A DNA stretch of 64,000 bases, taken from an uncultured Planctomycetaceae bacterium. GTDB taxonomy: Bacteria; Planctomycetota; Planctomycetia; Planctomycetales; Planctomycetaceae. Shown one piece after another: positions 1 to 64,000 of this stretch (the stretch's first letter is position 1; every line of letters begins with the position of its first letter). Under the pieces are notes generated by a model. That model did not search any database. It was not told where the DNA came from and was given only the letters and a program-made list of their open reading frames with translations. The stretch spans positions 160,001 to 224,000 of the forward strand of contig CAWFAK010000017.1 in assembly GCA_963813715.1 (NCBI GenBank), in the 5' to 3' direction. Position numbers and translations under genes: made by a program.

Positions 1-47
1 ATTCGGCCCTGGCAACGACCTGTCCGCACGTCGTCGGGGAGAGCCGC

Positions 48-244
48 GGGACGGGACACGAAACGGGACGGGATTGAATTGCACGGAACGGGATGGGATT
101 GGGACGGGATCGGTACGGGAAAGGTCGAGACGGGACACGCGACCGGACGGGACGTGGGGACCGGATTGGAGTCGGCGAGAGCGCCCGGCCCCGGGACGCC
201 AACGGGACGGGACATATCGGGACCGGGACGGGACGGGATTGAAT
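48..244 (+). repeat. Strand-biased GGGA(C/T) pentamer array with G-quadruplex-type motifs
   Basis: About 18 GGGAC/GGGAT copies, all on +; ACGGGACGGGATTGAAT at 63-79 and 228-244. Confidence 0.85.
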
Positions 245-643
245 CGGGGCCGGATTGTTCACGCGGCGTAGGTCGACAGTCTCCGATCACAAATTTGAGA
301 CGCGTGCGACGGTCCGGACACAATCGCGCGAATGGTGCGGACGGCGGCCAGGACCGGCTCTTGGGGCAACGTTCGCAGACACCACTGCTGAGGCTGTCTC
401 GCCCCCTTGGAGCTTCAAGAGGTGATTTGGGGATCGCTGGATCCTGGGCCTGCGGTGCGCTCCGACCCAGGCGAGAGATGTCTCGGCCCGTTGGGCCTGC
501 AGAGCGGCTCCTGCGCACGCCCAAGAAAAGCGAGTCGCTTGGAGTCGTATTGAGCCTGCGACTGCCATGTTGAGCGCGCTCCCGAAGGGGCATTGCCGCG
601 AAACGCGGACCGTTATCACCCGGCGACTCCGATTCGGCCGACA

Positions 644-659
644 CGGCACCGGCTTTGCT
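644..659 (+). promoter_or_regulatory. Putative sigma54 (-24/-12) promoter
   Basis: cGGCACcggctTTGCT fits TGGCAC-N5-TTGCW with exact GG-N10-GC spacing, 100 bp upstream of the 759 ORF. Confidence 0.6.
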
Positions 660-758
660 CTCGGCCACTGCGAGGCGGACAGATTCAAAGTGGCCCAGGT
701 TCGATTGGTGGCTCAGGGCGTTGTTACAGCGACGCTCGCAGATAAGAAGAGATACCCC

Positions 759-905
759 ATGTTGTGGACTGTCTTGTTAGTTGTTCTGGTTCTGTGGGCG
801 CTCGGTTTTGGCTTTGGCGTCGCCGGAAACCTGGTTCATTTGCTGCTCGTTATCGCGGTCGTCGTGCTGCTCCTCCAGCTACTTGGGGGCCGTCGGGTCG
901 TGTAA
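759..905 (+). CDS. lmo0937-family small membrane protein (48 aa)
   Basis: MLWTVLLVVLVLWALGF...GNLVHLLLVIAVVVLL..LL.GRR family pattern. Confidence 0.85.
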   Translation: MLWTVLLVVLVLWALGFGFGVAGNLVHLLLVIAVVVLLLQLLGGRRVV

Positions 906-953
906 GGGTTCGCGCGACACCGACCTCGGTTCTTCCTCAAAGGAGGCTCGTCA

Positions 954-1196
954 GTGCAAACCACGTCGATCGAACGGCCGGTTCACGGCCACCATAAAGT
1001 TGCTGCCGCAGTTTTTGTCGGGTCGCTGATCTTGGGCTCCGCCATGATCCTGTCAGCAGAATTGATGAAGCCGGAGCGATTCGAGTTTCATCCGGGTTCG
1101 GTTCCGAATAGCTACATCATTTATGATCGGAACACGGGCCGGGCCACTTCCGCTCAAATCGATTCCAAGAATCCGACTGTGTCGCTGGAGAACTGA
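954..1196 (+). CDS. Small hypothetical membrane-anchored protein
   Basis: AAGGAGG RBS; hydrophobic helix VAAAVFVGSLILGSAMIL. Confidence 0.65.
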   Translation: MQTTSIERPVHGHHKVAAAVFVGSLILGSAMILSAELMKPERFEFHPGSVPNSYIIYDRNTGRATSAQIDSKNPTVSLEN

Positions 1197-1335
1197 TCGC
1201 GGATTGGAGCTGCCGCCCTGATTGCTGTACTGTGGGCGCAGGTGCGCGACGAGTGAGTCTGTACTGTGGGAGGATGGGTCGGGGGAAGCGGTGTCGGGAC
1301 ATTGAGCGACAGAAGTCACAAGTAGTGCGGCAACT

Positions 1336-2154
1336 TTGTTAATTCGCGTCGGTTACGAGATTGGCTTTGATTTGTCCCAGCCGACCGCGACGCTGATGAT
1401 GCTCTACGTCCATCCGTCGCGCGCCTCGTCGATTCGCGAGCCCGAGCGACTCGAGGTCAAGCCCGACGTTCCTGTTTCCGAGTACGTCGATTCGTTTGGC
1501 AACCGGTGTGGCCGCCTGTTCGCGCCGGCAGGCAGGCTGGTGCTCCGCAACGATGCCATCGTCGAGGACGACGGCCAAACGGATCCGCAGGGCTGGGACG
1601 CTCCGCAACACGAAGTTCGCGATTTGCCCGACGACGTCCTGCAGTTCTTGCTCCCCAGCCGCTATTGCGAGGTCGACAGCGAGCTTTCCGACTTCGCCGC
1701 CTCTCTTTTTAACCAGGTGGCGCCCGGCTGGCCGCGCGTTCAGGCGATCTGCGACTTCGTCAACCAGCACGTTCGTTTCGATTATCTGCAAGCGCGGGCC
1801 AACCGAACTGCCTTGGAGACGTATCGCGAGCGTATCGGTGTCTGCCGCGATTTTACGCATCTGGCCCTGACGCTCTGCCGCTGCATGAATGTTCCGGCCC
1901 GTTACTGCACGGGTTATCTCGGCGACATCGGCGTGCCGTCCTCGCCGCATCCGATGGATTTCAGTGCGTGGTTCGAAGTCTTCCTGGGCGGAACCTGGTG
2001 GGCTTTTGATCCCCGCAACAATATCCCGCGGATCGGCCGGATTCTCATGGCCCGCGGCCGAGACGCGGCAGACGCGGCACTGACGACCACGTTCGGCGCG
2101 AACCAATTGGCATCGTTCAACGTCTGGACTCACGAAGTATTCGACACGCGATAA
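1336..2154 (+). CDS. Transglutaminase-like family protein
   Basis: PSRYC, GVCRDFTHL, ARYCTGYLGD, MDFSAWFEV, GRDAAD motifs. Confidence 0.92.
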   Translation: MLIRVGYEIGFDLSQPTATLMMLYVHPSRASSIREPERLEVKPDVPVSEYVDSFGNRCGRLFAPAGRLVLRNDAIVEDDGQTDPQGWDAPQHEVRDLPDDVLQFLLPSRYCEVDSELSDFAASLFNQVAPGWPRVQAICDFVNQHVRFDYLQARANRTALETYRERIGVCRDFTHLALTLCRCMNVPARYCTGYLGDIGVPSSPHPMDFSAWFEVFLGGTWWAFDPRNNIPRIGRILMARGRDAADAALTTTFGANQLASFNVWTHEVFDTR

Positions 2155-2192
2155 CGATGCCGAGTTGCGAGTCCAGCACTCCGCTAGTCGCG

Positions 2193-3755
2193 TTAGCGCG
2201 TCAGATGGGGATGTGATTGGTCTTCGGCGAGTTGTTTGAGAGCCACCCGGTCGACTTTGCCCGTGGCATTCAGCGGCATTTCGGCGAGGACGACGATTTC
2301 CTCGGGCGCTTTGTAGCCGACGTGCTTTCGCGCGAAGGCGATCAGCTCGGCGCTGGTGGGCCGCTTGGCTCCTGCGCGGAGGGTGACGTAGGCCCGCACG
2401 TTTTCGCCGTGGACAAGATCGTGGACGCCGACGACTCCGGCGGACTCGATGGCCGGGTGTTCTTCCAAAACTTCCTCGACCTCTTGGGGGCAGATGTTCG
2501 AGCCATCGTGCACGATGATCTGTTTCTTGCGGCCGTGAAACCACAGGTAGCCGTCGGCATCGACGCGCATCAGGTCGCCCGTGTCGAGCCAGCCGTCGAC
2601 GATGGTCTCGGCGGTGGCTTGCTGGTTGCCCCAATAGCCGACCGTGATGGCCGGCGACCGGACCCAGACCCGACCCGAGGTGCCGGCCGACGCTTCGACG
2701 CCGGAATCGTCGCGGAGGGACATTTCAAAGCCCGGACAAATCTTGCCGATCGAGCCCAACCGGTTTTCGCCGGACGGCGGATTGAGCGTGGCGACGCCGA
2801 TCTCGGTCATGCCGTAGCTTTCGTCGACGGGGAAGCCCGCCAGGCCGATGAATTCCTGCTCCAGCTCGGCACTGACTTTGTCGCCGCCGGAAAGGCACAG
2901 CCGGATGGACGAAAAGTCGTGCGGGCCGGCGTCGTGGTCGCGGACCAAGGCGATCAAAGCGGCCGGCAGCATGAACAGCACCGTCGGGCGATACCGCTGC
3001 AGGAGGGGCAAGATCTCGGGACCATCGCTGGCACTTGGCACGATCAGGCGACCGCCAGCCGCAAGCGTCGACAGTCCGAACAGCGACCCGCCGATATGCG
3101 AAAACGACGAGCCGGGAAGGAATGTATCGCCCTCCGCGAGTTCCATCGCCTGAATGAAGGTCGCAATCATGCCGGCGTAGGAGCCGTGCGTATGCGTGAC
3201 GCCCTTGGGCTTGCCCGTGCTGCCCGACGTGAAATAGATGAAGGCCGGAGCGTCGGCGGGAGGCGTGGGCAGTTCGCCGCTGGCGGGCGGACCGTCGATC
3301 AACTCTTCGTAATGCGGACCGCGGCCGTCACTCGCCTCACAACGAATCACGCCCTTGGGGAGACGGTTCGCGAACCGGCTGGCGGCGACATCTCCGTCGC
3401 GCTCCGCATGATGCAAGAGCAGCGACGCGCCACTGACCTCCAAGGCGTGGTCGATCTCCGGCGGCATGTAGCGATAGTTGAGCGGCGTCGCCACCAGTGC
3501 GGCTTTCAGGCAGGCGAGATAGTGAATGACGAGCGACGGGCGATTGGGCATCAGCGACGCCACCCGATCGCCGGGCTTCAAACCGAGTGCCAGATACTGC
3601 ACCGCCAGCCGCGTGCTGAGCTCGTCAAGTTGCCGCCAACTCAGGCACGAAGTGGCCGAGATCAGCGCCAGATCGTCCGGTTTGGTCTTCAGCCCGCGTC
3701 CCAGCAGATTGGCGATCGCCGTGGCACGCGTCAGAGGAGGTCCGGCAAGGGGCAC
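2193..3755 (-). CDS. Class I adenylate-forming enzyme (acyl-CoA ligase)
   Basis: YFTSGSTGKPKG AMP-binding motif, YGMTE, TGD, TGKVDR. Confidence 0.92.
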   Translation of the reverse strand: MPLAGPPLTRATAIANLLGRGLKTKPDDLALISATSCLSWRQLDELSTRLAVQYLALGLKPGDRVASLMPNRPSLVIHYLACLKAALVATPLNYRYMPPEIDHALEVSGASLLLHHAERDGDVAASRFANRLPKGVIRCEASDGRGPHYEELIDGPPASGELPTPPADAPAFIYFTSGSTGKPKGVTHTHGSYAGMIATFIQAMELAEGDTFLPGSSFSHIGGSLFGLSTLAAGGRLIVPSASDGPEILPLLQRYRPTVLFMLPAALIALVRDHDAGPHDFSSIRLCLSGGDKVSAELEQEFIGLAGFPVDESYGMTEIGVATLNPPSGENRLGSIGKICPGFEMSLRDDSGVEASAGTSGRVWVRSPAITVGYWGNQQATAETIVDGWLDTGDLMRVDADGYLWFHGRKKQIIVHDGSNICPQEVEEVLEEHPAIESAGVVGVHDLVHGENVRAYVTLRAGAKRPTSAELIAFARKHVGYKAPEEIVVLAEMPLNATGKVDRVALKQLAEDQSHPHLTR

Positions 3756-3999
3756 GACCGATTCCTTAAGCTCAAGCGATCACGAAGAATCGCGGCTGCC
3801 ATGTTACGCCGCCCCATTAATCTTGACATCTTTATTATGCGGCATCGACCAATCGCGGTCTGCCGTCTCAACCTTGGCGAGCTAAACGCTTCCCAGCACG
3901 CCTGCGGCGGCTCGCCCCGTTTTGAGTCGTAAGTCGGGTAAGCCGCAACAGGTGCAGGGGCGTGCCCCTGCCGGTAGAATTCGGCCAGGAGGTATCACT

Positions 4000-5088
4000 A
4001 TGACGGGCGATTGTTTGCCATTGAAGGCCATTCATCACGTTGAGTTGCTGGTCGGAAATGCGAAGCAGGCTGCTTATTTTTATCGGCACGCCTTCGGGTT
4101 TTCGCAGCTGGCGTACGCCGGTCCGGAAACCGGGCTGAAGGATCAGGCCTCGTACGTGCTCTACCAGGGGGACATCCGCCTGGTGGTGAGCACGCCTCTG
4201 TCGCCGGACGACGCGATGGCCGACCACTTGCGGCGGCACGGGGACGGGGTGCTCGATATCGCCTTTCTGGTCGACGACGTCGATTCGGCGTACGACGAGG
4301 CCGTGAAGCGCGGTGCGCAGCCGGCGCTGCCGCCTTACGATCGCAGCGATCCGTCCGGCCGCATTCGCCGGGCAAAGATTCGCACCTACGGCGACACGCT
4401 CCATTCGCTGATCTCGACGGCCGACTACACCGGGCCGTTTTTGCCGGGTTACCAGGTCCGCCGCCGACCGTCTCCGGGAGCGGGGCTCGAGCGGATCGAC
4501 CATATCGTGGGCAACGTCGAAGACGGCCGCATGAACGACTGGGGGACGTTTTACAACAAGGTCCTCGGCTTCCATCAGTTCATGTCGTTCGACGACAAGG
4601 ACATTTCGACCGAGTTCTCGGCCCTCCGCAGCCAGGTGATGGCCGCTCCGAACAATGTGGTCAAGTTCCCGATCAACGAACCGGCTCCGGGCAAGCGCAA
4701 GAGCCAGATTCAAGAGTATCTCGACTACAACGGCGGGGCCGGCGTCCAGCACGTAGCCATCACCACCCGCGACATCATCCACACGATCTCGGTGCTGAAG
4801 GACAATGGTGTCGAGTTTTTGATGGTCCCGACTTCGTACTACTCGGATTTGTGGGACCGGGTCGGCGAGGTGCGGGAGGACCACCAGGCGATCAAGGATT
4901 TGGGGATCCTGGTCGACTGCGACGAAAAGGGTTACCTGCTGCAGATCTTCACCAAGCCCGTGGAGGACCGGCCGACCCTGTTCTTCGAGATCATTCAGCG
5001 GCAGGGCTCTGACGCTTTCGGAAAAGGCAATTTCAAGGCCCTGTTCGAGGCGATTGAACGCGAACAAGCGGCTCGGGGGAACCTATAA
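4000..5088 (+). CDS. hppD: 4-hydroxyphenylpyruvate dioxygenase
   Basis: IDHIVGNV, KFPINEPA, GVQHVA, LLQIFTKP, FFEIIQR, FGKGNFKALFEAIE; AGGAGG before ATG 4000. Confidence 0.97.
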   Translation: MTGDCLPLKAIHHVELLVGNAKQAAYFYRHAFGFSQLAYAGPETGLKDQASYVLYQGDIRLVVSTPLSPDDAMADHLRRHGDGVLDIAFLVDDVDSAYDEAVKRGAQPALPPYDRSDPSGRIRRAKIRTYGDTLHSLISTADYTGPFLPGYQVRRRPSPGAGLERIDHIVGNVEDGRMNDWGTFYNKVLGFHQFMSFDDKDISTEFSALRSQVMAAPNNVVKFPINEPAPGKRKSQIQEYLDYNGGAGVQHVAITTRDIIHTISVLKDNGVEFLMVPTSYYSDLWDRVGEVREDHQAIKDLGILVDCDEKGYLLQIFTKPVEDRPTLFFEIIQRQGSDAFGKGNFKALFEAIEREQAARGNL

Positions 5089-5132
5089 TTCGAGCGGACA
5101 AAAGTCGCCGGCAGATCGAACACTGCATTGAT

Positions 5133-5230
5133 GGGTGGCACTGGCGGCTCGTCCGCCAGTGTCCATTTTCGGGCCCGTGCGCATTTTCGGAGTTGAAATT
5201 CCACTGGCGGACAAGCCGCCAGTGCCACCC
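5133..5230. repeat. REP-like inverted doublet (REPIN-like)
   Basis: GGGTGGCACTGGCGGCTCGTCCGCCAGTG (5133-5161) and its inverted copy (5202-5230, 1 mismatch); each copy has an internal CACTGGCGG/CCGCCAGTG hairpin. Confidence 0.85.
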
Positions 5231-5279
5231 TGCAAGTTGACGTTGTCGGGCGAATTGGTGGCGGGAAGCGAGGTGCTTT

Positions 5280-6446
5280 ATGTCCTCGTATCATCGTTTG
5301 GGCGAGTTGCCTCGCAAACGGCACATCGTCTTTCGGCAGCCGGACGGCAGCCTGTATCACGAGCACGTGATGGGTAGCCGTGGCTTCTCCGGCCCCGAGT
5401 CGCTGCTCTATCACCGCCGGCCCCCCACCGCCATCATCTCGTCGCGGCTGTTGCAAAAGTGCGAATGGGTGCGGGATGACGATGCCACATTGCGGATGCG
5501 GCACTTCGCCACCCACAGTCTGCCGCAGCAAAAGAGTGTCACGCTCAACCGCAGCCCCCTGCTCTTCAACGCCGACGTGGCGATGTCGTACGTGCAGCCG
5601 ACGACGACCGACACGTTTTTCTACCGCAACGCGCAAGGGGACGAGCTGGTTTACGTTTCCGAGGGGACGGGCGTTCTCGAAACGATGCTGGGCGACCTGT
5701 CGTACCAGGCGGGCGACTACGTGATCATCCCTCGCGGGATCACGCATCGCTGGAAGCTCGGCGACAAACCGCCGCGGATGCTGGTGATCGAGAGCGCGGG
5801 CCCGATTCGGCCGCCCGCGCGATACGTCAACGAGGTCGGTCAGTACCTCGAGCACAGCCCCTATTGTGAGCGCGACATCCGCCGGCCGACGACGCTGCAG
5901 TCGCACAACGAGACGGGCGAATTCCCGGTCGTCGTCAAGCAGAACGACGCGCTGACCGAGGTGATCTTGGATCACCACCCGTTCGACGTGATCGGCTGGG
6001 ACGGGAACTACTACCCGTGGATTTTGTCGATCCACGACTTCGAGCCGATCGTCGGCAGCCTGCACCAGCCACCCCCCGTGCACCAGACGTTTCAGGGGGA
6101 CGGCTTCGTCGTCTGCTCGTTCGTGCCGCGGCTATTCGACTTCCACCCCGACGCGGTACCCGTGCCCTACAATCACTCCAACGTCAACAGCGACGAAGTG
6201 ATTTACTACGCCAACAACGAGTTCATGAGCCGCAAGGGAATTTCGTATGGCTCGCTGACTCTCCATCCGGGCGGCCTGCCCCACGGGCCGCATCCCGGAC
6301 GGGTTGAGGAGTCGATTGGCAAGAAACGGACCGACGAGCTGGCCGTCATGCTCGACACGTTCCGTCCCCTACAGGTCGGCCAAGGCGTGCAGGCGATCGA
6401 GGATCCCGAATACGCGCAGAGCTGGTTCAGACACATGGCGAAGTGA
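5280..6446 (+). CDS. hmgA: Homogentisate 1,2-dioxygenase
   Basis: HHPFDVIGWDG, HQPPPVH, PYNHSN, TLHPGGLPHGPHPG, ELAVMLDTF; follows hppD. Confidence 0.95.
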   Translation: MSSYHRLGELPRKRHIVFRQPDGSLYHEHVMGSRGFSGPESLLYHRRPPTAIISSRLLQKCEWVRDDDATLRMRHFATHSLPQQKSVTLNRSPLLFNADVAMSYVQPTTTDTFFYRNAQGDELVYVSEGTGVLETMLGDLSYQAGDYVIIPRGITHRWKLGDKPPRMLVIESAGPIRPPARYVNEVGQYLEHSPYCERDIRRPTTLQSHNETGEFPVVVKQNDALTEVILDHHPFDVIGWDGNYYPWILSIHDFEPIVGSLHQPPPVHQTFQGDGFVVCSFVPRLFDFHPDAVPVPYNHSNVNSDEVIYYANNEFMSRKGISYGSLTLHPGGLPHGPHPGRVEESIGKKRTDELAVMLDTFRPLQVGQGVQAIEDPEYAQSWFRHMAK

Positions 6447-6471
6447 TCGAGAGCGAAAAACAGGCGGCCGC

Positions 6472-6714
6472 TTGAGCGAAGACGAGCTGATTCCCGTATT
6501 CATGCCGAGCCTGGTCTCGGTTCTGCTCCGCAGTGAGCGCGACAAGGGGTCTCCGCTCACAGAAGAAGAGGTCCTCGCAATCCGCGACAAGTCGGCAGTG
6601 GTGATGATGCGCCGCAGGCACGCTGTTGAGATGGCTGAGAAGAGGGGATACGACGACATCGACCCCACTCAGTGCTGGTCCGAGTGGCAGCGCGTTCGCG
6701 TAGAGCTATTGTGA
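6472..6714 (+). CDS. Small conserved-looking hypothetical protein (80 aa)
   Basis: LIPVFMPSL...KGSPLTEEEVLAIRD...RGYDDIDP..CWSEW; TTG start inferred. Confidence 0.7.
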   Translation: MSEDELIPVFMPSLVSVLLRSERDKGSPLTEEEVLAIRDKSAVVMMRRRHAVEMAEKRGYDDIDPTQCWSEWQRVRVELL

Positions 6715-6784
6715 GTGTCGGCCGCGACTTGAATCACGTTGCACCAGTCGTCGCGGCCGGCGCCAGACTCAAAACCGAGGAGGC

Positions 6785-8092
6785 TTGACCACGATGATCG
6801 GCAGGCCGCAGGATGGTGCACGCACCGAGATCGACGTTCGGCCCGGCTCGTTCGTGCCTCCGTCGCCCGCGGAGCTGACGGCGCGGCTTCCCAATCTCGA
6901 AGTGACCGAGATGCTTGGCCACGGCGGAATGGGTGTCGTCTACAAAGGGCGACAGCCGTTTCTCGATCGCGCGGTCGCCATCAAGTTGATTCGCCCCGAT
7001 TTCAACAACGAGGAGTCACAGCAGAGCTTCATTCGCGAGGCACGATCGTTGGCGAAGTTGACACATCCGTACATCGTCAATGTCTTCGACTGTGGCAAAG
7101 CCGGCGATCTGTTCTACTTTGTGATGGAATACGTGGAAGGCAACAGCCTTCGGCACTTCCTCTCCCAGAAATCGGTTTCCCAGCGGGATGTTCTCGACTA
7201 TCTGCCCCAGATCGGCGAAGCCTTGCAATACGCCCACGACAGCGGAATCGTGCATCGGGACGTGAAACCGGAGAACATCATCGTCGATCGCCGCAACCGA
7301 GTGCGGCTGGTCGATTTTGGGCTGGCGAAATGGCTCGGGTCTGCGGGGATTGACGGACCTCGCGACACGGCCGTGGCCGGCACCTGGGGCTACATCGCTC
7401 CGGAACAGATCTCGATGCCTGAAAGCGTCGACCATCGGGCGGACATCTTCTCCACCGGCGTCGTCTGCTATGAGATGCTGACCGGCCAAGTGCCCCGCGA
7501 TGGCTTCCAGCCTCCGTCGAATTCCTCGGCGGCTGACCCGCGGTTCGATCCGATCGTCGGGCGGGCTCTCGAACGCGATCGAGAGCGGCGCTATCAACAG
7601 ATGCGGGAAATGAATGCCGACGTGCGGCTGCTGACGAGGACACCGGAGTCGACGCTCCGCTTCGTGCGGACGATTGCCGCCCCGATCGAGAAGGTCTTCG
7701 AGGCGTGGACCCGGCCCGAAGTGATGGCGAACTGGTTCGCACCGACCGACGACTTCGTTCCTTCCGCAGTCGAGGTCGACCTGCGGGTCGGCGGCAACTA
7801 CCGCGTCGACATGCGGCCGAAAGATAGCACCGAAGTTTTTATGCACCGGGGGCAGTATTGCCGCATCGAGCCGCCCCACTTATTGAGTTTTACCTGGTGC
7901 CCGGTATCGCGTGGCCCGAACACTCCGGAAACGCAGGTGACGATCGAACTGCGGCCCAACGGCGACGCAACCGACTTGACGTTGATCCATGAACGATTTC
8001 CCGACGAAGCGGATCGTGATCGTCACCAGAAAGGCTGGCACGGCTGCTTGGGACGATTGGCGAGCAAAGTGGACGCAGCAGATGGCACATAA
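6785..8092 (+). CDS. Ser/Thr protein kinase with C-terminal SRPBCC/AHSA1-like domain
   Basis: GHGGMGVVY, VAIK, HRDVKPEN, DFGLA, YIAPEQ; C-terminal APIEKVFEAWT, DLRVGGNY, GWHGCL. Confidence 0.92.
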   Translation: MTTMIGRPQDGARTEIDVRPGSFVPPSPAELTARLPNLEVTEMLGHGGMGVVYKGRQPFLDRAVAIKLIRPDFNNEESQQSFIREARSLAKLTHPYIVNVFDCGKAGDLFYFVMEYVEGNSLRHFLSQKSVSQRDVLDYLPQIGEALQYAHDSGIVHRDVKPENIIVDRRNRVRLVDFGLAKWLGSAGIDGPRDTAVAGTWGYIAPEQISMPESVDHRADIFSTGVVCYEMLTGQVPRDGFQPPSNSSAADPRFDPIVGRALERDRERRYQQMREMNADVRLLTRTPESTLRFVRTIAAPIEKVFEAWTRPEVMANWFAPTDDFVPSAVEVDLRVGGNYRVDMRPKDSTEVFMHRGQYCRIEPPHLLSFTWCPVSRGPNTPETQVTIELRPNGDATDLTLIHERFPDEADRDRHQKGWHGCLGRLASKVDAADGT

Positions 8093-8624
8093 ACGGATAG
8101 CGAATAAGCCAGTCGTCCTCGGAGCTGGCCGTTGGCTGCGTCTGGTTGAAGTCGACGGCTGGGAGTTCGTCGAACGGGTGAAAGCGACCGGCGTCGTGGC
8201 AATCGTCGCCGTCACGCCTGATGGCGAATTGATTCTGACCGAGCAGTTTCGGCGGTCGGTGAACGGCCGCGTGATCGACTTGCCGGCCGGTTTGGCCGGC
8301 GACGGACCAGAAAGCGAAGAACTCGTGACGGCCGCGCAACGCGAGCTGATCGAGGAAACCGGCTACGACGCCCGGCGATTCACGCTGCTCGCACACGCAC
8401 CGACGTCGCCGGGACTGACGACCGAGGTCGTATCTTTCTTTCGAGCGGCCGGCTTGAAAAAAGTGGGCGCCGGCGGAGGCATCGAAGGAGAAGACATCGT
8501 CATCCACAAGGTCAAACTAACCCGGGCCGACGCATGGCTCCGCCGCCAGGCGCGCTCGGGGAAACACATCGATTGCAAGGTATTCGCCGGGCTGCATTTC
8601 GCGCAGGCAGCCGGAGGGCGGTGA
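8082..8624 (+). CDS. NUDIX hydrolase (ADP-ribose pyrophosphatase-like)
   Basis: LPAGL...AAQRELIEETGY Nudix box, QFR, SPG. Confidence 0.9.
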   Translation: MAHKRIANKPVVLGAGRWLRLVEVDGWEFVERVKATGVVAIVAVTPDGELILTEQFRRSVNGRVIDLPAGLAGDGPESEELVTAAQRELIEETGYDARRFTLLAHAPTSPGLTTEVVSFFRAAGLKKVGAGGGIEGEDIVIHKVKLTRADAWLRRQARSGKHIDCKVFAGLHFAQAAGGR

Positions 8625-8708
8625 ACCATCGGTCTCACGGTGACGTCTTAATTAGAGACCTCCATCGGCGAGACGTCTTCGTTGCGCAAGTGCGAATCAA
8701 GCTGGCGT

Positions 8709-9260
8709 CTACTTTTCGGACTGCCCCGCTAACGCCAGCAGCTTGAGCGTGGTGTTCCAGTTGCGGGCTGTGCCGCGCGTGCCGATCTTTTTTTCGATGA
8801 TGACGTTGGTCAGTTTCGATTCGCCGATGCCGTCGGGGTAGACGAGGTAGAGGTGTTTGCCGTCGCCGCGGACGATCTCTCGGCCTTTGATCGCTTCCTG
8901 CAAGGCTTGCACGTCTTTGGCGCTCGCCGCCGACTTCAAAAACATGACAACCAGATGGCTGGGGTCGGTCTTCGCTTCTTTGGGAAACGGATTGGCGGCG
9001 ACGACTTGGGCCAACTCTTTTTCACTGCGGATGACGTAGTCGGCGGCGACTCCGAATCGTTTCTCCGTTTCCTGTTCCAACTGTTTTTCGAGAGCTGAGG
9101 CCGACTTGCTGGCGGCAGTGAACACGAGATTGCCGCTTTGCAGCAGCGTCTTGGCGCCGGTGAAACCCAAGCCGCCGACCATGTCGCGGAGGTCAGCCAT
9201 GGGAACCGCATTTCGGCCGCCCACGTTAATCCCGCGCAAGAAAGCGATGTGAACAGGCAT
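8709..9260 (-). CDS. DUF1697 family protein
   Basis: FLRGINVGG, TLLQSGNLVF, GTARNWNT. Confidence 0.92.
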   Translation of the reverse strand: MPVHIAFLRGINVGGRNAVPMADLRDMVGGLGFTGAKTLLQSGNLVFTAASKSASALEKQLEQETEKRFGVAADYVIRSEKELAQVVAANPFPKEAKTDPSHLVVMFLKSAASAKDVQALQEAIKGREIVRGDGKHLYLVYPDGIGESKLTNVIIEKKIGTRGTARNWNTTLKLLALAGQSEK

Positions 9261-9339
9261 GGTGTGACCGGTTGTTGACTGAGCTTCCTGTAAGAACCTG
9301 CCGGTTCGCTTTCAGCGGCGTGGCGACGACGGCGATTGA

Positions 9340-11689
9340 TTATCTGTCGCTCGCGGCTGGTAGCGGGTGCCGACCCAGCAGTAACACGAGCATCAGTCCT
9401 GCGAACACGATCACCGATGCCCAATCGACGCTGCCCGCAAAGAGCCGCAAATAGGGCTCGGTCGGCCCTTTGGGACCCTCTAGCTTCTGGCCGAAATTGA
9501 CTAGGTTCTTGACCCGTTCGAAGAACGGCAATTCCAGAAACGCGATCAGCACTCCCGCCAGTGTGCCGCCTGCAATGTAACCCGACGACAGGAGCACTCC
9601 CGGTCCTGTTTCCGATTCGGCGATCGCCGTGGCTTCGTCCACCTGGGCCGCCGCCGGCTTCGCCGTGAACCGGTCCACGGCGTACCGGATGAGGCCGCCC
9701 AGGAAGATGGGCGTCGTGTATTGCATGGGGATGTAGACGCCGACTGCGAAAGCCAGGGAGCCAACCCCGCACAACTCGAGGCCGACCGACGAGCATGGCT
9801 CCGATCAAGATCAAACTCCAGCTCAGCTTCTGTTGGAGCACGCCGCTGATAATGATGCCGATCACGGCAGTCTTCGGCGCACTCAAACTTCATTTTGACA
9901 TCGCTGTCGTCGTCGCGCTTTTCCAGGCGGCCGGTGATGGCCGGATCTTCGAGCACGGCTGGTTTGCGATTGGCGTCAACCAGATACTTGCCGGGTTGCA
10001 CGCCTTTGACGTCCTGCGGGTGCCAGATTCGATATTCCGTTCCCTCAAAGACCTGCCGGTCGGTGAGTGCGTCGTAGTCTCTTTCCGACAGCACGATGTC
10101 GGGGACCTGCTGGCGGCTGTAGACCGTGCCTGCCTGATTGAAGAGCGAGCAGAATGAATCCGATGACCAAGGCCGATGAGACCGCGCCGATGAGGATGGC
10201 CCACTGCTGGTAAATCGGCGTGGCGCCGACCAGATAACCCGTCTTCAAATCCTGAGAGGTCGTGCCGCCGTTGGAGGCGGCGATGCAGACCACGCCCCCG
10301 ATCGACAACGCGAGGACGCTCTCGACGGGGCTCGTCATGCCCAGGGTGAGGAAGATCAAGCAGGTGAGCGCGAGAGTGGCGACGGTCATGCCTGAGATCG
10401 GGTTGGACGATGAGCCAATCTCGCCGGTCAGCCGCGAGGAAACGGTGACAAAGAGAAAACCGAAGATCAGCACCAGTCCCGCGCCGAGCACGCCCTTGAT
10501 CGAGCGCCGCTCACGCCGGCGAGGGTCAACTCGCGAACGAGGAACACCGCCAGAAGGCGCCAAAAGTACCGCTGAACCGATCAGGACGGCCTTCCCAGAC
10601 AGGTCGCGGTCGGTGCGCACGATGCGACTGGCCCCGCCGGCTCCGCGCAGGCTGCCCAGGCTGGAGCGGAACGAGCGGAACACGAGGGGCAAGGTCCGCA
10701 TCATGCTGATGATGCCGGCGGCGGTCACGCAGCCTGCCCCGATAAAGCGGAGGTAGTTCTTCTGGATTTCACCCAGATTCATCTCATGGATCAGCTTGTC
10801 GCCGGGAGCGATCACGGTCGTCAGCTGGTCGCCGAAGGTCGCGATCGCCGGCACGATCACCAGATTGCCGATCACCGCGCCCGCCATCATGATGGACGCG
10901 ACCCGCACGCCGATCACGTAGCCGACGCCGAGCAGCTCGGGAGCCATATCGGTGGCGATCACCGCGACTCGGTTGAAGAATTTGAGGGGGATGTTCACGG
11001 TCAGCCGCAAAAGCGTCATCCCCTCGATGAGGAATTTCACGAGGAAGGCGATGCCGAAGCCGATGAACACGGTCTGGCCGCTCGCGCCTCCCTTCTCGCC
11101 CGAGATCAGCACTTCGGCACAGGCCGTTCCTTCGGGGTAGAGCAGGGTATTGGGCTCACCCGGTTTGCCGTGCATGTTGACGATGAAAGCCCGCCGCAGC
11201 GGGATCATCATCAGGATGCCAAGCAAACCGCCGAGCACCGAAACGACCATCACGCGGACGATATCCATTTCGAAACCGAGCAGCATCAGCGCCGGCATGG
11301 TGACGCCGACGCCGAAGGCGATCGACTCTCCGGCCGAACCGGCCGTTTGCGTGATGTTGTTTTCCAGGATGGTGGCCGGACGCATGCCGAAGATCTTGCT
11401 GAACGCGCGGAACAGCGTGATCGACAGCACGGCCACCGGGATCGAGGCGGAGACGGTCAGCCCGACCCGCAGCACCAAATAGAGCGACGACGCTCCGAAG
11501 ACGATGCCCAGCAGCGCACCGGCGAGCACGGCCTGGAACGTGAATTCCGGGATCGTCTGCTTGTCGGAAATGTAGGGCTGATGCAACGGGGCGATGCGCA
11601 GTGCCGCCGACAGCTTCGTGGACCTGGCTGTCCGCATCGCCCGGTGGCGATGCCAGTTCTCGGAGTGCGTCGGTCGGCTCGGTCATCAC
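9340..11689 (-). CDS. OPT-family oligopeptide transporter (several frameshifts)
   Basis: GLTVSASIP, ENNITQTAGSAGES, YPEG, SSNPISGM, SQDLKTGYLVGATP, SSGYIAGG across ORFs 10045-11637, 9546-10094 and 9340-9774. Confidence 0.9.
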
Positions 11690-11740
11690 GTGGGCTCCGG
11701 CAGTGGGGGCGTAATCAGTCCGTCGCGGGCGTGGCGCCGG

Positions 11741-13596
11741 TCAACGAGTCGACCACTCGAAGCGCGCGAACTGCGGCGGACGCCGCCTGGTGCCGAGGCC
11801 ACGGATCTCGATCTTGTCCAGGTCGCTCCAGCTTCGCAATGGCTGCCCGTCGTCTGTGACGAACTTCACGACGGGGAGCGAAACCCGCTGCCAGCCGGTA
11901 GCCCCGTCAGGCGTGGGGACTCGAGCCGTATAAGTCTTCGACTGGGGCGTCCAATCATGGGCGGTGAGCCGCACCTCGAGTCCCGGCGGTTCATTGCCGT
12001 TCTTTTTCCAGGCTTGGCCGGGCTTGGGCGCCTTCTTTTCCAGAAATTCGCCCCGATATTCAAATGTCAGCGACATCCCGTCGCGTCCCGCGTAGCCCGG
12101 ATCGCCCAGGTAGTGCGAGACGATGCCGAATTGGAAGTGCTCGCCAAAGATCGCCGGGTTGAGGCAAACCGCATTCGGGTGCTGGGGATCGTCGGATTTC
12201 ACGAAGTAACGCGAGCGAGATGTTCGGATCGGTGTTGGCCGTCGCGATAGACGAACGGGGCTCCGGGATCGTCGGGTTCGGCCGCGGGCTCCGCCCTCCA
12301 CGCCAGCGAGGCTGCGAGCCGGGCCCAGCCGATCGGGAGTCGCCCGGGCCGAGATTCGTGCTCAAGCAAACGCCCGAGTGATAGGTGACGTTCGCGAAGG
12401 CCCGCAGCAGATCGCCCGTCCGCACGACCGGCAGTGTTGCCTGCCAGGATCGGGCCGCCTTCAACGGTTGACGCCCGACGCCAGAACCGATTGGGCGACG
12501 GTTTTTCGCCCAGCGTATAAAACACCTCCACTTTCTCGACCGGCGCCTGATCGGGAATTTGCACGTCGGCCAAGGGATCGCCTGCGGAGTCGAGCCGCAG
12601 TTCACTTTCGGCTCGGCGGGGAACGGCGGGCCGTCTTTGAGTTGCCAATCCATCCACGCCGGCAAGTTGTTGCCTTGGGCATCGTCGATATGGTGGTTGT
12701 AGCGCGGCGTGAAGGCGACCCGCCACGGCCCGCGGACTTGCCCGAGAATTTCGTAGGCGTTGTCCATCCAACCGTGAAAATCATTCGTTGCGTCCAGCAG
12801 GAGCAACGGACGGCGAATCGACGAGGCGTACCCTTCGGCGCGAGGACCCGCTTGAACAACACGACCGCCGGTTCGAGTTCGGGGAAGCCCCAGGCGGTTT
12901 TGTGTTTGTCGAAGTTGTAACCGCAGCCATAAATCGGCACCGCGGTCTTCACGCGTTCGTCGGTGGCGGCGACGAGCCAGCAAAGTGTTCCGCCAATGCT
13001 CACGCCGAAGATGCCCAGCCGCTCGCGATCGACCTTGGGATGATACGAGAGGACGGTCAGGGCACGGCGGGCCACTAGGGCCCAGTGGTACCAGCTCGAA
13101 GAGCGGGGTGTCGGCCGGATTTGCAGTCCGCCGTTGGCGTGCTCCAGATTGGCCTGGGTTATGGGCCCCCAGTCGGTGACGTCCTTGCGACCTTGCCATG
13201 GACCCGTGAAATCGAAACTGACACAGACGTAGCCGCGCCGTCGCCCAGAACCGCACCCACTCGAGCGAGGCCGTCTGCCCGCCACCATGAATGTGCAAAA
13301 TGCCCGGCAGATGCCTGCCGTCGGTCGGAGCTGCCGCGGATCGCGAACACGCGAACGCGTCCCTCAGGCTCGCGCTCGGCCGTAAAACGCAACGTCTCGA
13401 GATCCACGCCGTTTTCGTGCCAGCTGCGAATCGTTTGGATTTCGAGCTCGGGCGAATCGACCCGAAAATCTCGCCAAAGCTTCTCGGGTGTGTCCAGAAT
13501 GGGAGCCTGCGCGAATACGGGCGCTGGCCAACCCAGCAGTGCGGTCGCGAGGCCGATAATAAGAGGAGAGAGAAGAAGTTTGGTGAGTCGATTCAT
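11741..13596 (-). CDS. Exported alpha/beta hydrolase (esterase-like) with C-terminal beta domain (frameshifted)
   Basis: Signal peptide MNRLTKLLL..VFA; HIHGGGQT; GIFGVSIGG nucleophile elbow; pieces in several frames. Confidence 0.75.
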
Positions 13597-13662
13597 CGGT
13601 GTGCGGAAGAATGTCGGTACGGATCGAAGGCTGCGAGCGGTCATGCTACCGGCGGCCGGAGA

Positions 13663-14635
13663 TCAAATCGATGCGGGTGCGGCATCGGTGTTGGGTGGCG
13701 CGGGCACGGCGAGCACATAGGTGAGATATGCGAGCGCGAGAGTCCCTCCCAACGTGGCTTTCACCCAGCCCGGAAGTTGACTCGGCGAAATGAAGGCCTC
13801 GACCGACGCGGCGATCAACAGCATGGGAATCGTGCCGGCGACAACTTGCACGGAACGGCGCGCGGCGAGGCGCAGCTCGACCGATCGTGAATAGTGCGCG
13901 GGAAAGATCAGCGCTTCCGCCATCAACAACCCGGCCCCGCGCCGATCCAGATGGCGGGCAGCTCGAGCGAGCCGTGCCCGATGACAAACTCCACGAGTGC
14001 CGAAAAGAGCCCCGCCCGCATACATGCGGCAAAAATCGCCCCCAGCATGAGCCCGTTCAAAATCACCTGCCACACCGTTCCGATGCCGAACGTGATGCCC
14101 AACGCCCACACCAGCAGAGTCACGGTGATATTGTTGGTCGCGATACGGCTCGAGGCCTGCGGGGCGATGCTCGTGATGTGCTCGGTCCACAGATGTCCCT
14201 TGGCCATCCCCCGCATCGCCGGGCTGACAAAGAAGGACTCGAACTGCGGCTGCGCGGCGGCCGCGAGCAAGCCAACCATTGCGGCCACCCAAAAGATCGC
14301 TGTGGAAAGCAAGATCGGCCGAGCGGCTGCCCGCACGGTCGACGGCCAGGTCCGCAGCAGGAACCGCCACCAGCTAATTGACGTGCCTCGTCGCGCCTGA
14401 TATACGACGCTGTGAGTTCGCGCCACCATTCGTTCCAGTTCCTTCACCGCCGACGACCCCGGATAGCGCATGTGTGCGTAGGCCAGGTCGGAGACGGCTC
14501 GGCGATACAGCGCAGTGCCGGAGCGGAACTGATCGAGGGGGACGCGCCGAGTGAGAGCCGTTCGCACTGTTGCACGAAGTCTTCGAGTGCCCGCCACTCG
14601 GCATGCCGTGAGTTGATGAACTGATGAACGTTCAC
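13663..14635 (-). CDS. SpoIIM/DUF95 family membrane protein (frameshifted)
   Basis: MNVHQFINSRHAEWRALE, LYRRAVSDLAYA, IATNNI, HGSLELPAI, AASVEAFISP. Confidence 0.88.
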
Positions 14636-15416
14636 AGTGGCGGCCTCTTACAGCTCGAAACGACGATCCGCACACCCGAGAATCTCGAGTCGACGTACGC
14701 TCTGGCCGGCACGGGGAGCCGGGCGGCGTCGTACCTGATCGATTGTTTCATCCTGATCGTCGCCTCTCAGCTCGGGATCAATCTGTTGATTGGCCTGACA
14801 GCGCTGCCGCTCGGCCCCGAATGGGCCGCGGCTATCGCGGGTTTGATCGCGTTTGTGATTTTCAACGGCTATTTCATTTTCTTTGAATGGCTCTTGAGTG
14901 GCCAAACTCCCGGCAAGCGGCTCGTTGGTATTCGCGTCATCAAAGTCGGAGGCTATTCGCTCCGGTTCCTCGATGTCCTGTTGCGAAACCTGATGCGATT
15001 CGTCGATTTCCTACCGGTGTTTTATGGCGTCGGCGCGGCGAGCCTGCTCATGACGTCGCGCTGCCAGCGGTTGGGTGATTTGGTCGCCGGCACGTTGGTG
15101 GTCTATCAGGATCCTCGACTCGGACGATCTGCTGTTGCCGATTGCAGTCGACTCAGTCGGCGAGCCGGTGTTGCCGGCAGGACGACTGTCGGCTGTCCCC
15201 AGCAGGATCGTGGATTTGGCGGTCGAGTTCGTGATTCACCGCGATCAACTGGCCCCGCGCTATCGTCAACAGATCGCCGTCGAGCTGAGCGCTGATCGCA
15301 AAGGTTGGCGGCCTGCCTCTAGAGCCGACACAAAGTGCCGAATCGTTCCTGGCCGCCGTTATCCGGCAGTCCGGGCGAATTCCGACAGCGGCGTCTGCAC
15401 CGGATTTGTTAGCTGA
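14624..15416 (+). CDS. RDD family protein (frameshifted C-terminus, end approximate)
   Basis: TPEN..YALAG.GSRAASYLID, GQTPGKR..GIRV, QRLGDLVAGTLVV. Confidence 0.88.
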
Positions 15417-16303
15417 ACGCCCTTCTTATTGAAGAGGCGATAGGCAATCTGTTGTCGCAGACGAGTGAGTCGGCTGTCGGTGTCGATCACTCGGGTTCCG
15501 GCCCAGCGATCGCCGTAGCGACGCATGAGCGGGTCGCGGAACGGCACCGAAAGATCGAACAGGTTAAAGAACGGGATCATCAGGCTCAGCCAGCGAATGA
15601 AGGCCTGGCCCGAGCCGAGCGGGGTTTGTCCGTCGTTGCTGCGGACGACGTGAATTCCAAAGAGCCGCTTACCCGGACCGGCGTCGCCAAAGATGCGATC
15701 GCGGAAAAGGAAGACGATGGCATTGAGGAACCAGAAGAGATAAATGAGCCCACCGCCCTGCTGCTGCGTAAGAATACGCGAGTCTATCATGATTCCGATC
15801 GCGACGAACGGTATCAGGACCAGCAAGCCGGCAAGCAGGAACGAATCCACGATGTAAGCGAATGCGCGGCCGTTATAGAGCTTGGCCTGGCAGCGGCGGC
15901 AGAAATAAAACTGTCGATTGAAGGGCTTTGCCTGCAGCTTTTGACAGTAGGGGCCGCCGCACCGCAAGCAGACAAGCACGGCAGGCTGGTTCTTCCAAAC
16001 GCAGGGAATGCTGTCCTGTGCCAGGGCCAGGCGATCTTTCTTGCGACGGGGCCACGCCGCGCTCAACTTGTCGCCGTGCGACAGCAAATTGGCGCCAGCG
16101 GGAATGCCCTCGCGCACACTGGGCACGTCGATCACCGGTCGCTTGGTCATCTCGGTGCAGTGGCGGACGAGCGTGTTGGGCGAGATCACTCCCTCGCCCA
16201 GAAAACGTACGAGCGTGGCGCGGGACGCCGGACCGTAAATCTCGTCGTCCGCCGATTCGATCCACCAACCGATGCTGTAGCGATCCGCCGGTATCGTGGC
16301 CAT
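15359..16303 (-). CDS. GYF_2-like + Cys-rich (B-box-like) + RDD protein
   Basis: WWIE..IYGP..GVISPNTLV; C..CLRCGGPYC..FCRRC; RAFAYIVD, GPGKRLFGIHVV, RRYGDRWAGTRVI. Confidence 0.8.
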   Translation of the reverse strand: MATIPADRYSIGWWIESADDEIYGPASRATLVRFLGEGVISPNTLVRHCTEMTKRPVIDVPSVREGIPAGANLLSHGDKLSAAWPRRKKDRLALAQDSIPCVWKNQPAVLVCLRCGGPYCQKLQAKPFNRQFYFCRRCQAKLYNGRAFAYIVDSFLLAGLLVLIPFVAIGIMIDSRILTQQQGGGLIYLFWFLNAIVFLFRDRIFGDAGPGKRLFGIHVVRSNDGQTPLGSGQAFIRWLSLMIPFFNLFDLSVPFRDPLMRRYGDRWAGTRVIDTDSRLTRLRQQIAYRLFNKKGVQLTNPVQTPLSEFARTAG

Positions 16304-16520
16304 CGACCCGTCTCCTGATTTCAGTTCGCCACCAAGCCGCAGCGCGATTCTGTCCCGTCGCGATGCACGAGATTCGATTGACTGGTGACTTTTTCTTAAT
16401 TTCGCCGTCGATTGCGAAGCGGTATAGTCTAGCACTCTCAATTTGTGGCCGAAACAACCGAATTCTGCGTTTGGCGATTGCCGGTCGTTCATAGCCTGGC
16501 AGTCGGACAACTCCTGTTCG

Positions 16521-17353
16521 ATGACGACGCGTCATTCCTCGCTTACTCGACGGGCCCTCGTGCAGATGGATCTGGCGTTCTGGTATCTGCATGCGCACTT
16601 CACGCAGTTAGCGGCACTGGCGACGCCGATGCTGGTGGCCGTTTTTGCAATGGCTGTCGTCCTGGTGTCGATCACGCAGACTCTGGGATCTGCCGGGTGT
16701 TTTGCTTACGTCCTGTACGCCATCGTCGCTCCGACGATCGTGCTGTGGTTGGGGGTTTTTCTCCCGCTGCCGAGTGCCGTCTTCGCCTGGCGGCGTGCGT
16801 CCGGGACACTGCCGGAGACGGGCGAATGTTTTCAGTTCTGCGTCCAGCGGATGGGCGGCGCTTGATTCCCGTCGCGCTGCGGCTGTTCGTGTACTACTTT
16901 CTTTGGTTTGTCTTCTTTGGCGTCCCGCTGTTGTACTTTGGACCGCGGACCTGCGTGGCCGGCAATCGCATTGTTTGAAGACGAGCGGCGTATTTTTCAG
17001 CGCTCTCAAGCGACTGCTCAAGGAAGATACGGCGATTTATATCTTGGCCGTGCTCTATCTCGGCATCTTTCTGTGCTCTTGCTGCTCTTGTTTCTGCCGC
17101 GCATCTTCCTCGCCTCCAGGGTCGACTGGTGGAAAGCTCGACTCGCGCTGGCTGGCCGACCACCTGTGGATCGGCGAAGCGTTGGGCTGCGCCGTGTTGA
17201 TTTCTGCCGTGGCGGTCGGTTGGTGCATTTCGATGACGCTGCTTATCGGGAAGTGCGGATCGTCGCGAGGGCGAGTTCTTGCGGGACAAAGTTGACGAGC
17301 TGCGACGTGAGTACCTGGCGGCCCAACCCTCGGAAGCATCCGTGCGGCCATGA
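16521..17353 (+). CDS. Multi-pass membrane protein of the MoxR cluster (frameshifted)
   Basis: Hydrophobic segments across frames; inferred stop overlaps the next ATG (ATGA at 17350). Confidence 0.65.
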
Positions 17354-18135
17354 ATGCGTTCCTCGTTTCCACGGTGCTTTCGCTCGCGACGTTCGCCGCG
17401 CCGCCGGGTGGCGACCGCGTGCCGGCGGTCACTCCTCGGCCGGCCGCGCGCCGGGCGATCGTGCGACGGAGGTCGCCCGCCACGTGTTCGAGGGATCGCC
17501 CTTTTGGTGGAAACATCGCGAGGCGATCGAAGACCCGACGCGCGGTTTGACCATCTTCGATCGCATTTGGCAGGCGTTGGCCGAAGTGGGCCATTTTTTC
17601 AAATGGGTCGTGCTGAAGATCCTGAAGTTTCTGTCGTGGCTGATGCCGCATTGGGTCATGGGTGACCTGGGTGCTCCGACCGGCGGTACGAGCTGGTTGC
17701 TGTGGGGACTGGGAATCCTGCGCTGGTGGTCATCGCCTTCCTGATCTATCGCACGGTGCGACGTCGCCGGCTGCTGACGGACGGAATTGCGGCCGAACCG
17801 CTTCCCGAGCCGGAACGTCTTCCCGATGCGATGTTGCTCCTGACCTTGCCAAGGCGGTGCTCGACGCGGGTGACACGTTCGAGGCGTTGCGGTTGGCCTT
17901 CCATGCGGTGCTCGCGAGTCTGGAAGATCGCGGCATCGTCCGCTACGACGCGGCGCGTACCAACAGCGAGTACTTCCGCGACCTGCCCGCAGCCGACGCT
18001 CGCCGCGGCTTTCGTCGCGTCGCCCTGCCCTTCGATCGAGCCTTTTACGGCAAGATTCGGCCTGAACGCGCCGACGTCGAGCGGACCCTCGAATTCTGTC
18101 AAAACCTGCTGATGGCTCCGGCGGCGTCGACATGA
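17350..18135 (+). CDS. DUF4129-like membrane protein (frameshifted)
   Basis: C-terminal ARTNSEY..FRRVALPFDRAFYG; ATGA coupling on both sides. Confidence 0.78.
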
Positions 18136-19400
18136 GCCGAATCTCACGACGGAATCTCTGGTTGCCGGCGGCCGCCGCGGTGTTCATCGTCGCGATCGCG
18201 TGGTGGGGGGCCAGGCGCCTCGATCGGCTTTGAATCGAAATTGCGATGCTGCGTGTTCGATCCGGGCACCGGCGGCGGCTTGGGCGTGGTGCAATGGGTG
18301 CGACAGATGGGAATTCCGTGTAGCCTTGCAGGATCCACTTTGGGAAGCCGTCGGGACGGAGAGTTCGAAGACTGGAAACTGTTTTCTGACCGCGGGCAAC
18401 GGTGCCTGGTCGCCTTGGAACGAAGAGCTGACGCGCGAGGATTGGTCGCCGCTTAAGAGCTGGATTGCGCGAGGCAACTCGCTGATCGTGGTCACAAGTG
18501 ACCCGAGCACTCTGCCCAAAACTGTGTTGGATGACCTGTGGCCTCCCGATGCGAACAGCGGCTTCAAAAGTGGCTCCGCCGTGCCGACAACCGCGAAAGG
18601 CGGCGTGCCGAGCGGCTCGAGCCGGAACGATTCGCACAAAAAATCGGGGGAGGAAAAAGAGACAGCCGAAGAGGACGAGTTCGATTTCGGCAGTTCCGAC
18701 GTCGCGGCCATTCCGGCGACCTCGACCGCCACGCTTCCGGACAAGCAAATGCTGACCGTGCGCGCCAACGGCCCGCGTTGGCCGAAAACGCCCGAGCACA
18801 CGGAAGCGGGGCGGGACGTGCACGGCGTGGTGTGGGTGCGAAAGGAGATTGGGAAGGGATCTCTTTATCTCTTGCTCGACGATTTCGCCTGGACGAACGC
18901 GGGCTTCGATGCGGATGGCAACGCCAAGACGCTCGCCGCGATCTTGTCGCGCGAGGTGCATGCCGGCGTCTTCGGGTTCGATGAGTATCGGCACGGCCAT
19001 GGGCGGGCGGAATCGTTTGCGGCTTACCTGCTGCGACTGCGGGGTGGCACCGCATTCTGTCTGATCGCGGCTCTGTTGGTGGGCCTCTTCTTGCTCGGTC
19101 GCAATATCCGCTTCGGCTCGCCGGAGCCGTATGTCGTCGTCGAGCGTCGAAGTGCACGCGAATACGTCGAAGCGGCCGCGTTTCTCAATGAACGGGCGCG
19201 GGCGGCCCCGCTGGCCGTCGAAAGCATTGTTCGGCGTTTGCGTCGGTCGGGCTCAAACGGGGCCATCTGAGCGCGGAGATGGCCGAGCTATTGCAGCAGG
19301 CGGACCGCGTTGCCGCGATGCGCCGAGCGACCCGCCAAACCGACCGAGATTTGTGCCCTCGTCCGGAGAATGATTGCTCTGAGGAAGAAACTCTATGGAT
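18132..19400 (+). CDS. DUF4350-like protein (frameshifted, end approximate)
   Basis: N-terminal TM, WIARGNSLIV, GKGSLYLL, FDEYRHG, TM then RFG, REYVEAAA. Confidence 0.75.
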
Positions 19401-20351
19401 CTTGATCGTGTCCGCCAGCAAGCGGAGCAGGTTCACGGCGGCTTGCAAAGCGTTTTCGCCGGCCAGGCCGAGTTGCTCGATCAACTTGTCGGCACGTTCT
19501 TCTGCGGCGGCCATGCGCTGCTCGAAGGTGTTCCGGGCGTCGGCAAAACGCTGATCGCCAAGGCTCTGGCCCGGCTGCTGGGGCTGGAATTTCGCCGCGT
19601 GCAATTCACGCCCGACCTCATGCCGTCCGACATCCTCGGCACCGAGACGTTTCAATTGTCGACGCAGAGTTTCCAACTTCGCAAAGGCCCAATTTTCACG
19701 ACGGTTTTGTTGGCCGATGAAATCAACCGCACACCCCCGAAGACGCAGGCCGCCCTCCTGGAAGTGATGGAGGAACGCACGGTCTCGCTGGGAAACGAAA
19801 CTCACCGGCTCTCGCCCCTGTTCACGGTCTTTGCCACCCAAAATCCGGTCGAGTACGAAGGTACCTATCCGCTGCCCGAGGCTCAGATCGATCGGTTCCT
19901 GACCAAGCTGCTCGTCAAATACCCGACGGCTGAAGAAGATCTGCAGATCCTCGAACAGTACAACCACGGCCGCGACCTGCATCGCGTCGCCCTCGACGAG
20001 CTGAAGCCCGTAACCACGGCCGAAGACGTGCTGGGCTGTCGCGAGCGAATCCGGCAGATCCAGGCCACACCCGACGTATTGCGATACATCTCCCAAATCG
20101 TGCGGAGCACGCGCGAGCATCCCGACGTGCAGCTGGGGGCCAGTCCGTGCGCCGCCATCCATTTGTTTCTGCTCAGCCAAAGCATGGCCGGCATTAACGC
20201 CCGCGAATTCGTCACGCCCGACGACGTGAAGGCGGCCGCGCCGGCGGTCCTCCGCCACCGCCTGCTGCTCACGGCCGAGGCCCAGGTTTCCGCCCGCACG
20301 CCCGACCAGGTCGCCGCCGAAGTGCTCGAACGGATCGAGGTTCCGCGATGA
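19395..20351 (+). CDS. moxR: MoxR-family AAA+ ATPase
   Basis: LEGVPGVGKT, RVQFTPDLMPSDI, LADEINRTPPKTQAALLE, ATQNPVEYEGTYPLPEAQIDRF. Confidence 0.96.
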   Translation: MDLDRVRQQAEQVHGGLQSVFAGQAELLDQLVGTFFCGGHALLEGVPGVGKTLIAKALARLLGLEFRRVQFTPDLMPSDILGTETFQLSTQSFQLRKGPIFTTVLLADEINRTPPKTQAALLEVMEERTVSLGNETHRLSPLFTVFATQNPVEYEGTYPLPEAQIDRFLTKLLVKYPTAEEDLQILEQYNHGRDLHRVALDELKPVTTAEDVLGCRERIRQIQATPDVLRYISQIVRSTREHPDVQLGASPCAAIHLFLLSQSMAGINAREFVTPDDVKAAAPAVLRHRLLLTAEAQVSARTPDQVAAEVLERIEVPR

Positions 20352-21660
20352 TTCCCACGCGGCGTCTGCTGCTGTTGGGAACGATCGCGCTCGCCGTGAT
20401 CCTGGCCGGCCAGGGCGCCGCTTGGAGCGTCAACGTCGCGTGGCTCATCGTGGCGGCGGTGGTTGTCGCGGGGATTGTGGATGGCGTGCTGGCCTCGCTG
20501 CGGATCCGCACGATTGACCTGCGTCGCGACGTGCCCGCGCAGCTCTTTGTCGATCAACCGCAGCCGGTCCAGTGGAAGTTCGAGAATCGGGGCATCGATG
20601 AGATCACGCTCGAGCTCCGCGACGGGCTGCCGGAATCGGGGACCGCGGATCCCGACCGACTGACGGTGCGACTGCCGGGCCGGTCGCGAGTGACGGCCAA
20701 CTATCGCGTGAACGTCACCAAGCGGGGACTGCTGGCGTTCGCGGACGCGACCGGCAGAATCGCCGGCCCGCTGGGACTCTGCTGCCGACAATTTCGGATC
20801 CCGGCCCGCGCAGCGTGCGGTCCCTGCCCCACCTCGGCAACCGCAAGGCGGCGGAGCTGGCCGCCAGCACGGCACTCGTTCGGCAAGGAGGCAGCCATCG
20901 TTACCGCTGGCGCGGCGCGGGGACGGTGTTCGAATCGCTCCGCGACTACAGCCCTGAAGACGACATCCGCTGGCTCGACTGGAAGGCCACGGCGCGCCGC
21001 CAGACGCCAATCACCCGCAATTACGAAGTCGAGCGGCACCAGAATCTGTTGTTGATGGTCGATGGCAGCCGCATGATGACGACCTATTGCGGCTCGCGCA
21101 CCAAGTTCGACACCGTGCTCGAGGCCGCCGTTTTGCTGACACGGGCCGCGCTCGACCAGGCGGACGCCGTCGGCCTTATGCTCTTTTCTGACCGGGTCGA
21201 CGCTTACGTCCCTCCCCGTCGCGACCGGGCGCAAAACACACGCGTGATGGAGACGCTCTACGCCCAATATCCGCGGCTGGTCGAACCCGATTTCGAGACC
21301 GTGCTGACGATGGTGAGCCGCCGCATCCGGCGCCGCAGCCTAGTCGTCCTGTTCACCGACGTGACCGTGACCGAGGCGGCGCGGCGAATGCTGGCTTACG
21401 TGCAAATGCTCAACCGCCGACACGTGTGCCTGGTCGTCACGATTGCCGATGAAAGCCTGCAGTCGCAGGAGCTGGTCGAACCGCGGACGGCCGACGAGCT
21501 GTACCAGGTGGGCGTCGCCAGCCTGCTGATGCTGGAACGGGCCGAGCTGCTGGAACGTCTGCGACGCAGCGGCGCGGAAATCGTCGACACGCCGGCCGAC
21601 CAGATCGCCGTTCGCACGATTGAACGCTATCTGGAATTGAAGCGCAAGTTGCGGATGTGA
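20348..21660 (+). CDS. DUF58 (VWA-like) protein (frameshift near 20810)
   Basis: FESLRDY..EDDIRWLDWKATAR, VDGSRMM, RRSLVVLFTD. Confidence 0.92.
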
Positions 21661-21699
21661 CAGTCAACGCTGAGGAGTTTGGTCACCTCCCTCAGATGA

Positions 21700-22230
21700 A
21701 TGGTCCGGACCTGAGCGGACTGGACCCCGGCCCGTTGATTGACGAAAGTGTCCGGACCGGATGTTTCGGGGCAAGTCCATCCAGTCACGTGCCCAATCGC
21801 GCGTCCAGACCTGAGGCGACTGGACCGGTCCGTTTTATTTCAAGAAAGTGTCCGGACCGGATTCAGGTTTGTCCTTAAGTCTTTTCGCGATTATGGCTTA
21901 ACACCGGTCTAAATGCCGAATTGTTAAGATTAGACCGGACCTCGATGTGGGACCGGCCGGCGAAGTGAACCGGACCCTGAAGCGGACCAGCGAGGTCACG
22001 GGGCGGCACCGCGACCGGACCACACAGTGACCGGACCACACAGTGACCGGACCACACAGTGACCGGACCACACAGTGACCGGACCGAATTAAGCTGTGAC
22101 CGGACGGGATGTGACCGCACCTGCTTCCGCGTCAACTGGGCGCGCACTGGGAACGTCTGCCTGAGCGCGGCGCCCAAATTCCATTCTGCCAGAACGGCGC
22201 ACCGGACCAAGATCAGTTTTAGACCGGACT
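21700..22230. repeat. GACCGGACC-rich non-coding repeat island
   Basis: ~60-bp direct repeat with 100-bp period (21703-21762, 21803-21862); inverted repeat CCGGTCTAA/TTAGACCGG (21904-21938); 4.5 x 16-bp GACCGGACCACACAGT (22013-22085). Confidence 0.88.
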
Positions 22231-22247
22231 CGAGTTCCAAGGGCCGG

Positions 22248-23726
22248 TCACACTTCGGGGACGGCCGGATCTCGCGAGAGTTGGGTCGGCAGGTCGATTC
22301 CTAGCTTGGCCAGGTGGGCGTCCAGTTGGTGGCGGGCCCAGGGGAGTGCACGCTCGGGGACGTCGTCGTAGGCTTTGGCCAAGAGTTGCTCGAACGTCTT
22401 CGCACCTTCGTCGTAGGCGAGTTGGATTTTGGCTTCCCGCCATCGGCGATGGTCGAGCTGCTGCTGGATGAATTCGCGGGGGCGACCAGCCGGGTGACCG
22501 TGGCCGGGAATGAGCAGCTTGCAGTCCAGTTGCAGCAGCCGTTCGAGGCTGTGCATGAAGGATGTCATGTCGCCGCCGTATTTCCGCGAGACGACGATTG
22601 AGCCCGGGTTGGCCACCATGTCCCCCGCCAAGAGGGCCTTCGTGGTTTCTTCCACGAAGCAGAGGTGTCCCGGATCGTGGCCCGGCGTGTGGACGCACCG
22701 TAGCCGCCACTGCGGATCGCGACCGCTCAAGAGGACCTCGCCGTCGGCGAGTGGCCGGTCGATCTTGAACGAGACCTGCGGGGCCACGGCCGGATGGGCC
22801 AGGATCGGCACGCCATAGCGCTGCCGGAGCGCCTCGGCCGAGCACGTGTGGTCGGGGTGCGAATGAGTCAACAGAATCGCCTCGACACGGCCGCCGATCT
22901 CGATCAGGTGGTCGATCTGCCGTTCGAGGTGGGCGGCTTCGGCGGCGTCTCCCGCGCCCGGATCGATGACGTAGAGCGACTCTTCCCCGATGATCAGGCA
23001 GTTGGTGTGGGTGGCCGGCGGGATCGTCGGGCTCCGCACCGGAATCATCGTGACACCGCAGCGGATCTCGAACCAGTTGTGCTGTCCGGGCACGCGCTCG
23101 GTCCCTCGAGCCAAAAGCGGCAAGGCACGCTGTAACCCGACGGCCGCCAGCTGACGGAGGGTGTACGCCACCGGGGTCGAGAGGTGCACGTCGCCGCGAT
23201 GCCACCGCGTGCGGGCCTCTGCCGGCGTGAGCCAATCGAGTCCCACCATCTCACCTTCGATCAACTCCGGCTGCTGCTCGCTGCGGAGATGATAGAGAAA
23301 GTACCGCGTGTCGAAGCGGACGGGTACGAAGTCCGGGGTGAGCCAGTCGCCCGCCGGTTGAAAATCATCGGCGTCGATCGAGAGCGCGTGCTGTGCGAGA
23401 AAGTCGCCAAAACCGAGCTGGCCCTCGATCACGCTGCGGCGGGCTTGCTGAACTTGTTCTCGCGCCGGCAGCGTGCCGCGGACCGTGAGCAGGCCGGTCT
23501 CCTCGAAGACTTCGCGCGCCGCGGCCGCAATGGCCCGCGCTTGGCCTGCGTCCGCCGCATGCGTCACCACGTCGATCCGTTCATCGTCCTGCACGCGGCC
23601 GCCGGGAAAGACGTGATGCCCGGCCATGAATCGCAGAGAGGCATTCCGCCGGCCAAGCAACACCTCTAGCTGGGCGTCGCCGCGCACCAGCACGCAAGCA
23701 GCCGCCCTTCGCGGTTCGGCAGGCAT
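22248..23726 (-). CDS. NUDIX + metallo-beta-lactamase-fold hydrolase fusion
   Basis: VFPGG..AAREVFEETG, RFDTRYF; LTHSHPDH, HTPGHDPGH, LAGD, IPGHG. Confidence 0.92.
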   Translation of the reverse strand: MPAEPRRAAACVLVRGDAQLEVLLGRRNASLRFMAGHHVFPGGRVQDDERIDVVTHAADAGQARAIAAAAREVFEETGLLTVRGTLPAREQVQQARRSVIEGQLGFGDFLAQHALSIDADDFQPAGDWLTPDFVPVRFDTRYFLYHLRSEQQPELIEGEMVGLDWLTPAEARTRWHRGDVHLSTPVAYTLRQLAAVGLQRALPLLARGTERVPGQHNWFEIRCGVTMIPVRSPTIPPATHTNCLIIGEESLYVIDPGAGDAAEAAHLERQIDHLIEIGGRVEAILLTHSHPDHTCSAEALRQRYGVPILAHPAVAPQVSFKIDRPLADGEVLLSGRDPQWRLRCVHTPGHDPGHLCFVEETTKALLAGDMVANPGSIVVSRKYGGDMTSFMHSLERLLQLDCKLLIPGHGHPAGRPREFIQQQLDHRRWREAKIQLAYDEGAKTFEQLLAKAYDDVPERALPWARHQLDAHLAKLGIDLPTQLSRDPAVPEV

Positions 23727-23847
23727 CGGACTTGTTTCTCCTCAATTCGGCCGTGCGAGATGTGCGAGCCTTCGCTCAAATTCTAACGATCAACCAGCGA
23801 TCGTGACGCTTGGTTTTCAATTTGGCTGCTTACCGGGCTCTCGTCGC

Positions 23848-23895
23848 TTGACCGCGAAGAGACACTGCGTCTATACTTAAAGACAACATGTCTTT
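23848..23895 (+). promoter_or_regulatory. Promoter with two candidate BlaI-family operators
   Basis: TTGACC-18bp-TATACT; AGAC-N5-GTCT at 23860-23872 and AAAGACA-aca-TGTCTTT at 23879-23895. Confidence 0.7.
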
Positions 23896-23921
23896 GATGG
23901 GTCTTTTTTGAGGCACTGCTG

Positions 23922-24305
23922 GTGAAAATCGCCGCCGTTTCCGACGCCGAACTGAGCGTCCTGCAAGTGTTGTGGGACTGGGGACGCCTGACCACGCGGC
24001 AAATCGCGCGGCAGCTTTATCCCAAGCAGACCGCGTCCGATCTGGCGACGGTGCAGAAGCTGGTTTCCCGACTCGAGACCAAGGGGCTGGTGGAACGCGA
24101 TCGCTCCTCGTTCGCCCACACGATTGCGCCGCTCATCGATCGCGACCGATTTGCCGCGGCCCAACTGGCGGAAGGCGCGGCGAAGTTGACTCGCGGTTCG
24201 TTGGGCTCGCTGTTGGTCCATCTCGTTGAATCGGCCCAGCTCTCGCCAGAGGAGCTGGATGAAATTCGCAAACTGATCGACAAGCATCGCAAGAAACGCC
24301 ATTGA
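23922..24305 (+). CDS. BlaI/MecI/CopY family repressor
   Basis: SDAELSVLQVLW, TVQKLVSRLETKGLVER, LSPEELDEIRKLI. Confidence 0.93.
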   Translation: MKIAAVSDAELSVLQVLWDWGRLTTRQIARQLYPKQTASDLATVQKLVSRLETKGLVERDRSSFAHTIAPLIDRDRFAAAQLAEGAAKLTRGSLGSLLVHLVESAQLSPEELDEIRKLIDKHRKKRH

Positions 24306-24315
24306 AGGAGGTCGT

Positions 24316-27300
24316 ATGTCCTCCCAGCTGCTCGAAATCGGGATTACGAACGCGATTTTCGCGCTGCTCATCGCGACGATCGTGGTGCTGATCGCGCGCT
24401 GGCGGCCCAACGTCCACTGGGAAGCCGTCCTTTGGCTCGTGGTGCTGATCAGATTTGTGATGCCGCCGGTGGTTCCCTTCTCCGTCGCTCTCCCGGCGTT
24501 GGCCTCGACCGAAGGCCAGCCGACTGCGTTGATTCCCGACGAAGCCGAGGCAACTCAGACTTCGCTGCGGACGGCGGCAGAGAGTGCGATCGAGATCCCG
24601 GCGGCATCTGGGGAGCACGTCGCCTCGAGCCCGCCGGGTGGATCGCAGGCTGCGGCGCGGCTGCCGGCCGCTCCCGAGATCGCGTCAAATTCTCCGTCGC
24701 AGGCGACTCCTCCCCAGCACTCCATGGCCACTGTGAAGAGTTGGTTACTGTCGCGGTGGACGGTCGACAGTCTCGCCCGCATCGGCCTCGTCTGGATTTG
24801 GCTGGGCGGGGCCTGCCTGGCGGCGGGGATGCTGCTCTTCCGGGCTTATCGGTTTCACCGGTTTATTGGCGGCCGAGCGACGAGCGCGCCCGACGACGAA
24901 TTACAGTCCGCCTGCCGTCAAATGTGCCAGGCCACAGGAATCCGCCGCAATCCTGGGTTGCGCGTCGTCGATGCCGAGATTTCGCCGCTGATTTGGAGTT
25001 GGTTCGGGCGGCCGATTGTCTTGTTGCCGCGAGCGTTGATGCGAACGCTCACCGTCGAACAACGCTCGATGGTGCTCGCTCACGAGCTGGCCCATATTCG
25101 CCGGCACGATCACCGCGTCCGCTGGCTCGAGGCGTTCGTGCAGTGCGCGTACTGGTGGTTGCCGCCGGTGCGCTGGATTCGCGGGCGGCTGCACACGGCG
25201 CAGGAGCACTGCTGCGACGCGTGGGTGATCGCCAACTTCCCTGGTCGACAGGTGGAATACTGCGACGCGCTGCTCGCCGCCGCAGGTTGGCTCGCGCCGG
25301 TCCGTCGCTCGCCGTTGCTAGCGACTGAATTCGGCCGCAGCTCCGCACTCAAGCAGAGGGTTCAGGTCGTGCTGCACCAAAGTCTCCCGCGGCCGCTCAC
25401 GAACCGGGGGCGGAGCCTGTGCCTGGCGGCCGGATTGCTGCTCCTGGCGATCTCGGTGCGTTGGGTCATCGCCGCGCCAAAAGACCCGCCGCTGGCGAAG
25501 AGCGAACCCGCCCAATCGACGACGCCGGTATCGACACAGTTCCTGGTGACCGATCCGCAGGGACGGCCGATTGCGAAAGGCGAGGCCAAGGTGCGGGGCA
25601 ACACGCGGATGGGCGATTTTTTCGAGGACACGTACCCCATCGAACAGGGAAAGGCGGTCATTCCGTTCAAGAGCCGAGAGCTCGATCAGATGACGATTCA
25701 GCTCGACTCGGCGGGATATCTGTCGCATTTCAAAGAGTATCGCCGGGCGAAGGACCAACCTTTCTTCGCGGTGCCCGACCACTACGCGTTTCAGTTGAAA
25801 CCGGGGGTCAAGATCGGCGGCAAAGTCGTCGACGCCGACGGGCGGCCGGTGGCCAACGCGTGGGTCTATGCGTATTCGCCCACGGCAGCGACCATCGAGG
25901 CCGGCTTCGACGCTCTCGATCAGACGGTCTACACGAACGCGGCCGGCGAATGGCAGATGTCGGGCGCACCGGCGGAGCTCGGACAATTGGGCCTGATGAT
26001 CGAGCGCGAAAAAGGTGCGGCTGCGGGCCTCAGCCTGAGCGTCCCGCGTGACCAGATTCCGGGATTGAAAGCGTTCACCGATGTGCGTCGGTTGCCGCCC
26101 GCCGCGGCCGCGTCGGGCATCGTCGTCGATCCCGCTGGCAAACCGGTTTCCGGCGCGATGGTGCTCCTGACAGGCCGAAATTTCTACCGGGACTACCCCG
26201 ACGACATTCCAAGGACGGATGCGAAGGGCGCGTTTTCGATGACCGCCATCTCACCCGGCCTGCACGCGGCGACGATCTTTTCGTTCGATTGGGCCCTCCA
26301 GTCCGTCAAGTTCTCGGTGCCGCTCAAGGAGCCCCTGCGAATCGTTTTGAAAAAGGGTCAGCGCGTCGAATTTCATACGGTCGACGAGCAAGGAGAACCT
26401 GTTGCGGGAGTTCGCTTTCATCCGCAGCCGCCGCAAGAGGGTACTTATGAGGGCGACGCGCAGGTGCTCGACTTTCTGGGCAATCGGGACCTGATCAAGA
26501 ACCGGTCGGACGCGCGAGGCGTCTTCGTCTGGCAAAACGCGCCGAGTCAGCCGCTCGGTTACCAGATCTACTCACCCGGTGTGCTCACGTTGCCCGCGGG
26601 CGATTATGGCCCGGCCGGATCGCCCCATACGCTGGTCTTCCGCAGCCGGATTCCGGTGCATGCCAAGGTCGTCGATGCGGCCAGTGGCGAACCGATCAAG
26701 AATTTCCAGATTTACGAAGGGACCCACTTCAAAGCGAATCGGCCCGACCTTTGGTCGTGGGAACTGCAGCGGCCCTCCTCACGCGCGAAGCCGGGCGGCT
26801 TTGACGATTCCTTGAAGGGATTGGAACGAACGATTCGCTTTCGGATCCAAGCCGAAGGCTATCGGCCGAGCGTCTCGGAGGTGCTCGACGCCGAAAAGCA
26901 CTCAGCCGAGCCGGTATCGATTGAATTTCGCTTGGTGAAAGACAGCGGATATTCGGCCGTGGTCCGCACGCCCGATGGTCAGCCGGCGGCGGGGGCGAAA
27001 GTCTACACGGTCACGAAACGCCGCAACGATTATCAGTTCTTCGAGGTCGTTGGCGGAGTCGCGAATCAGTCGACGGCCACGACGTTCACCACCGCGGACG
27101 TCGAGGGAGAAATCCATATTGCTCCCAGCGTCGATCCCTTCATTTGCTTCATCACCCACGACTCGGGCTACGCCGAATTGATGGACGTGGACTTGTTCAA
27201 GAGCGGCAAGATCTCGCTGGTGCCGTGGGCCAAAGTTGACGGAGTGCTTTGGAGAGGGGGAAAGCCGGCCGCGCATCTTGCGGTCCAATTCAACCAATCG

Positions 27301-27902
27301 AACCCCCTCCAGTTCCAATCCTCACTTCCGGGAATCAGCTATTTCAACAACACCACCACCGATGTCGACGGAAAGTACCGGTTCGATCGCTGCGTTGCGG
27401 GGGAGTGGAACGAAACCTTCGTGTACCATCCACGCGCTCCGGTTCCTGGTCGACGCAGTTCAACGATGAGACAACGCTGTGGATGACCTTGTCGCCCGGA
27501 CAGATCGTCTCGCAGCACCTTGGAAAAGAGGGAACCGAGGTGCGCGGTCGTGTCTCTTTGCCGAAGGGGGCGACCATCGATTGGAGTCAGAGCCGCGCCG
27601 CGATGATGTGTTGGGAACAAAGGACGCCGCCTGACGCGACAACGAAGCTGCCGAGAAATTTCCAGCGAATCGCACGGCGCCGGGATCTCCTGACGCTCAA
27701 ACCGGACGGCTCTTTCGATTTCGTCAACGTGGAGCCCGCGGACTACGAGTTGAATCTGAGTGTGGTTGCACCGGGAGACCAGTGGTATCGGCCGAAGTAT
27801 TCCAAGAAAATGACGATCACGCGCGCGATGTTCCTCGGTAAAACGCCGGCGAACCCGATCGACTTGGGCGACATTCCGCTCAGTGCCGCGGCCCGCCGCT
27901 AG
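24316..27902 (+). CDS. BlaR1-like M56 peptidase with carboxypeptidase-regulatory-like beta repeats (frameshift near 27450)
   Basis: LAHELAHIRRHD, YWWLP, QEHCCD; repeated G.VVD..G.PV..A.V domains; tail in ORF 27249-27902. Confidence 0.9.
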
Positions 27903-28012
27903 TCATCGCTTGCCGCCCTGCCTCCCTTTCGCATGCCAATCTGTTACGTATTAATTACGGCCGCGCAGAAAGAGCGCGGCAGTCGTGACATCGGCAAAGG
28001 CGAGGTGGGGGA

Positions 28013-29294
28013 ATGGCGGAGTGGAGTCGTGAGGCGGCGCGGGCACTCGATGCGGCCGACGCTTTACGCGCCGTTGCGCAAGCTGTTCTATCTGCGCCCC
28101 GGGCTGCTTTATTTCAATGGGAATTCGCTGGGCTTGTTGTCCCGGCCGGCTGAGGAGGCCGTGCGCGAGGTGTTGGACGTCTGGCGGTCGGTCGCGGTCG
28201 ATGGCTGGTTTACCGGTCCCAACGCGTGGCTGGGGATGATGGAAAAAGCCTCCGCGCAAATCGCGCCGTTGATTGGGGCTGAGCCGCGCGAAGTGACTGT
28301 CGCCAATTCGACCACGATCAATCTGCATCAGTTGCTGTCGACGCTGTTTCGGCCGACCGAGACCCGGCGAAAGATTCTGGTCGACGAAACCGTCTTTTGC
28401 TCCGATCTCTACGCGATTCGCAGCCACCTGGCGCTGCGGGGGCTCGACCCCGTCGGCGACCTGGTCATGGTGCCGACGGTCGACGGGGTGCTGTTGTCGG
28501 AAGAGATGTTGATCGACCGCATGGAGGACGACGTCGCCTGCGTGGTCTTGCCGTCGGTCGTCTACCACACGGGGCAGCTGTTGGACATGCCGCGATTGAC
28601 GGCCGCCGCGCGGCAGCGCGAGATCCTGATCGGCTTTGATTGCAGTCACTCGATTGGCTGCGTGCGGCACGAGTTGAGCCGCTGGGGAGCCGACTTCGCC
28701 TTTTGGGGCAACTACAAGTACTTGAACGGCGGGCCGGGGGCGGTCGGCGGGCTCTATCTCAATCGCCGCCATTTCGGCCGCGCTCCCGGCCTGGCGGGCT
28801 GGTTCGGCGGCAGCAAGGATCGCCTGCTGGAGATGCCCGCGCAGTTCGACCCGGCCCGCGATGCCGAGGCACTGCAGATTTCCACGCCGTTTGTACTGAG
28901 CTTGGCGCCCGTGTTGGGCTCGCTGTCGATCATCGCGCAGGCGGGGATCGAAGCGCTGCGTGCCCGGTCGCTCCGGCTCAACGGCCTGTTGATCGACTTG
29001 TTCGATACGCGGCTCGCGCGACGCGGCGTGTCGTTGATCACTCCCCGCGAGGACAAACGTCGCGGCGGCCATGTGTCGCTGGCTCATCCCCGGGCGGAGG
29101 AACTCTGCAGCCGACTGCACGAGGTCCAGGTGATTGCCGACTTTCGCCATCCGGACCGGCTCCGCCTGTGCCCTAGCCCGCTGTACACCTCTTTTGAGGA
29201 CTGCTTCGAGGTGATCGAGCGGCTCGAATCGATCTTCGACGGCCTGGAAGCGTCGGGCACGAGCCCACGACCGGACCGGTCGATCACGGGCTGA
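28013..29294 (+). CDS. kynU: Kynureninase (frameshift near 28067)
   Basis: True N-terminus MAEWSREAARALDAADAL from ATG 28013 in another frame; YFNGNSLG, FDCSHSIG, YKYLNGGPG, GWFG, RRGGHVS. Confidence 0.9.
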
Positions 29295-29473
29295 CGACCG
29301 CAGCGCGGGATCAGCGCGGATTGGTGCCATGGCCAGCCGGCTGCTATTTTGAACGCATCCCGTCTCGCAAACGACTTGATTCCGAGTTCGTCATGTCCGG
29401 TTCCGATCACCTGCCGCCGCAGAGAGTGCCGCGCCAGCCGCCGCAGATGACCCCTGGGCGGGCACCGCCCCAG

Positions 29474-30034
29474 ATGAGTGAGGTCACGCGGCTCCTCTCC
29501 GCGATCGAGGCTGGCGATCCGAGTGCCGCGGAACAGCTCCTGCCGCTGGTTTACCAAGAATTGCGACGCCTGGCCGCACAGCGAGTCTCCCTGGAAAAAC
29601 CTGGACAAACGCTGCAAGCGACGGCCCTCGTGCACGAGGCTTACCTGCGGCTGATCGGAGGCGATGCGCCGACCCGCTGGGACGGCCGCGGCCATTTCTT
29701 CGCGGCCGCGGCCGAGGCGATGCGGCGGATCCTGATCGATCAAGCGCGGCGGAAAAAGAGCGCCAAGGCGGGTGGCCAGTTACAGCGAGTGGACCTCGAC
29801 GATCGCTTGTTCGCGCCGGCCGATGATCCGGACCCCGATGAACTGCTGGCGCTCGACGCGGCCCTCGAGCAATTCGAGCGAGAGGATCCCCTCAAGGCCC
29901 GCCTCGTCAAATTGCGGTATTTCGCCGGGTTATCGATCCCCGATGCGGCCGCCGCCCTGGGAATTTCCCCGGCCACCGCCAAGCGGCATTGGGTTTACGC
30001 CCGTTCCTGGCTGTTTGGGAAGGTGCGAAAATAG
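29474..30034 (+). CDS. ECF-type sigma-70 factor (planctomycete kinase-associated type)
   Basis: MSEVTRLL, LLPLVYQELRRLA, TLQATALVHEAYLRL, HFFAAAAEAMRRILID, LRYFAGL. Confidence 0.95.
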   Translation: MSEVTRLLSAIEAGDPSAAEQLLPLVYQELRRLAAQRVSLEKPGQTLQATALVHEAYLRLIGGDAPTRWDGRGHFFAAAAEAMRRILIDQARRKKSAKAGGQLQRVDLDDRLFAPADDPDPDELLALDAALEQFEREDPLKARLVKLRYFAGLSIPDAAAALGISPATAKRHWVYARSWLFGKVRK

Positions 30035-30106
30035 AGCAATCCGCCAAAATCTGTGAGCCGGCCGGGCGCGGTTTACGCATTGATTAGGGACGGACTCCGG
30101 AGAAGA

Positions 30107-32383
30107 GTGGCCATCGAGACAAAAGTGCCCAATATCGAGAGTATTCTGGCCTCCGCCGTCGAAATCTCGGCGGTCGAAGAGCGGCAGAGGTACGTCGAGC
30201 ACTGTTGCGGCGGCGACGAGTCCCTTCGAGCCCGCGTGCAAGAGCTGATCGAGAATCACTTTCGTGCCGGCAGCTTTCTGGAATCCCCGGCCGCCGGCTT
30301 TGCCGCCACCATCGACCTGGCAATTACGCCGGAAACCCCCGGCACGGTGATTGGGCCGTACAAGCTGCTGCAGCAAATCGGCGAAGGGGGGATGGGCGCG
30401 GTCTACATGGCCGAGCAGACGCAGCCGGTGCAGCGCAAAGTCGCCCTCAAGCTGATGAAGCCGGGCATGGACGGTCGCCAGGTGCTGGCCCGCTTCGAGG
30501 CGGAGCGCCAGGCGTTGGCCCTGATGGATCACCCCAATATCGCGAAGGTGCTCGACGCCGGTTCTGCCGGGGGCGACATCACGCGCGGCGGTTCGGGCCG
30601 ACCCTACTTCGTGATGGAGCTGGTCAAGGGGATACCGATCACCCGCTACTGCGACGAGCAGCACCTTACGCCGCGGGAGCGTTTGCAGCTCTTCGTCCCC
30701 GTCTGCCAGGCCGTGCAGCACGCGCACCAGAAAGGAATCATTCACCGCGATCTCAAGCCAACGAACGTGATGGTGTGCCTCTACGACGACCGACCCGTGC
30801 CGAAAGTGATCGACTTCGGGCTTGCCAAGGCCGCGGGCATCAAGCTCACCGAACGGACGCTGTTCACCGAGTTCGGATCGATCGTCGGCACGCTCGAGTA
30901 CATGAGTCCCGAGCAGGCCAAGCTTAATCAGCTTGATATCGATACTCGCAGCGACGTTTACTCGCTGGGCGTGCTGTTGTACGAGCTGCTCACCGGGACG
31001 ACGCCCTTGCGGAAGGAGCGTTTTCAGGACACGGCCGTCCTGGAAGTGCTGCGGCTCATTCGCGAGGAAGAGCCGCAGCGACCGAGCGTCCGGCTGAGCA
31101 CGATCAAAGGGCTGCCGGCGGTCGCCGCTAATCGCGGCTTGGAGCCGAGCGAGCTCAGCGGGCTCGTTCGCGGCGAGCTCGACTGGATCGTGATGAAGGC
31201 GCTGGAGAAAGATCGCAATCGCCGCTACGAGACGGCCAACGAAATGGCCCTCGATATCGAGCGATTCCTGCACGACGAGTTGGTGCGGGCCTGTCCCCCG
31301 TCGGCCGGGTATCGCCTCTACAAGTTCGTGCATCGGAACCGCGGCACAGTTCTGGCGGCGTGCCTGCTCTTGCTGGCGCTCCTGGCAGGTATGGTCGGCA
31401 CGACGGTCGGCTTGCTGCAGGCGAAGGCCTCGGCCAAGGCCGAAAGCCTCGCGCTGGTGGACGCGCGGACCAAGCAGAAGCTCGCGGAGGAGGCGATCGC
31501 CGGCGAGGAGGCACGATTTGCGTTGGCCCGGCGTCTGGCCGACGAGATGATCCAAATCGCCGAGGAAGAAACGGCTGAGGGACGCGGGCAGCAGCAACGT
31601 TTGCGCCGCCGTCTGTTGGAATCGGCCGTGGCCTACTACCAGGAATTCATCGAATTGCGGCGGGACAATCCCGGCGCTCAAGCCGACCTGGAATCGACCC
31701 GCAATCACGTGCAGGCGATCCTGGCCGACCTCACGCTGATGCGCGACGCCTATCGACATTTGCTGCTGACCGACCGCGCCGTGCAAGACGAATTGAAGCT
31801 GTCGCCCGAGACGCGCACGCGGCTGGCAACCGTGCTGAGCGATATTCGAGACGTTCCGCCCGGTTCGCCGCCGCGTCGGGAGCCCCCGCCCGGCAGCGGC
31901 GACGACCGGTCGGGTCAATTGCTCCGCGAGATGCGGACGCACGAAACGGCCATCGGGACGATTCTCTCCCCCACGCAACTCACTCGCTTGGCGCAAATCG
32001 CCTTGCAGGTCCGCGGCGTGGAGGCGTTGCAGGAGCCGGAGGTCGTCACGGCGCTCAACCTCACGCACGAACAACGGACGCAGCTGCGCTCGCTGTGCGG
32101 ACCTCATCCGGGCCGACATCATGGGCCCGGCCGCGACGCGGATTCGGGACCCGTTTCTCCGCCGCGCGGCGTTTCCCTCGCCAATCACGACGGCAAGCAC
32201 GGCGACACGCCCCCCTGGCGGGGACCCGGGCATCATCGCGAAGCGGACCTGTCGAAGGCGCTCGCACTGCTCAGTCCCGAGCAACTGGCCCGCTGGCAGG
32301 AAATGACCGGACCTCGCTTCGCGGGCCTCAACGATCTATCCCATTCGCGGGGTCACGAGGGACCGCGCGACGATGTTCACTAG
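30107..32383 (+). CDS. Membrane Ser/Thr kinase with C-terminal LTxxQ-like helical repeats
   Basis: IGEGGMGAVY, HRDLKPTN, DFGLA, YMSPEQ; TM VLAACLLLLALLAG; LNLTHEQR, LLSPEQ. Confidence 0.92.
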   Translation: MAIETKVPNIESILASAVEISAVEERQRYVEHCCGGDESLRARVQELIENHFRAGSFLESPAAGFAATIDLAITPETPGTVIGPYKLLQQIGEGGMGAVYMAEQTQPVQRKVALKLMKPGMDGRQVLARFEAERQALALMDHPNIAKVLDAGSAGGDITRGGSGRPYFVMELVKGIPITRYCDEQHLTPRERLQLFVPVCQAVQHAHQKGIIHRDLKPTNVMVCLYDDRPVPKVIDFGLAKAAGIKLTERTLFTEFGSIVGTLEYMSPEQAKLNQLDIDTRSDVYSLGVLLYELLTGTTPLRKERFQDTAVLEVLRLIREEEPQRPSVRLSTIKGLPAVAANRGLEPSELSGLVRGELDWIVMKALEKDRNRRYETANEMALDIERFLHDELVRACPPSAGYRLYKFVHRNRGTVLAACLLLLALLAGMVGTTVGLLQAKASAKAESLALVDARTKQKLAEEAIAGEEARFALARRLADEMIQIAEEETAEGRGQQQRLRRRLLESAVAYYQEFIELRRDNPGAQADLESTRNHVQAILADLTLMRDAYRHLLLTDRAVQDELKLSPETRTRLATVLSDIRDVPPGSPPRREPPPGSGDDRSGQLLREMRTHETAIGTILSPTQLTRLAQIALQVRGVEALQEPEVVTALNLTHEQRTQLRSLCGPHPGRHHGPGRDADSGPVSPPRGVSLANHDGKHGDTPPWRGPGHHREADLSKALALLSPEQLARWQEMTGPRFAGLNDLSHSRGHEGPRDDVH

Positions 32384-32418
32384 GCGAATTCACCCGCACT
32401 ACCAACGGAGAGCACGTG

Positions 32419-33118
32419 ATGAATCCGATCGACGGCATTTTGAGCCGACGCAGCCTGTTGCGCGGCGCGGTGGCCTTGGGGGCTTCGACCCTGTTTGTTC
32501 GCGGTGCCTACGCGGAGGAACTCGCCCAAACGCCGAGTCTGACTGAGGGACCGTTTTATCCACCCAAGCTGCCGCTCGACACCGATAATGATCTGCTCGT
32601 GATCAACGACAACATTACGCCCGCCGTCGGCGAGGTGACTCATCTCACCGGGCGCATTCTCACTGCCGAGCGGCGAGCCGATGCGGAACGTCGTCGTCGA
32701 AATCTGGCAGTGCGACGCGAAGGGCGTTTACATCGCCCAGGAGGACGGCGAAGGGAAGGACGCGAACTTCCAGGGGTTCGGCCGTTTTCTCACCAGCTCG
32801 ACCGGCGAGTATTACTTCCGCACGATCAAGCCGGTCCCCTACCCCGGCCGCACGCCGCACATTCATGTGAAGATCAAGAAGGGGGACCGCGAGCTGCTCA
32901 CCACGCAGTTCTTCATCAACGGTCACCCGCAGAATCGCAGCGACGGGATCTTTATGGGTGCCGGCGGGCCGTTGGAGCGGGAGCTGGTGCTCGTCGACTT
33001 CAAGCCGATCAAGGACTCGAAGATCGGCGAGCTGGCGGCCCGTATGGACGTTGTGCTCGGTCGCACGCCGGCAGAAGCCCCGCACGACGAACCGCGTCCG
33101 CGCCGAGGACGCCCCTAA
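32419..33118 (+). CDS. Tat-exported intradiol ring-cleavage dioxygenase-like protein (frameshift near 32670)
   Basis: SRRSLL Tat motif; EGPFYP, VEIWQCDAKGVY, YPGRTPHIH. Confidence 0.88.
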
Positions 33119-33235
33119 ACTCTGCCAATTTGTCGTTATCTCTGCATCGCTCTCTCTGAGCTGAGTCAGCCCGTGACCAACTCGGGACCGCCTCGGAAAC
33201 CGAATATTCGCCGATCACTCGGAAGGAAACGCCTC

Positions 33236-35870
33236 ATGCGCCCTGCCTCGAAGTTTTTGCCCGTCGCCGTTGCGATCGGTCTGGCCGCCGTGGTTGCCCT
33301 CGCACAGCCGCCAGCCGAGCCGCGTGACGGCGGCCCGAAGGCATCGCCCGGTGCAGCTCCGGAAAAAGCAGCCCCGGACAAGGCGGCGGTCGACGCGCTG
33401 GTCGCTCGCATGATGGTGTTCGACAAGAACAAGGATGGCAAACTGACCCGCGACGAAATCGCCGACCCGCGGATGCAGCGGGCGTTCGACCGCGCGGACG
33501 CGAACCACGACGGAGTCGTCACGAAAGACGAGCTCACTGCGTGGGCGACAAAGGAGGCGGCGCAAGACGGCGGTCGTGACGGACAAGGTATGGGGCCTCC
33601 GGACGGCGGGCCCGGTGGGCCAGGTCCCGGTGGCTTTGGTGGGCCGGGTGGCCCCGGACGTCGCCGTGGTCCCGGCGGACGCGGTTTTGGCGGCTTCGGC
33701 GCGCGGACCAAGCCCGGCCAGCTGATGTCGCCGACGCTGATGGACACGCTCAAGCTGACCGATGAACAAAAGAAGCAAACCGCCGAACTGCAAAAGCACG
33801 TCGACGACGAGCTCGGCACAATCCTCACCGCGAAACAGAAGCAGCGACTCAAAGATCTGCAGTCGGGCGGTGGCGGCCCGGGCGGATTTGGCCCAGGCGG
33901 CCCCGGTGGATTTGGACAGGGTGGCCCGGGTGGTTTTGGACCGGGGCGTCGCGGTCGCGGCGGATCGGGTGGGCCTCCTGATGGTGGCCCCGGGAACGGC
34001 GGGCCGCCGGGCGATGGTCCGCCGGATCGCAGCCGGGGTGGTCAGGCTGGACCGGGAGGCCAGAATTCCGCACGCGATCGCGGCCCCGGCGGACCTCCGC
34101 CCGATGGAGGCGGCCCGCCGAACGATGATCGTCCTAACGCTGACCGCCGCGGCCCCGATGGACCTCCGGGTGATCGAGGCGATCGCGGCGCTGACCGTGG
34201 CCCCGGCGGACAACGGCCCGATGGTCCTCCTGGATTCGGTGGGCCGGGCGGCCCCGGTGGTCCGGGAGGTGGCTTCGGACGCGGGGGTGGATTCGGCGGC
34301 CCGGGTGGATTTGGTGTTGGCGGCGGTCCGCTCGGCCAAATTTTTTCGCCCACGGTCGTCGACGAATTGAACCTCAAGAGCGCAGCGAAAGCGGCTCGGC
34401 ACGCTGCAAAAAGAAGTCGACGGCAAACTTGCCCTCCTGCTCACCGATCACCAAAAGCAGCAGTTCAAGGAGATGACCCAGCGGAACGGTGGTCCTAATG
34501 GCGGCCGCCGCGGCGGACCCGGCTTCGGTGGTCCTGGGGGCGACGGGCCTCCCGAACGCGGGCCGGGACAGCCCGTGGTTGGCGCTCGTGACACCAATGG
34601 CGCGGGCGGCCCGCCGGCCGGCGAGCACTTGGCCTCGATCGGCCGTGCCGACGCTCAGCCCTCGGGCGCATTGGAAAACTGGCCGCAGTGGCGCGGCCCC
34701 GATTACGACGGCATCAGCCACGAAACGAATCTGCCGACAACGTGGAGCGAATCGTCGAACGTTGTTTGGAAGCTCGAGATGCCCGGCATGGGCGGCTCGA
34801 CGCCCGCCGTCTGGGACAAGCACATCTTTCTGACCAGTCAGGACGGCGACAATCTGGTCGTCGTCGCTGCCAGCACCGACGGCAAGCTGCTGTGGAAAAG
34901 GCCCATCGGCGCGAACCGGCCGATTCGCGGCGACGAAGGCAACGGTGCTTCCCCCTCGCCCAGCACGGACGGCAAACACGTCTTCGTCTTTGTCGGCTCG
35001 GGGCAACTCGCCTGCTTCGATTTCGGCGGCAATGAAATCTGGAAATTCAACGCGCAGGATCGCTACGGCCGCTTCCAGACGCAGCACGGCATGCACACGA
35101 CGCCGCTTCTGTATCAGGACCGGCTCTACATGCAACTGATTCACTCGGGCGGCGCGTGGGTGATCGCCCTCGATCCGGCCACCGGCAAAGAGATTTGGAA
35201 AGTTGCCCGCAAGAGTGACGGCTATGCCGAAAACGAGCACTCATACGCCTCGCCCTGCCTCTGGCATCGTGGGGCCGACGCTTACCTGATCACGCACGGC
35301 AACGACTATGCGATCGCTCACCGCCTGACCGACGGTTCCGAAATCTGGCGCGTCGGCGAATTGAATCCCAAAGACAACTATCGCCCCGACCTGCGTTTCG
35401 TCGCCTCCCCCGTCGCCAGCGCCGACCTGATCGTTGTCCCTACCGCCAAGAGCGGTGTCGTGGTCGGCGTACGGCCGGATGCCGCGGGAATCATCACGCC
35501 CGGCAACAGCGGCGAATTGTGGCGGATCGATCGCAACAGCCCGGACGTTCCCTCGCCGCTCATCGTCAACGGCCTGGTTTATTTGTGCCGCGAAACCGGC
35601 GTGCTGATGTGTGTCGACGGAAAGAACGGCAAGGTGCTTTACTCGCAGCGGACGCACACCGAACGGCACCGCGCCTCGCCCGTCTACGCCGACGGCAAGA
35701 TCTATCTCACCGCCCGCGACGGGACCGTGACCGTCATCAAGCCGGGGCCGACCTACACCGTGCTGGCGACCAACCGGTTGGAGGATCACTTCACCGCGTC
35801 CCCGGCGATCTCCCACGGGCGAATTTATTTCCGCGGCTTCGACACGCTCTACGCCATCGGAGCGAAGTAG
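33236..35870 (+). CDS. Exported EF-hand / Gly-Pro-rich / LTxxQ / PQQ-like beta-propeller protein (frameshift near 34380)
   Basis: DKNKDGKLTRDE and DANHDGVVTKDE EF-hands; GPGG repeats; second frame continues QRKRLGTLQKEVD..LTDHQK into NWPQWRGP propeller. Confidence 0.85.
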
Positions 35871-35908
35871 ACGCGACGCAGTCAGTGCGAAGCGATCAGG
35901 AGGAATCC

Positions 35909-36993
35909 ATGAACGAGCAACAAAGTCCGAAATCGTCGGGCAGCACGCGTTACCCCGCGCGAAGCCGCTCCCCATGTTCGCCACGGCCGTGTTGATCGCT
36001 GCGGCACTCTATGGAGCGACGCTGCTGCCGCCCACACCTGCCACGGCCGTTGTCGAGGACGAGTCGGCGCCGCACGCAGTGGCGGCCGCCAAAGCGTTCA
36101 TCGAGTCGCTTGATGAAAAACAGCGCGAGCACGCCGTCTACCAGTTCGGCAGCCCCGACAAATCGCGCTGGTCGAATTTGCCGGTCCGCATGGTTCCGCG
36201 GAACGGAGTCCGGCTGGGCGATTTGAACAAAACGCAACGGGGCCTGGCCCTGGAGGCCGTCGCTTCCGTGCTCAGCAAAGAGGGCTATCAAAAAATTGTC
36301 GACATCATGGACGGCGATCAACGCCTGGCCGACGAAGAGGGGCGCGGCGGACCTGACGGGATGTTCGGATCCGACTTGTATTACCTCGCCTTTTTCGGCA
36401 AGCCCTCCCCGACCGAGCCGTGGATGCTGCAGTTCGGCGGCCATCACCTCGGGCTCAACGTGACCGTGATCGGCAAGCATTTCGTGCTCACACCGACGCA
36501 TACCGGCGCACAGCCGACGCTGTTCGAGCGCAACGGCAAACAAGTCCGGCCGCTCGGCGTAGAGAACGACGCGGCCTTCAAGTTGGTCAACGCTCTCGAC
36601 GAGAAGCAGAAGGCGCAAGCAATCATCGGCACGCGGGCTCGAGGCGAGTTGCTGCTTGGCCCGGGACGTGACGGCCGCAAAATCAGCCCGCAGGGAGTCA
36701 AAGGTTCCGCTCTCACCGACGACCAGCAGCGGCTACTACTCAACGTGATTGCCGCGTGGGTGAACATCGTCGACCCCGAGGCGGCCGCCGCCCGCATGAC
36801 GGAGATCCGGGGCAAGATCGGCGAAACGTACTTTGCGTGGAGCGGCCCGACGAAAGAGGGAAGCGCGGCCTACTTTCGCATTCAGGGTCCCGCCATTGTG
36901 ATCGAATACGCGCCCCAGCGGGGCACCGGCCACGTCCACACGGTGGTTCGTAATCCGAACGACGATTACGGAGTCGCGTTCTTGCCGCGTTAA
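35909..36993 (+). CDS. DUF3500 family protein (N-terminal frameshift possible)
   Basis: RWSNLP, YYLAFFGKPS, WMLQFGGHHL, YFAWSG, HVHTVVRNPNDDYG. Confidence 0.88.
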
Positions 36994-37073
36994 GACATCG
37001 GCAGCGACGAGTTGTTCGCCGAAGGTGTCAGCGCTGGTGCGTCTCGCATCCCATGCGTTGCCGCGGTCGGCCG

Positions 37074-37619
37074 TCAGACTTTTTTTCGCCGTCGATCGGT
37101 GGCGCGCACTGCCTTCCCGTCGGAAGCGTCGTGCACGCGGCTCCTTTGGCGGACAGACTGAAACGGCATCCCCGCCTTGAGTTCATAGCGCTCGGCACGC
37201 AGGAACCAGAAAGCGAGGCCCCCCGTGTTGTGGTAGCTGCCGGGCCGGTTCCGTCGACCGGAGATCTTGGCCCGAACGCCCAGCGACCCTTTGCGGCCCG
37301 TCCTCTGCCATCCGCGGCTCTCCATGATCATGCGAACCACGACTCCGACGACCTGCCGCAGGCGTTTTGTCCGTCGCGGATGCTTCGTCGCCAGGAACCG
37401 ATTGACGGGTTCGAGAGTTTCCAGCTCGCGCACGACCCCTGCGAGTGCCGGACGGTCGTGGTGGACTTCCGAGTCCTCCATGCGTTGCTGGCGGCGGCCA
37501 TCGTTGAAGAATTCGAGGACCTGGTCGAGCGGCTGCTCCGCGTCATCGAGCACGTCCGCGAATGTCCGGCCTTGCCGGTCCTCCTGAAAATCTTTGCGCG
37601 TGATGCGAGTCACTGGCAT
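37074..37619 (-). CDS. Hypothetical basic protein, paralog A
   Basis: MPVTRITRKDF...HHDRPALAGVVRELE...RTGRKGSLGVR...FWFLRAERY; strongly conserved with paralog B. Confidence 0.85.
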   Translation of the reverse strand: MPVTRITRKDFQEDRQGRTFADVLDDAEQPLDQVLEFFNDGRRQQRMEDSEVHHDRPALAGVVRELETLEPVNRFLATKHPRRTKRLRQVVGVVVRMIMESRGWQRTGRKGSLGVRAKISGRRNRPGSYHNTGGLAFWFLRAERYELKAGMPFQSVRQRSRVHDASDGKAVRATDRRRKKV

Positions 37620-37909
37620 CGCCTCTCGTTGGCGTCCCTCGACGCTGGCGGACATTTCGTATCGAGTGATCTGCAATTACAAACTTTGCACTTGCAACGT
37701 CATAACCGACATGTGATCGGAGAGCAAGGGGGAAAAGACGCTCAACGCTTCGCTCGAAGATCGGCGCCGCGAGCGATCAACTAACTTGAGTGCCGCTTGT
37801 CCCGGAGATGGCGGGGCCGCTCAGTCCCATGCATCCCGGTCGACGCGACAAGTTGAGCAGCAGAAAATCGAACATGGTCCGGCGGCGGGCTCGGCTCGTC
37901 TGAGTGCCA

Positions 37910-38164
37910 TTAGACACCAATGAGCCGCTTGTAGGTGACCAGGCACAGGCTCGCGCCGGCCAGGGCAAACACCAGCGCGAAGAAGCTCAACGACGCGCTC
38001 GATCCGTGACCAAACATTTGGGCGATAAACCCGCCGGCGATGGCGCCGGCCACGCCGACCCCGAGGGTCAGCAGCACCAATCCCTTTTCAGCGCCCGAAA
38101 TGAGATAGCTCATGATGTAACCGCAGACGACCCCACACGTAATCCAAGCCACGATTCCCGCCAT
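37910..38164 (-). CDS. GlsB/YeaQ/YmgE family stress membrane protein
   Basis: GIVAWI..G..GY, LGVGVAGAIAGGFI, ALAGA. Confidence 0.82.
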   Translation of the reverse strand: MAGIVAWITCGVVCGYIMSYLISGAEKGLVLLTLGVGVAGAIAGGFIAQMFGHGSSASLSFFALVFALAGASLCLVTYKRLIGV

Positions 38165-38531
38165 TGTCGTTTTGCTCTCTAGTGCCGCGCAGGCACATTC
38201 AGTTGCGCGAGACTGTTCGGTCAATCGAAGTGCGTATTTCCTGCATCGCCCTCGCTCAGGCGTCAGGTCAACGCATGCGAGACACCAACCAGAAGCGTGA
38301 ACGAGGACGACGGCGGATCGATCGCATCGAATTCAGCGAAGGTCTCAGTTCGATTTGCGACTGTCGTTGACGGGGCGCCTCGCCTGGCGGCCGCGCTCAA
38401 TCCGCAAAGCCACGCAAGGCCGCGTTCCAGATTGCTCGGAACGGTGCTGTCAGCAGGCGATACGTGAGATAGCCGCAAGCCTCAATCCAGCTCCACATTT
38501 TTTGACTTTCGGCGGTCCCAGCCCGGCGCCG

Positions 38532-38789
38532 CTAGGCGGGGCCGCGCATCAGCCGCACATCGGGAATCGCCATCAACATTTTGATGAATGACGCGGGTGA
38601 CAACGGCGGATTGTAGGGAACGAGGAAATGGCAAAGAGACGACCCGTCATCCTCTGTCATCGGATCGAAGGTCTTGAACACGAAGGCCTGGCTGAGGCAA
38701 GTCAGCAGCCTTTTCGCGTTGTCCTTGCCATCGACGCGGACATGGCAGAAATCGCCTTCGGAACTAATCCAGACCCGAAAAGGCGTCAT
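38532..38789 (-). CDS. Hypothetical ~85-aa protein or domain, possibly fused to paralog B
   Basis: MTPFRVWISSEGDFCHVRVDG...; in frame with the post-frameshift tail of paralog B. Confidence 0.6.
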   Translation of the reverse strand: MTPFRVWISSEGDFCHVRVDGKDNAKRLLTCLSQAFVFKTFDPMTEDDGSSLCHFLVPYNPPLSPASFIKMLMAIPDVRLMRGPA

Positions 38790-39408
38790 TGAATGCCTTT
38801 TTTTGCGCAAGGAGCCCGCGTCATCCCGACTCGAGGTTTCGCCGTTGCGGTGCTCTTTCTTGCTGCGACGCTTGATGGCCGGCGCTTGGTCCTCTTTACG
38901 GTCCGCATCGTGCGTGCGTCGCCGCTGCCGCACCGAGCGATAGGGCATGCCGGCCTCGCGCTCGATAGCGCTCGGCCCTTAGGAACCAAAAGGCCAGCCC
39001 GCCCGTATTGTGGTACGTGCCAGGTCGGGTCGTGCGCCCGGAAACGGTGGCACGCACTCCCAGCGACCCTTTGCGTCCCGTCTTGCGCCATCCCCGCCGT
39101 TCCATGATCATTCGCACGACGACGCCGACAACCTGTCGAAGACGTTTGGTGCGTCGAGGATGCTGCTTGCCGAGGAACTGATCCAGGGGCTTGAGCGATT
39201 CGAGCTCGCGGACGACGCCCGCCAAGGCGGGGCGATCGTGATGGATTTCCGACTCCTCCATGCGCCGCTGATGCTCCGCGTCGTTAAAGAATTCGAGGAC
39301 GAGATCCAAGGGCTGTTCCGGGTCGTTGAGCACGTCCGCGAAGGTGCGACCCTGCCGATCCTCAAGAAAGTCTTTGCGCGTGAACCGAATCTCGGGCATC
39401 GTCTGCAC
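38790..39408 (-). CDS. Hypothetical basic protein, paralog B (frameshift near 38960, end uncertain)
   Basis: Collinear with paralog A; tail GMPYRSVRQR continues in ORF 38532-38948. Confidence 0.8.
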
Positions 39409-39726
39409 TCCTCAATTCATCCGGTCTAGCATGGAAATCCCAAAATTGCTCGTACGAATCTTGCACATACAATTATTGTATCTTCAATCGGCAGTTTCTG
39501 CAAGACAATTCAGTGTTTCTCTCAGGCAAGTCCGCGCAGCGAGCGCCGACTCGCCTTTGTTTTCACTGCCTTGAGTGCTATAGTTCGAAGAGTGATTTCC
39601 ACTCTGTGTTGCCCCTTGGATCGCGCTCAGGCCGAATCGGTCTTCTGAAACGCAGGGGGTCTTTTGAAACGCAGGGCGCGTTTCTTGCATCTGGTCCTGC
39701 GACCCTCTCTTTCTGCGGGACTGCGA

Positions 39727-39909
39727 ATGACCTTTCACGAGCTGGGGCTTTCCGATCCTCTGCTTCGCGCCATCGCCGCCGAAGATCATGTTCTCCCCAC
39801 ACCCGCCGAACGGACTGCGGATCGCGTGGTGAGGGAATTGCCAAAGCGGCAATGCATGGGCAGCGCAGGGACGACAACAGAGGGCGATCCGCCGAGCGAA
39901 CGACCTTAA
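39727..39909 (+). pseudogene. Truncated DEAD-box RNA helicase N-terminus (Q-motif remnant)
   Basis: MTFHELGLSDPLLRAIAAEDHVLPTP resembles F..LGL...LLRAI...GY..PTPIQ; no Walker A or DEAD follows. Confidence 0.7.
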
Positions 39910-40165
39910 CCGAAAGTCAGGTGACTTATTGCCAGACAAAGAAACACGGTCGCAAAACGCCAGCGCGAAAATGACAAACGTCGCAAGGCCGAAGATAAGC
40001 GTGCCAAGCGCGCGGCCAGAAAAGAGCCATCCCTGAACGAGCCTCCCGCAACGGGCGTTCCGGAACTGCCGTCGCGAGACGATTCGACGCGGATTGCGTG
40101 AGAGTCCGGCTTGCTTCAAAACTCGCTTACACCGGAGAGCACCCATTCGCTCTTCCATCGATTTC

Positions 40166-40585
40166 ATGCAGATTTTCGTCGGTCTCAAAGAACACGAGCT
40201 GACCACGACGGCCGTCGAGATGTGGAGCGAAGTCTTCACCGCCTGGGCTGGCCTGCACGGTCGAACCGACGACGATTCGGCCCAGCAGCTGGTCGAATAC
40301 GAAGAATTCCTCCGCGCATCGATCTGGCACCTGAAACAAGTCAGAGCCGAGCCGCGCGGCGACTTGGCGGCGGCGCGAGAAGGGAAACGCGCCGAAGCAA
40401 TCTTGACCGGCATCTTCAAGCACGTCGCGCACTCGGTCGTACTCGCGGAGCGCAAGATTGCTGACGGCAAAATGCCGCGCGGCAAGGATTCGGCCGTGCT
40501 CGGCCGCGATAAATTGGTGCGGTTGCTCGACGATGACGTGTCGTTGCTCGATGAGGCGATTGCACGCGAACACGCGGCCCCATGA
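40166..40585 (+). CDS. Hypothetical helical protein
   Basis: 139-aa ORF with host-like codon usage; no motif recognised. Confidence 0.6.
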   Translation: MQIFVGLKEHELTTTAVEMWSEVFTAWAGLHGRTDDDSAQQLVEYEEFLRASIWHLKQVRAEPRGDLAAAREGKRAEAILTGIFKHVAHSVVLAERKIADGKMPRGKDSAVLGRDKLVRLLDDDVSLLDEAIAREHAAP

Positions 40586-40772
40586 TCGGCGCCGGAAGCG
40601 CGATCGAAGAGGCATTTGACCGGCTCACCCAAGAGCATTTCGTGTAAGCTGTCTTTGTCTGGCGATGGGCGCCATTCTCCCCGCGTCCCCGCCGATGCTT
40701 CGCGACCACGCTCCCCCTTCGCAGGGCGCGGCAAGCCGAGCAGCAAAGGGACCCGACTTGTTTGATCGTGAC

Positions 40773-43065
40773 ATGTTGGGCCACAGCCTCGTTCTGTGGC
40801 GTTGTCTCGTTCTGGCTAGCTTTTCTGCGGTGCTTGGGACCGGACGCGCCGTTGCCGACGGCCCCAGTGTCGATTTGGCCGGACTGCCGCCGCGAACGTT
40901 GATCGCCGCGCCGCCGGATCGGGCCGTGCCGCAATGGATCAAAACCAATCTGCGGATCGGCCATCTGCCCGGCTACAGCGAACGCATGGTGCGGGAGTTT
41001 CTCAAGGCGGGCTACAACGTCGTGACGGTCAACTGCCTGGACGCGTGGCATTGCGTCGGTCCCGGGGCGGCGTGGTACTCGGCCGAACGCGTCAAACGGT
41101 CCGATGAATATCTTGCGACGCGTGGTCGATACGATTCACGCGGCGGGCGCCAAGAGCGTGCTCTACATCGGTCCCGTGCAGGTCCCCTGGCTGAGCCCGG
41201 AGCTGCGCGTGGCTCATCCGGAGTGGTTGCGAGTAAAGCCGGACGGATCGCGCGATCCGAACTTCGGCAACATCCGCAGCGGGTACGGAGATTGGCTCTG
41301 CGATCAGTTGGCCTACGTGGCCCGCACGTATCACGCCGACGGCTTTTGGTTCGACGGTTACGCGCCCGACCACTTGCATAGTTACGACGCAGCGACCGAG
41401 CGCCAGTTCGCCGCGCTCTCGGGCGGCAAGGCGATTCCGAAAGCGTTTGATCCGGTGCACGACCCGGTTGCTCGGCAGTACCTGGCGTGGCACCAGCAAT
41501 ATTTCGTCGACTTCGCCGATCGCATGCGCAGCGCGATTCGCAAAGAGAAAGCGGACGCCGCGATCTGGGCCAACTACTCGGCCAATCGCACCTGGTATTA
41601 CCCGCAGATGTACATGGGCGAGTACCCCGCCGCTTTTTGTCGCGCCGTCGACGTGTGCTCGGTCGAGCTTTACTGGGACGTTCCCGGCGACGCCCTCTAT
41701 CAGCAGTTCTGTTACGCGTTTCTACAGGGAGTGACCGGTCGCCACGGCGGCTCGGTTTGGATTCAACCCTCGGCGCACGGTGTTTCAGGCGTCGCGTCAC
41801 CGATCGAAATTCAGCTCCGCGGCCTCGAGGGCACGCCGTGGGGGATCGCGGCCGAGTTCGTGGAGTCGGCCGGACGCGAAGAGTACTTCAAACTGCACGT
41901 TGCCAACGTCAAAGCCCGCGAGGAATGGTGGCGTCAATCGGAGCCGGTGCCGTATGTGGGCATCGTCGCGTCGGAACAAACGCGAAACCTGTACGCGCAG
42001 GCCGCGTTGCCAGTCTACTTTTCCCATACGCTGGGCGCCTTCCGTGCCCTGTTTGAAAAGCATTGGCCGATCCGCGTGATGACCGAATACGACCTCGAGG
42101 ATGGCGATCTCCACGGCGTCCGCGTGCTCGTGCTGCCGAACGTCGCATGCCTCTCAGATCGGGCCGCGGAGGTTGTCCGGCGCTTCGTGCAGAACGGCGG
42201 CGGCCTGGTCGCCAGCTTTGAGACCTCACTGTACGACCAGGATTTCAAACGCCGGCCCACTTTTGCCTTAGCAGACGTCTTTCACGCGCGGTACCTGAAG
42301 ACTCATCAAGTTCAGCTGCGGAGCGAGAACCTGTCGCTGACGATTGACCGCGCCCACGAAATCGTGATCGACCCGCTCATTCGCCAAAAGCAGGCGACGG
42401 CCTGGTTGGGCGGCCTCGACGAGCTTCCCGCGAACGGCTCGCTGGCCTTGATCGCCAGCGCGGTCGAAGTCAAACCGGAGAGCGGTGGGACAGTGTTGAT
42501 GAGCTATCGCTTGAGCGAAGCGGAGAAGAACACCGGGCGGTATCCGGCCGTGATCACGTCGAGCTTCGGGAAAGGCCGCGTGGTCTATCTTCCCGCGGGA
42601 ATCGACAAGGCGATGTTTTTCTACCCCGACACCTACATGCGACAGCTCATCGCGAACGCGTGCCGCTGGGCCGCCGGCGATGAACCGCCGCCCGTCGAAG
42701 TCGAGGGACCTTTAATTCTCTCCGCCACCTTCCGTAGTCAGCCGCAGCAGGGCAGGACCGTCGTGCACCTGCTCAACGACCACAGCTCGTACGGCCGCCA
42801 TTCGATTTATCAAAAGCTCGCCCCGCTCCCCGCGGAGCTGCAAAAATCGTGGGGCTTTCCGAACCAGTCGGAGCTCCGCGGCACCTGGCCCGTCCGCGAA
42901 GAAGTGATTCCTCTGCACGACATCAAAGTCCGCTGTCGCCTGCCGCACATCACCAAGGCGACCCAGCAGCCTGAAGGCAAACCTTTGCCGATCACCCACA
43001 CGAGCGACGGGATCGAAGTCACTGTCCCCAAGGTGGAGATGCACTCGATGGTCATCTTCGAGTGA
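40773..43065 (+). CDS. Exported glycoside hydrolase-like protein with beta-galactosidase trimerisation-type domain (frameshift near 41110)
   Basis: Signal peptide; HPEW, DGFWFDG, VLVLPNVACLSD, FVQNGGGLVAS, FGKGRVVY. Confidence 0.8.
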
Positions 43066-43687
43066 CTTGGGCTGTGCGTTCTATCACGTTGGGCGGCATC
43101 GGCCCCACAGCATGGGGTTCAGGAACTTGGACGTCATCCCCTCGCTGAGCCACGGGGCAGCAGAGAATTGAGATTTCCGCAACGAAGCGCCCAGCCTTTG
43201 GTCCCGATGCACGAGTAAAAGTCCGCGTAAATTACCCAAGTTCGGGCGGTTTGGTTTGATTTATGCTAGGGTACTGGCCAAGTTTATAGATCTGGTGGCA
43301 TTCCGAAGTCGATTTTCGACAGGGCCAAGATAATGTACGGGACATGGGCAGACCGGCGGGCTTGGTGCGCTCCCAACCTCGTGCGCACTGTTCACCGCGG
43401 CGAGCGGAAGAGCTTCGTCGCCGACCGCAGCGACGGTTCCAATTTCCGCCAACCACAGTTCCGCCGCGGATGAGCGTGATAACCGCCGTGCCCTCATCGA
43501 CGTTGCCGTCCCGCGGCCAATGAGAACGGGCTTCGCAGTTCGTTTTTGTTCCCCCCCCGGCGAGGGGCTCACTGGAATGACGAGGCCGCAGTTCCAGGCG
43601 CTGTCGGCTCCTCCTTCAATGGCATCTTGCGGACATTCCAACGAGCAGGCTTAGCCCCCCTTCACTGAAATCTCTAACAGGCAACCA

Positions 43688-46600
43688 ATGGTCAACATCT
43701 GGAAGCAATCTTTGAGGGGCAGACGGTTCAATTTCTTTTTGGGCCGTTCCAGGTCGCGGCCGCGTCGCCGACAAAGTCGGATCTATTCCGGAAGGACGTC
43801 GGCGATCGAGTGTCTGGAAAACCGCACGATGCTGGCGGCCACCATGTTGGCTTTCGCCCAGCAGCCCTCCGCGGGAATAGCCGGCCAAGGACTGGCCAAC
43901 ATCAAGATCGATGTCGAAGACTCAACCGGCACTGTCGTGAAGACGGACACGTCGACCGTCACGATTTCGGTCGCCAGCGGGCCCGGCGGATTCGCCGTCG
44001 GCAGCACGACGAGCGTGGCGGCCGTTAAAGGCGTGGCGACGTTCAACAACCTGATCCTCGATACGGCAGGCACCTACACGCTGACGGTGATCGACGGAAC
44101 GCTGACCGGCGCGACTTCCACGAACATCGTCGTCAGCGCCGCGGCCGCCAGCCAATTGGCGTTCCAGCAGGTCCCGACGACAGGAACCGCCGGCCAGGCG
44201 GTCGCCCCAGCAGTCACCGTCGCCGTTGAAGATGCGTTCGGCAACGTGGTGACGACGAATACGTCGAACGTCAAGATTGCGCTCGCCACCGGCCCCGGTG
44301 GTTTGACGACCGGCAGCACCACGCGAGTCGCGGCGGTCAACGGCGTGGCGACATTCAACAACCTGGTCCTCGATACGGCCGGCGCTTACACGCTCCAGGC
44401 GACCGACAATTCGTTGACGGCGTCCATTTCGAGCAACATCACGATCAATTCCGGAACGTCGACCCAACTCGCGTACTCAAAACTCGCCACGACGGGAACG
44501 GCCGGCCAAGCGCTTTCTCCCGCGATCCAGGTCGCCGTCGAGGACGCGTTTGGCAATGTCGTCACGACCGACGCGTCCACCGTCACGATCGCCGTTGCCA
44601 CTGGGCCGGGCGGATTCACCGGAAGCACGACCAGCGTGGCAGCCGTCGGCGGCGTGGCGACATTCAACAATCTGGTTCTCGATACAGCAGGGACCTACAC
44701 GCTGACCTCGACCGATGGCAGCCTGACGAATGTCACCTCGGGCAATATCGTGATCGCCGCCGCCTCGGCCAGTCAATTGGTCGATCAGCTGGTTCCCACG
44801 ACAGGGACCGCCGGGCAAGCCCTCAGTCCTTCCCTCAAGGTGGCCGTAGAAGATGCCTTCGGAAATTTGGTGACGACCGATACCTCCACGGTGACGATTG
44901 GTGTCGCAAGCGGGCCCGGCGGATTTACCGGAAGCACAACCAGCACGAGCGCCGTGAGCGGCATCGCCATTTTCAGCAATCTGTACTTGGATACGGCGGG
45001 GACCTACACACTGACGGCGACCGATGGCACGCTGAAAAGCGTGACCAGCGGAAGTATCGTCATTAGCGCCACAACCGCCAGCCAGCTGGCGTATCAACAA
45101 ATTGTCACCACGGGAACCGCGGGCCAGGCGCTCGCTCCGGCGGTCACCGTGGCGGTCGAAGATGCGTTCGGCAACGTGGTGATGACAAATACATCGACCG
45201 TCAAGATTGCGGTCGCTAGCGGCCCGGGCGGATTCATTGGCAGCACAACGAACGTCGCGGCAGTCAACGGCGTGGCCACGTTCAGCAACCTGGTCTTGGA
45301 TACGGCGGGGACATACACCCTTCACGCAACCGACGGTTCGCTGACTGCCGTCACCTCGGGCAACATCACGGTCGACGCGGCGGCTGCGACCCAATTGGTT
45401 TATGAGCAGGCGCCGACACCGGTCACGGCTGGCCAGGCGATCGCCCCTGCGGTGCAAGTGGCCGTGGAGGATGTGTTCGGCAATGTCGTCACGACCGACA
45501 CCTCGACAGTGATGATCGCGGTCGCCACCGGTCCCGGCGGGTTTATCGCGGGCAGCACGACCAACGTCGCGGCCGTCGGCGGAGTGGCCACCTTCAACAA
45601 TCTGATATTGGGCACAGCCGGGAACTACACCCTGACGGCGACCGACGGCGCGCTGACGAGCGTGACTTCGGCCAGATTCGCGGTGAGTGTGGCGCCTGCC
45701 AGTCAATTGGTCTATACGCGATCGGTCTCGACGGGGACGGCCGGGCAAGCCCTCAGTCCGTCCCTCACCGTGGCGGTGGAGGACGCCTTCGGCAACCTGA
45801 TCTCGACCGACACCTCGACCGTGACGATTGCCGTCGCGAGCGGGCCCGGCGGGTTCGACGTCGCGAGTACCACCAGCGCGGTCGCCGCGAGTGGTGTTGC
45901 CACGTTCAGCAATCTGCTCCTGGACACGTCCGGGACGTACACGCTGACGGTGACCGACGGAACGCTGACGAGCGCGACTTCGCCCAACATTCTCGTCAGC
46001 GCGGCAACGGCCAGCCAATTGCTGTATCAGCAGATCGTCAACACGGGCACGGCGGGCCAGGCCCTGGCTCCGGCGGTCACCGTCGTCGTGGAAGATGCGT
46101 TCGGTAACGTCGTCACCTCCGACACATCGAATATCAAGATCGCAGTCGCTAGCGGTCCGGACGGATTCACCGGCAGCACCACGAATGTCGCCGCCGTCAG
46201 CGGCGTGGCTACGTTCAACAACCTGGTCCTCGACACGGCTGGGAGCTACTCGCTCCAGGCCACGGACGGTTCGCTGACGGCGGCCATCTCGGGCAACATC
46301 ACGATCAATCCGGCCGCCTCGTCGCAATTGGTTTATGAGCAGGCGCCGACACCGGTCACGGTGGGTCAGACCATTGCCCCGGCGGTTCAAGTCGCCGTGG
46401 AGGACGCGTTCGGCAATGTGATCACGAGTGACACGTCCACCGTGACGATCGCAGTCGCGAGCGGGCCGGGCGGATTCACCGCGGGAAGCACGACCAGCGT
46501 CGCGGCCGTCGCCGGAGTGGCCACCTTCGATCCTCTGGTGTTGGACACGTCCGGGAACTACAGCCTGACCGCGACGGACGGCGCTCTGGCGAGCGTCACT

Positions 46601-49600
46601 TCCAAGAAGTTTGCGGTCAGCACGGCGCCGGCCAGCCAACTGGTCTATACCCGCGTGGCGACGACGGGGACGGCAGGCCAGATACTCCGCCCGACGTTGC
46701 GCGTGTCGGTGGAAGACGCGTTCGGCAACGTGGTGACGAGCGATACTTCGACAATCACAGTCGCGGTCGAGAGCGGGCCCGGCGACTTCGACCCGGCGAG
46801 CACGACCAGCGTCGCGACGACGAACGGAGTCGCCAAACTCACCAACCTCATCTTGGACACCGCCGGAACGTACACGCTCGTCGCCAGCAACGGGACGTTG
46901 CCGAGTAGCGTCTCCGGCGACATCGTGGTCAGTGCGGCCTCGGCAAGTCAACTCGTGCTCGAGCAGGCGCCGACGACGGGAATCGCCGGACAAGCGCTGA
47001 GTCCTTCCGTTACGGTCGAGGTGGAAGACGCCTTCGGCAACTTGGCGACTGCCAACACGTCGACGGTGAAGATCGCCGTCGCGAGCGGACCCGGCGGATT
47101 CGACACTGCATCCACGACGAGCGCAGCGGTCACGGGCGGCATCGCTACGTTCAGCAATCTCATCCTGGATACGCCTGGGCAGTACACATTTTCGCTGAGC
47201 GACGGCAAGCTGACGGGCGCGACCACCGGCACGATCAACATCGGTTCGGGTACTGCTTCCCAACTGGTTCTCCAGCAGTCGCCGACGAGCGGGACGGCCG
47301 GACAGGCGCTGAGTCCGTCGATCACGGTGACTGTCGAAGACGCCGTCGGCAATGTGCTCACGAGCGATTCGTCGACGGTGACCGTGTCCATCGCGACCGG
47401 GCCGGGCGGGTTGGACTCCGGCAGCACGACCAGCGTCACCGTAGTCAACGGGATCGCCACATTCAGCAATGTGATCCTGGATACCGCGGGCAGCTACACG
47501 CTGTCTCTGAGTGACGGCACCCTCACGGCGGCAACGACCGGCACGATCACCATCATTGCGGGATCGGCAACTCAGTTGGTGCTGCAGCAGTCGCCGACGA
47601 GCGGGACGGCCGGCCAGGCGCTGAGCCCGTCGGTCACGGTGGCTGTCGAGGACTCCTTCGGCAACGTGATCACAGGCGATACTTCGACTGTGACGGTTGC
47701 CGTTGCCACGGGACCGGCCGGCTTCGACGCCGGCAGCACGACGAGTATGGCGGCGGTGGGTGGCGTGGCGACGTTCAGCAACTTGCTATTTGACACTACG
47801 GGCAACTACACGCTCTCCGTCAGCGATGGCGGCTTGACTCGCGCGACGACGGGTTCGATCACGATCAGTCCCGCGACGGCCAGCCAATTGGTGCTAGAGC
47901 AGTCACCGACGACGGGGACCGCCGGACAGGCGCTGGCTCCCTCCCTCACGGTGACCGTCGAAGACTCCTTCGGGAACGTGGTCACAAGCGACGCCTCGAC
48001 TGTGACGGTCGCGGTTGCCACTGGACCTGCCGGTTTCGCGGTCGGCAGCACGACCAACGTGACGCCGGTGAGTGGCGTGGCAACCTTCAGCAATTTGGTG
48101 CTCGACACCGCGGGCAACTACACGCTCTCCGTCAGCGACGGCGGATTGACCGGCGTCACCACGGGTTCGATCACGATCAGCGCGGGGTTGGCGAGCCAAC
48201 TGGTGCTCCAGCAGTCGCCGACTAGCGGCACCGCGGGGCAGGCATCGGCGCCCTGCAGGTGGCGGTCGAAGACAGCTTCGGCAACGTAATCACCGGCGAC
48301 ACCTCGACCGTGACGGTCACGGTTGCCACGGGACCAGCCGGCTTCACGACCGGCAGCACCACCAGCGCCACGGTGGCAGGCGGCATCGCGACACTCAGCA
48401 ATTTGATCCTAGACACCACGGGCAACTACACGCTTTCTCTCAGTGACACGGGATTGACCGGCATTACGACGGGTTCGATCACGATCAGCCCGACCTCGGC
48501 GAGCCAATTAGTGCTCCAGCAGTCCCCGACGAGCGGCACGGCCGGTCAAGCACTTAATGCACTCAAGGTTGCGGTCGAAGACACCTTCGGCAACATGGTC
48601 ACAAGCGACACCTCCACTGTGATGATTTCCGTTGCCACGGGACCATCCGGATTTGCAGCCGGCAGCACCACCAGCGTAGCGGCAGTGAGCGGCGTGGCGA
48701 CGTTCAGCAATTTGCTCTTTGACACGACCGGCAATTACACGCTCTCTGTCAGCGACGGCGGCTTGACTGGGGCGACCACGGGTTCGATCACGATCAGCCC
48801 CGCAGTTGCCAGCAAACTGGTGGTCCAGCAGTCGCCGACTGGCGGCACGGCCGGGCAGGCGCTCAGTGCGCTTAAGATTGCTGTGGAGGACGCCTTCGGG
48901 AATGTGATGACGGGCGACAGCTCGACTGTTATGGTCGCCGTCGCCACCGGACCCGGCGGATTTGCCACCGGCAGCACAACCAGCGCGGCCGCCGTGAACG
49001 GCGTGGCCACCTTGAGCAATCTGACTTTGGACACGGCCGGAACATACACCCTGATAGTGACCGACGGGACGCTGACGAGCGCGACTTCCGGCAACGTTGT
49101 CGTCAGCCCGGCAACCGCGAGCCAACTGGCTTACCAACAGACGCCCACAACGGGCGCGACCGGGCAGCCGCTCAGTCCTGCAGTCGTGGTCGATATCGAA
49201 GACACTTTCGGCAACATCGTGACGAGCAACACGTCGAGCGTCACGATCGCCGTCGCGAGCGGGCCGGGCGGGTTCGCCACCGGGAGCACAACCAGCGTGT
49301 CGGCCGCGGGCGGTGTGGCCACGTTCAGCAACCTGATGCTGAATACCGCTGGCAACTACACGCTGAGCGTGAGCGACGGCACTCTCACCGGCGTGACGTC
49401 GACCAGCATTACGGTCGGAATGAGCCCGCCAGTGATCACCGCGCCCGCGACGGCCTTGGTGAACGAAAACGGATCGTTGGTCTTCTCGGCGAGCAACGGC
49501 AACGCTCTCTCCCTCGCCGATAGCGGCATCGGCCTGAATGCCGACTCGCTCACCATGTCGGTCTCGCAGGGAACGTTGACCCTGGGAACGACGAACGGGC

Positions 49601-51498
49601 TGGTCTTTTCGTCCGGCAGCAACGGCGCCGCCTCATTCACGGTCAAGGGCACCGTCACGAATATCGATGCAGCCTTGAGCAGCGTGACCTATCAACCGAA
49701 CGCCAATTACGCGGGCTCGGACTCGCTCGCAATCTCGGCCTCGGATCCGGGAGACAGCAAGTCGGCGTCGACCAGCGTCGCACTGACAGTCAGCCCCGGT
49801 GTGCCGGCGATCACCGCCCCGGTTTCGGCAGTGTTGAGCGAGAACGGTTCGCTCGTCTTCTCGTCGTCTAACGGCAATGCGATCAGTTTCGTCGATGCCG
49901 GCCCGGGCGCGGATTCGCTCACGCTCACGGTCACGCACGGGACGTTGACGCTGACGACAACCACCGGGTTGACGTTCACCGGCTCGAACGGATCGGCCTC
50001 GTTCACCGTGACCGGATCGGTCGCCAATCTCAATGCGGCGCTGAACGGACTGACCTATCAACCGGCGACGCGTTACTCCGGCTCCGATTCGCTGGCCGTT
50101 TCGCTGACCGATGCGGGTGACAGCCTCTCGGTCTCGAAGAGTGTGGCGCTGACGATCAACGGCCTCGCGCCTCCGTCGATCGGGGCTCCGGCAACGGCCT
50201 CTGTGGTCCTGAACGGATCGCTCGTCTTCTCGTCGGCCAATGGCAATCCGATCTCGGTCTCCGATACGGCCGCGGGCGGCAGCTCCGACTCGCTTACGCT
50301 CGGTGTCACGAACGGAACGCTGACGCTCTCCACGACGACGGGTTTGACCTTTACGGCCGGCACCAACGGCTCGTCTTCCTTCACGGTCAGCGGAACGATG
50401 ACGAATCTTAACGCGGCCCTGAGCGGTCTGACTTATCAGCCGACGGCCGGCTACTCGGGCGTCGCGTCGCTGACGATTTCGATCGCGGATCCGGGGGACA
50501 GCGAATCGGCGTCGAAAAGCGTGGCGCTCACCGTTAACGCCCCCACAATCACGGCTCCCTCTTCCGCCGCGGTCGGCATGAGTGGCACGCTGGTATTCTC
50601 CGCAGCGAACGGGAACGCCATCACGGTGGCAGATTCCGGCCCGGGTGCCAGCTCCGATTCGCTGACCCTGTCGGCCTCGTCCGGGACGCTCACGCTCTCC
50701 ACCACGGCCGGATTGACGATTACGGCGGGCGCAAACGGCTCGGCCTCGATCACTGTGACCGGATCCGTGGCCAGTCTTAATGCAGCCCTCAACGGACTGA
50801 CGTATCAGCCGACGTCCGCCTACAAAGGGTCCGATTCGCTGGTCATTTCGCTCAATGACTCAGTCGATCGCCTTTCAGCCTCCGCGAGCGTGGCCCTCAG
50901 CAGCCTGGCCGCAATCACGGCCCCCACGACGGCGGTGACCGCGATCACCAATCCGCTGGTCTTCGCGACTGGGAACAGGTTCGGGTACGCAATCAGCATT
51001 GCCGACGTCAGCGCGGGCAGCGCGGTCGAACCGCTCACACTGACGTCGACGGATGGAAAGCTGACTTTGGGATCCACGAGCGGCATCACCTTTACGTCGG
51101 GTGCCAACAATTCGGCCTCGATGACGATCAATGGCACGCTGGCCGCGCTGAATGCCGCCCTCAATGGCCTGATCTTCTCGCCGGCGCTGATCGGGAACGC
51201 AACGATTGTCCTCTCATATGCGGACGTTGGTGACGGCCAGATGGCTTCGGCGACGATTGACATCACGGTGACAAAGGGTGTCACGAAGCTGGGAACAGGA
51301 TCCCCGGTGAGTCCCCCTGCCCCTCTGCTTGCCGCGCCCGCGAGTTCGGTCACTGCTCCGACCGGGGCAGGTACCATTTCCACCGCGAATCCGACAGTTG
51401 CCAGCCAAACGACGGACAACAGCACGCCGCCGCCCGATGTCGAAACGAGTCCCGACATCGAAGTCACTTCGCCGGCCGGCCTCCAAACTCGGCTGTAA
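43688..51498 (+). CDS. Giant repetitive surface protein/adhesin (~2600 aa; frameshift near 48255)
   Basis: Arg-rich leader + IECLENRTML; 18 ~104-aa VEDAFGN Ig-like repeats; 5 ~120-aa ITAP..LNAAL.GLTYQP repeats; Pro/Thr tail. Confidence 0.9.
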
Positions 51499-51671
51499 GG
51501 AAGTGGGACCGGGTACACGTAGGTAGCGGGAATGTTCGAACGGGGCGTTCGTGCCTCGCACGCGGGCGCCAGCGCTTGCAACGGCGTGCCGACGGACCTG
51601 CGGCACACGCATCGAAGCCCTCAGCAGGTCCCGCCTAGTCCACACCGACGGAAGCGTCAGAGGTAAGCCCG

Positions 51672-52328
51672 GTGACACAGTCCGTGAACGACCTCGTCAA
51701 TGCATTCCTGCTGGTCTATGCGGGATTATTCCCAATCGTCAATCCGATCGGCGCCGCGCCGATTTTCTTCGGCCTGACCCGAGATTGCACCGCCAACGAA
51801 CGTCGCGCTCTTGCCTTGCAAGTCGCGCTCAACAGTTTCGTGCTGCTCCTCGGCTCGCTGTTCGTCGGCTCGTATGTGCTCGAGTTCTTTGGTCTGACCT
51901 TACCGATCGTGCGTGTGGCTGGTGGGCTCGTCGTGGCCGCGGCCGGGTGGAATGTTCTCCAAGCGGGAGATAGCGGGGACGACGAGCGGACCGGGCATAA
52001 ACCTGTCGTACCGACGGACGCATTTTATCCTCTCACAATGCCGATGACCGTGGGACCGGGGTCGATCGCGGTGGCCATCACGCTCGGCAGCCAGCGACCC
52101 CGGGCGCCCCTTGCTGATGTGACCTTACTCGCGGGCGCGGCCGTCGCCGGACTGATCGCAATCGCCGCCACCATTTACGTGTGCTACCGGTTTGCCGGCG
52201 GGGCCATCGGGCGACTGGGCAAGCACGGGACAAATGTGGTGGTGCGGCTGTCGGCCTTCATCCTCTTGTGCATCGGCATCGAAATTATTTGGAGCGGTTG
52301 CAGTGCCCTCGCGCATGTTGCTCGCTAG
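51672..52328 (+). CDS. MarC family membrane protein
   Basis: LFPIVNPIG, VAGGL, YPLTMPMTVGPGSI, RLSAFILLCIGI. Confidence 0.92.
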   Translation: MTQSVNDLVNAFLLVYAGLFPIVNPIGAAPIFFGLTRDCTANERRALALQVALNSFVLLLGSLFVGSYVLEFFGLTLPIVRVAGGLVVAAAGWNVLQAGDSGDDERTGHKPVVPTDAFYPLTMPMTVGPGSIAVAITLGSQRPRAPLADVTLLAGAAVAGLIAIAATIYVCYRFAGGAIGRLGKHGTNVVVRLSAFILLCIGIEIIWSGCSALAHVAR

Positions 52329-52447
52329 GACCAGTGCCGCATTGACCGGCACTGGGGCCACATCTATCACTCGGACGCGAATTACCGGCATCTAGGAATG
52401 CCCTCGCTTCTCGCCGCAACGACCCTGATTTCGACGCAGTCATCCAT

Positions 52448-52496
52448 TGAAATTACAAGTTTCATTACTTGACTTTTGTAACAATGTCGCTAAGAT
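52448..52496 (+). promoter_or_regulatory. Sigma70-like promoter with inverted repeats (candidate TetR operator)
   Basis: TTGACT-16bp-TAAGAT; TTACAA (52453) / TTGTAA (52476) and TGAAA/TTTCA inverted pairs in an AT-rich patch. Confidence 0.6.
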
Positions 52497-52529
52497 TGCC
52501 CCCTGTCCACCTGGAAAAGGAGCAATCCA

Positions 52530-53417
52530 ATGAATGACGCAACTCTCGGCGGCCGGTTCACGTTCCCTGGGACGTCCCTGACGGTTCAACGGATCGGCTA
52601 TGGCGCGATGCAACTGGCTGGGCCCGGTGTGTGGGGGCCGCCCAAGGACCCCGACGGTGCCGTCGCCGTGCTTCGCGAGGCAGTCGCCGCCGGCGTGAAC
52701 CACATCGACACGTCCGACTTCTACGGCCCGCACGTGACCAACCAAATCATTCGGCAGGCGCTGCACCCGTACCCGTCCCAGTTGGTGATCGTCACCAAGC
52801 TCGGCTGCCGTCGTCCGCCGGACAAGTCGTGGGAGCCGGCCGTCTCACCCCAGGACCTGACCGAGGGCGTCCATGATAACCTTCGCAATCTGGGTTTGGA
52901 CGTGCTCGACATCGTCAACTACCGCGCGCTGGGGACGATTCACGGCCCCAAGGAGGGGCCTATCGCCGAGCAAGTGACGGTGCTCGCCGACCTGCGGCGC
53001 AAGGGGCTGATTCGCCACGTTGGTCTCAGCAACGTCACGGCCGCCCAGATCGCCGAGGCACAGGCGATCACCGACATCGTTTGCGTGCAGAACAACTACA
53101 ATCTGGCCAACCGCCACGACGATGCTCTGATCGACGACCTGGCCACGCAGGGCATCCCCTACGTGCCCTTCTTTCCGCTCGGCGGATTCACGCCGCTGCA
53201 GTCGTCCACGCTGTCAGACGTCGCGGGCCGGCTCGGCGCCACTCCGATGCAGATCGCGCTGGCGTGGCTGCTCCACCGCTCGCCTAACATCCTGCTGATT
53301 CCTGGCACGTCGTCGGTCGCCCACCTGCGCGAGAACCTGGCCGCAGGGCAGTTGACGCTCTCACCTCAAGTTTTGTCGGAGTTGGACGGAATCGCCTCGA
53401 CCGCGGTTGGGCACTAA
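52530..53417 (+). CDS. Aldo/keto reductase
   Basis: IGYGAMQL, HIDTSDFYG, GLSNV, VQNNYN, LLIPGTSS.AHLREN. Confidence 0.95.
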   Translation: MNDATLGGRFTFPGTSLTVQRIGYGAMQLAGPGVWGPPKDPDGAVAVLREAVAAGVNHIDTSDFYGPHVTNQIIRQALHPYPSQLVIVTKLGCRRPPDKSWEPAVSPQDLTEGVHDNLRNLGLDVLDIVNYRALGTIHGPKEGPIAEQVTVLADLRRKGLIRHVGLSNVTAAQIAEAQAITDIVCVQNNYNLANRHDDALIDDLATQGIPYVPFFPLGGFTPLQSSTLSDVAGRLGATPMQIALAWLLHRSPNILLIPGTSSVAHLRENLAAGQLTLSPQVLSELDGIASTAVGH

Positions 53418-53432
53418 TCAGGAGAGCAAAAC

Positions 53433-54323
53433 ATGCGAGTTTTCCTCACGGGCGCTACAGGGTTTATCGGCTCTGCCATCGTTGGGGAACTCATCGGCGC
53501 GGGCCATCAGGTTCTGGGTCTTGCTCGCTCAGAGGCGGCCGCGAAGCAGCTGACTGCCGCTGGTGCCGAGCCGCATCGAGGTGATCTTCAAGACCTGGAC
53601 AGCCTGCGCAGCGGGGCCACTGCCTCGGATGGCGTCATTCACACAGGCTTCATCCACGACTTCTCGAGATTCAAGGAAGTCTGTGAGGTCGATGAGCGCG
53701 CCATTGAGGCCCTGGGCTCCGCGCTCGTTGGCTCTCACCGCCCGTTGATCGTCACTTCTGGGACCGCGCTGGTTTCGCCGGGTCGCCTTGCGACAGAAGA
53801 CATTCCGCCCGCGCCCAAAACCAGCGTTCCCCGTGCTTCCGAAGCCGCAGCAGCTGCGGTGGCGGCGCGCGGCGTGCGCGTGGCGGTGGTACGCCTTTCT
53901 CCTTCGGTTCATGGCGACGGTGATCACGGCTTCGTCCCAATTCTGATCAACATGGCCCGCGAAAAGGGCGTTTCCGCCTATGTCGGCGACGGATCAAATC
54001 GCTGGAACGCGGTGCACCGGCTCGATGCTGCCCGTCTTTTCAGGCTGGCTCTCGAGAAAGGGGCCGCAGGAGCGCGGTATCACGGAGTCGCCGAAGAGGG
54101 CGTGCCCTTCCGTGAGATCGCGGGCGTGATCGGCCGACGCTTGAAGCTGCCCGTCGTCGCCAAGTCACTCGAGGAGGCAGCCGGCCACTTTGGCTGGTTC
54201 GCGCATTTCGCCGCAATCGACTGCCCAGCCTCGAGTCAGCGAACTCGGGAATTGCTGGGGTGGGAGCCGACGAGGCCCGGACTGATTGCCGACCTCGACC
54301 GGCTCAAATATTTCGAGAATTGA
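53433..54323 (+). CDS. NAD-dependent epimerase/atypical SDR
   Basis: [29 protein letters not shown]. Confidence 0.93.
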
Positions 54324-54334
54324 AGGAGAACAAT

Positions 54335-55057
54335 ATGCCGAAGGTGGCACTCGTCACGGGAGCGAATAAGGGCATCGGGTTTGAAGTCGCGCGACGGCTT
54401 GCCGGGAGCGGACTGACCGTCCTGCTGGGAGCACGCAACGCGGAGTTGGGACACGAAGCGGCGGCGAAGATGAAGCGCGAAAACCTCGATGCGCGGTTCG
54501 TGGAGCTCGATCTTCTCCGCCAAGAGACGATCGAAGCCGCATCCATCCTGATCGAGAAAGACTTCCAGCGTCTCGATATCCTAATCAACAATGCGGGGAT
54601 TGCTGACCCCTCGGACGGGTTGCCCAGCACCGCGAGCTTCGCCGCAGTGCGGCGCACGTTGGAGACCAATTTTCTGGGAACGTTGGCTGTCACGCAGGTC
54701 CTGCTGCCTCTTTTGAAAAAGGCCGAGGCCGGACGCATCGTGAACGTCTCCAGCAGCCTGGGTTCGTTGACGCATCAGGGCAATCCGGCATGGAGTTCTG
54801 CTTCGACCAAGTTCATCGGTTATAGCGCGTCAAAAGCAGCTCTCAACATGCTGACGGTGCACTTGGCCTATGAGCTTCGGGACACGGCCATCAAAGTGAA
54901 TTCGGCCAATCCCGGCTATACGGCCACGGACCTGAATCAGCATCGCGGACACCAAACGGTTGCGGAGGGCGCCGAAGAAATCCTTCGGTTGGCGCTGCTG
55001 CCGGTCGACGGGCCCACCGGCGGCTTCTTTGAAAAATCCGGCGCGGAGCCCTGGTGA
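54335..55057 (+). CDS. Classical SDR oxidoreductase (carbonyl reductase-like)
   Basis: TGANKGIG, NNAG, YSASK, NPGYTATDLN. Confidence 0.93.
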   Translation: MPKVALVTGANKGIGFEVARRLAGSGLTVLLGARNAELGHEAAAKMKRENLDARFVELDLLRQETIEAASILIEKDFQRLDILINNAGIADPSDGLPSTASFAAVRRTLETNFLGTLAVTQVLLPLLKKAEAGRIVNVSSSLGSLTHQGNPAWSSASTKFIGYSASKAALNMLTVHLAYELRDTAIKVNSANPGYTATDLNQHRGHQTVAEGAEEILRLALLPVDGPTGGFFEKSGAEPW

Positions 55058-55077
55058 TAGCATGTCTAGAGGTCTAA

Positions 55078-55706
55078 ATGTCCCCCGCTGACACCCCGCT
55101 GACCCTCGATCGGATCGTCTCTGCTGCGGAGGATGTCCTCCGCCGGTTCGGCCCGGCCAAGGCGACCGTGGTCGACGTCGCCCGGGCATCGGCGTGAGCC
55201 ACGCGGCCGTCTATCGGCACGTGGCGACCAAGGCCGCGCTGCGAGACCTCGTCGTCGGCCGGTGGGCGGAGGCGACCATGCCCCCGCTCCGGGCCATCGC
55301 CGCCTCGAAGAGCCCTGCCCCGCAGCGATTGCGACAGCTTCTCGACGCCCTGATCGCCGTCAAACGCCGCCTCGTCGCTAACGACCCGGAGCTATTCGCC
55401 GCCTATCGGACGCTGGCCGCCGACGCCAAGTCCGTGGTCGACGCCCACGTCGACGAGTTGATCGCGCTGACGGCGATGGTGATCCGCTCCGGCGTGGAGG
55501 AAGGCACGTTCCACACCGTCGACCCGCTGGCCGCCGGCCGGGCAGTGCTGTTCGCTACGTCCCGGTTCCACCACCCGGCCCACGCCACCGAATGGGGCGA
55601 CCCGACCATCGATGCGGCGTACAACGACGTGTGGCAACTGCTGATGGACGGCCTGTGCGTTGCGAAGACGCGTGCGCGCTCGTCTCAGGTGCGGCGACCG
55701 CGTTGA
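55078..55706 (+). CDS. TetR-family regulator (frameshift near 55190)
   Basis: MSPADTPLTLDRIVSAAEDVLRRFGPAKATVVDVARA then GVSHAAVYRH HTH. Confidence 0.9.
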
Positions 55707-56076
55707 GATTATTCCCATTGTTCGCCCCCCCAGATGTTGCCCGCCGCGTCGATGTACACGTCGATCAGCATCTGAATGCCGCTCACCCTTGAATACTCAA
55801 TGGCGTCGGCGTTCAAGGAGTAGGTACAGGATCAGGCTGTCGTATGGCCGCTGAGGCATCGCGTTCGCGAATCGAACCGTTCCTGTCGTCGCGGCGAATT
55901 AAGCGGTCTCGCCGGCTGGTCTTTAACGACGAGCAACGCAAAGCACAGCAGCCGGGCCCGTCGCTCAAGTCTCCCTCTCGCACTCAGGGTCCAAATATTG
56001 CTCTCGTCGTTCCTCCGTTCCGGAACTGATGGACGGGTTTGGGTCTTCGTCTTATTCGCGAGGTGGATCTGCCGCA

Positions 56077-56191
56077 GAGTCGACAATCCTCCCCCAAGGC
56101 AAACGCCGCCTCCCCGAAACCGCCGACCGCGTCGTGAAGCTCTACACGCCTGGGGCAAACCCGAAAAGCCGCCGAATGGCGGCAGAAGATC
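56077..56191 (+). pseudogene. Orphan remnant of a kinase-TPR protein C-terminus
   Basis: With two 1-nt gaps reads ESTILPQGKRRLPETADRVVKLYT-AWGKPEK-AAEWRQKI. Confidence 0.6.
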
Positions 56192-56411
56192 AGGGCTGTT
56201 CCGAAGCCGCGGTGATGGGAGGACCAGAGTGGGCGTTGAGCCGAGTCAGAGAGATTAGGAATGCGTCCTCTTTCTTGGCATCGTAAGACGAGGCTTCCTG
56301 CACATTCGTTCGTCCGACCGACGTGCAAGATCGCCTTGGCTTTTCCCCCTCAACCACCTTAGGAGCATTGGCTAAAACGCGCATTTAGGGATACGATGGA
56401 GGGCTTGGAGA

Positions 56412-56882
56412 GTGGCGACTCAACGATTTCAGGAGGTCACCTTGGGCGGCGCTGAGACAAAGCCTCGCGACTATTTCCGACGGGACCAGAAGGGTGGAAT
56501 CTCTCCTCCCAATCTGGCGAACGATTGCACGTTCGCGGAGCATATTGTGCATGCTCGCGGCAAGCGAACCCAATATACGAGCGTTTCTTTGGATTTGAGC
56601 AAGATTCGCGATTTCGGGGATACCAACTATAAGCTGGAGAGAGAGTCGGCCATTAGCGACGGGCATGGCCTCGTCGAACATGAAACCTTGATCGCAGAAT
56701 TGCGAAGGGTCGCCAGAGAGGAAACGAAGGAAGCTCGGCTGAGAGCTGTTCAGGCCTTAAGATATGCCACCAGCCGAAGGGAAGGCCTTGTCAGTTGGTC
56801 GTTCAAGACCACAGGAGTAGCCCAAAAGGACCTCATCAGCTGGGCGGAGAAGATAATCCAAAAGTACTTTGCCCGGATATAG
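56412..56882 (+). CDS. Putative stand-alone ADP-ribosyltransferase-fold toxin (156 aa)
   Basis: YFRRD..GISP..AEHIVH..TQYTSVS..RYA..RREGLV; GGAG RBS; low GC. Confidence 0.6.
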   Translation: MATQRFQEVTLGGAETKPRDYFRRDQKGGISPPNLANDCTFAEHIVHARGKRTQYTSVSLDLSKIRDFGDTNYKLERESAISDGHGLVEHETLIAELRRVAREETKEARLRAVQALRYATSRREGLVSWSFKTTGVAQKDLISWAEKIIQKYFARI

Positions 56883-56886
56883 ACCG

Positions 56887-57681
56887 ATGGACGAACTATT
56901 CAGTTGCCGTAATTGTATTCACAACTGCGGCCAAAGCCTCAACACCGGAAATGGCGCGGGCTATTGCCTAAAGCACAGTTCCGTCATTTCCCATCCCGAC
57001 AGGACTACGTGCAAGTATCTTCACAGGAAGGATCTCCCTCATTTTGTAGTTGATGAAGGAATCCGGGAGCATGCAGCGGAATACGCACTTTTTCCTCGAC
57101 TCGTGTCTCTCGACACGAAAGAGCCGATCGAGCGTATCGTTTATAGTGAAAAGTATTATTGGGAGAAAAGGGAGTTCGATCCGCTTACCCATGCTCTCGC
57201 ACAGTATTTTAAAGCAGAACGCAGATGGGTTGTGATCCAGGCTTTTACTGCAGGAGCTGATGGCCAACGGTCGCTTGCGCATGCCTCGCTTGTACGTCAT
57301 TACATGGATCACTGTGGCACTTGGACCAGTTCTTACAGGCTGGTCCTAGGATTGCTCGAAGAAATCGATGAAACTCCGGCTTTCACTCGCAGGGCTCTTT
57401 TCGTTTCCGATGGCTCCTCGGCCCAAGAGACAGCCGAGAACGCGCTGTGGGATGTAGTCTTTGTCAGGCTATCGGCCATCCAGGAATACGGGTGGCACGC
57501 TGGCTTGGAGACTCTCATGTGGGTCAGTGACGCTGTGAATGGTTCGCTCGTCGAGTTGAATTGGACCAGACTGCAAGGCGAACTGAGTAGCCTCCGTGAC
57601 AAGTGGATTGGTGAAGTCATAAGTCACGCCAAAGCACATGATGCATTCTTCCCCAAGCCGGAAATCGAAGAAGAGTACTGA
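56887..57681 (+). CDS. Hypothetical protein with N-terminal Cys cluster (264 aa)
   Basis: CRNCIHNC..GYCLKH..TCKY; starts 4 bp after the upstream stop; low GC. Confidence 0.8.
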   Translation: MDELFSCRNCIHNCGQSLNTGNGAGYCLKHSSVISHPDRTTCKYLHRKDLPHFVVDEGIREHAAEYALFPRLVSLDTKEPIERIVYSEKYYWEKREFDPLTHALAQYFKAERRWVVIQAFTAGADGQRSLAHASLVRHYMDHCGTWTSSYRLVLGLLEEIDETPAFTRRALFVSDGSSAQETAENALWDVVFVRLSAIQEYGWHAGLETLMWVSDAVNGSLVELNWTRLQGELSSLRDKWIGEVISHAKAHDAFFPKPEIEEEY

Positions 57682-57989
57682 AGCCAGGCGTGCTGTCCGC
57701 GGGTCGCGCCAGCAAGAGGTTGCTCAATCGATCCAGCTCGCGGGCACACCGACCGGGCGGCGATACTCGTCGTGCCCGCCGTCCAGGGCCAGTCGGTCGT
57801 GCGAGTCAGAAGTCTCGTCGCGACGGGATTCAACCCCGCAAGAGTGCCGCCGCTGGTAGGGCTAATTGGCGCGGGGCTCATTGCACGCATCGTTGCCAAG
57901 GCGGCGGGTTCTCGACAACCCTCTTGCCGCTTCGCGGCCGAGACGACGAGTAGTCCCGGCCAGCCCGCTGCGTTTTCTGTCCTCTTAGA

Positions 57990-58321
57990 TCGATCCCGTC
58001 CCGAACTTCGAGTCCCGTCCCGCCGCGCGAGGGTTGCCCAGAGGCGAAAGCCCGCGTGGTGGGACCACTTTTGGCACTCCCCCTTATATCAATGCACGGA
58101 GTCCCGTCCCGCCGGGACCACTTTTCACGGTCCCGCCGGGACCACTTGTCCCACCGTTCCCGGCAGGTGGCTCGGTGTCCGCGCCACCTGTCCCGGGCAC
58201 CGGGGCACCAATGCCTCGTCGCCGGCTGCCGGGGATCTTTTCCCCCTCTTAGTGAAAACGGATCCCCATCACCGCCGGGGATCCAATTTTCGTCCCCGCC
58301 GGGACTCGATTCCCACGGGAC
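57990..58321. repeat. GTCCC/GGGAC-rich non-coding repeat island
   Basis: TCCCGTCCCG x3; GGGACCACTT x3 (58061, 58114, 58138); GTCCCG-C-CGGGAC palindromes. Confidence 0.8.
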
Positions 58322-58717
58322 AGATTTCCGCCCCTCCTCGCCGCCGTGCCAGACAGCCTCCGCACGAAATAAAAGGTCCGACAATCGGCAACGCGATTCA
58401 CCGGTGCGCACGGCGACGGTCCCTCTCCGCGCAGCACGACGGCTATCCCCAGCCTGCCGCAAAAACCGCCCGGTGCCAACCCCAAGTTTCTACGACCGTG
58501 TAAACAACTTTGAAACTTTTTCCGGCCGGCGAGGTCCGGCTTGTCGACTCTTCGGAGATGGAGAGACGACCATCCTACGTGCTCAAACTCGTCCTCCCGC
58601 CTTTTTCCCCCAACGTGAATTGCTAACGCGCTGGACGGTCAGCCGGTTCAGAACGCCAGGCGCTGTCGAACAAGCGCTGCGGACCGAAGACAAGCGCGGC
58701 TCACCCGGCATCGACGG

Positions 58718-60362
58718 CTACGTTAACGCCGCGCCTGGTGAGCCCTGCGCGGGTAGCGTGAAGCGGAAGACCGTGGATTCGGCCGGCGATGAATCGCACC
58801 AAAGGTTACCGCCGTGTGATTCAATGATCGAGCGGCTAATCGACAGGCCCAAGCCCAATCCGCCGGACTTGGTCGTGAAGAAGCGCTCGAAGATGCTGGG
58901 GAGATACTCGGCTGCAATCCCCGCGCCATTGTCAGCCACGGAAACTTCCAAGAACCCGGCGTCATTTACGTACGTCGAAACTAAAATCTTCGGAGATTCG
59001 CGGTCTGCCGCGGAGACCGCATCGATGGCATTCGAGAACAAATTCAACAAAACTTGTGTGATCCGCACTCGATCCGCCAGTGCTGGCGGGAGGTCCTTGT
59101 CAGGCCGAAGAATGACGGCCACGCGGTGCTCACGCCGCTCGAGACGCGTCAATTGCAGCGCGTCCATCACAATTGAGTTGAGGTCGACGGGCTGGCGTTC
59201 TGGTTCGCGACGGCGGATGAATTCGCGGACTCGGCGGACGACATCGGCAACACGCATCGCTTCTGTGGCGATTTCGCGAAGTCGGTCTTCCAGTGCGTCG
59301 GTCGTCAGCTCGCCCTGCTTCAGCCTGAGCAGGCTTCCGTTGGCGTTATTGGCAATCACTCCAACCGGCTGGTGAATTTCATGTGCCAGATCGGCGAGCA
59401 TTTCACCCATCACGCTCAGTCGGGAGGCATGTTCCAATTGAAGATTGACCTCGCGAACCTGCTCCTCCGCAGTCTTTCGCCCCGTGAGATCAATGACGAA
59501 CGTCACACACCGCCCGGACTCGCGTTCCAAAAGCGCTGAACCGATCAGGACGGGAATCCGCGTACCGTCCTTTCGAATGTATTCCTTCTCGACCGGCGGC
59601 GCGGTCCCCTCCCGAACCAACTGTTGCACAATCAATTCAGACGTGTGAGACCATTCCCGCGGCGTCATGTTGTCCCAGCGCAGCGGGAGATCCGAACGGG
59701 AATACCCTGTCATCTTCAGGAATTCCTCGTTGGCATCAAAGACCTTGCCGTAAATGTCGCTAAAGACGACTCCGATAATGTTGGCCTCAAACAGCCGGCG
59801 GAATCGCGTCTCGCTTCGACGCAGATCTGCTTCGATTTGCTTACGCTGCTCGATCTCCTGTTGGAGCCTCGTCACCGTCTGCGTTAATTCCTCGGCTCGC
59901 AACTCCACTTCTCGCGCCAATTCCGCCTGCTCGGCTTTGAGGCGCAGTTCGGCCTGCTTGCGTGTCGTGATGTCTTCGGCCAATTCGACAAAGCAAACCG
60001 CATGTCCTGCTCCATCGAAGGTCGGCGTGATCACAGAGCGCAACCAACGCGTTTCACCGGACGCGGTCCGGATTCGATATTCCAGCTCCGAACGGCCCTG
60101 GAATTCCCCGGATCGCCGTTTGGCCATCATCTCCAGAACCAATCGCAGGTCTTCTTCGTAAATTGGCTCCATCCAAGCGCGGGCTCTTGTCCGAGCCATC
60201 GCACGAGAACCCGGTCATTCGTTCATAGGCGGGGCTTACGTAGAGCACCTGAGTCAAGTCGGCGGCGACCAGAACGAGACTCTGATCCAACGACTCGGCA
60301 AGCTCTTGAAAGCGGGCCAGTTGGACACGTTTTGACGGACCTAGTTTATGGACCGGCGACAT
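58718..60362 (-). CDS. Cytoplasmic PAS-PAS sensor histidine kinase (frameshift near 60195)
   Basis: MSPVHKLG start with GGAG; YVSPAYERMTG and DANEEFLKMTGY PAS domains; LAHEIHQP; DNGAG, FFTTK, GLGLGL. Confidence 0.9.
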
Positions 60363-60836
60363 GCTCCGACCCCCGCTGCTCACTGCTCGAAATCGCCGCA
60401 TTTCCGCGGGATCGCCGCGAAGCAGCCGAAATTCCGGGCGAAAGCGCTGAGCGCGGACAAGATATTGAACAGGACTCAATGCAATTGAGCGGATCGACGT
60501 CACGGCGCGGTAAGCGCCATTTACGCGGTACAACTGTAAGAATTGTTCGCCGGCACACAGTTGAGCGGGTGTGCCAGGCGGTCGTAGATGACCGGGTCGG
60601 GCCGACTTTCCAGCTCCTCGTAGATTGTGGCGGCCAGTGTGCGCGGACGCAACAGCGTGGAAACGGGATAACCGCCGATCACTTGTCCCCAGCGCGCCGC
60701 GCGACTGAGGACTCCGTTCAACGGGCAATCGCAAGTGGCCCAATCAGGTCGGAAGACGGAGGACGGCTTTCAGAGCCACGCGGTCGACCATTGGGTCTCA
60801 GTCGGCCGAAGGTCGTTGTGAGACGACGACCGGAAT

Positions 60837-63800
60837 CTAAGGTTTCGCAACCTGTCGCGCGACCGGGGTCGTGATGATTCGGCATTGCGGAAGCGATTTG
60901 TTTAGCTCCGCAACACCGGCGGCCGTGAAATGGGTGTCGCTGAGGTCGAGTTCTTTGAGTCGTGTGAGCTGCGAGAGATACTTGGCGCCTTCGTCGGAGA
61001 CATGGCTCCTGGCCAAAGACAGTCGCTCCAGTTTCTTCAGTCCGTCGAGTTCCACCAGAAACAGCTCCGCGAGCGCCGGGCAGCCGAGCCGGAGTTCGGT
61101 GAGTTCCGTGAAATCCTGTAAGTGTGTGAGGCCCGGTCCGCGGATGGCGTCGCCATCCAGCACGAGTCTCCGCAGCGCGGTCAAGCTTTGCAGCTGCGGG
61201 ACGCTGGCATCCGTGATCCGCGTGTCCGCAAGGTTCAGCTCCTGTAACGTGACCAGCGGTTTGAGGCGCTCAACGTCGGCGTCCTCGATCGCGGTGCCAG
61301 ACAAGTCGATGGCAACCAGTGCACCGAGCTTCGAATTCACAATCGCAGACAACAATTCCTGGAGGGCCGGCCGCGACCCGGCCAAGCGGGCCCGGGTGAC
61401 CTGAAACGACTTAACGGGAAGTTCGCTGATCGCCTTGACGGAGCGCCTGGTCCCGTTCTCCTCAAGGCGAACATCGACGCCGCCACCAGCCTCCAAAACG
61501 GCGCGGGCCAAAGCATAGTTCGGCTCGGACCACGTGATGCGCAGGTTCGGTAGAGCGGCCTTGAGAATCTCGATTCCCCGAGCCGAGATGTGCGTGTCGC
61601 GGACGTCAATGGACCGCAAACCGCGGAGATGCAGGATTCGCCGTAGCGCTGCATCGCTCACGCGAGGCAGTCTCTGCAAGCTGAGTATTTGGAGGTTCCT
61701 CAAGCCCTGCAGCTCGGCAAGTCCGGCGTCCGTGACACGCGTCTCGCTGACGTCGAGTGAATACAACTGGGTCAGGCCCTTCAGGTACACGAGCCCCGCG
61801 TCGGTCACATGCGTTTGGTCCAGAAAGAGTTGTTGCAGATTCTTCAGCGTTTCGACGTTGATCAGCCCGGAATCGGTCACAGGCAGATGGCTCAAGCTCA
61901 GGTTTCGCAGCTTTTTGAGACTGCGGAGGTGCTCCAGGCCTGCGTCGGTCACATGCGTTTCGCGCAACCAGAGGCTATCCAGCTGCGGAAGCCCCTCCAG
62001 TTGCGCCAGCCCTGCATCCGTGATGTTCGTCCGAGTCAAGGAGAGCTCATGCAGGCTTTTCATCTGCCGGAGGTGCGCAAGCCCGGCATCAGTCACGGGA
62101 GTACCATAACCCAACCACAAGCTCTCGAGTTTCGTCAGACGCTGCAGCTGCTTCAACCCGGCATCAGAAACGCGCGTCGCTTCCAGGATTAGACTCCTGA
62201 GCTCGGGCAAACCCTCGAGGTAGGCAAGCCCTGCATCCGTGACCGCCGTGTTCTTGAGACTGAGAGTTCTTAGTGCCTTTAGGCCCGCAACGTGCGCCAG
62301 GCCGGCATCTGTCACGCGCGTGCGGTCAAGTATCAGGTTCGTCAGTCTCGTCAGACCGCGAAGGTGGGCGAGCCCCGAGTCGGTCGTCTCGGTACGGCTG
62401 AGCACCAGCTCTTCGAGATTTGTGAGGCCACCGAGTTGCTTCAGTTCGGGTCCGCGAACGACGGTGCCCTCCAATGCTAGACTACGGAGGCGGGTCAATC
62501 CCTTCAGGCGCAGCCAGTCGGCGTCGCCGATCACGGTGCCGGACAGATTTAGGGAAATTAAGCCATCCACTCCTGGACCGGAGAGAGCAGCAAATGCGGC
62601 CTCGAGCGGTGGCCGGCGCCGGCCAAGCTTGCGGCGGTGATCCGGAACGGCTCCGAGGGGAGCTCGGCGATCGCCTTGACCGAACGGTCCGACTTGGTTC
62701 CCTGCAGACGAATTTCGACCGTCCCACCGGCCGAGAGCACCGCTTTAGCGGCGGTGGTGTTCGGGTCGGACCAAGTGATGCGTACTGAATGCGGAAGAGC
62801 CGCCTTGAGGGCTGCGAATCCTTTTGTGGAAACGCGGGAGTCGGTCAGGTCGAGTTCCGCCAGATTTCCCAGATTCAGAATTCTTGGCACGATGGCGTCG
62901 TCGATCTGCGTCGCCCCCTTCAGGCTGAGAACGTGGAGGTTCTTCAGACCTTGAAGCTCGACTAGTCCGGCTTCTGTGACGCGCGTCTCGCCGAGGTAGA
63001 GGCGTCCCAAGCGCGTCAGTCCTTTCAGGTGTGCCAGCCCTGCGTCGGTCACGGGCAGCGAGGTCAGGTCCAGGATTCCCAACTTCGTGAGGCCGCTCAG
63101 ATGCACCATCCCCGCGTCGGTCACGCGGGTTCCCCGTAGCCACAGCCGATCAAGCTGCGGCAGACCTTGAAGTTGTTTGAGTCCGGCATCCGTGACGCGT
63201 GTCCATTCCAGCATGAGGACGTGCAGCTTCTTCAAAACTGGAAGAAGTTTCAGCCCCGCGTCGGTCACCTGAGTGCCGTTCAGCCGCAGCGACTCGAGTT
63301 GCGTCAGACCTTGAAGGTGCTTCAACCCGGCATCGGTCACCAATGTGTTCGTAAGATCGAGCGTGGTTAATGCCGTCAGACGCTGCAGGTGACTCAGGCC
63401 GGCGTCGGAGACTCGCGTTCCCTCGAGCGCAAGGCTCTTGAGCCTGGTTAGACCCTCGAGGTGCTTAAGCCCCGCGTCGGTCACACCCGTGTTCTTGAGA
63501 GTTAGAGTTTTCAAGGCAGTGAGGCCCGAAATTTGCGCCAGTCCCACGTCTGTCAAATGCGCCCGGTCGAACGCGAGGCCGGACAAATCCAGAGAGACCA
63601 AGCCGTCCACTCCCGGATCGGTCAGCGCAGCAAAGATCGGCTCGAGCGGGGGCCGTGCGCTTGCCAGGCTGACGGAGGTGATCCGGAACTGCGCGGAAGG
63701 CAATTCGCCGATCGTCTTGATCGAGCGGTCCGCCGCGGCTCCCTGCAGGCGAATCTCGACCGTACCGCCGGCCGAGAGCACCGCTTTGGCCGCAGTGGTG

Positions 63801-64000
63801 TTCGGGTCGGACCTGGCGACGCGTACTGAACGCGGAGGAGCCGCCTTGGGGGCGGCGAACCCGTTGGTAGAAACGCGGGTGTCGGTCAGGTCGAGTTCCG
63901 CCGAATCAACCTGTCCACGGTTCGTTGCGATCCGGACAATTTGAGGGCCGAAGTAATACCAGAGAAGAGGGACCAGGACCGCGACGCCGACGCCCGTGCC
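60837..64000 (-). CDS. Membrane-anchored leucine-rich-repeat protein, 5'-truncated by the window (frameshift near 62600)
   Basis: Many 24-aa L..L.L..T.VTDAGL.HL repeats in three capped modules; frame open to 64000 with TM GVGVAVLVPLLWYYF. Confidence 0.9.

Follow-up and report, generated by a model that had tools for sequence, protein, structure and literature searches.

The locus described here raises the question of what two small adjoining genes, which match no annotated family, do for the bacteria that carry them. They lie in a 64 000-nt stretch of contig CAWFAK010000017.1 from an uncultured Planctomycetaceae bacterium, referred to below as the window. The first-pass annotation proposed a toxin–antitoxin or anti-phage pair, in which a stand-alone ADP-ribosyltransferase (ART) is controlled by a cysteine-rich partner. 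The two ORFs are on the same strand, 4 bp apart as that annotation described, and the low G+C content that it noted is evident, at 0.522 for the pair compared with 0.626 and 0.619 in the 2-kb flanks and 0.632 in the genome. Neither gene has a match in Pfam, PADLOC or NCBIfam. Homologues number 258 for gene 1 and 471 for gene 2, and amongst the 120 matches listed for each, all those that are named are 'hypothetical'. The pair is a real, unannotated family. Contigs of run X1, possibly the source sample, match five pieces of it with no differences, including the gene junction (56819–56976); those of the RNA runs X13 and X14, both of which may lack the organism, include none over the pair.

The ORF of gene 1 reaches a GTG codon at 56412, which had been taken as the start of the pair, but the likelier start is the TTG codon at 56442, because of the Shine–Dalgarno sequence upstream of it (Table 1), the 146-aa length of the database protein and the 141–150 aa of most homologues. 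A TTG start is found at the matching position in related Planctomycete loci, for example L002, L003 and L058. A promoter scanner made no calls upstream of the pair; the weak candidate in Table 1 falls under its threshold, and similar promoter-like stretches are also present upstream of gene 1 in L001 and L002.

Table 1. Features of the gene pair and of the block that contains it (positions in the window; residues of gene 1 are numbered from the TTG codon at 56442)
Feature	Position	Strand	Remarks
Possible weak sigma-70 promoter	56368..56397	+	TTGGCT, 18 nt, TACGAT; 8/12 matches; inferred only
Shine–Dalgarno sequence AGGAGG	56431..56436	+	5 nt upstream of TTG start
Gene 1, predicted toxin, R-S-E-class ADP-ribosyltransferase fold, stand-alone	56442..56882	+	146 aa, pI 9.6
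Gene 1 codons	R13 56478, H34 56541, S47 56580, S49 56586, E114 56781	+	
Helical hairpin, gene 1 residues 80–111	56679..56774	+	DSSP; main predicted gene 2 contact
Gene 2, predicted antitoxin	56887..57681	+	264 aa, pI 5.6
Gene 2 N-terminal module			C7-x2-C10-x16-C27-x2-H30-x11-C42, then helical body with invariant C143
5.45-kb block absent at the site in relative G002	52441..57891		Oxidoreductase-like genes, frameshifted TetR-like gene, debris, pair (other gene labels by reading, not database matches)

In the 94%-identical relative G002, the match to the window extends over 51601–52440 (95% identity) and resumes at 57892 (91–94%), so that the whole of the block in Table 1 is missing. Gene 2 was found in none of 60 relatives. 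Because of these absences, and of a G+C content of 52% against 63%, the pair is regarded as horizontally acquired, as originally suggested. The flanking gene debris and repeat island that had been described around it both exist, but the repeat (about 57990–58550) belongs to a dispersed intergenic family, which has 52 matches in this genome and numerous others across the genus; its presence in G002, where the pair is missing, shows that the module does not include it. In two RNA runs, contigs accumulate on this repeat, possibly from other organisms or from DNA. The debris on the left (56094–56236) is the remnant of a C-terminal coding tail, presumably of the TPR/kinase type, that is found in other genomes of the genus, and in three loci of G009 and G003 a similar tail lies 20–40 bp after the 58225–58540 repeat. 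An 18-bp inverted repeat (56072/58538) was considered as the ends of an element and dropped, as G002 contains its right part in spite of having no pair, and its left part is coding remnant. Elsewhere in the window, a TetR-like gene (by reading, 55079–55706) has a frame apparently broken near 55190, where contigs of related organisms carry an extra base at 55187–55188. A very large, repetitive Ig-like surface protein (43688–51498) is divided into two ORFs of 1533 and 1079 aa overlapping at about 48260–48289, which indicates a frameshift or an assembly error, and a leucine-rich-repeat protein on the minus strand (60837–63781) is split into consecutive ORFs of 577 and 407 aa.

The pair is rare, mobile and scattered across unrelated environmental bacteria. 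Its holders, which include members of the Planctomycetota, Thermodesulfobacteriota, Chlorobiota, Acidobacteriota, Pseudomonadota and Myxococcota, are interleaved on the tree. A syntenic Planctomycete clade, mostly Isosphaeraceae, carries the pair at one site, and vertical inheritance is therefore also possible. In a record titled Akkermansia muciniphila (L007, CAMCXS010000128.1), gene 2 groups with the Planctomycete copies, through either transfer or mis-binning. A distant subfamily, with 24% identity (hhalign 95.9% and 96.8%) and unchanged gene order, includes a pair on the Ca. Methylospira plasmid NZ_CP135728 that adjoins HicAB, ParDE and a recombinase. It occurs in two of 401 gammaproteobacterial genomes: in G395, gene 1 is stopped and gene 2 intact, while the second genome holds both subfamilies. 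The distant-subfamily profile revealed no new holders amongst 400 genomes of Pseudomonadota and 400 of the window's phylum, and this subfamily too has no matches in PADLOC or NCBIfam and none by blastn in E. coli genomes.

Gene 1 is predicted to have an ART fold. In the AF2 model (pLDDT 91.6, pTM 0.85), strands at residues 12–16, 45–49, 61–65, 76–78, 114–118 and 143–145 accompany the helical hairpin. When this model was compared with 48 161 chains using VIA-align, TreX ranked first (Z 6.9, rmsd 3.0, 94 residues aligned), followed by PltA (Z 6.7), pertussis S1 (6.7) and Scabin (6.2). All of rows 1–20 are ART-fold proteins, if the 9ld3, AvrPphF and Arr rows belong to the families that we take them to represent, and the first clearly unrelated row is at rank 22 (Z 3.0). 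A best Z of 6.9 is in the middling range of VIA-align's own scale, and the Foldseek matches are weak (best E 0.04) but mostly to ART toxins; Atlas structural neighbours carry Pertussis_S1/Scabin/NarE at 0.94–0.96. As the consistent ranks, the Atlas neighbours and the conserved residues agree, the ART fold, which the first-pass annotation had proposed for checking by AlphaFold and Foldseek, is supported as a prediction despite these scores.

The motifs in which an R, His, S-x-S, Glu signature had first been recognized (YFRRD, AEHIVH, TQYTSVS and RREGLV) are all found in gene 1, and the signature is conserved. Amongst 55 intact copies, D15, S47 and E114 are kept in all 55, R13 and H34 in 54 and S49 in 52, and each of these residues is also kept in the distant subfamily (hhalign 95.9%). 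R13, S47 and E114 lie on strands 12–16, 45–49 and 114–118 of the model, matching the strand placement of R15, S54 and E102 in TreX as given in the available text of PMC11606950. This suggests that R13, S47–S49 and E114, with H34, carry the NAD+ chemistry. The description of gene 1 as free of any Rhs or secretion domain is also upheld, with no fused form amongst the 82 matches from a profile search of 1.84 billion representatives; the longest real match has 273 aa, and one 934-aa protein matches over 38 residues only (E 5e-6). Nor does its N terminus resemble a signal peptide, as had been stated. There were no Pfam matches for 20 divergent members, and sequence searches of the PDB with gene 1 and gene 2 returned nothing.

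What gene 1 modifies can be suggested tentatively. In the ARTs covered by the accessible parts of PMC11281641 and PMC11606950, a target-recognition (ARTT) loop stands just before the strand of the catalytic Glu, and a Q/E-x-E motif is reported to specify Arg, Asn or guanine acceptors (PMC11281641). This motif is absent in gene 1: position −2 from the catalytic Glu is R in 54 of 55 copies, variable in divergent members and W in the distant subfamily. Cationic surfaces mark the nucleic-acid ARTs discussed in the available text of PMC12340436, and the median pI of gene 1 is 9.6. A nucleic-acid target is ranked first, at a little under even odds, because the enzyme is basic and lacks Q/E-x-E; the distant subfamily does not conserve the basic loop behind this guess, R39/K41/R42. 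A protein target, ranked second, is a somewhat weaker candidate, and NAD+ hydrolysis, ranked third, is unlikely.

For gene 2, the model is of comparable quality (pLDDT 93, pTM 0.90) and the fold searches gave no match, with best Foldseek E-values of 1.1 against the PDB and 0.22 against BFVD, and generic helical bundles only in VIA-align (best Z 5.7). A lack of matches is not proof that the fold is new, and the fold comparison hardly covered the Cys module. The 50-aa N terminus, searched by itself against PHROGs, gave a best E of 0.038. Longer fused forms were not found amongst 8000 candidates, which is weak evidence. Both subfamilies have C7, C10, C27, C42 and C143 without exception. The C-x2-C-x3-C-x12-C-x14-C spacing initially described is right for this copy, but no more than 85 of 119 homologues have its C14, which is missing in the distant subfamily. 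All 119 close homologues have H30, which some divergent copies replace with W. C7, C10, C27 and C42 may form a Zn or Fe–S centre that would stabilize gene 2. A HiPIP-like [4Fe–4S] module, pursued on account of what we assumed to be a likeness in Cys spacing, was not supported; hhalign gave a probability of 3.8% against 11 HiPIP sequences with only the CxxC aligned, and the global mode was in the wrong register. Gene 2 has a median pI of 5.5 and is the better conserved gene, with a mean column identity of 66% compared with 54% for gene 1.

Gene 2 is predicted to bind gene 1 directly. The model of the complex scores 0.89, whereas the best of three controls scores 0.00; of 157 solved complexes, 116 attain the mark for this score, as do two of 215 mismatched pairs. 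At least 77% of contacts are common between runs, and the pLDDT of the partners is at least 87. The modelled interface comprises residues 35–41, S47, 53–59 and the hairpin (88–112) of gene 1, and the D49–H62 segment and helices 185–224 of gene 2, and its columns are better conserved than those elsewhere, at 0.82 against 0.71 and 0.79 against 0.71. In this arrangement, gene 2 would cover the acceptor/target-recognition side of gene 1. Many invariant residues of gene 2 lie outside the interface, and this excess is more than a plain inhibitor needs.

The distribution of losses provides further evidence. In total, 132 loci were collected, 55 from GTDB with gene 2 and 77 from metagenomes with gene 1; 35 cut by contig ends were dropped, and the 97 in which both gene slots are visible formed 79 dereplicated groups. 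Wherever both genes are in view they lie within about 15 bp of each other, and the check on co-occurrence that had been proposed revealed strict pairing and gene order. Both genes are intact in 53 groups; gene 1 is broken in 16 and absent in five, both genes are broken in four and only gene 2 in one. Gene 1 is thus broken or deleted beside an intact gene 2 in 21 of the 79 groups, and the reverse applies in one. Two groups are mixed, as gene 1 is intact in some of their near-identical alleles and not in others: L065 versus L124–128/L132, counted as intact, and L040 versus L039, counted as broken. As each seed can show loss of the other gene only, the fair comparison is between the 21 of 51 gene-2-seeded groups that lack an intact gene 1 and the one of 34 gene-1-seeded groups that lacks an intact gene 2 (Fisher P 3.7e-5, with kin not independent). 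The 21 lesions comprise four in-frame stops, five large deletions, five complete losses, one frameshift plus stop and six frameshifts only; removal of the last, possible sequencing errors, leaves 15 versus 0. In the sole reverse case (L044), gene 1 is intact and gene 2 frameshifted, probably through an assembly error. An 885-aa frame spanning both genes in L047 was rejected as an artefact of frameshifts in that assembly. On the gene 2 tree (a quick tree of 77 rows), loss of gene 1 occurs in scattered places, and the deletions retain a −10-like box and the gene 2 ATG. This asymmetry is the pattern expected of a toxin and its antitoxin.

Both genes are under purifying selection, with values of 0.26 and 0.08 between the window and L002, 0.10 and 0.09 between L031 and L033, and 0.23–0.43 for Sorangium pairs. 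Where dS is measurable, the dN/dS of gene 2 is 0.07–0.09 in L030, L035, L028–L032 and L049–L064, with no relaxation, and in the L028–L032 and L049–L064 pairs an intact gene 1 is missing on both sides. In five loci from which gene 1 has gone, gene 2 keeps 41–43 of 43 conserved columns. Orphan copies are therefore without sign of decay, though the losses are undated. According to the available text of PMC7192599, antitoxins are often found as orphans and have been proposed to act as anti-addiction modules.

The explanation favoured here, with a probability of about 0.68, is that the pair is a conserved, horizontally moving operon, likely a type II-like toxin–antitoxin module, in which gene 2 keeps a stand-alone R-S-E ART inactive by binding to it. 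The ADP-ribose that gene 1 takes from NAD+ would be attached to an essential target within the producing cell. Gene 2, perhaps stabilized by its candidate Zn or Fe–S centre, would bind gene 1 and cover the target-recognition face. If the centre or the supply of gene 2 were to fail, through segregation, stress or infection, the toxin would be freed, and cells could escape by breaking gene 1 while keeping gene 2, which probably then serves as protection against incoming copies. The toxin-first order and the lack of a recognizable DNA-binding domain (gene 2 has no family match to one) are atypical for a type II system. The intracellular ART toxin and antitoxin that the first-pass annotation envisaged are supported by the computed fold, the conserved residues, the pairing, the predicted binding and the loss asymmetry; a defence-island context is not supported.

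That the pair was selected for abortive infection, with a phage product or the stress of infection freeing the ART as in DarTG or CmdTAC, is possible but rather doubtful; the mechanism would be compatible with a toxin–antitoxin module, and only the purpose differs. Both characterized ART toxin–antitoxin systems defend against phage, according to the available text of PMC11618068 and PMC9503650, and the pair is rare, patchy and often lost. By a raw count, a clear defence gene lies within three genes of it in eight of 68 loci (L023, L025, L030, L046, L069, L112, L115 and L128), a figure based on 296 of 317 flanking ORFs, with generic kinase, ABC-ATPase, protease, TPR/WD, desaturase, phospholipase and HTH matches left out. 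The other 60 loci have none, so that neither enrichment in defence islands, a check that had been proposed, nor an anti-phage function is supported; the lack of PADLOC matches also argues against the latter. Heuristic gene calling shows that the genes around the pair mostly have housekeeping roles (nuoC/nuoD, CO-dehydrogenase subunits, aroA, gltD, uvrA, mfd, dnaX, truB and recR), and the pair is sometimes within operons, as with nuoC/nuoD in L042 and the CO-dehydrogenase genes in L037. Relatives of the pair were not found in viral contigs or phage records. An attC-like site downstream of the pair at one locus (L102) could favour a defence role, but such hits, at 1/99 and 1/112, are close to the shuffled rate. 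The attC-like hairpins downstream of gene 2 in L102 and upstream of gene 1 in L089 suggest integron cassettes in a few lineages, while not being above chance overall.

There are no shared mobile-element ends and, beyond close kin, no shared upstream element. In L071 (351–5351), a 3.7-kb unit including the pair is tandemly duplicated. In Chlorobi and others (L007, L023, L039, L040, L041 and L094), the pair adjoins, or is flanked on both sides by, genes with formylglycine-generating-enzyme-like (PvdO/EgtB-type) domains. No third gene is conserved across the 55 loci and the window; in the Myxococcota/delta-proteobacterial loci L051 (10879–11307), L053 (10843–11346) and L052, a small gene without a Pfam match overlaps the gene 2 stop, and is possibly a third component specific to that clade.

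It is less probable that gene 2 is more than a plug, namely a new-fold enzyme or sensor, such as an ADP-ribose eraser or an Fe–S redox switch, that is useful without gene 1, an explanation that overlaps with the toxin–antitoxin one. The preservation and dN/dS of the orphan copies would fit this, as would the non-interface residues C143, W146, S148, R127, R137, R194 and Y107, which are invariant in both subfamilies, but these may be structural core, the losses of gene 1 may be recent, and orphan antitoxins are widespread even where they have no second function (PMC7192599, in the text available). In addition, comparison with macrodomain, ARH and NADAR families revealed no similarity or profile match, and they do not figure in the fold lists, which does not exclude them. 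In its boldest and similarly unlikely form, gene 2 would be a new metal-cluster fold that both plugs the enzyme and reverses or senses its action, as an Fe–S/Zn switch or an ADP-ribose eraser unlike macrodomain, ARH or NADAR; it would gate a stand-alone cholera-class ART whose target is nucleic acid of the same cell, and selection would keep it after toxin deletion as protection against foreign ADP-ribosylation.

There is only a slight probability that the two genes are a non-toxic regulatory pair, in which gene 1 reversibly modifies gene 2 or a dispensable target in a DraT/DraG-like or SirTM-like manner and the working component is gene 2. Of the two genes, gene 2 has been conserved and retained better, and its position in the complex model, against the acceptor side of gene 1, is one that a substrate could occupy. 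However, none of the 34 gene-1-seeded groups has an intact gene 1 and no gene 2 (in L044, gene 2 is frameshifted), which suggests that gene 1 is harmful when free; moreover, the plasmid copy lies among toxin–antitoxin modules and there are no common pathway genes nearby. An orphan effector–immunity cassette of a secreted Rhs/T6SS toxin system, of which orphan immunity genes are typical, is largely excluded, as the toxin-then-immunity order and the best fold match, the Rhs tip TreX, are outweighed by the lack of fused forms amongst the 82 matches, of a signal-peptide-like N terminus in gene 1 and of any Rhs, VgrG or PAAR family amongst the 118 + 55 immediate neighbours scanned.

Considered as a toxin–antitoxin module, the pair can be compared with several known systems. 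With the R-S-E ART toxins (TreX/TriX, TreThr, pertussis S1/PltA, Scabin; Tox-ART-RSE), gene 1 shares the ART fold, in which strands 1, 2 and 5 carry R, S-x-S and E, respectively, and, as predicted for gene 2, a downstream gene product that blocks the active-site face. It also has an RxD motif, extended to RxDxR in about half of homologues, and the available text of PMC3482391 gives an RxD-type motif as that of the family. Unlike these toxins, gene 1 is stand-alone, is not secreted, lacks Q/E-x-E and has a helical hairpin where they carry the ARTT loop; its partner is a Cys-bearing protein of 264 aa without a fold match, and neither gene matches these toxins at the sequence level. DarTG is likewise an intracellular two-gene ART module with the toxin gene first, in which the antitoxin binds the toxin, as is predicted here, and orphan antitoxins occur. 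DarT, however, is ARTD-like (Z 3.2–3.6 against gene 1), DarG is a macrodomain or NADAR hydrolase, and there is no profile match to gene 1 or gene 2. In CmdTAC, too, an intracellular ART is held by a protein antitoxin, as the model predicts for this pair, but the pair has no SecB-like chaperone, the SecB family being absent amongst the neighbours scanned, and no conserved third gene, and gene 2 is larger and predicted to be fully folded. RES-Xre, ParST and MbcTA are type II systems in which direct binding blocks a toxin of the ART superfamily, again as predicted here. In RES toxins, S and E are replaced by Y and N (PMC9503650, available text), whereas gene 1 keeps both, gene 2 is not of the HTH/Xre type, and Z is only 2.4–2.7. 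The pair resembles DarTG and CmdTAC in logic and TreX/TriX in fold and inhibition, and does not belong, or cannot be assigned, to any of them.

The pair is undescribed in the available text of the literature found, including PMC13617354, PMC7758455, PMC12945103, bioRxiv 10.64898/2026.10.19.760177 and 10.1101/2025.01.08.631726, although supplements, such as defence-system catalogues, could list it. As far as the available parts of these sources extend, DarTG, CmdTAC and RES-Xre/ParST/MbcTA use other ART types or other antitoxins and, if the proposed explanation is true, the pair adds a stand-alone toxin of the cholera/pertussis class. A helical hairpin lies where the specificity loop normally stands, and the target of ADP-ribosylation may therefore be new. 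The predicted antitoxin has no structural precedent and bears a candidate metal centre, and both proteins are small and could be tested in E. coli. The repeated deletion of the toxin with preservation of the promoter, beside an undecayed antitoxin, would provide a clean natural case for why orphan antitoxins persist.
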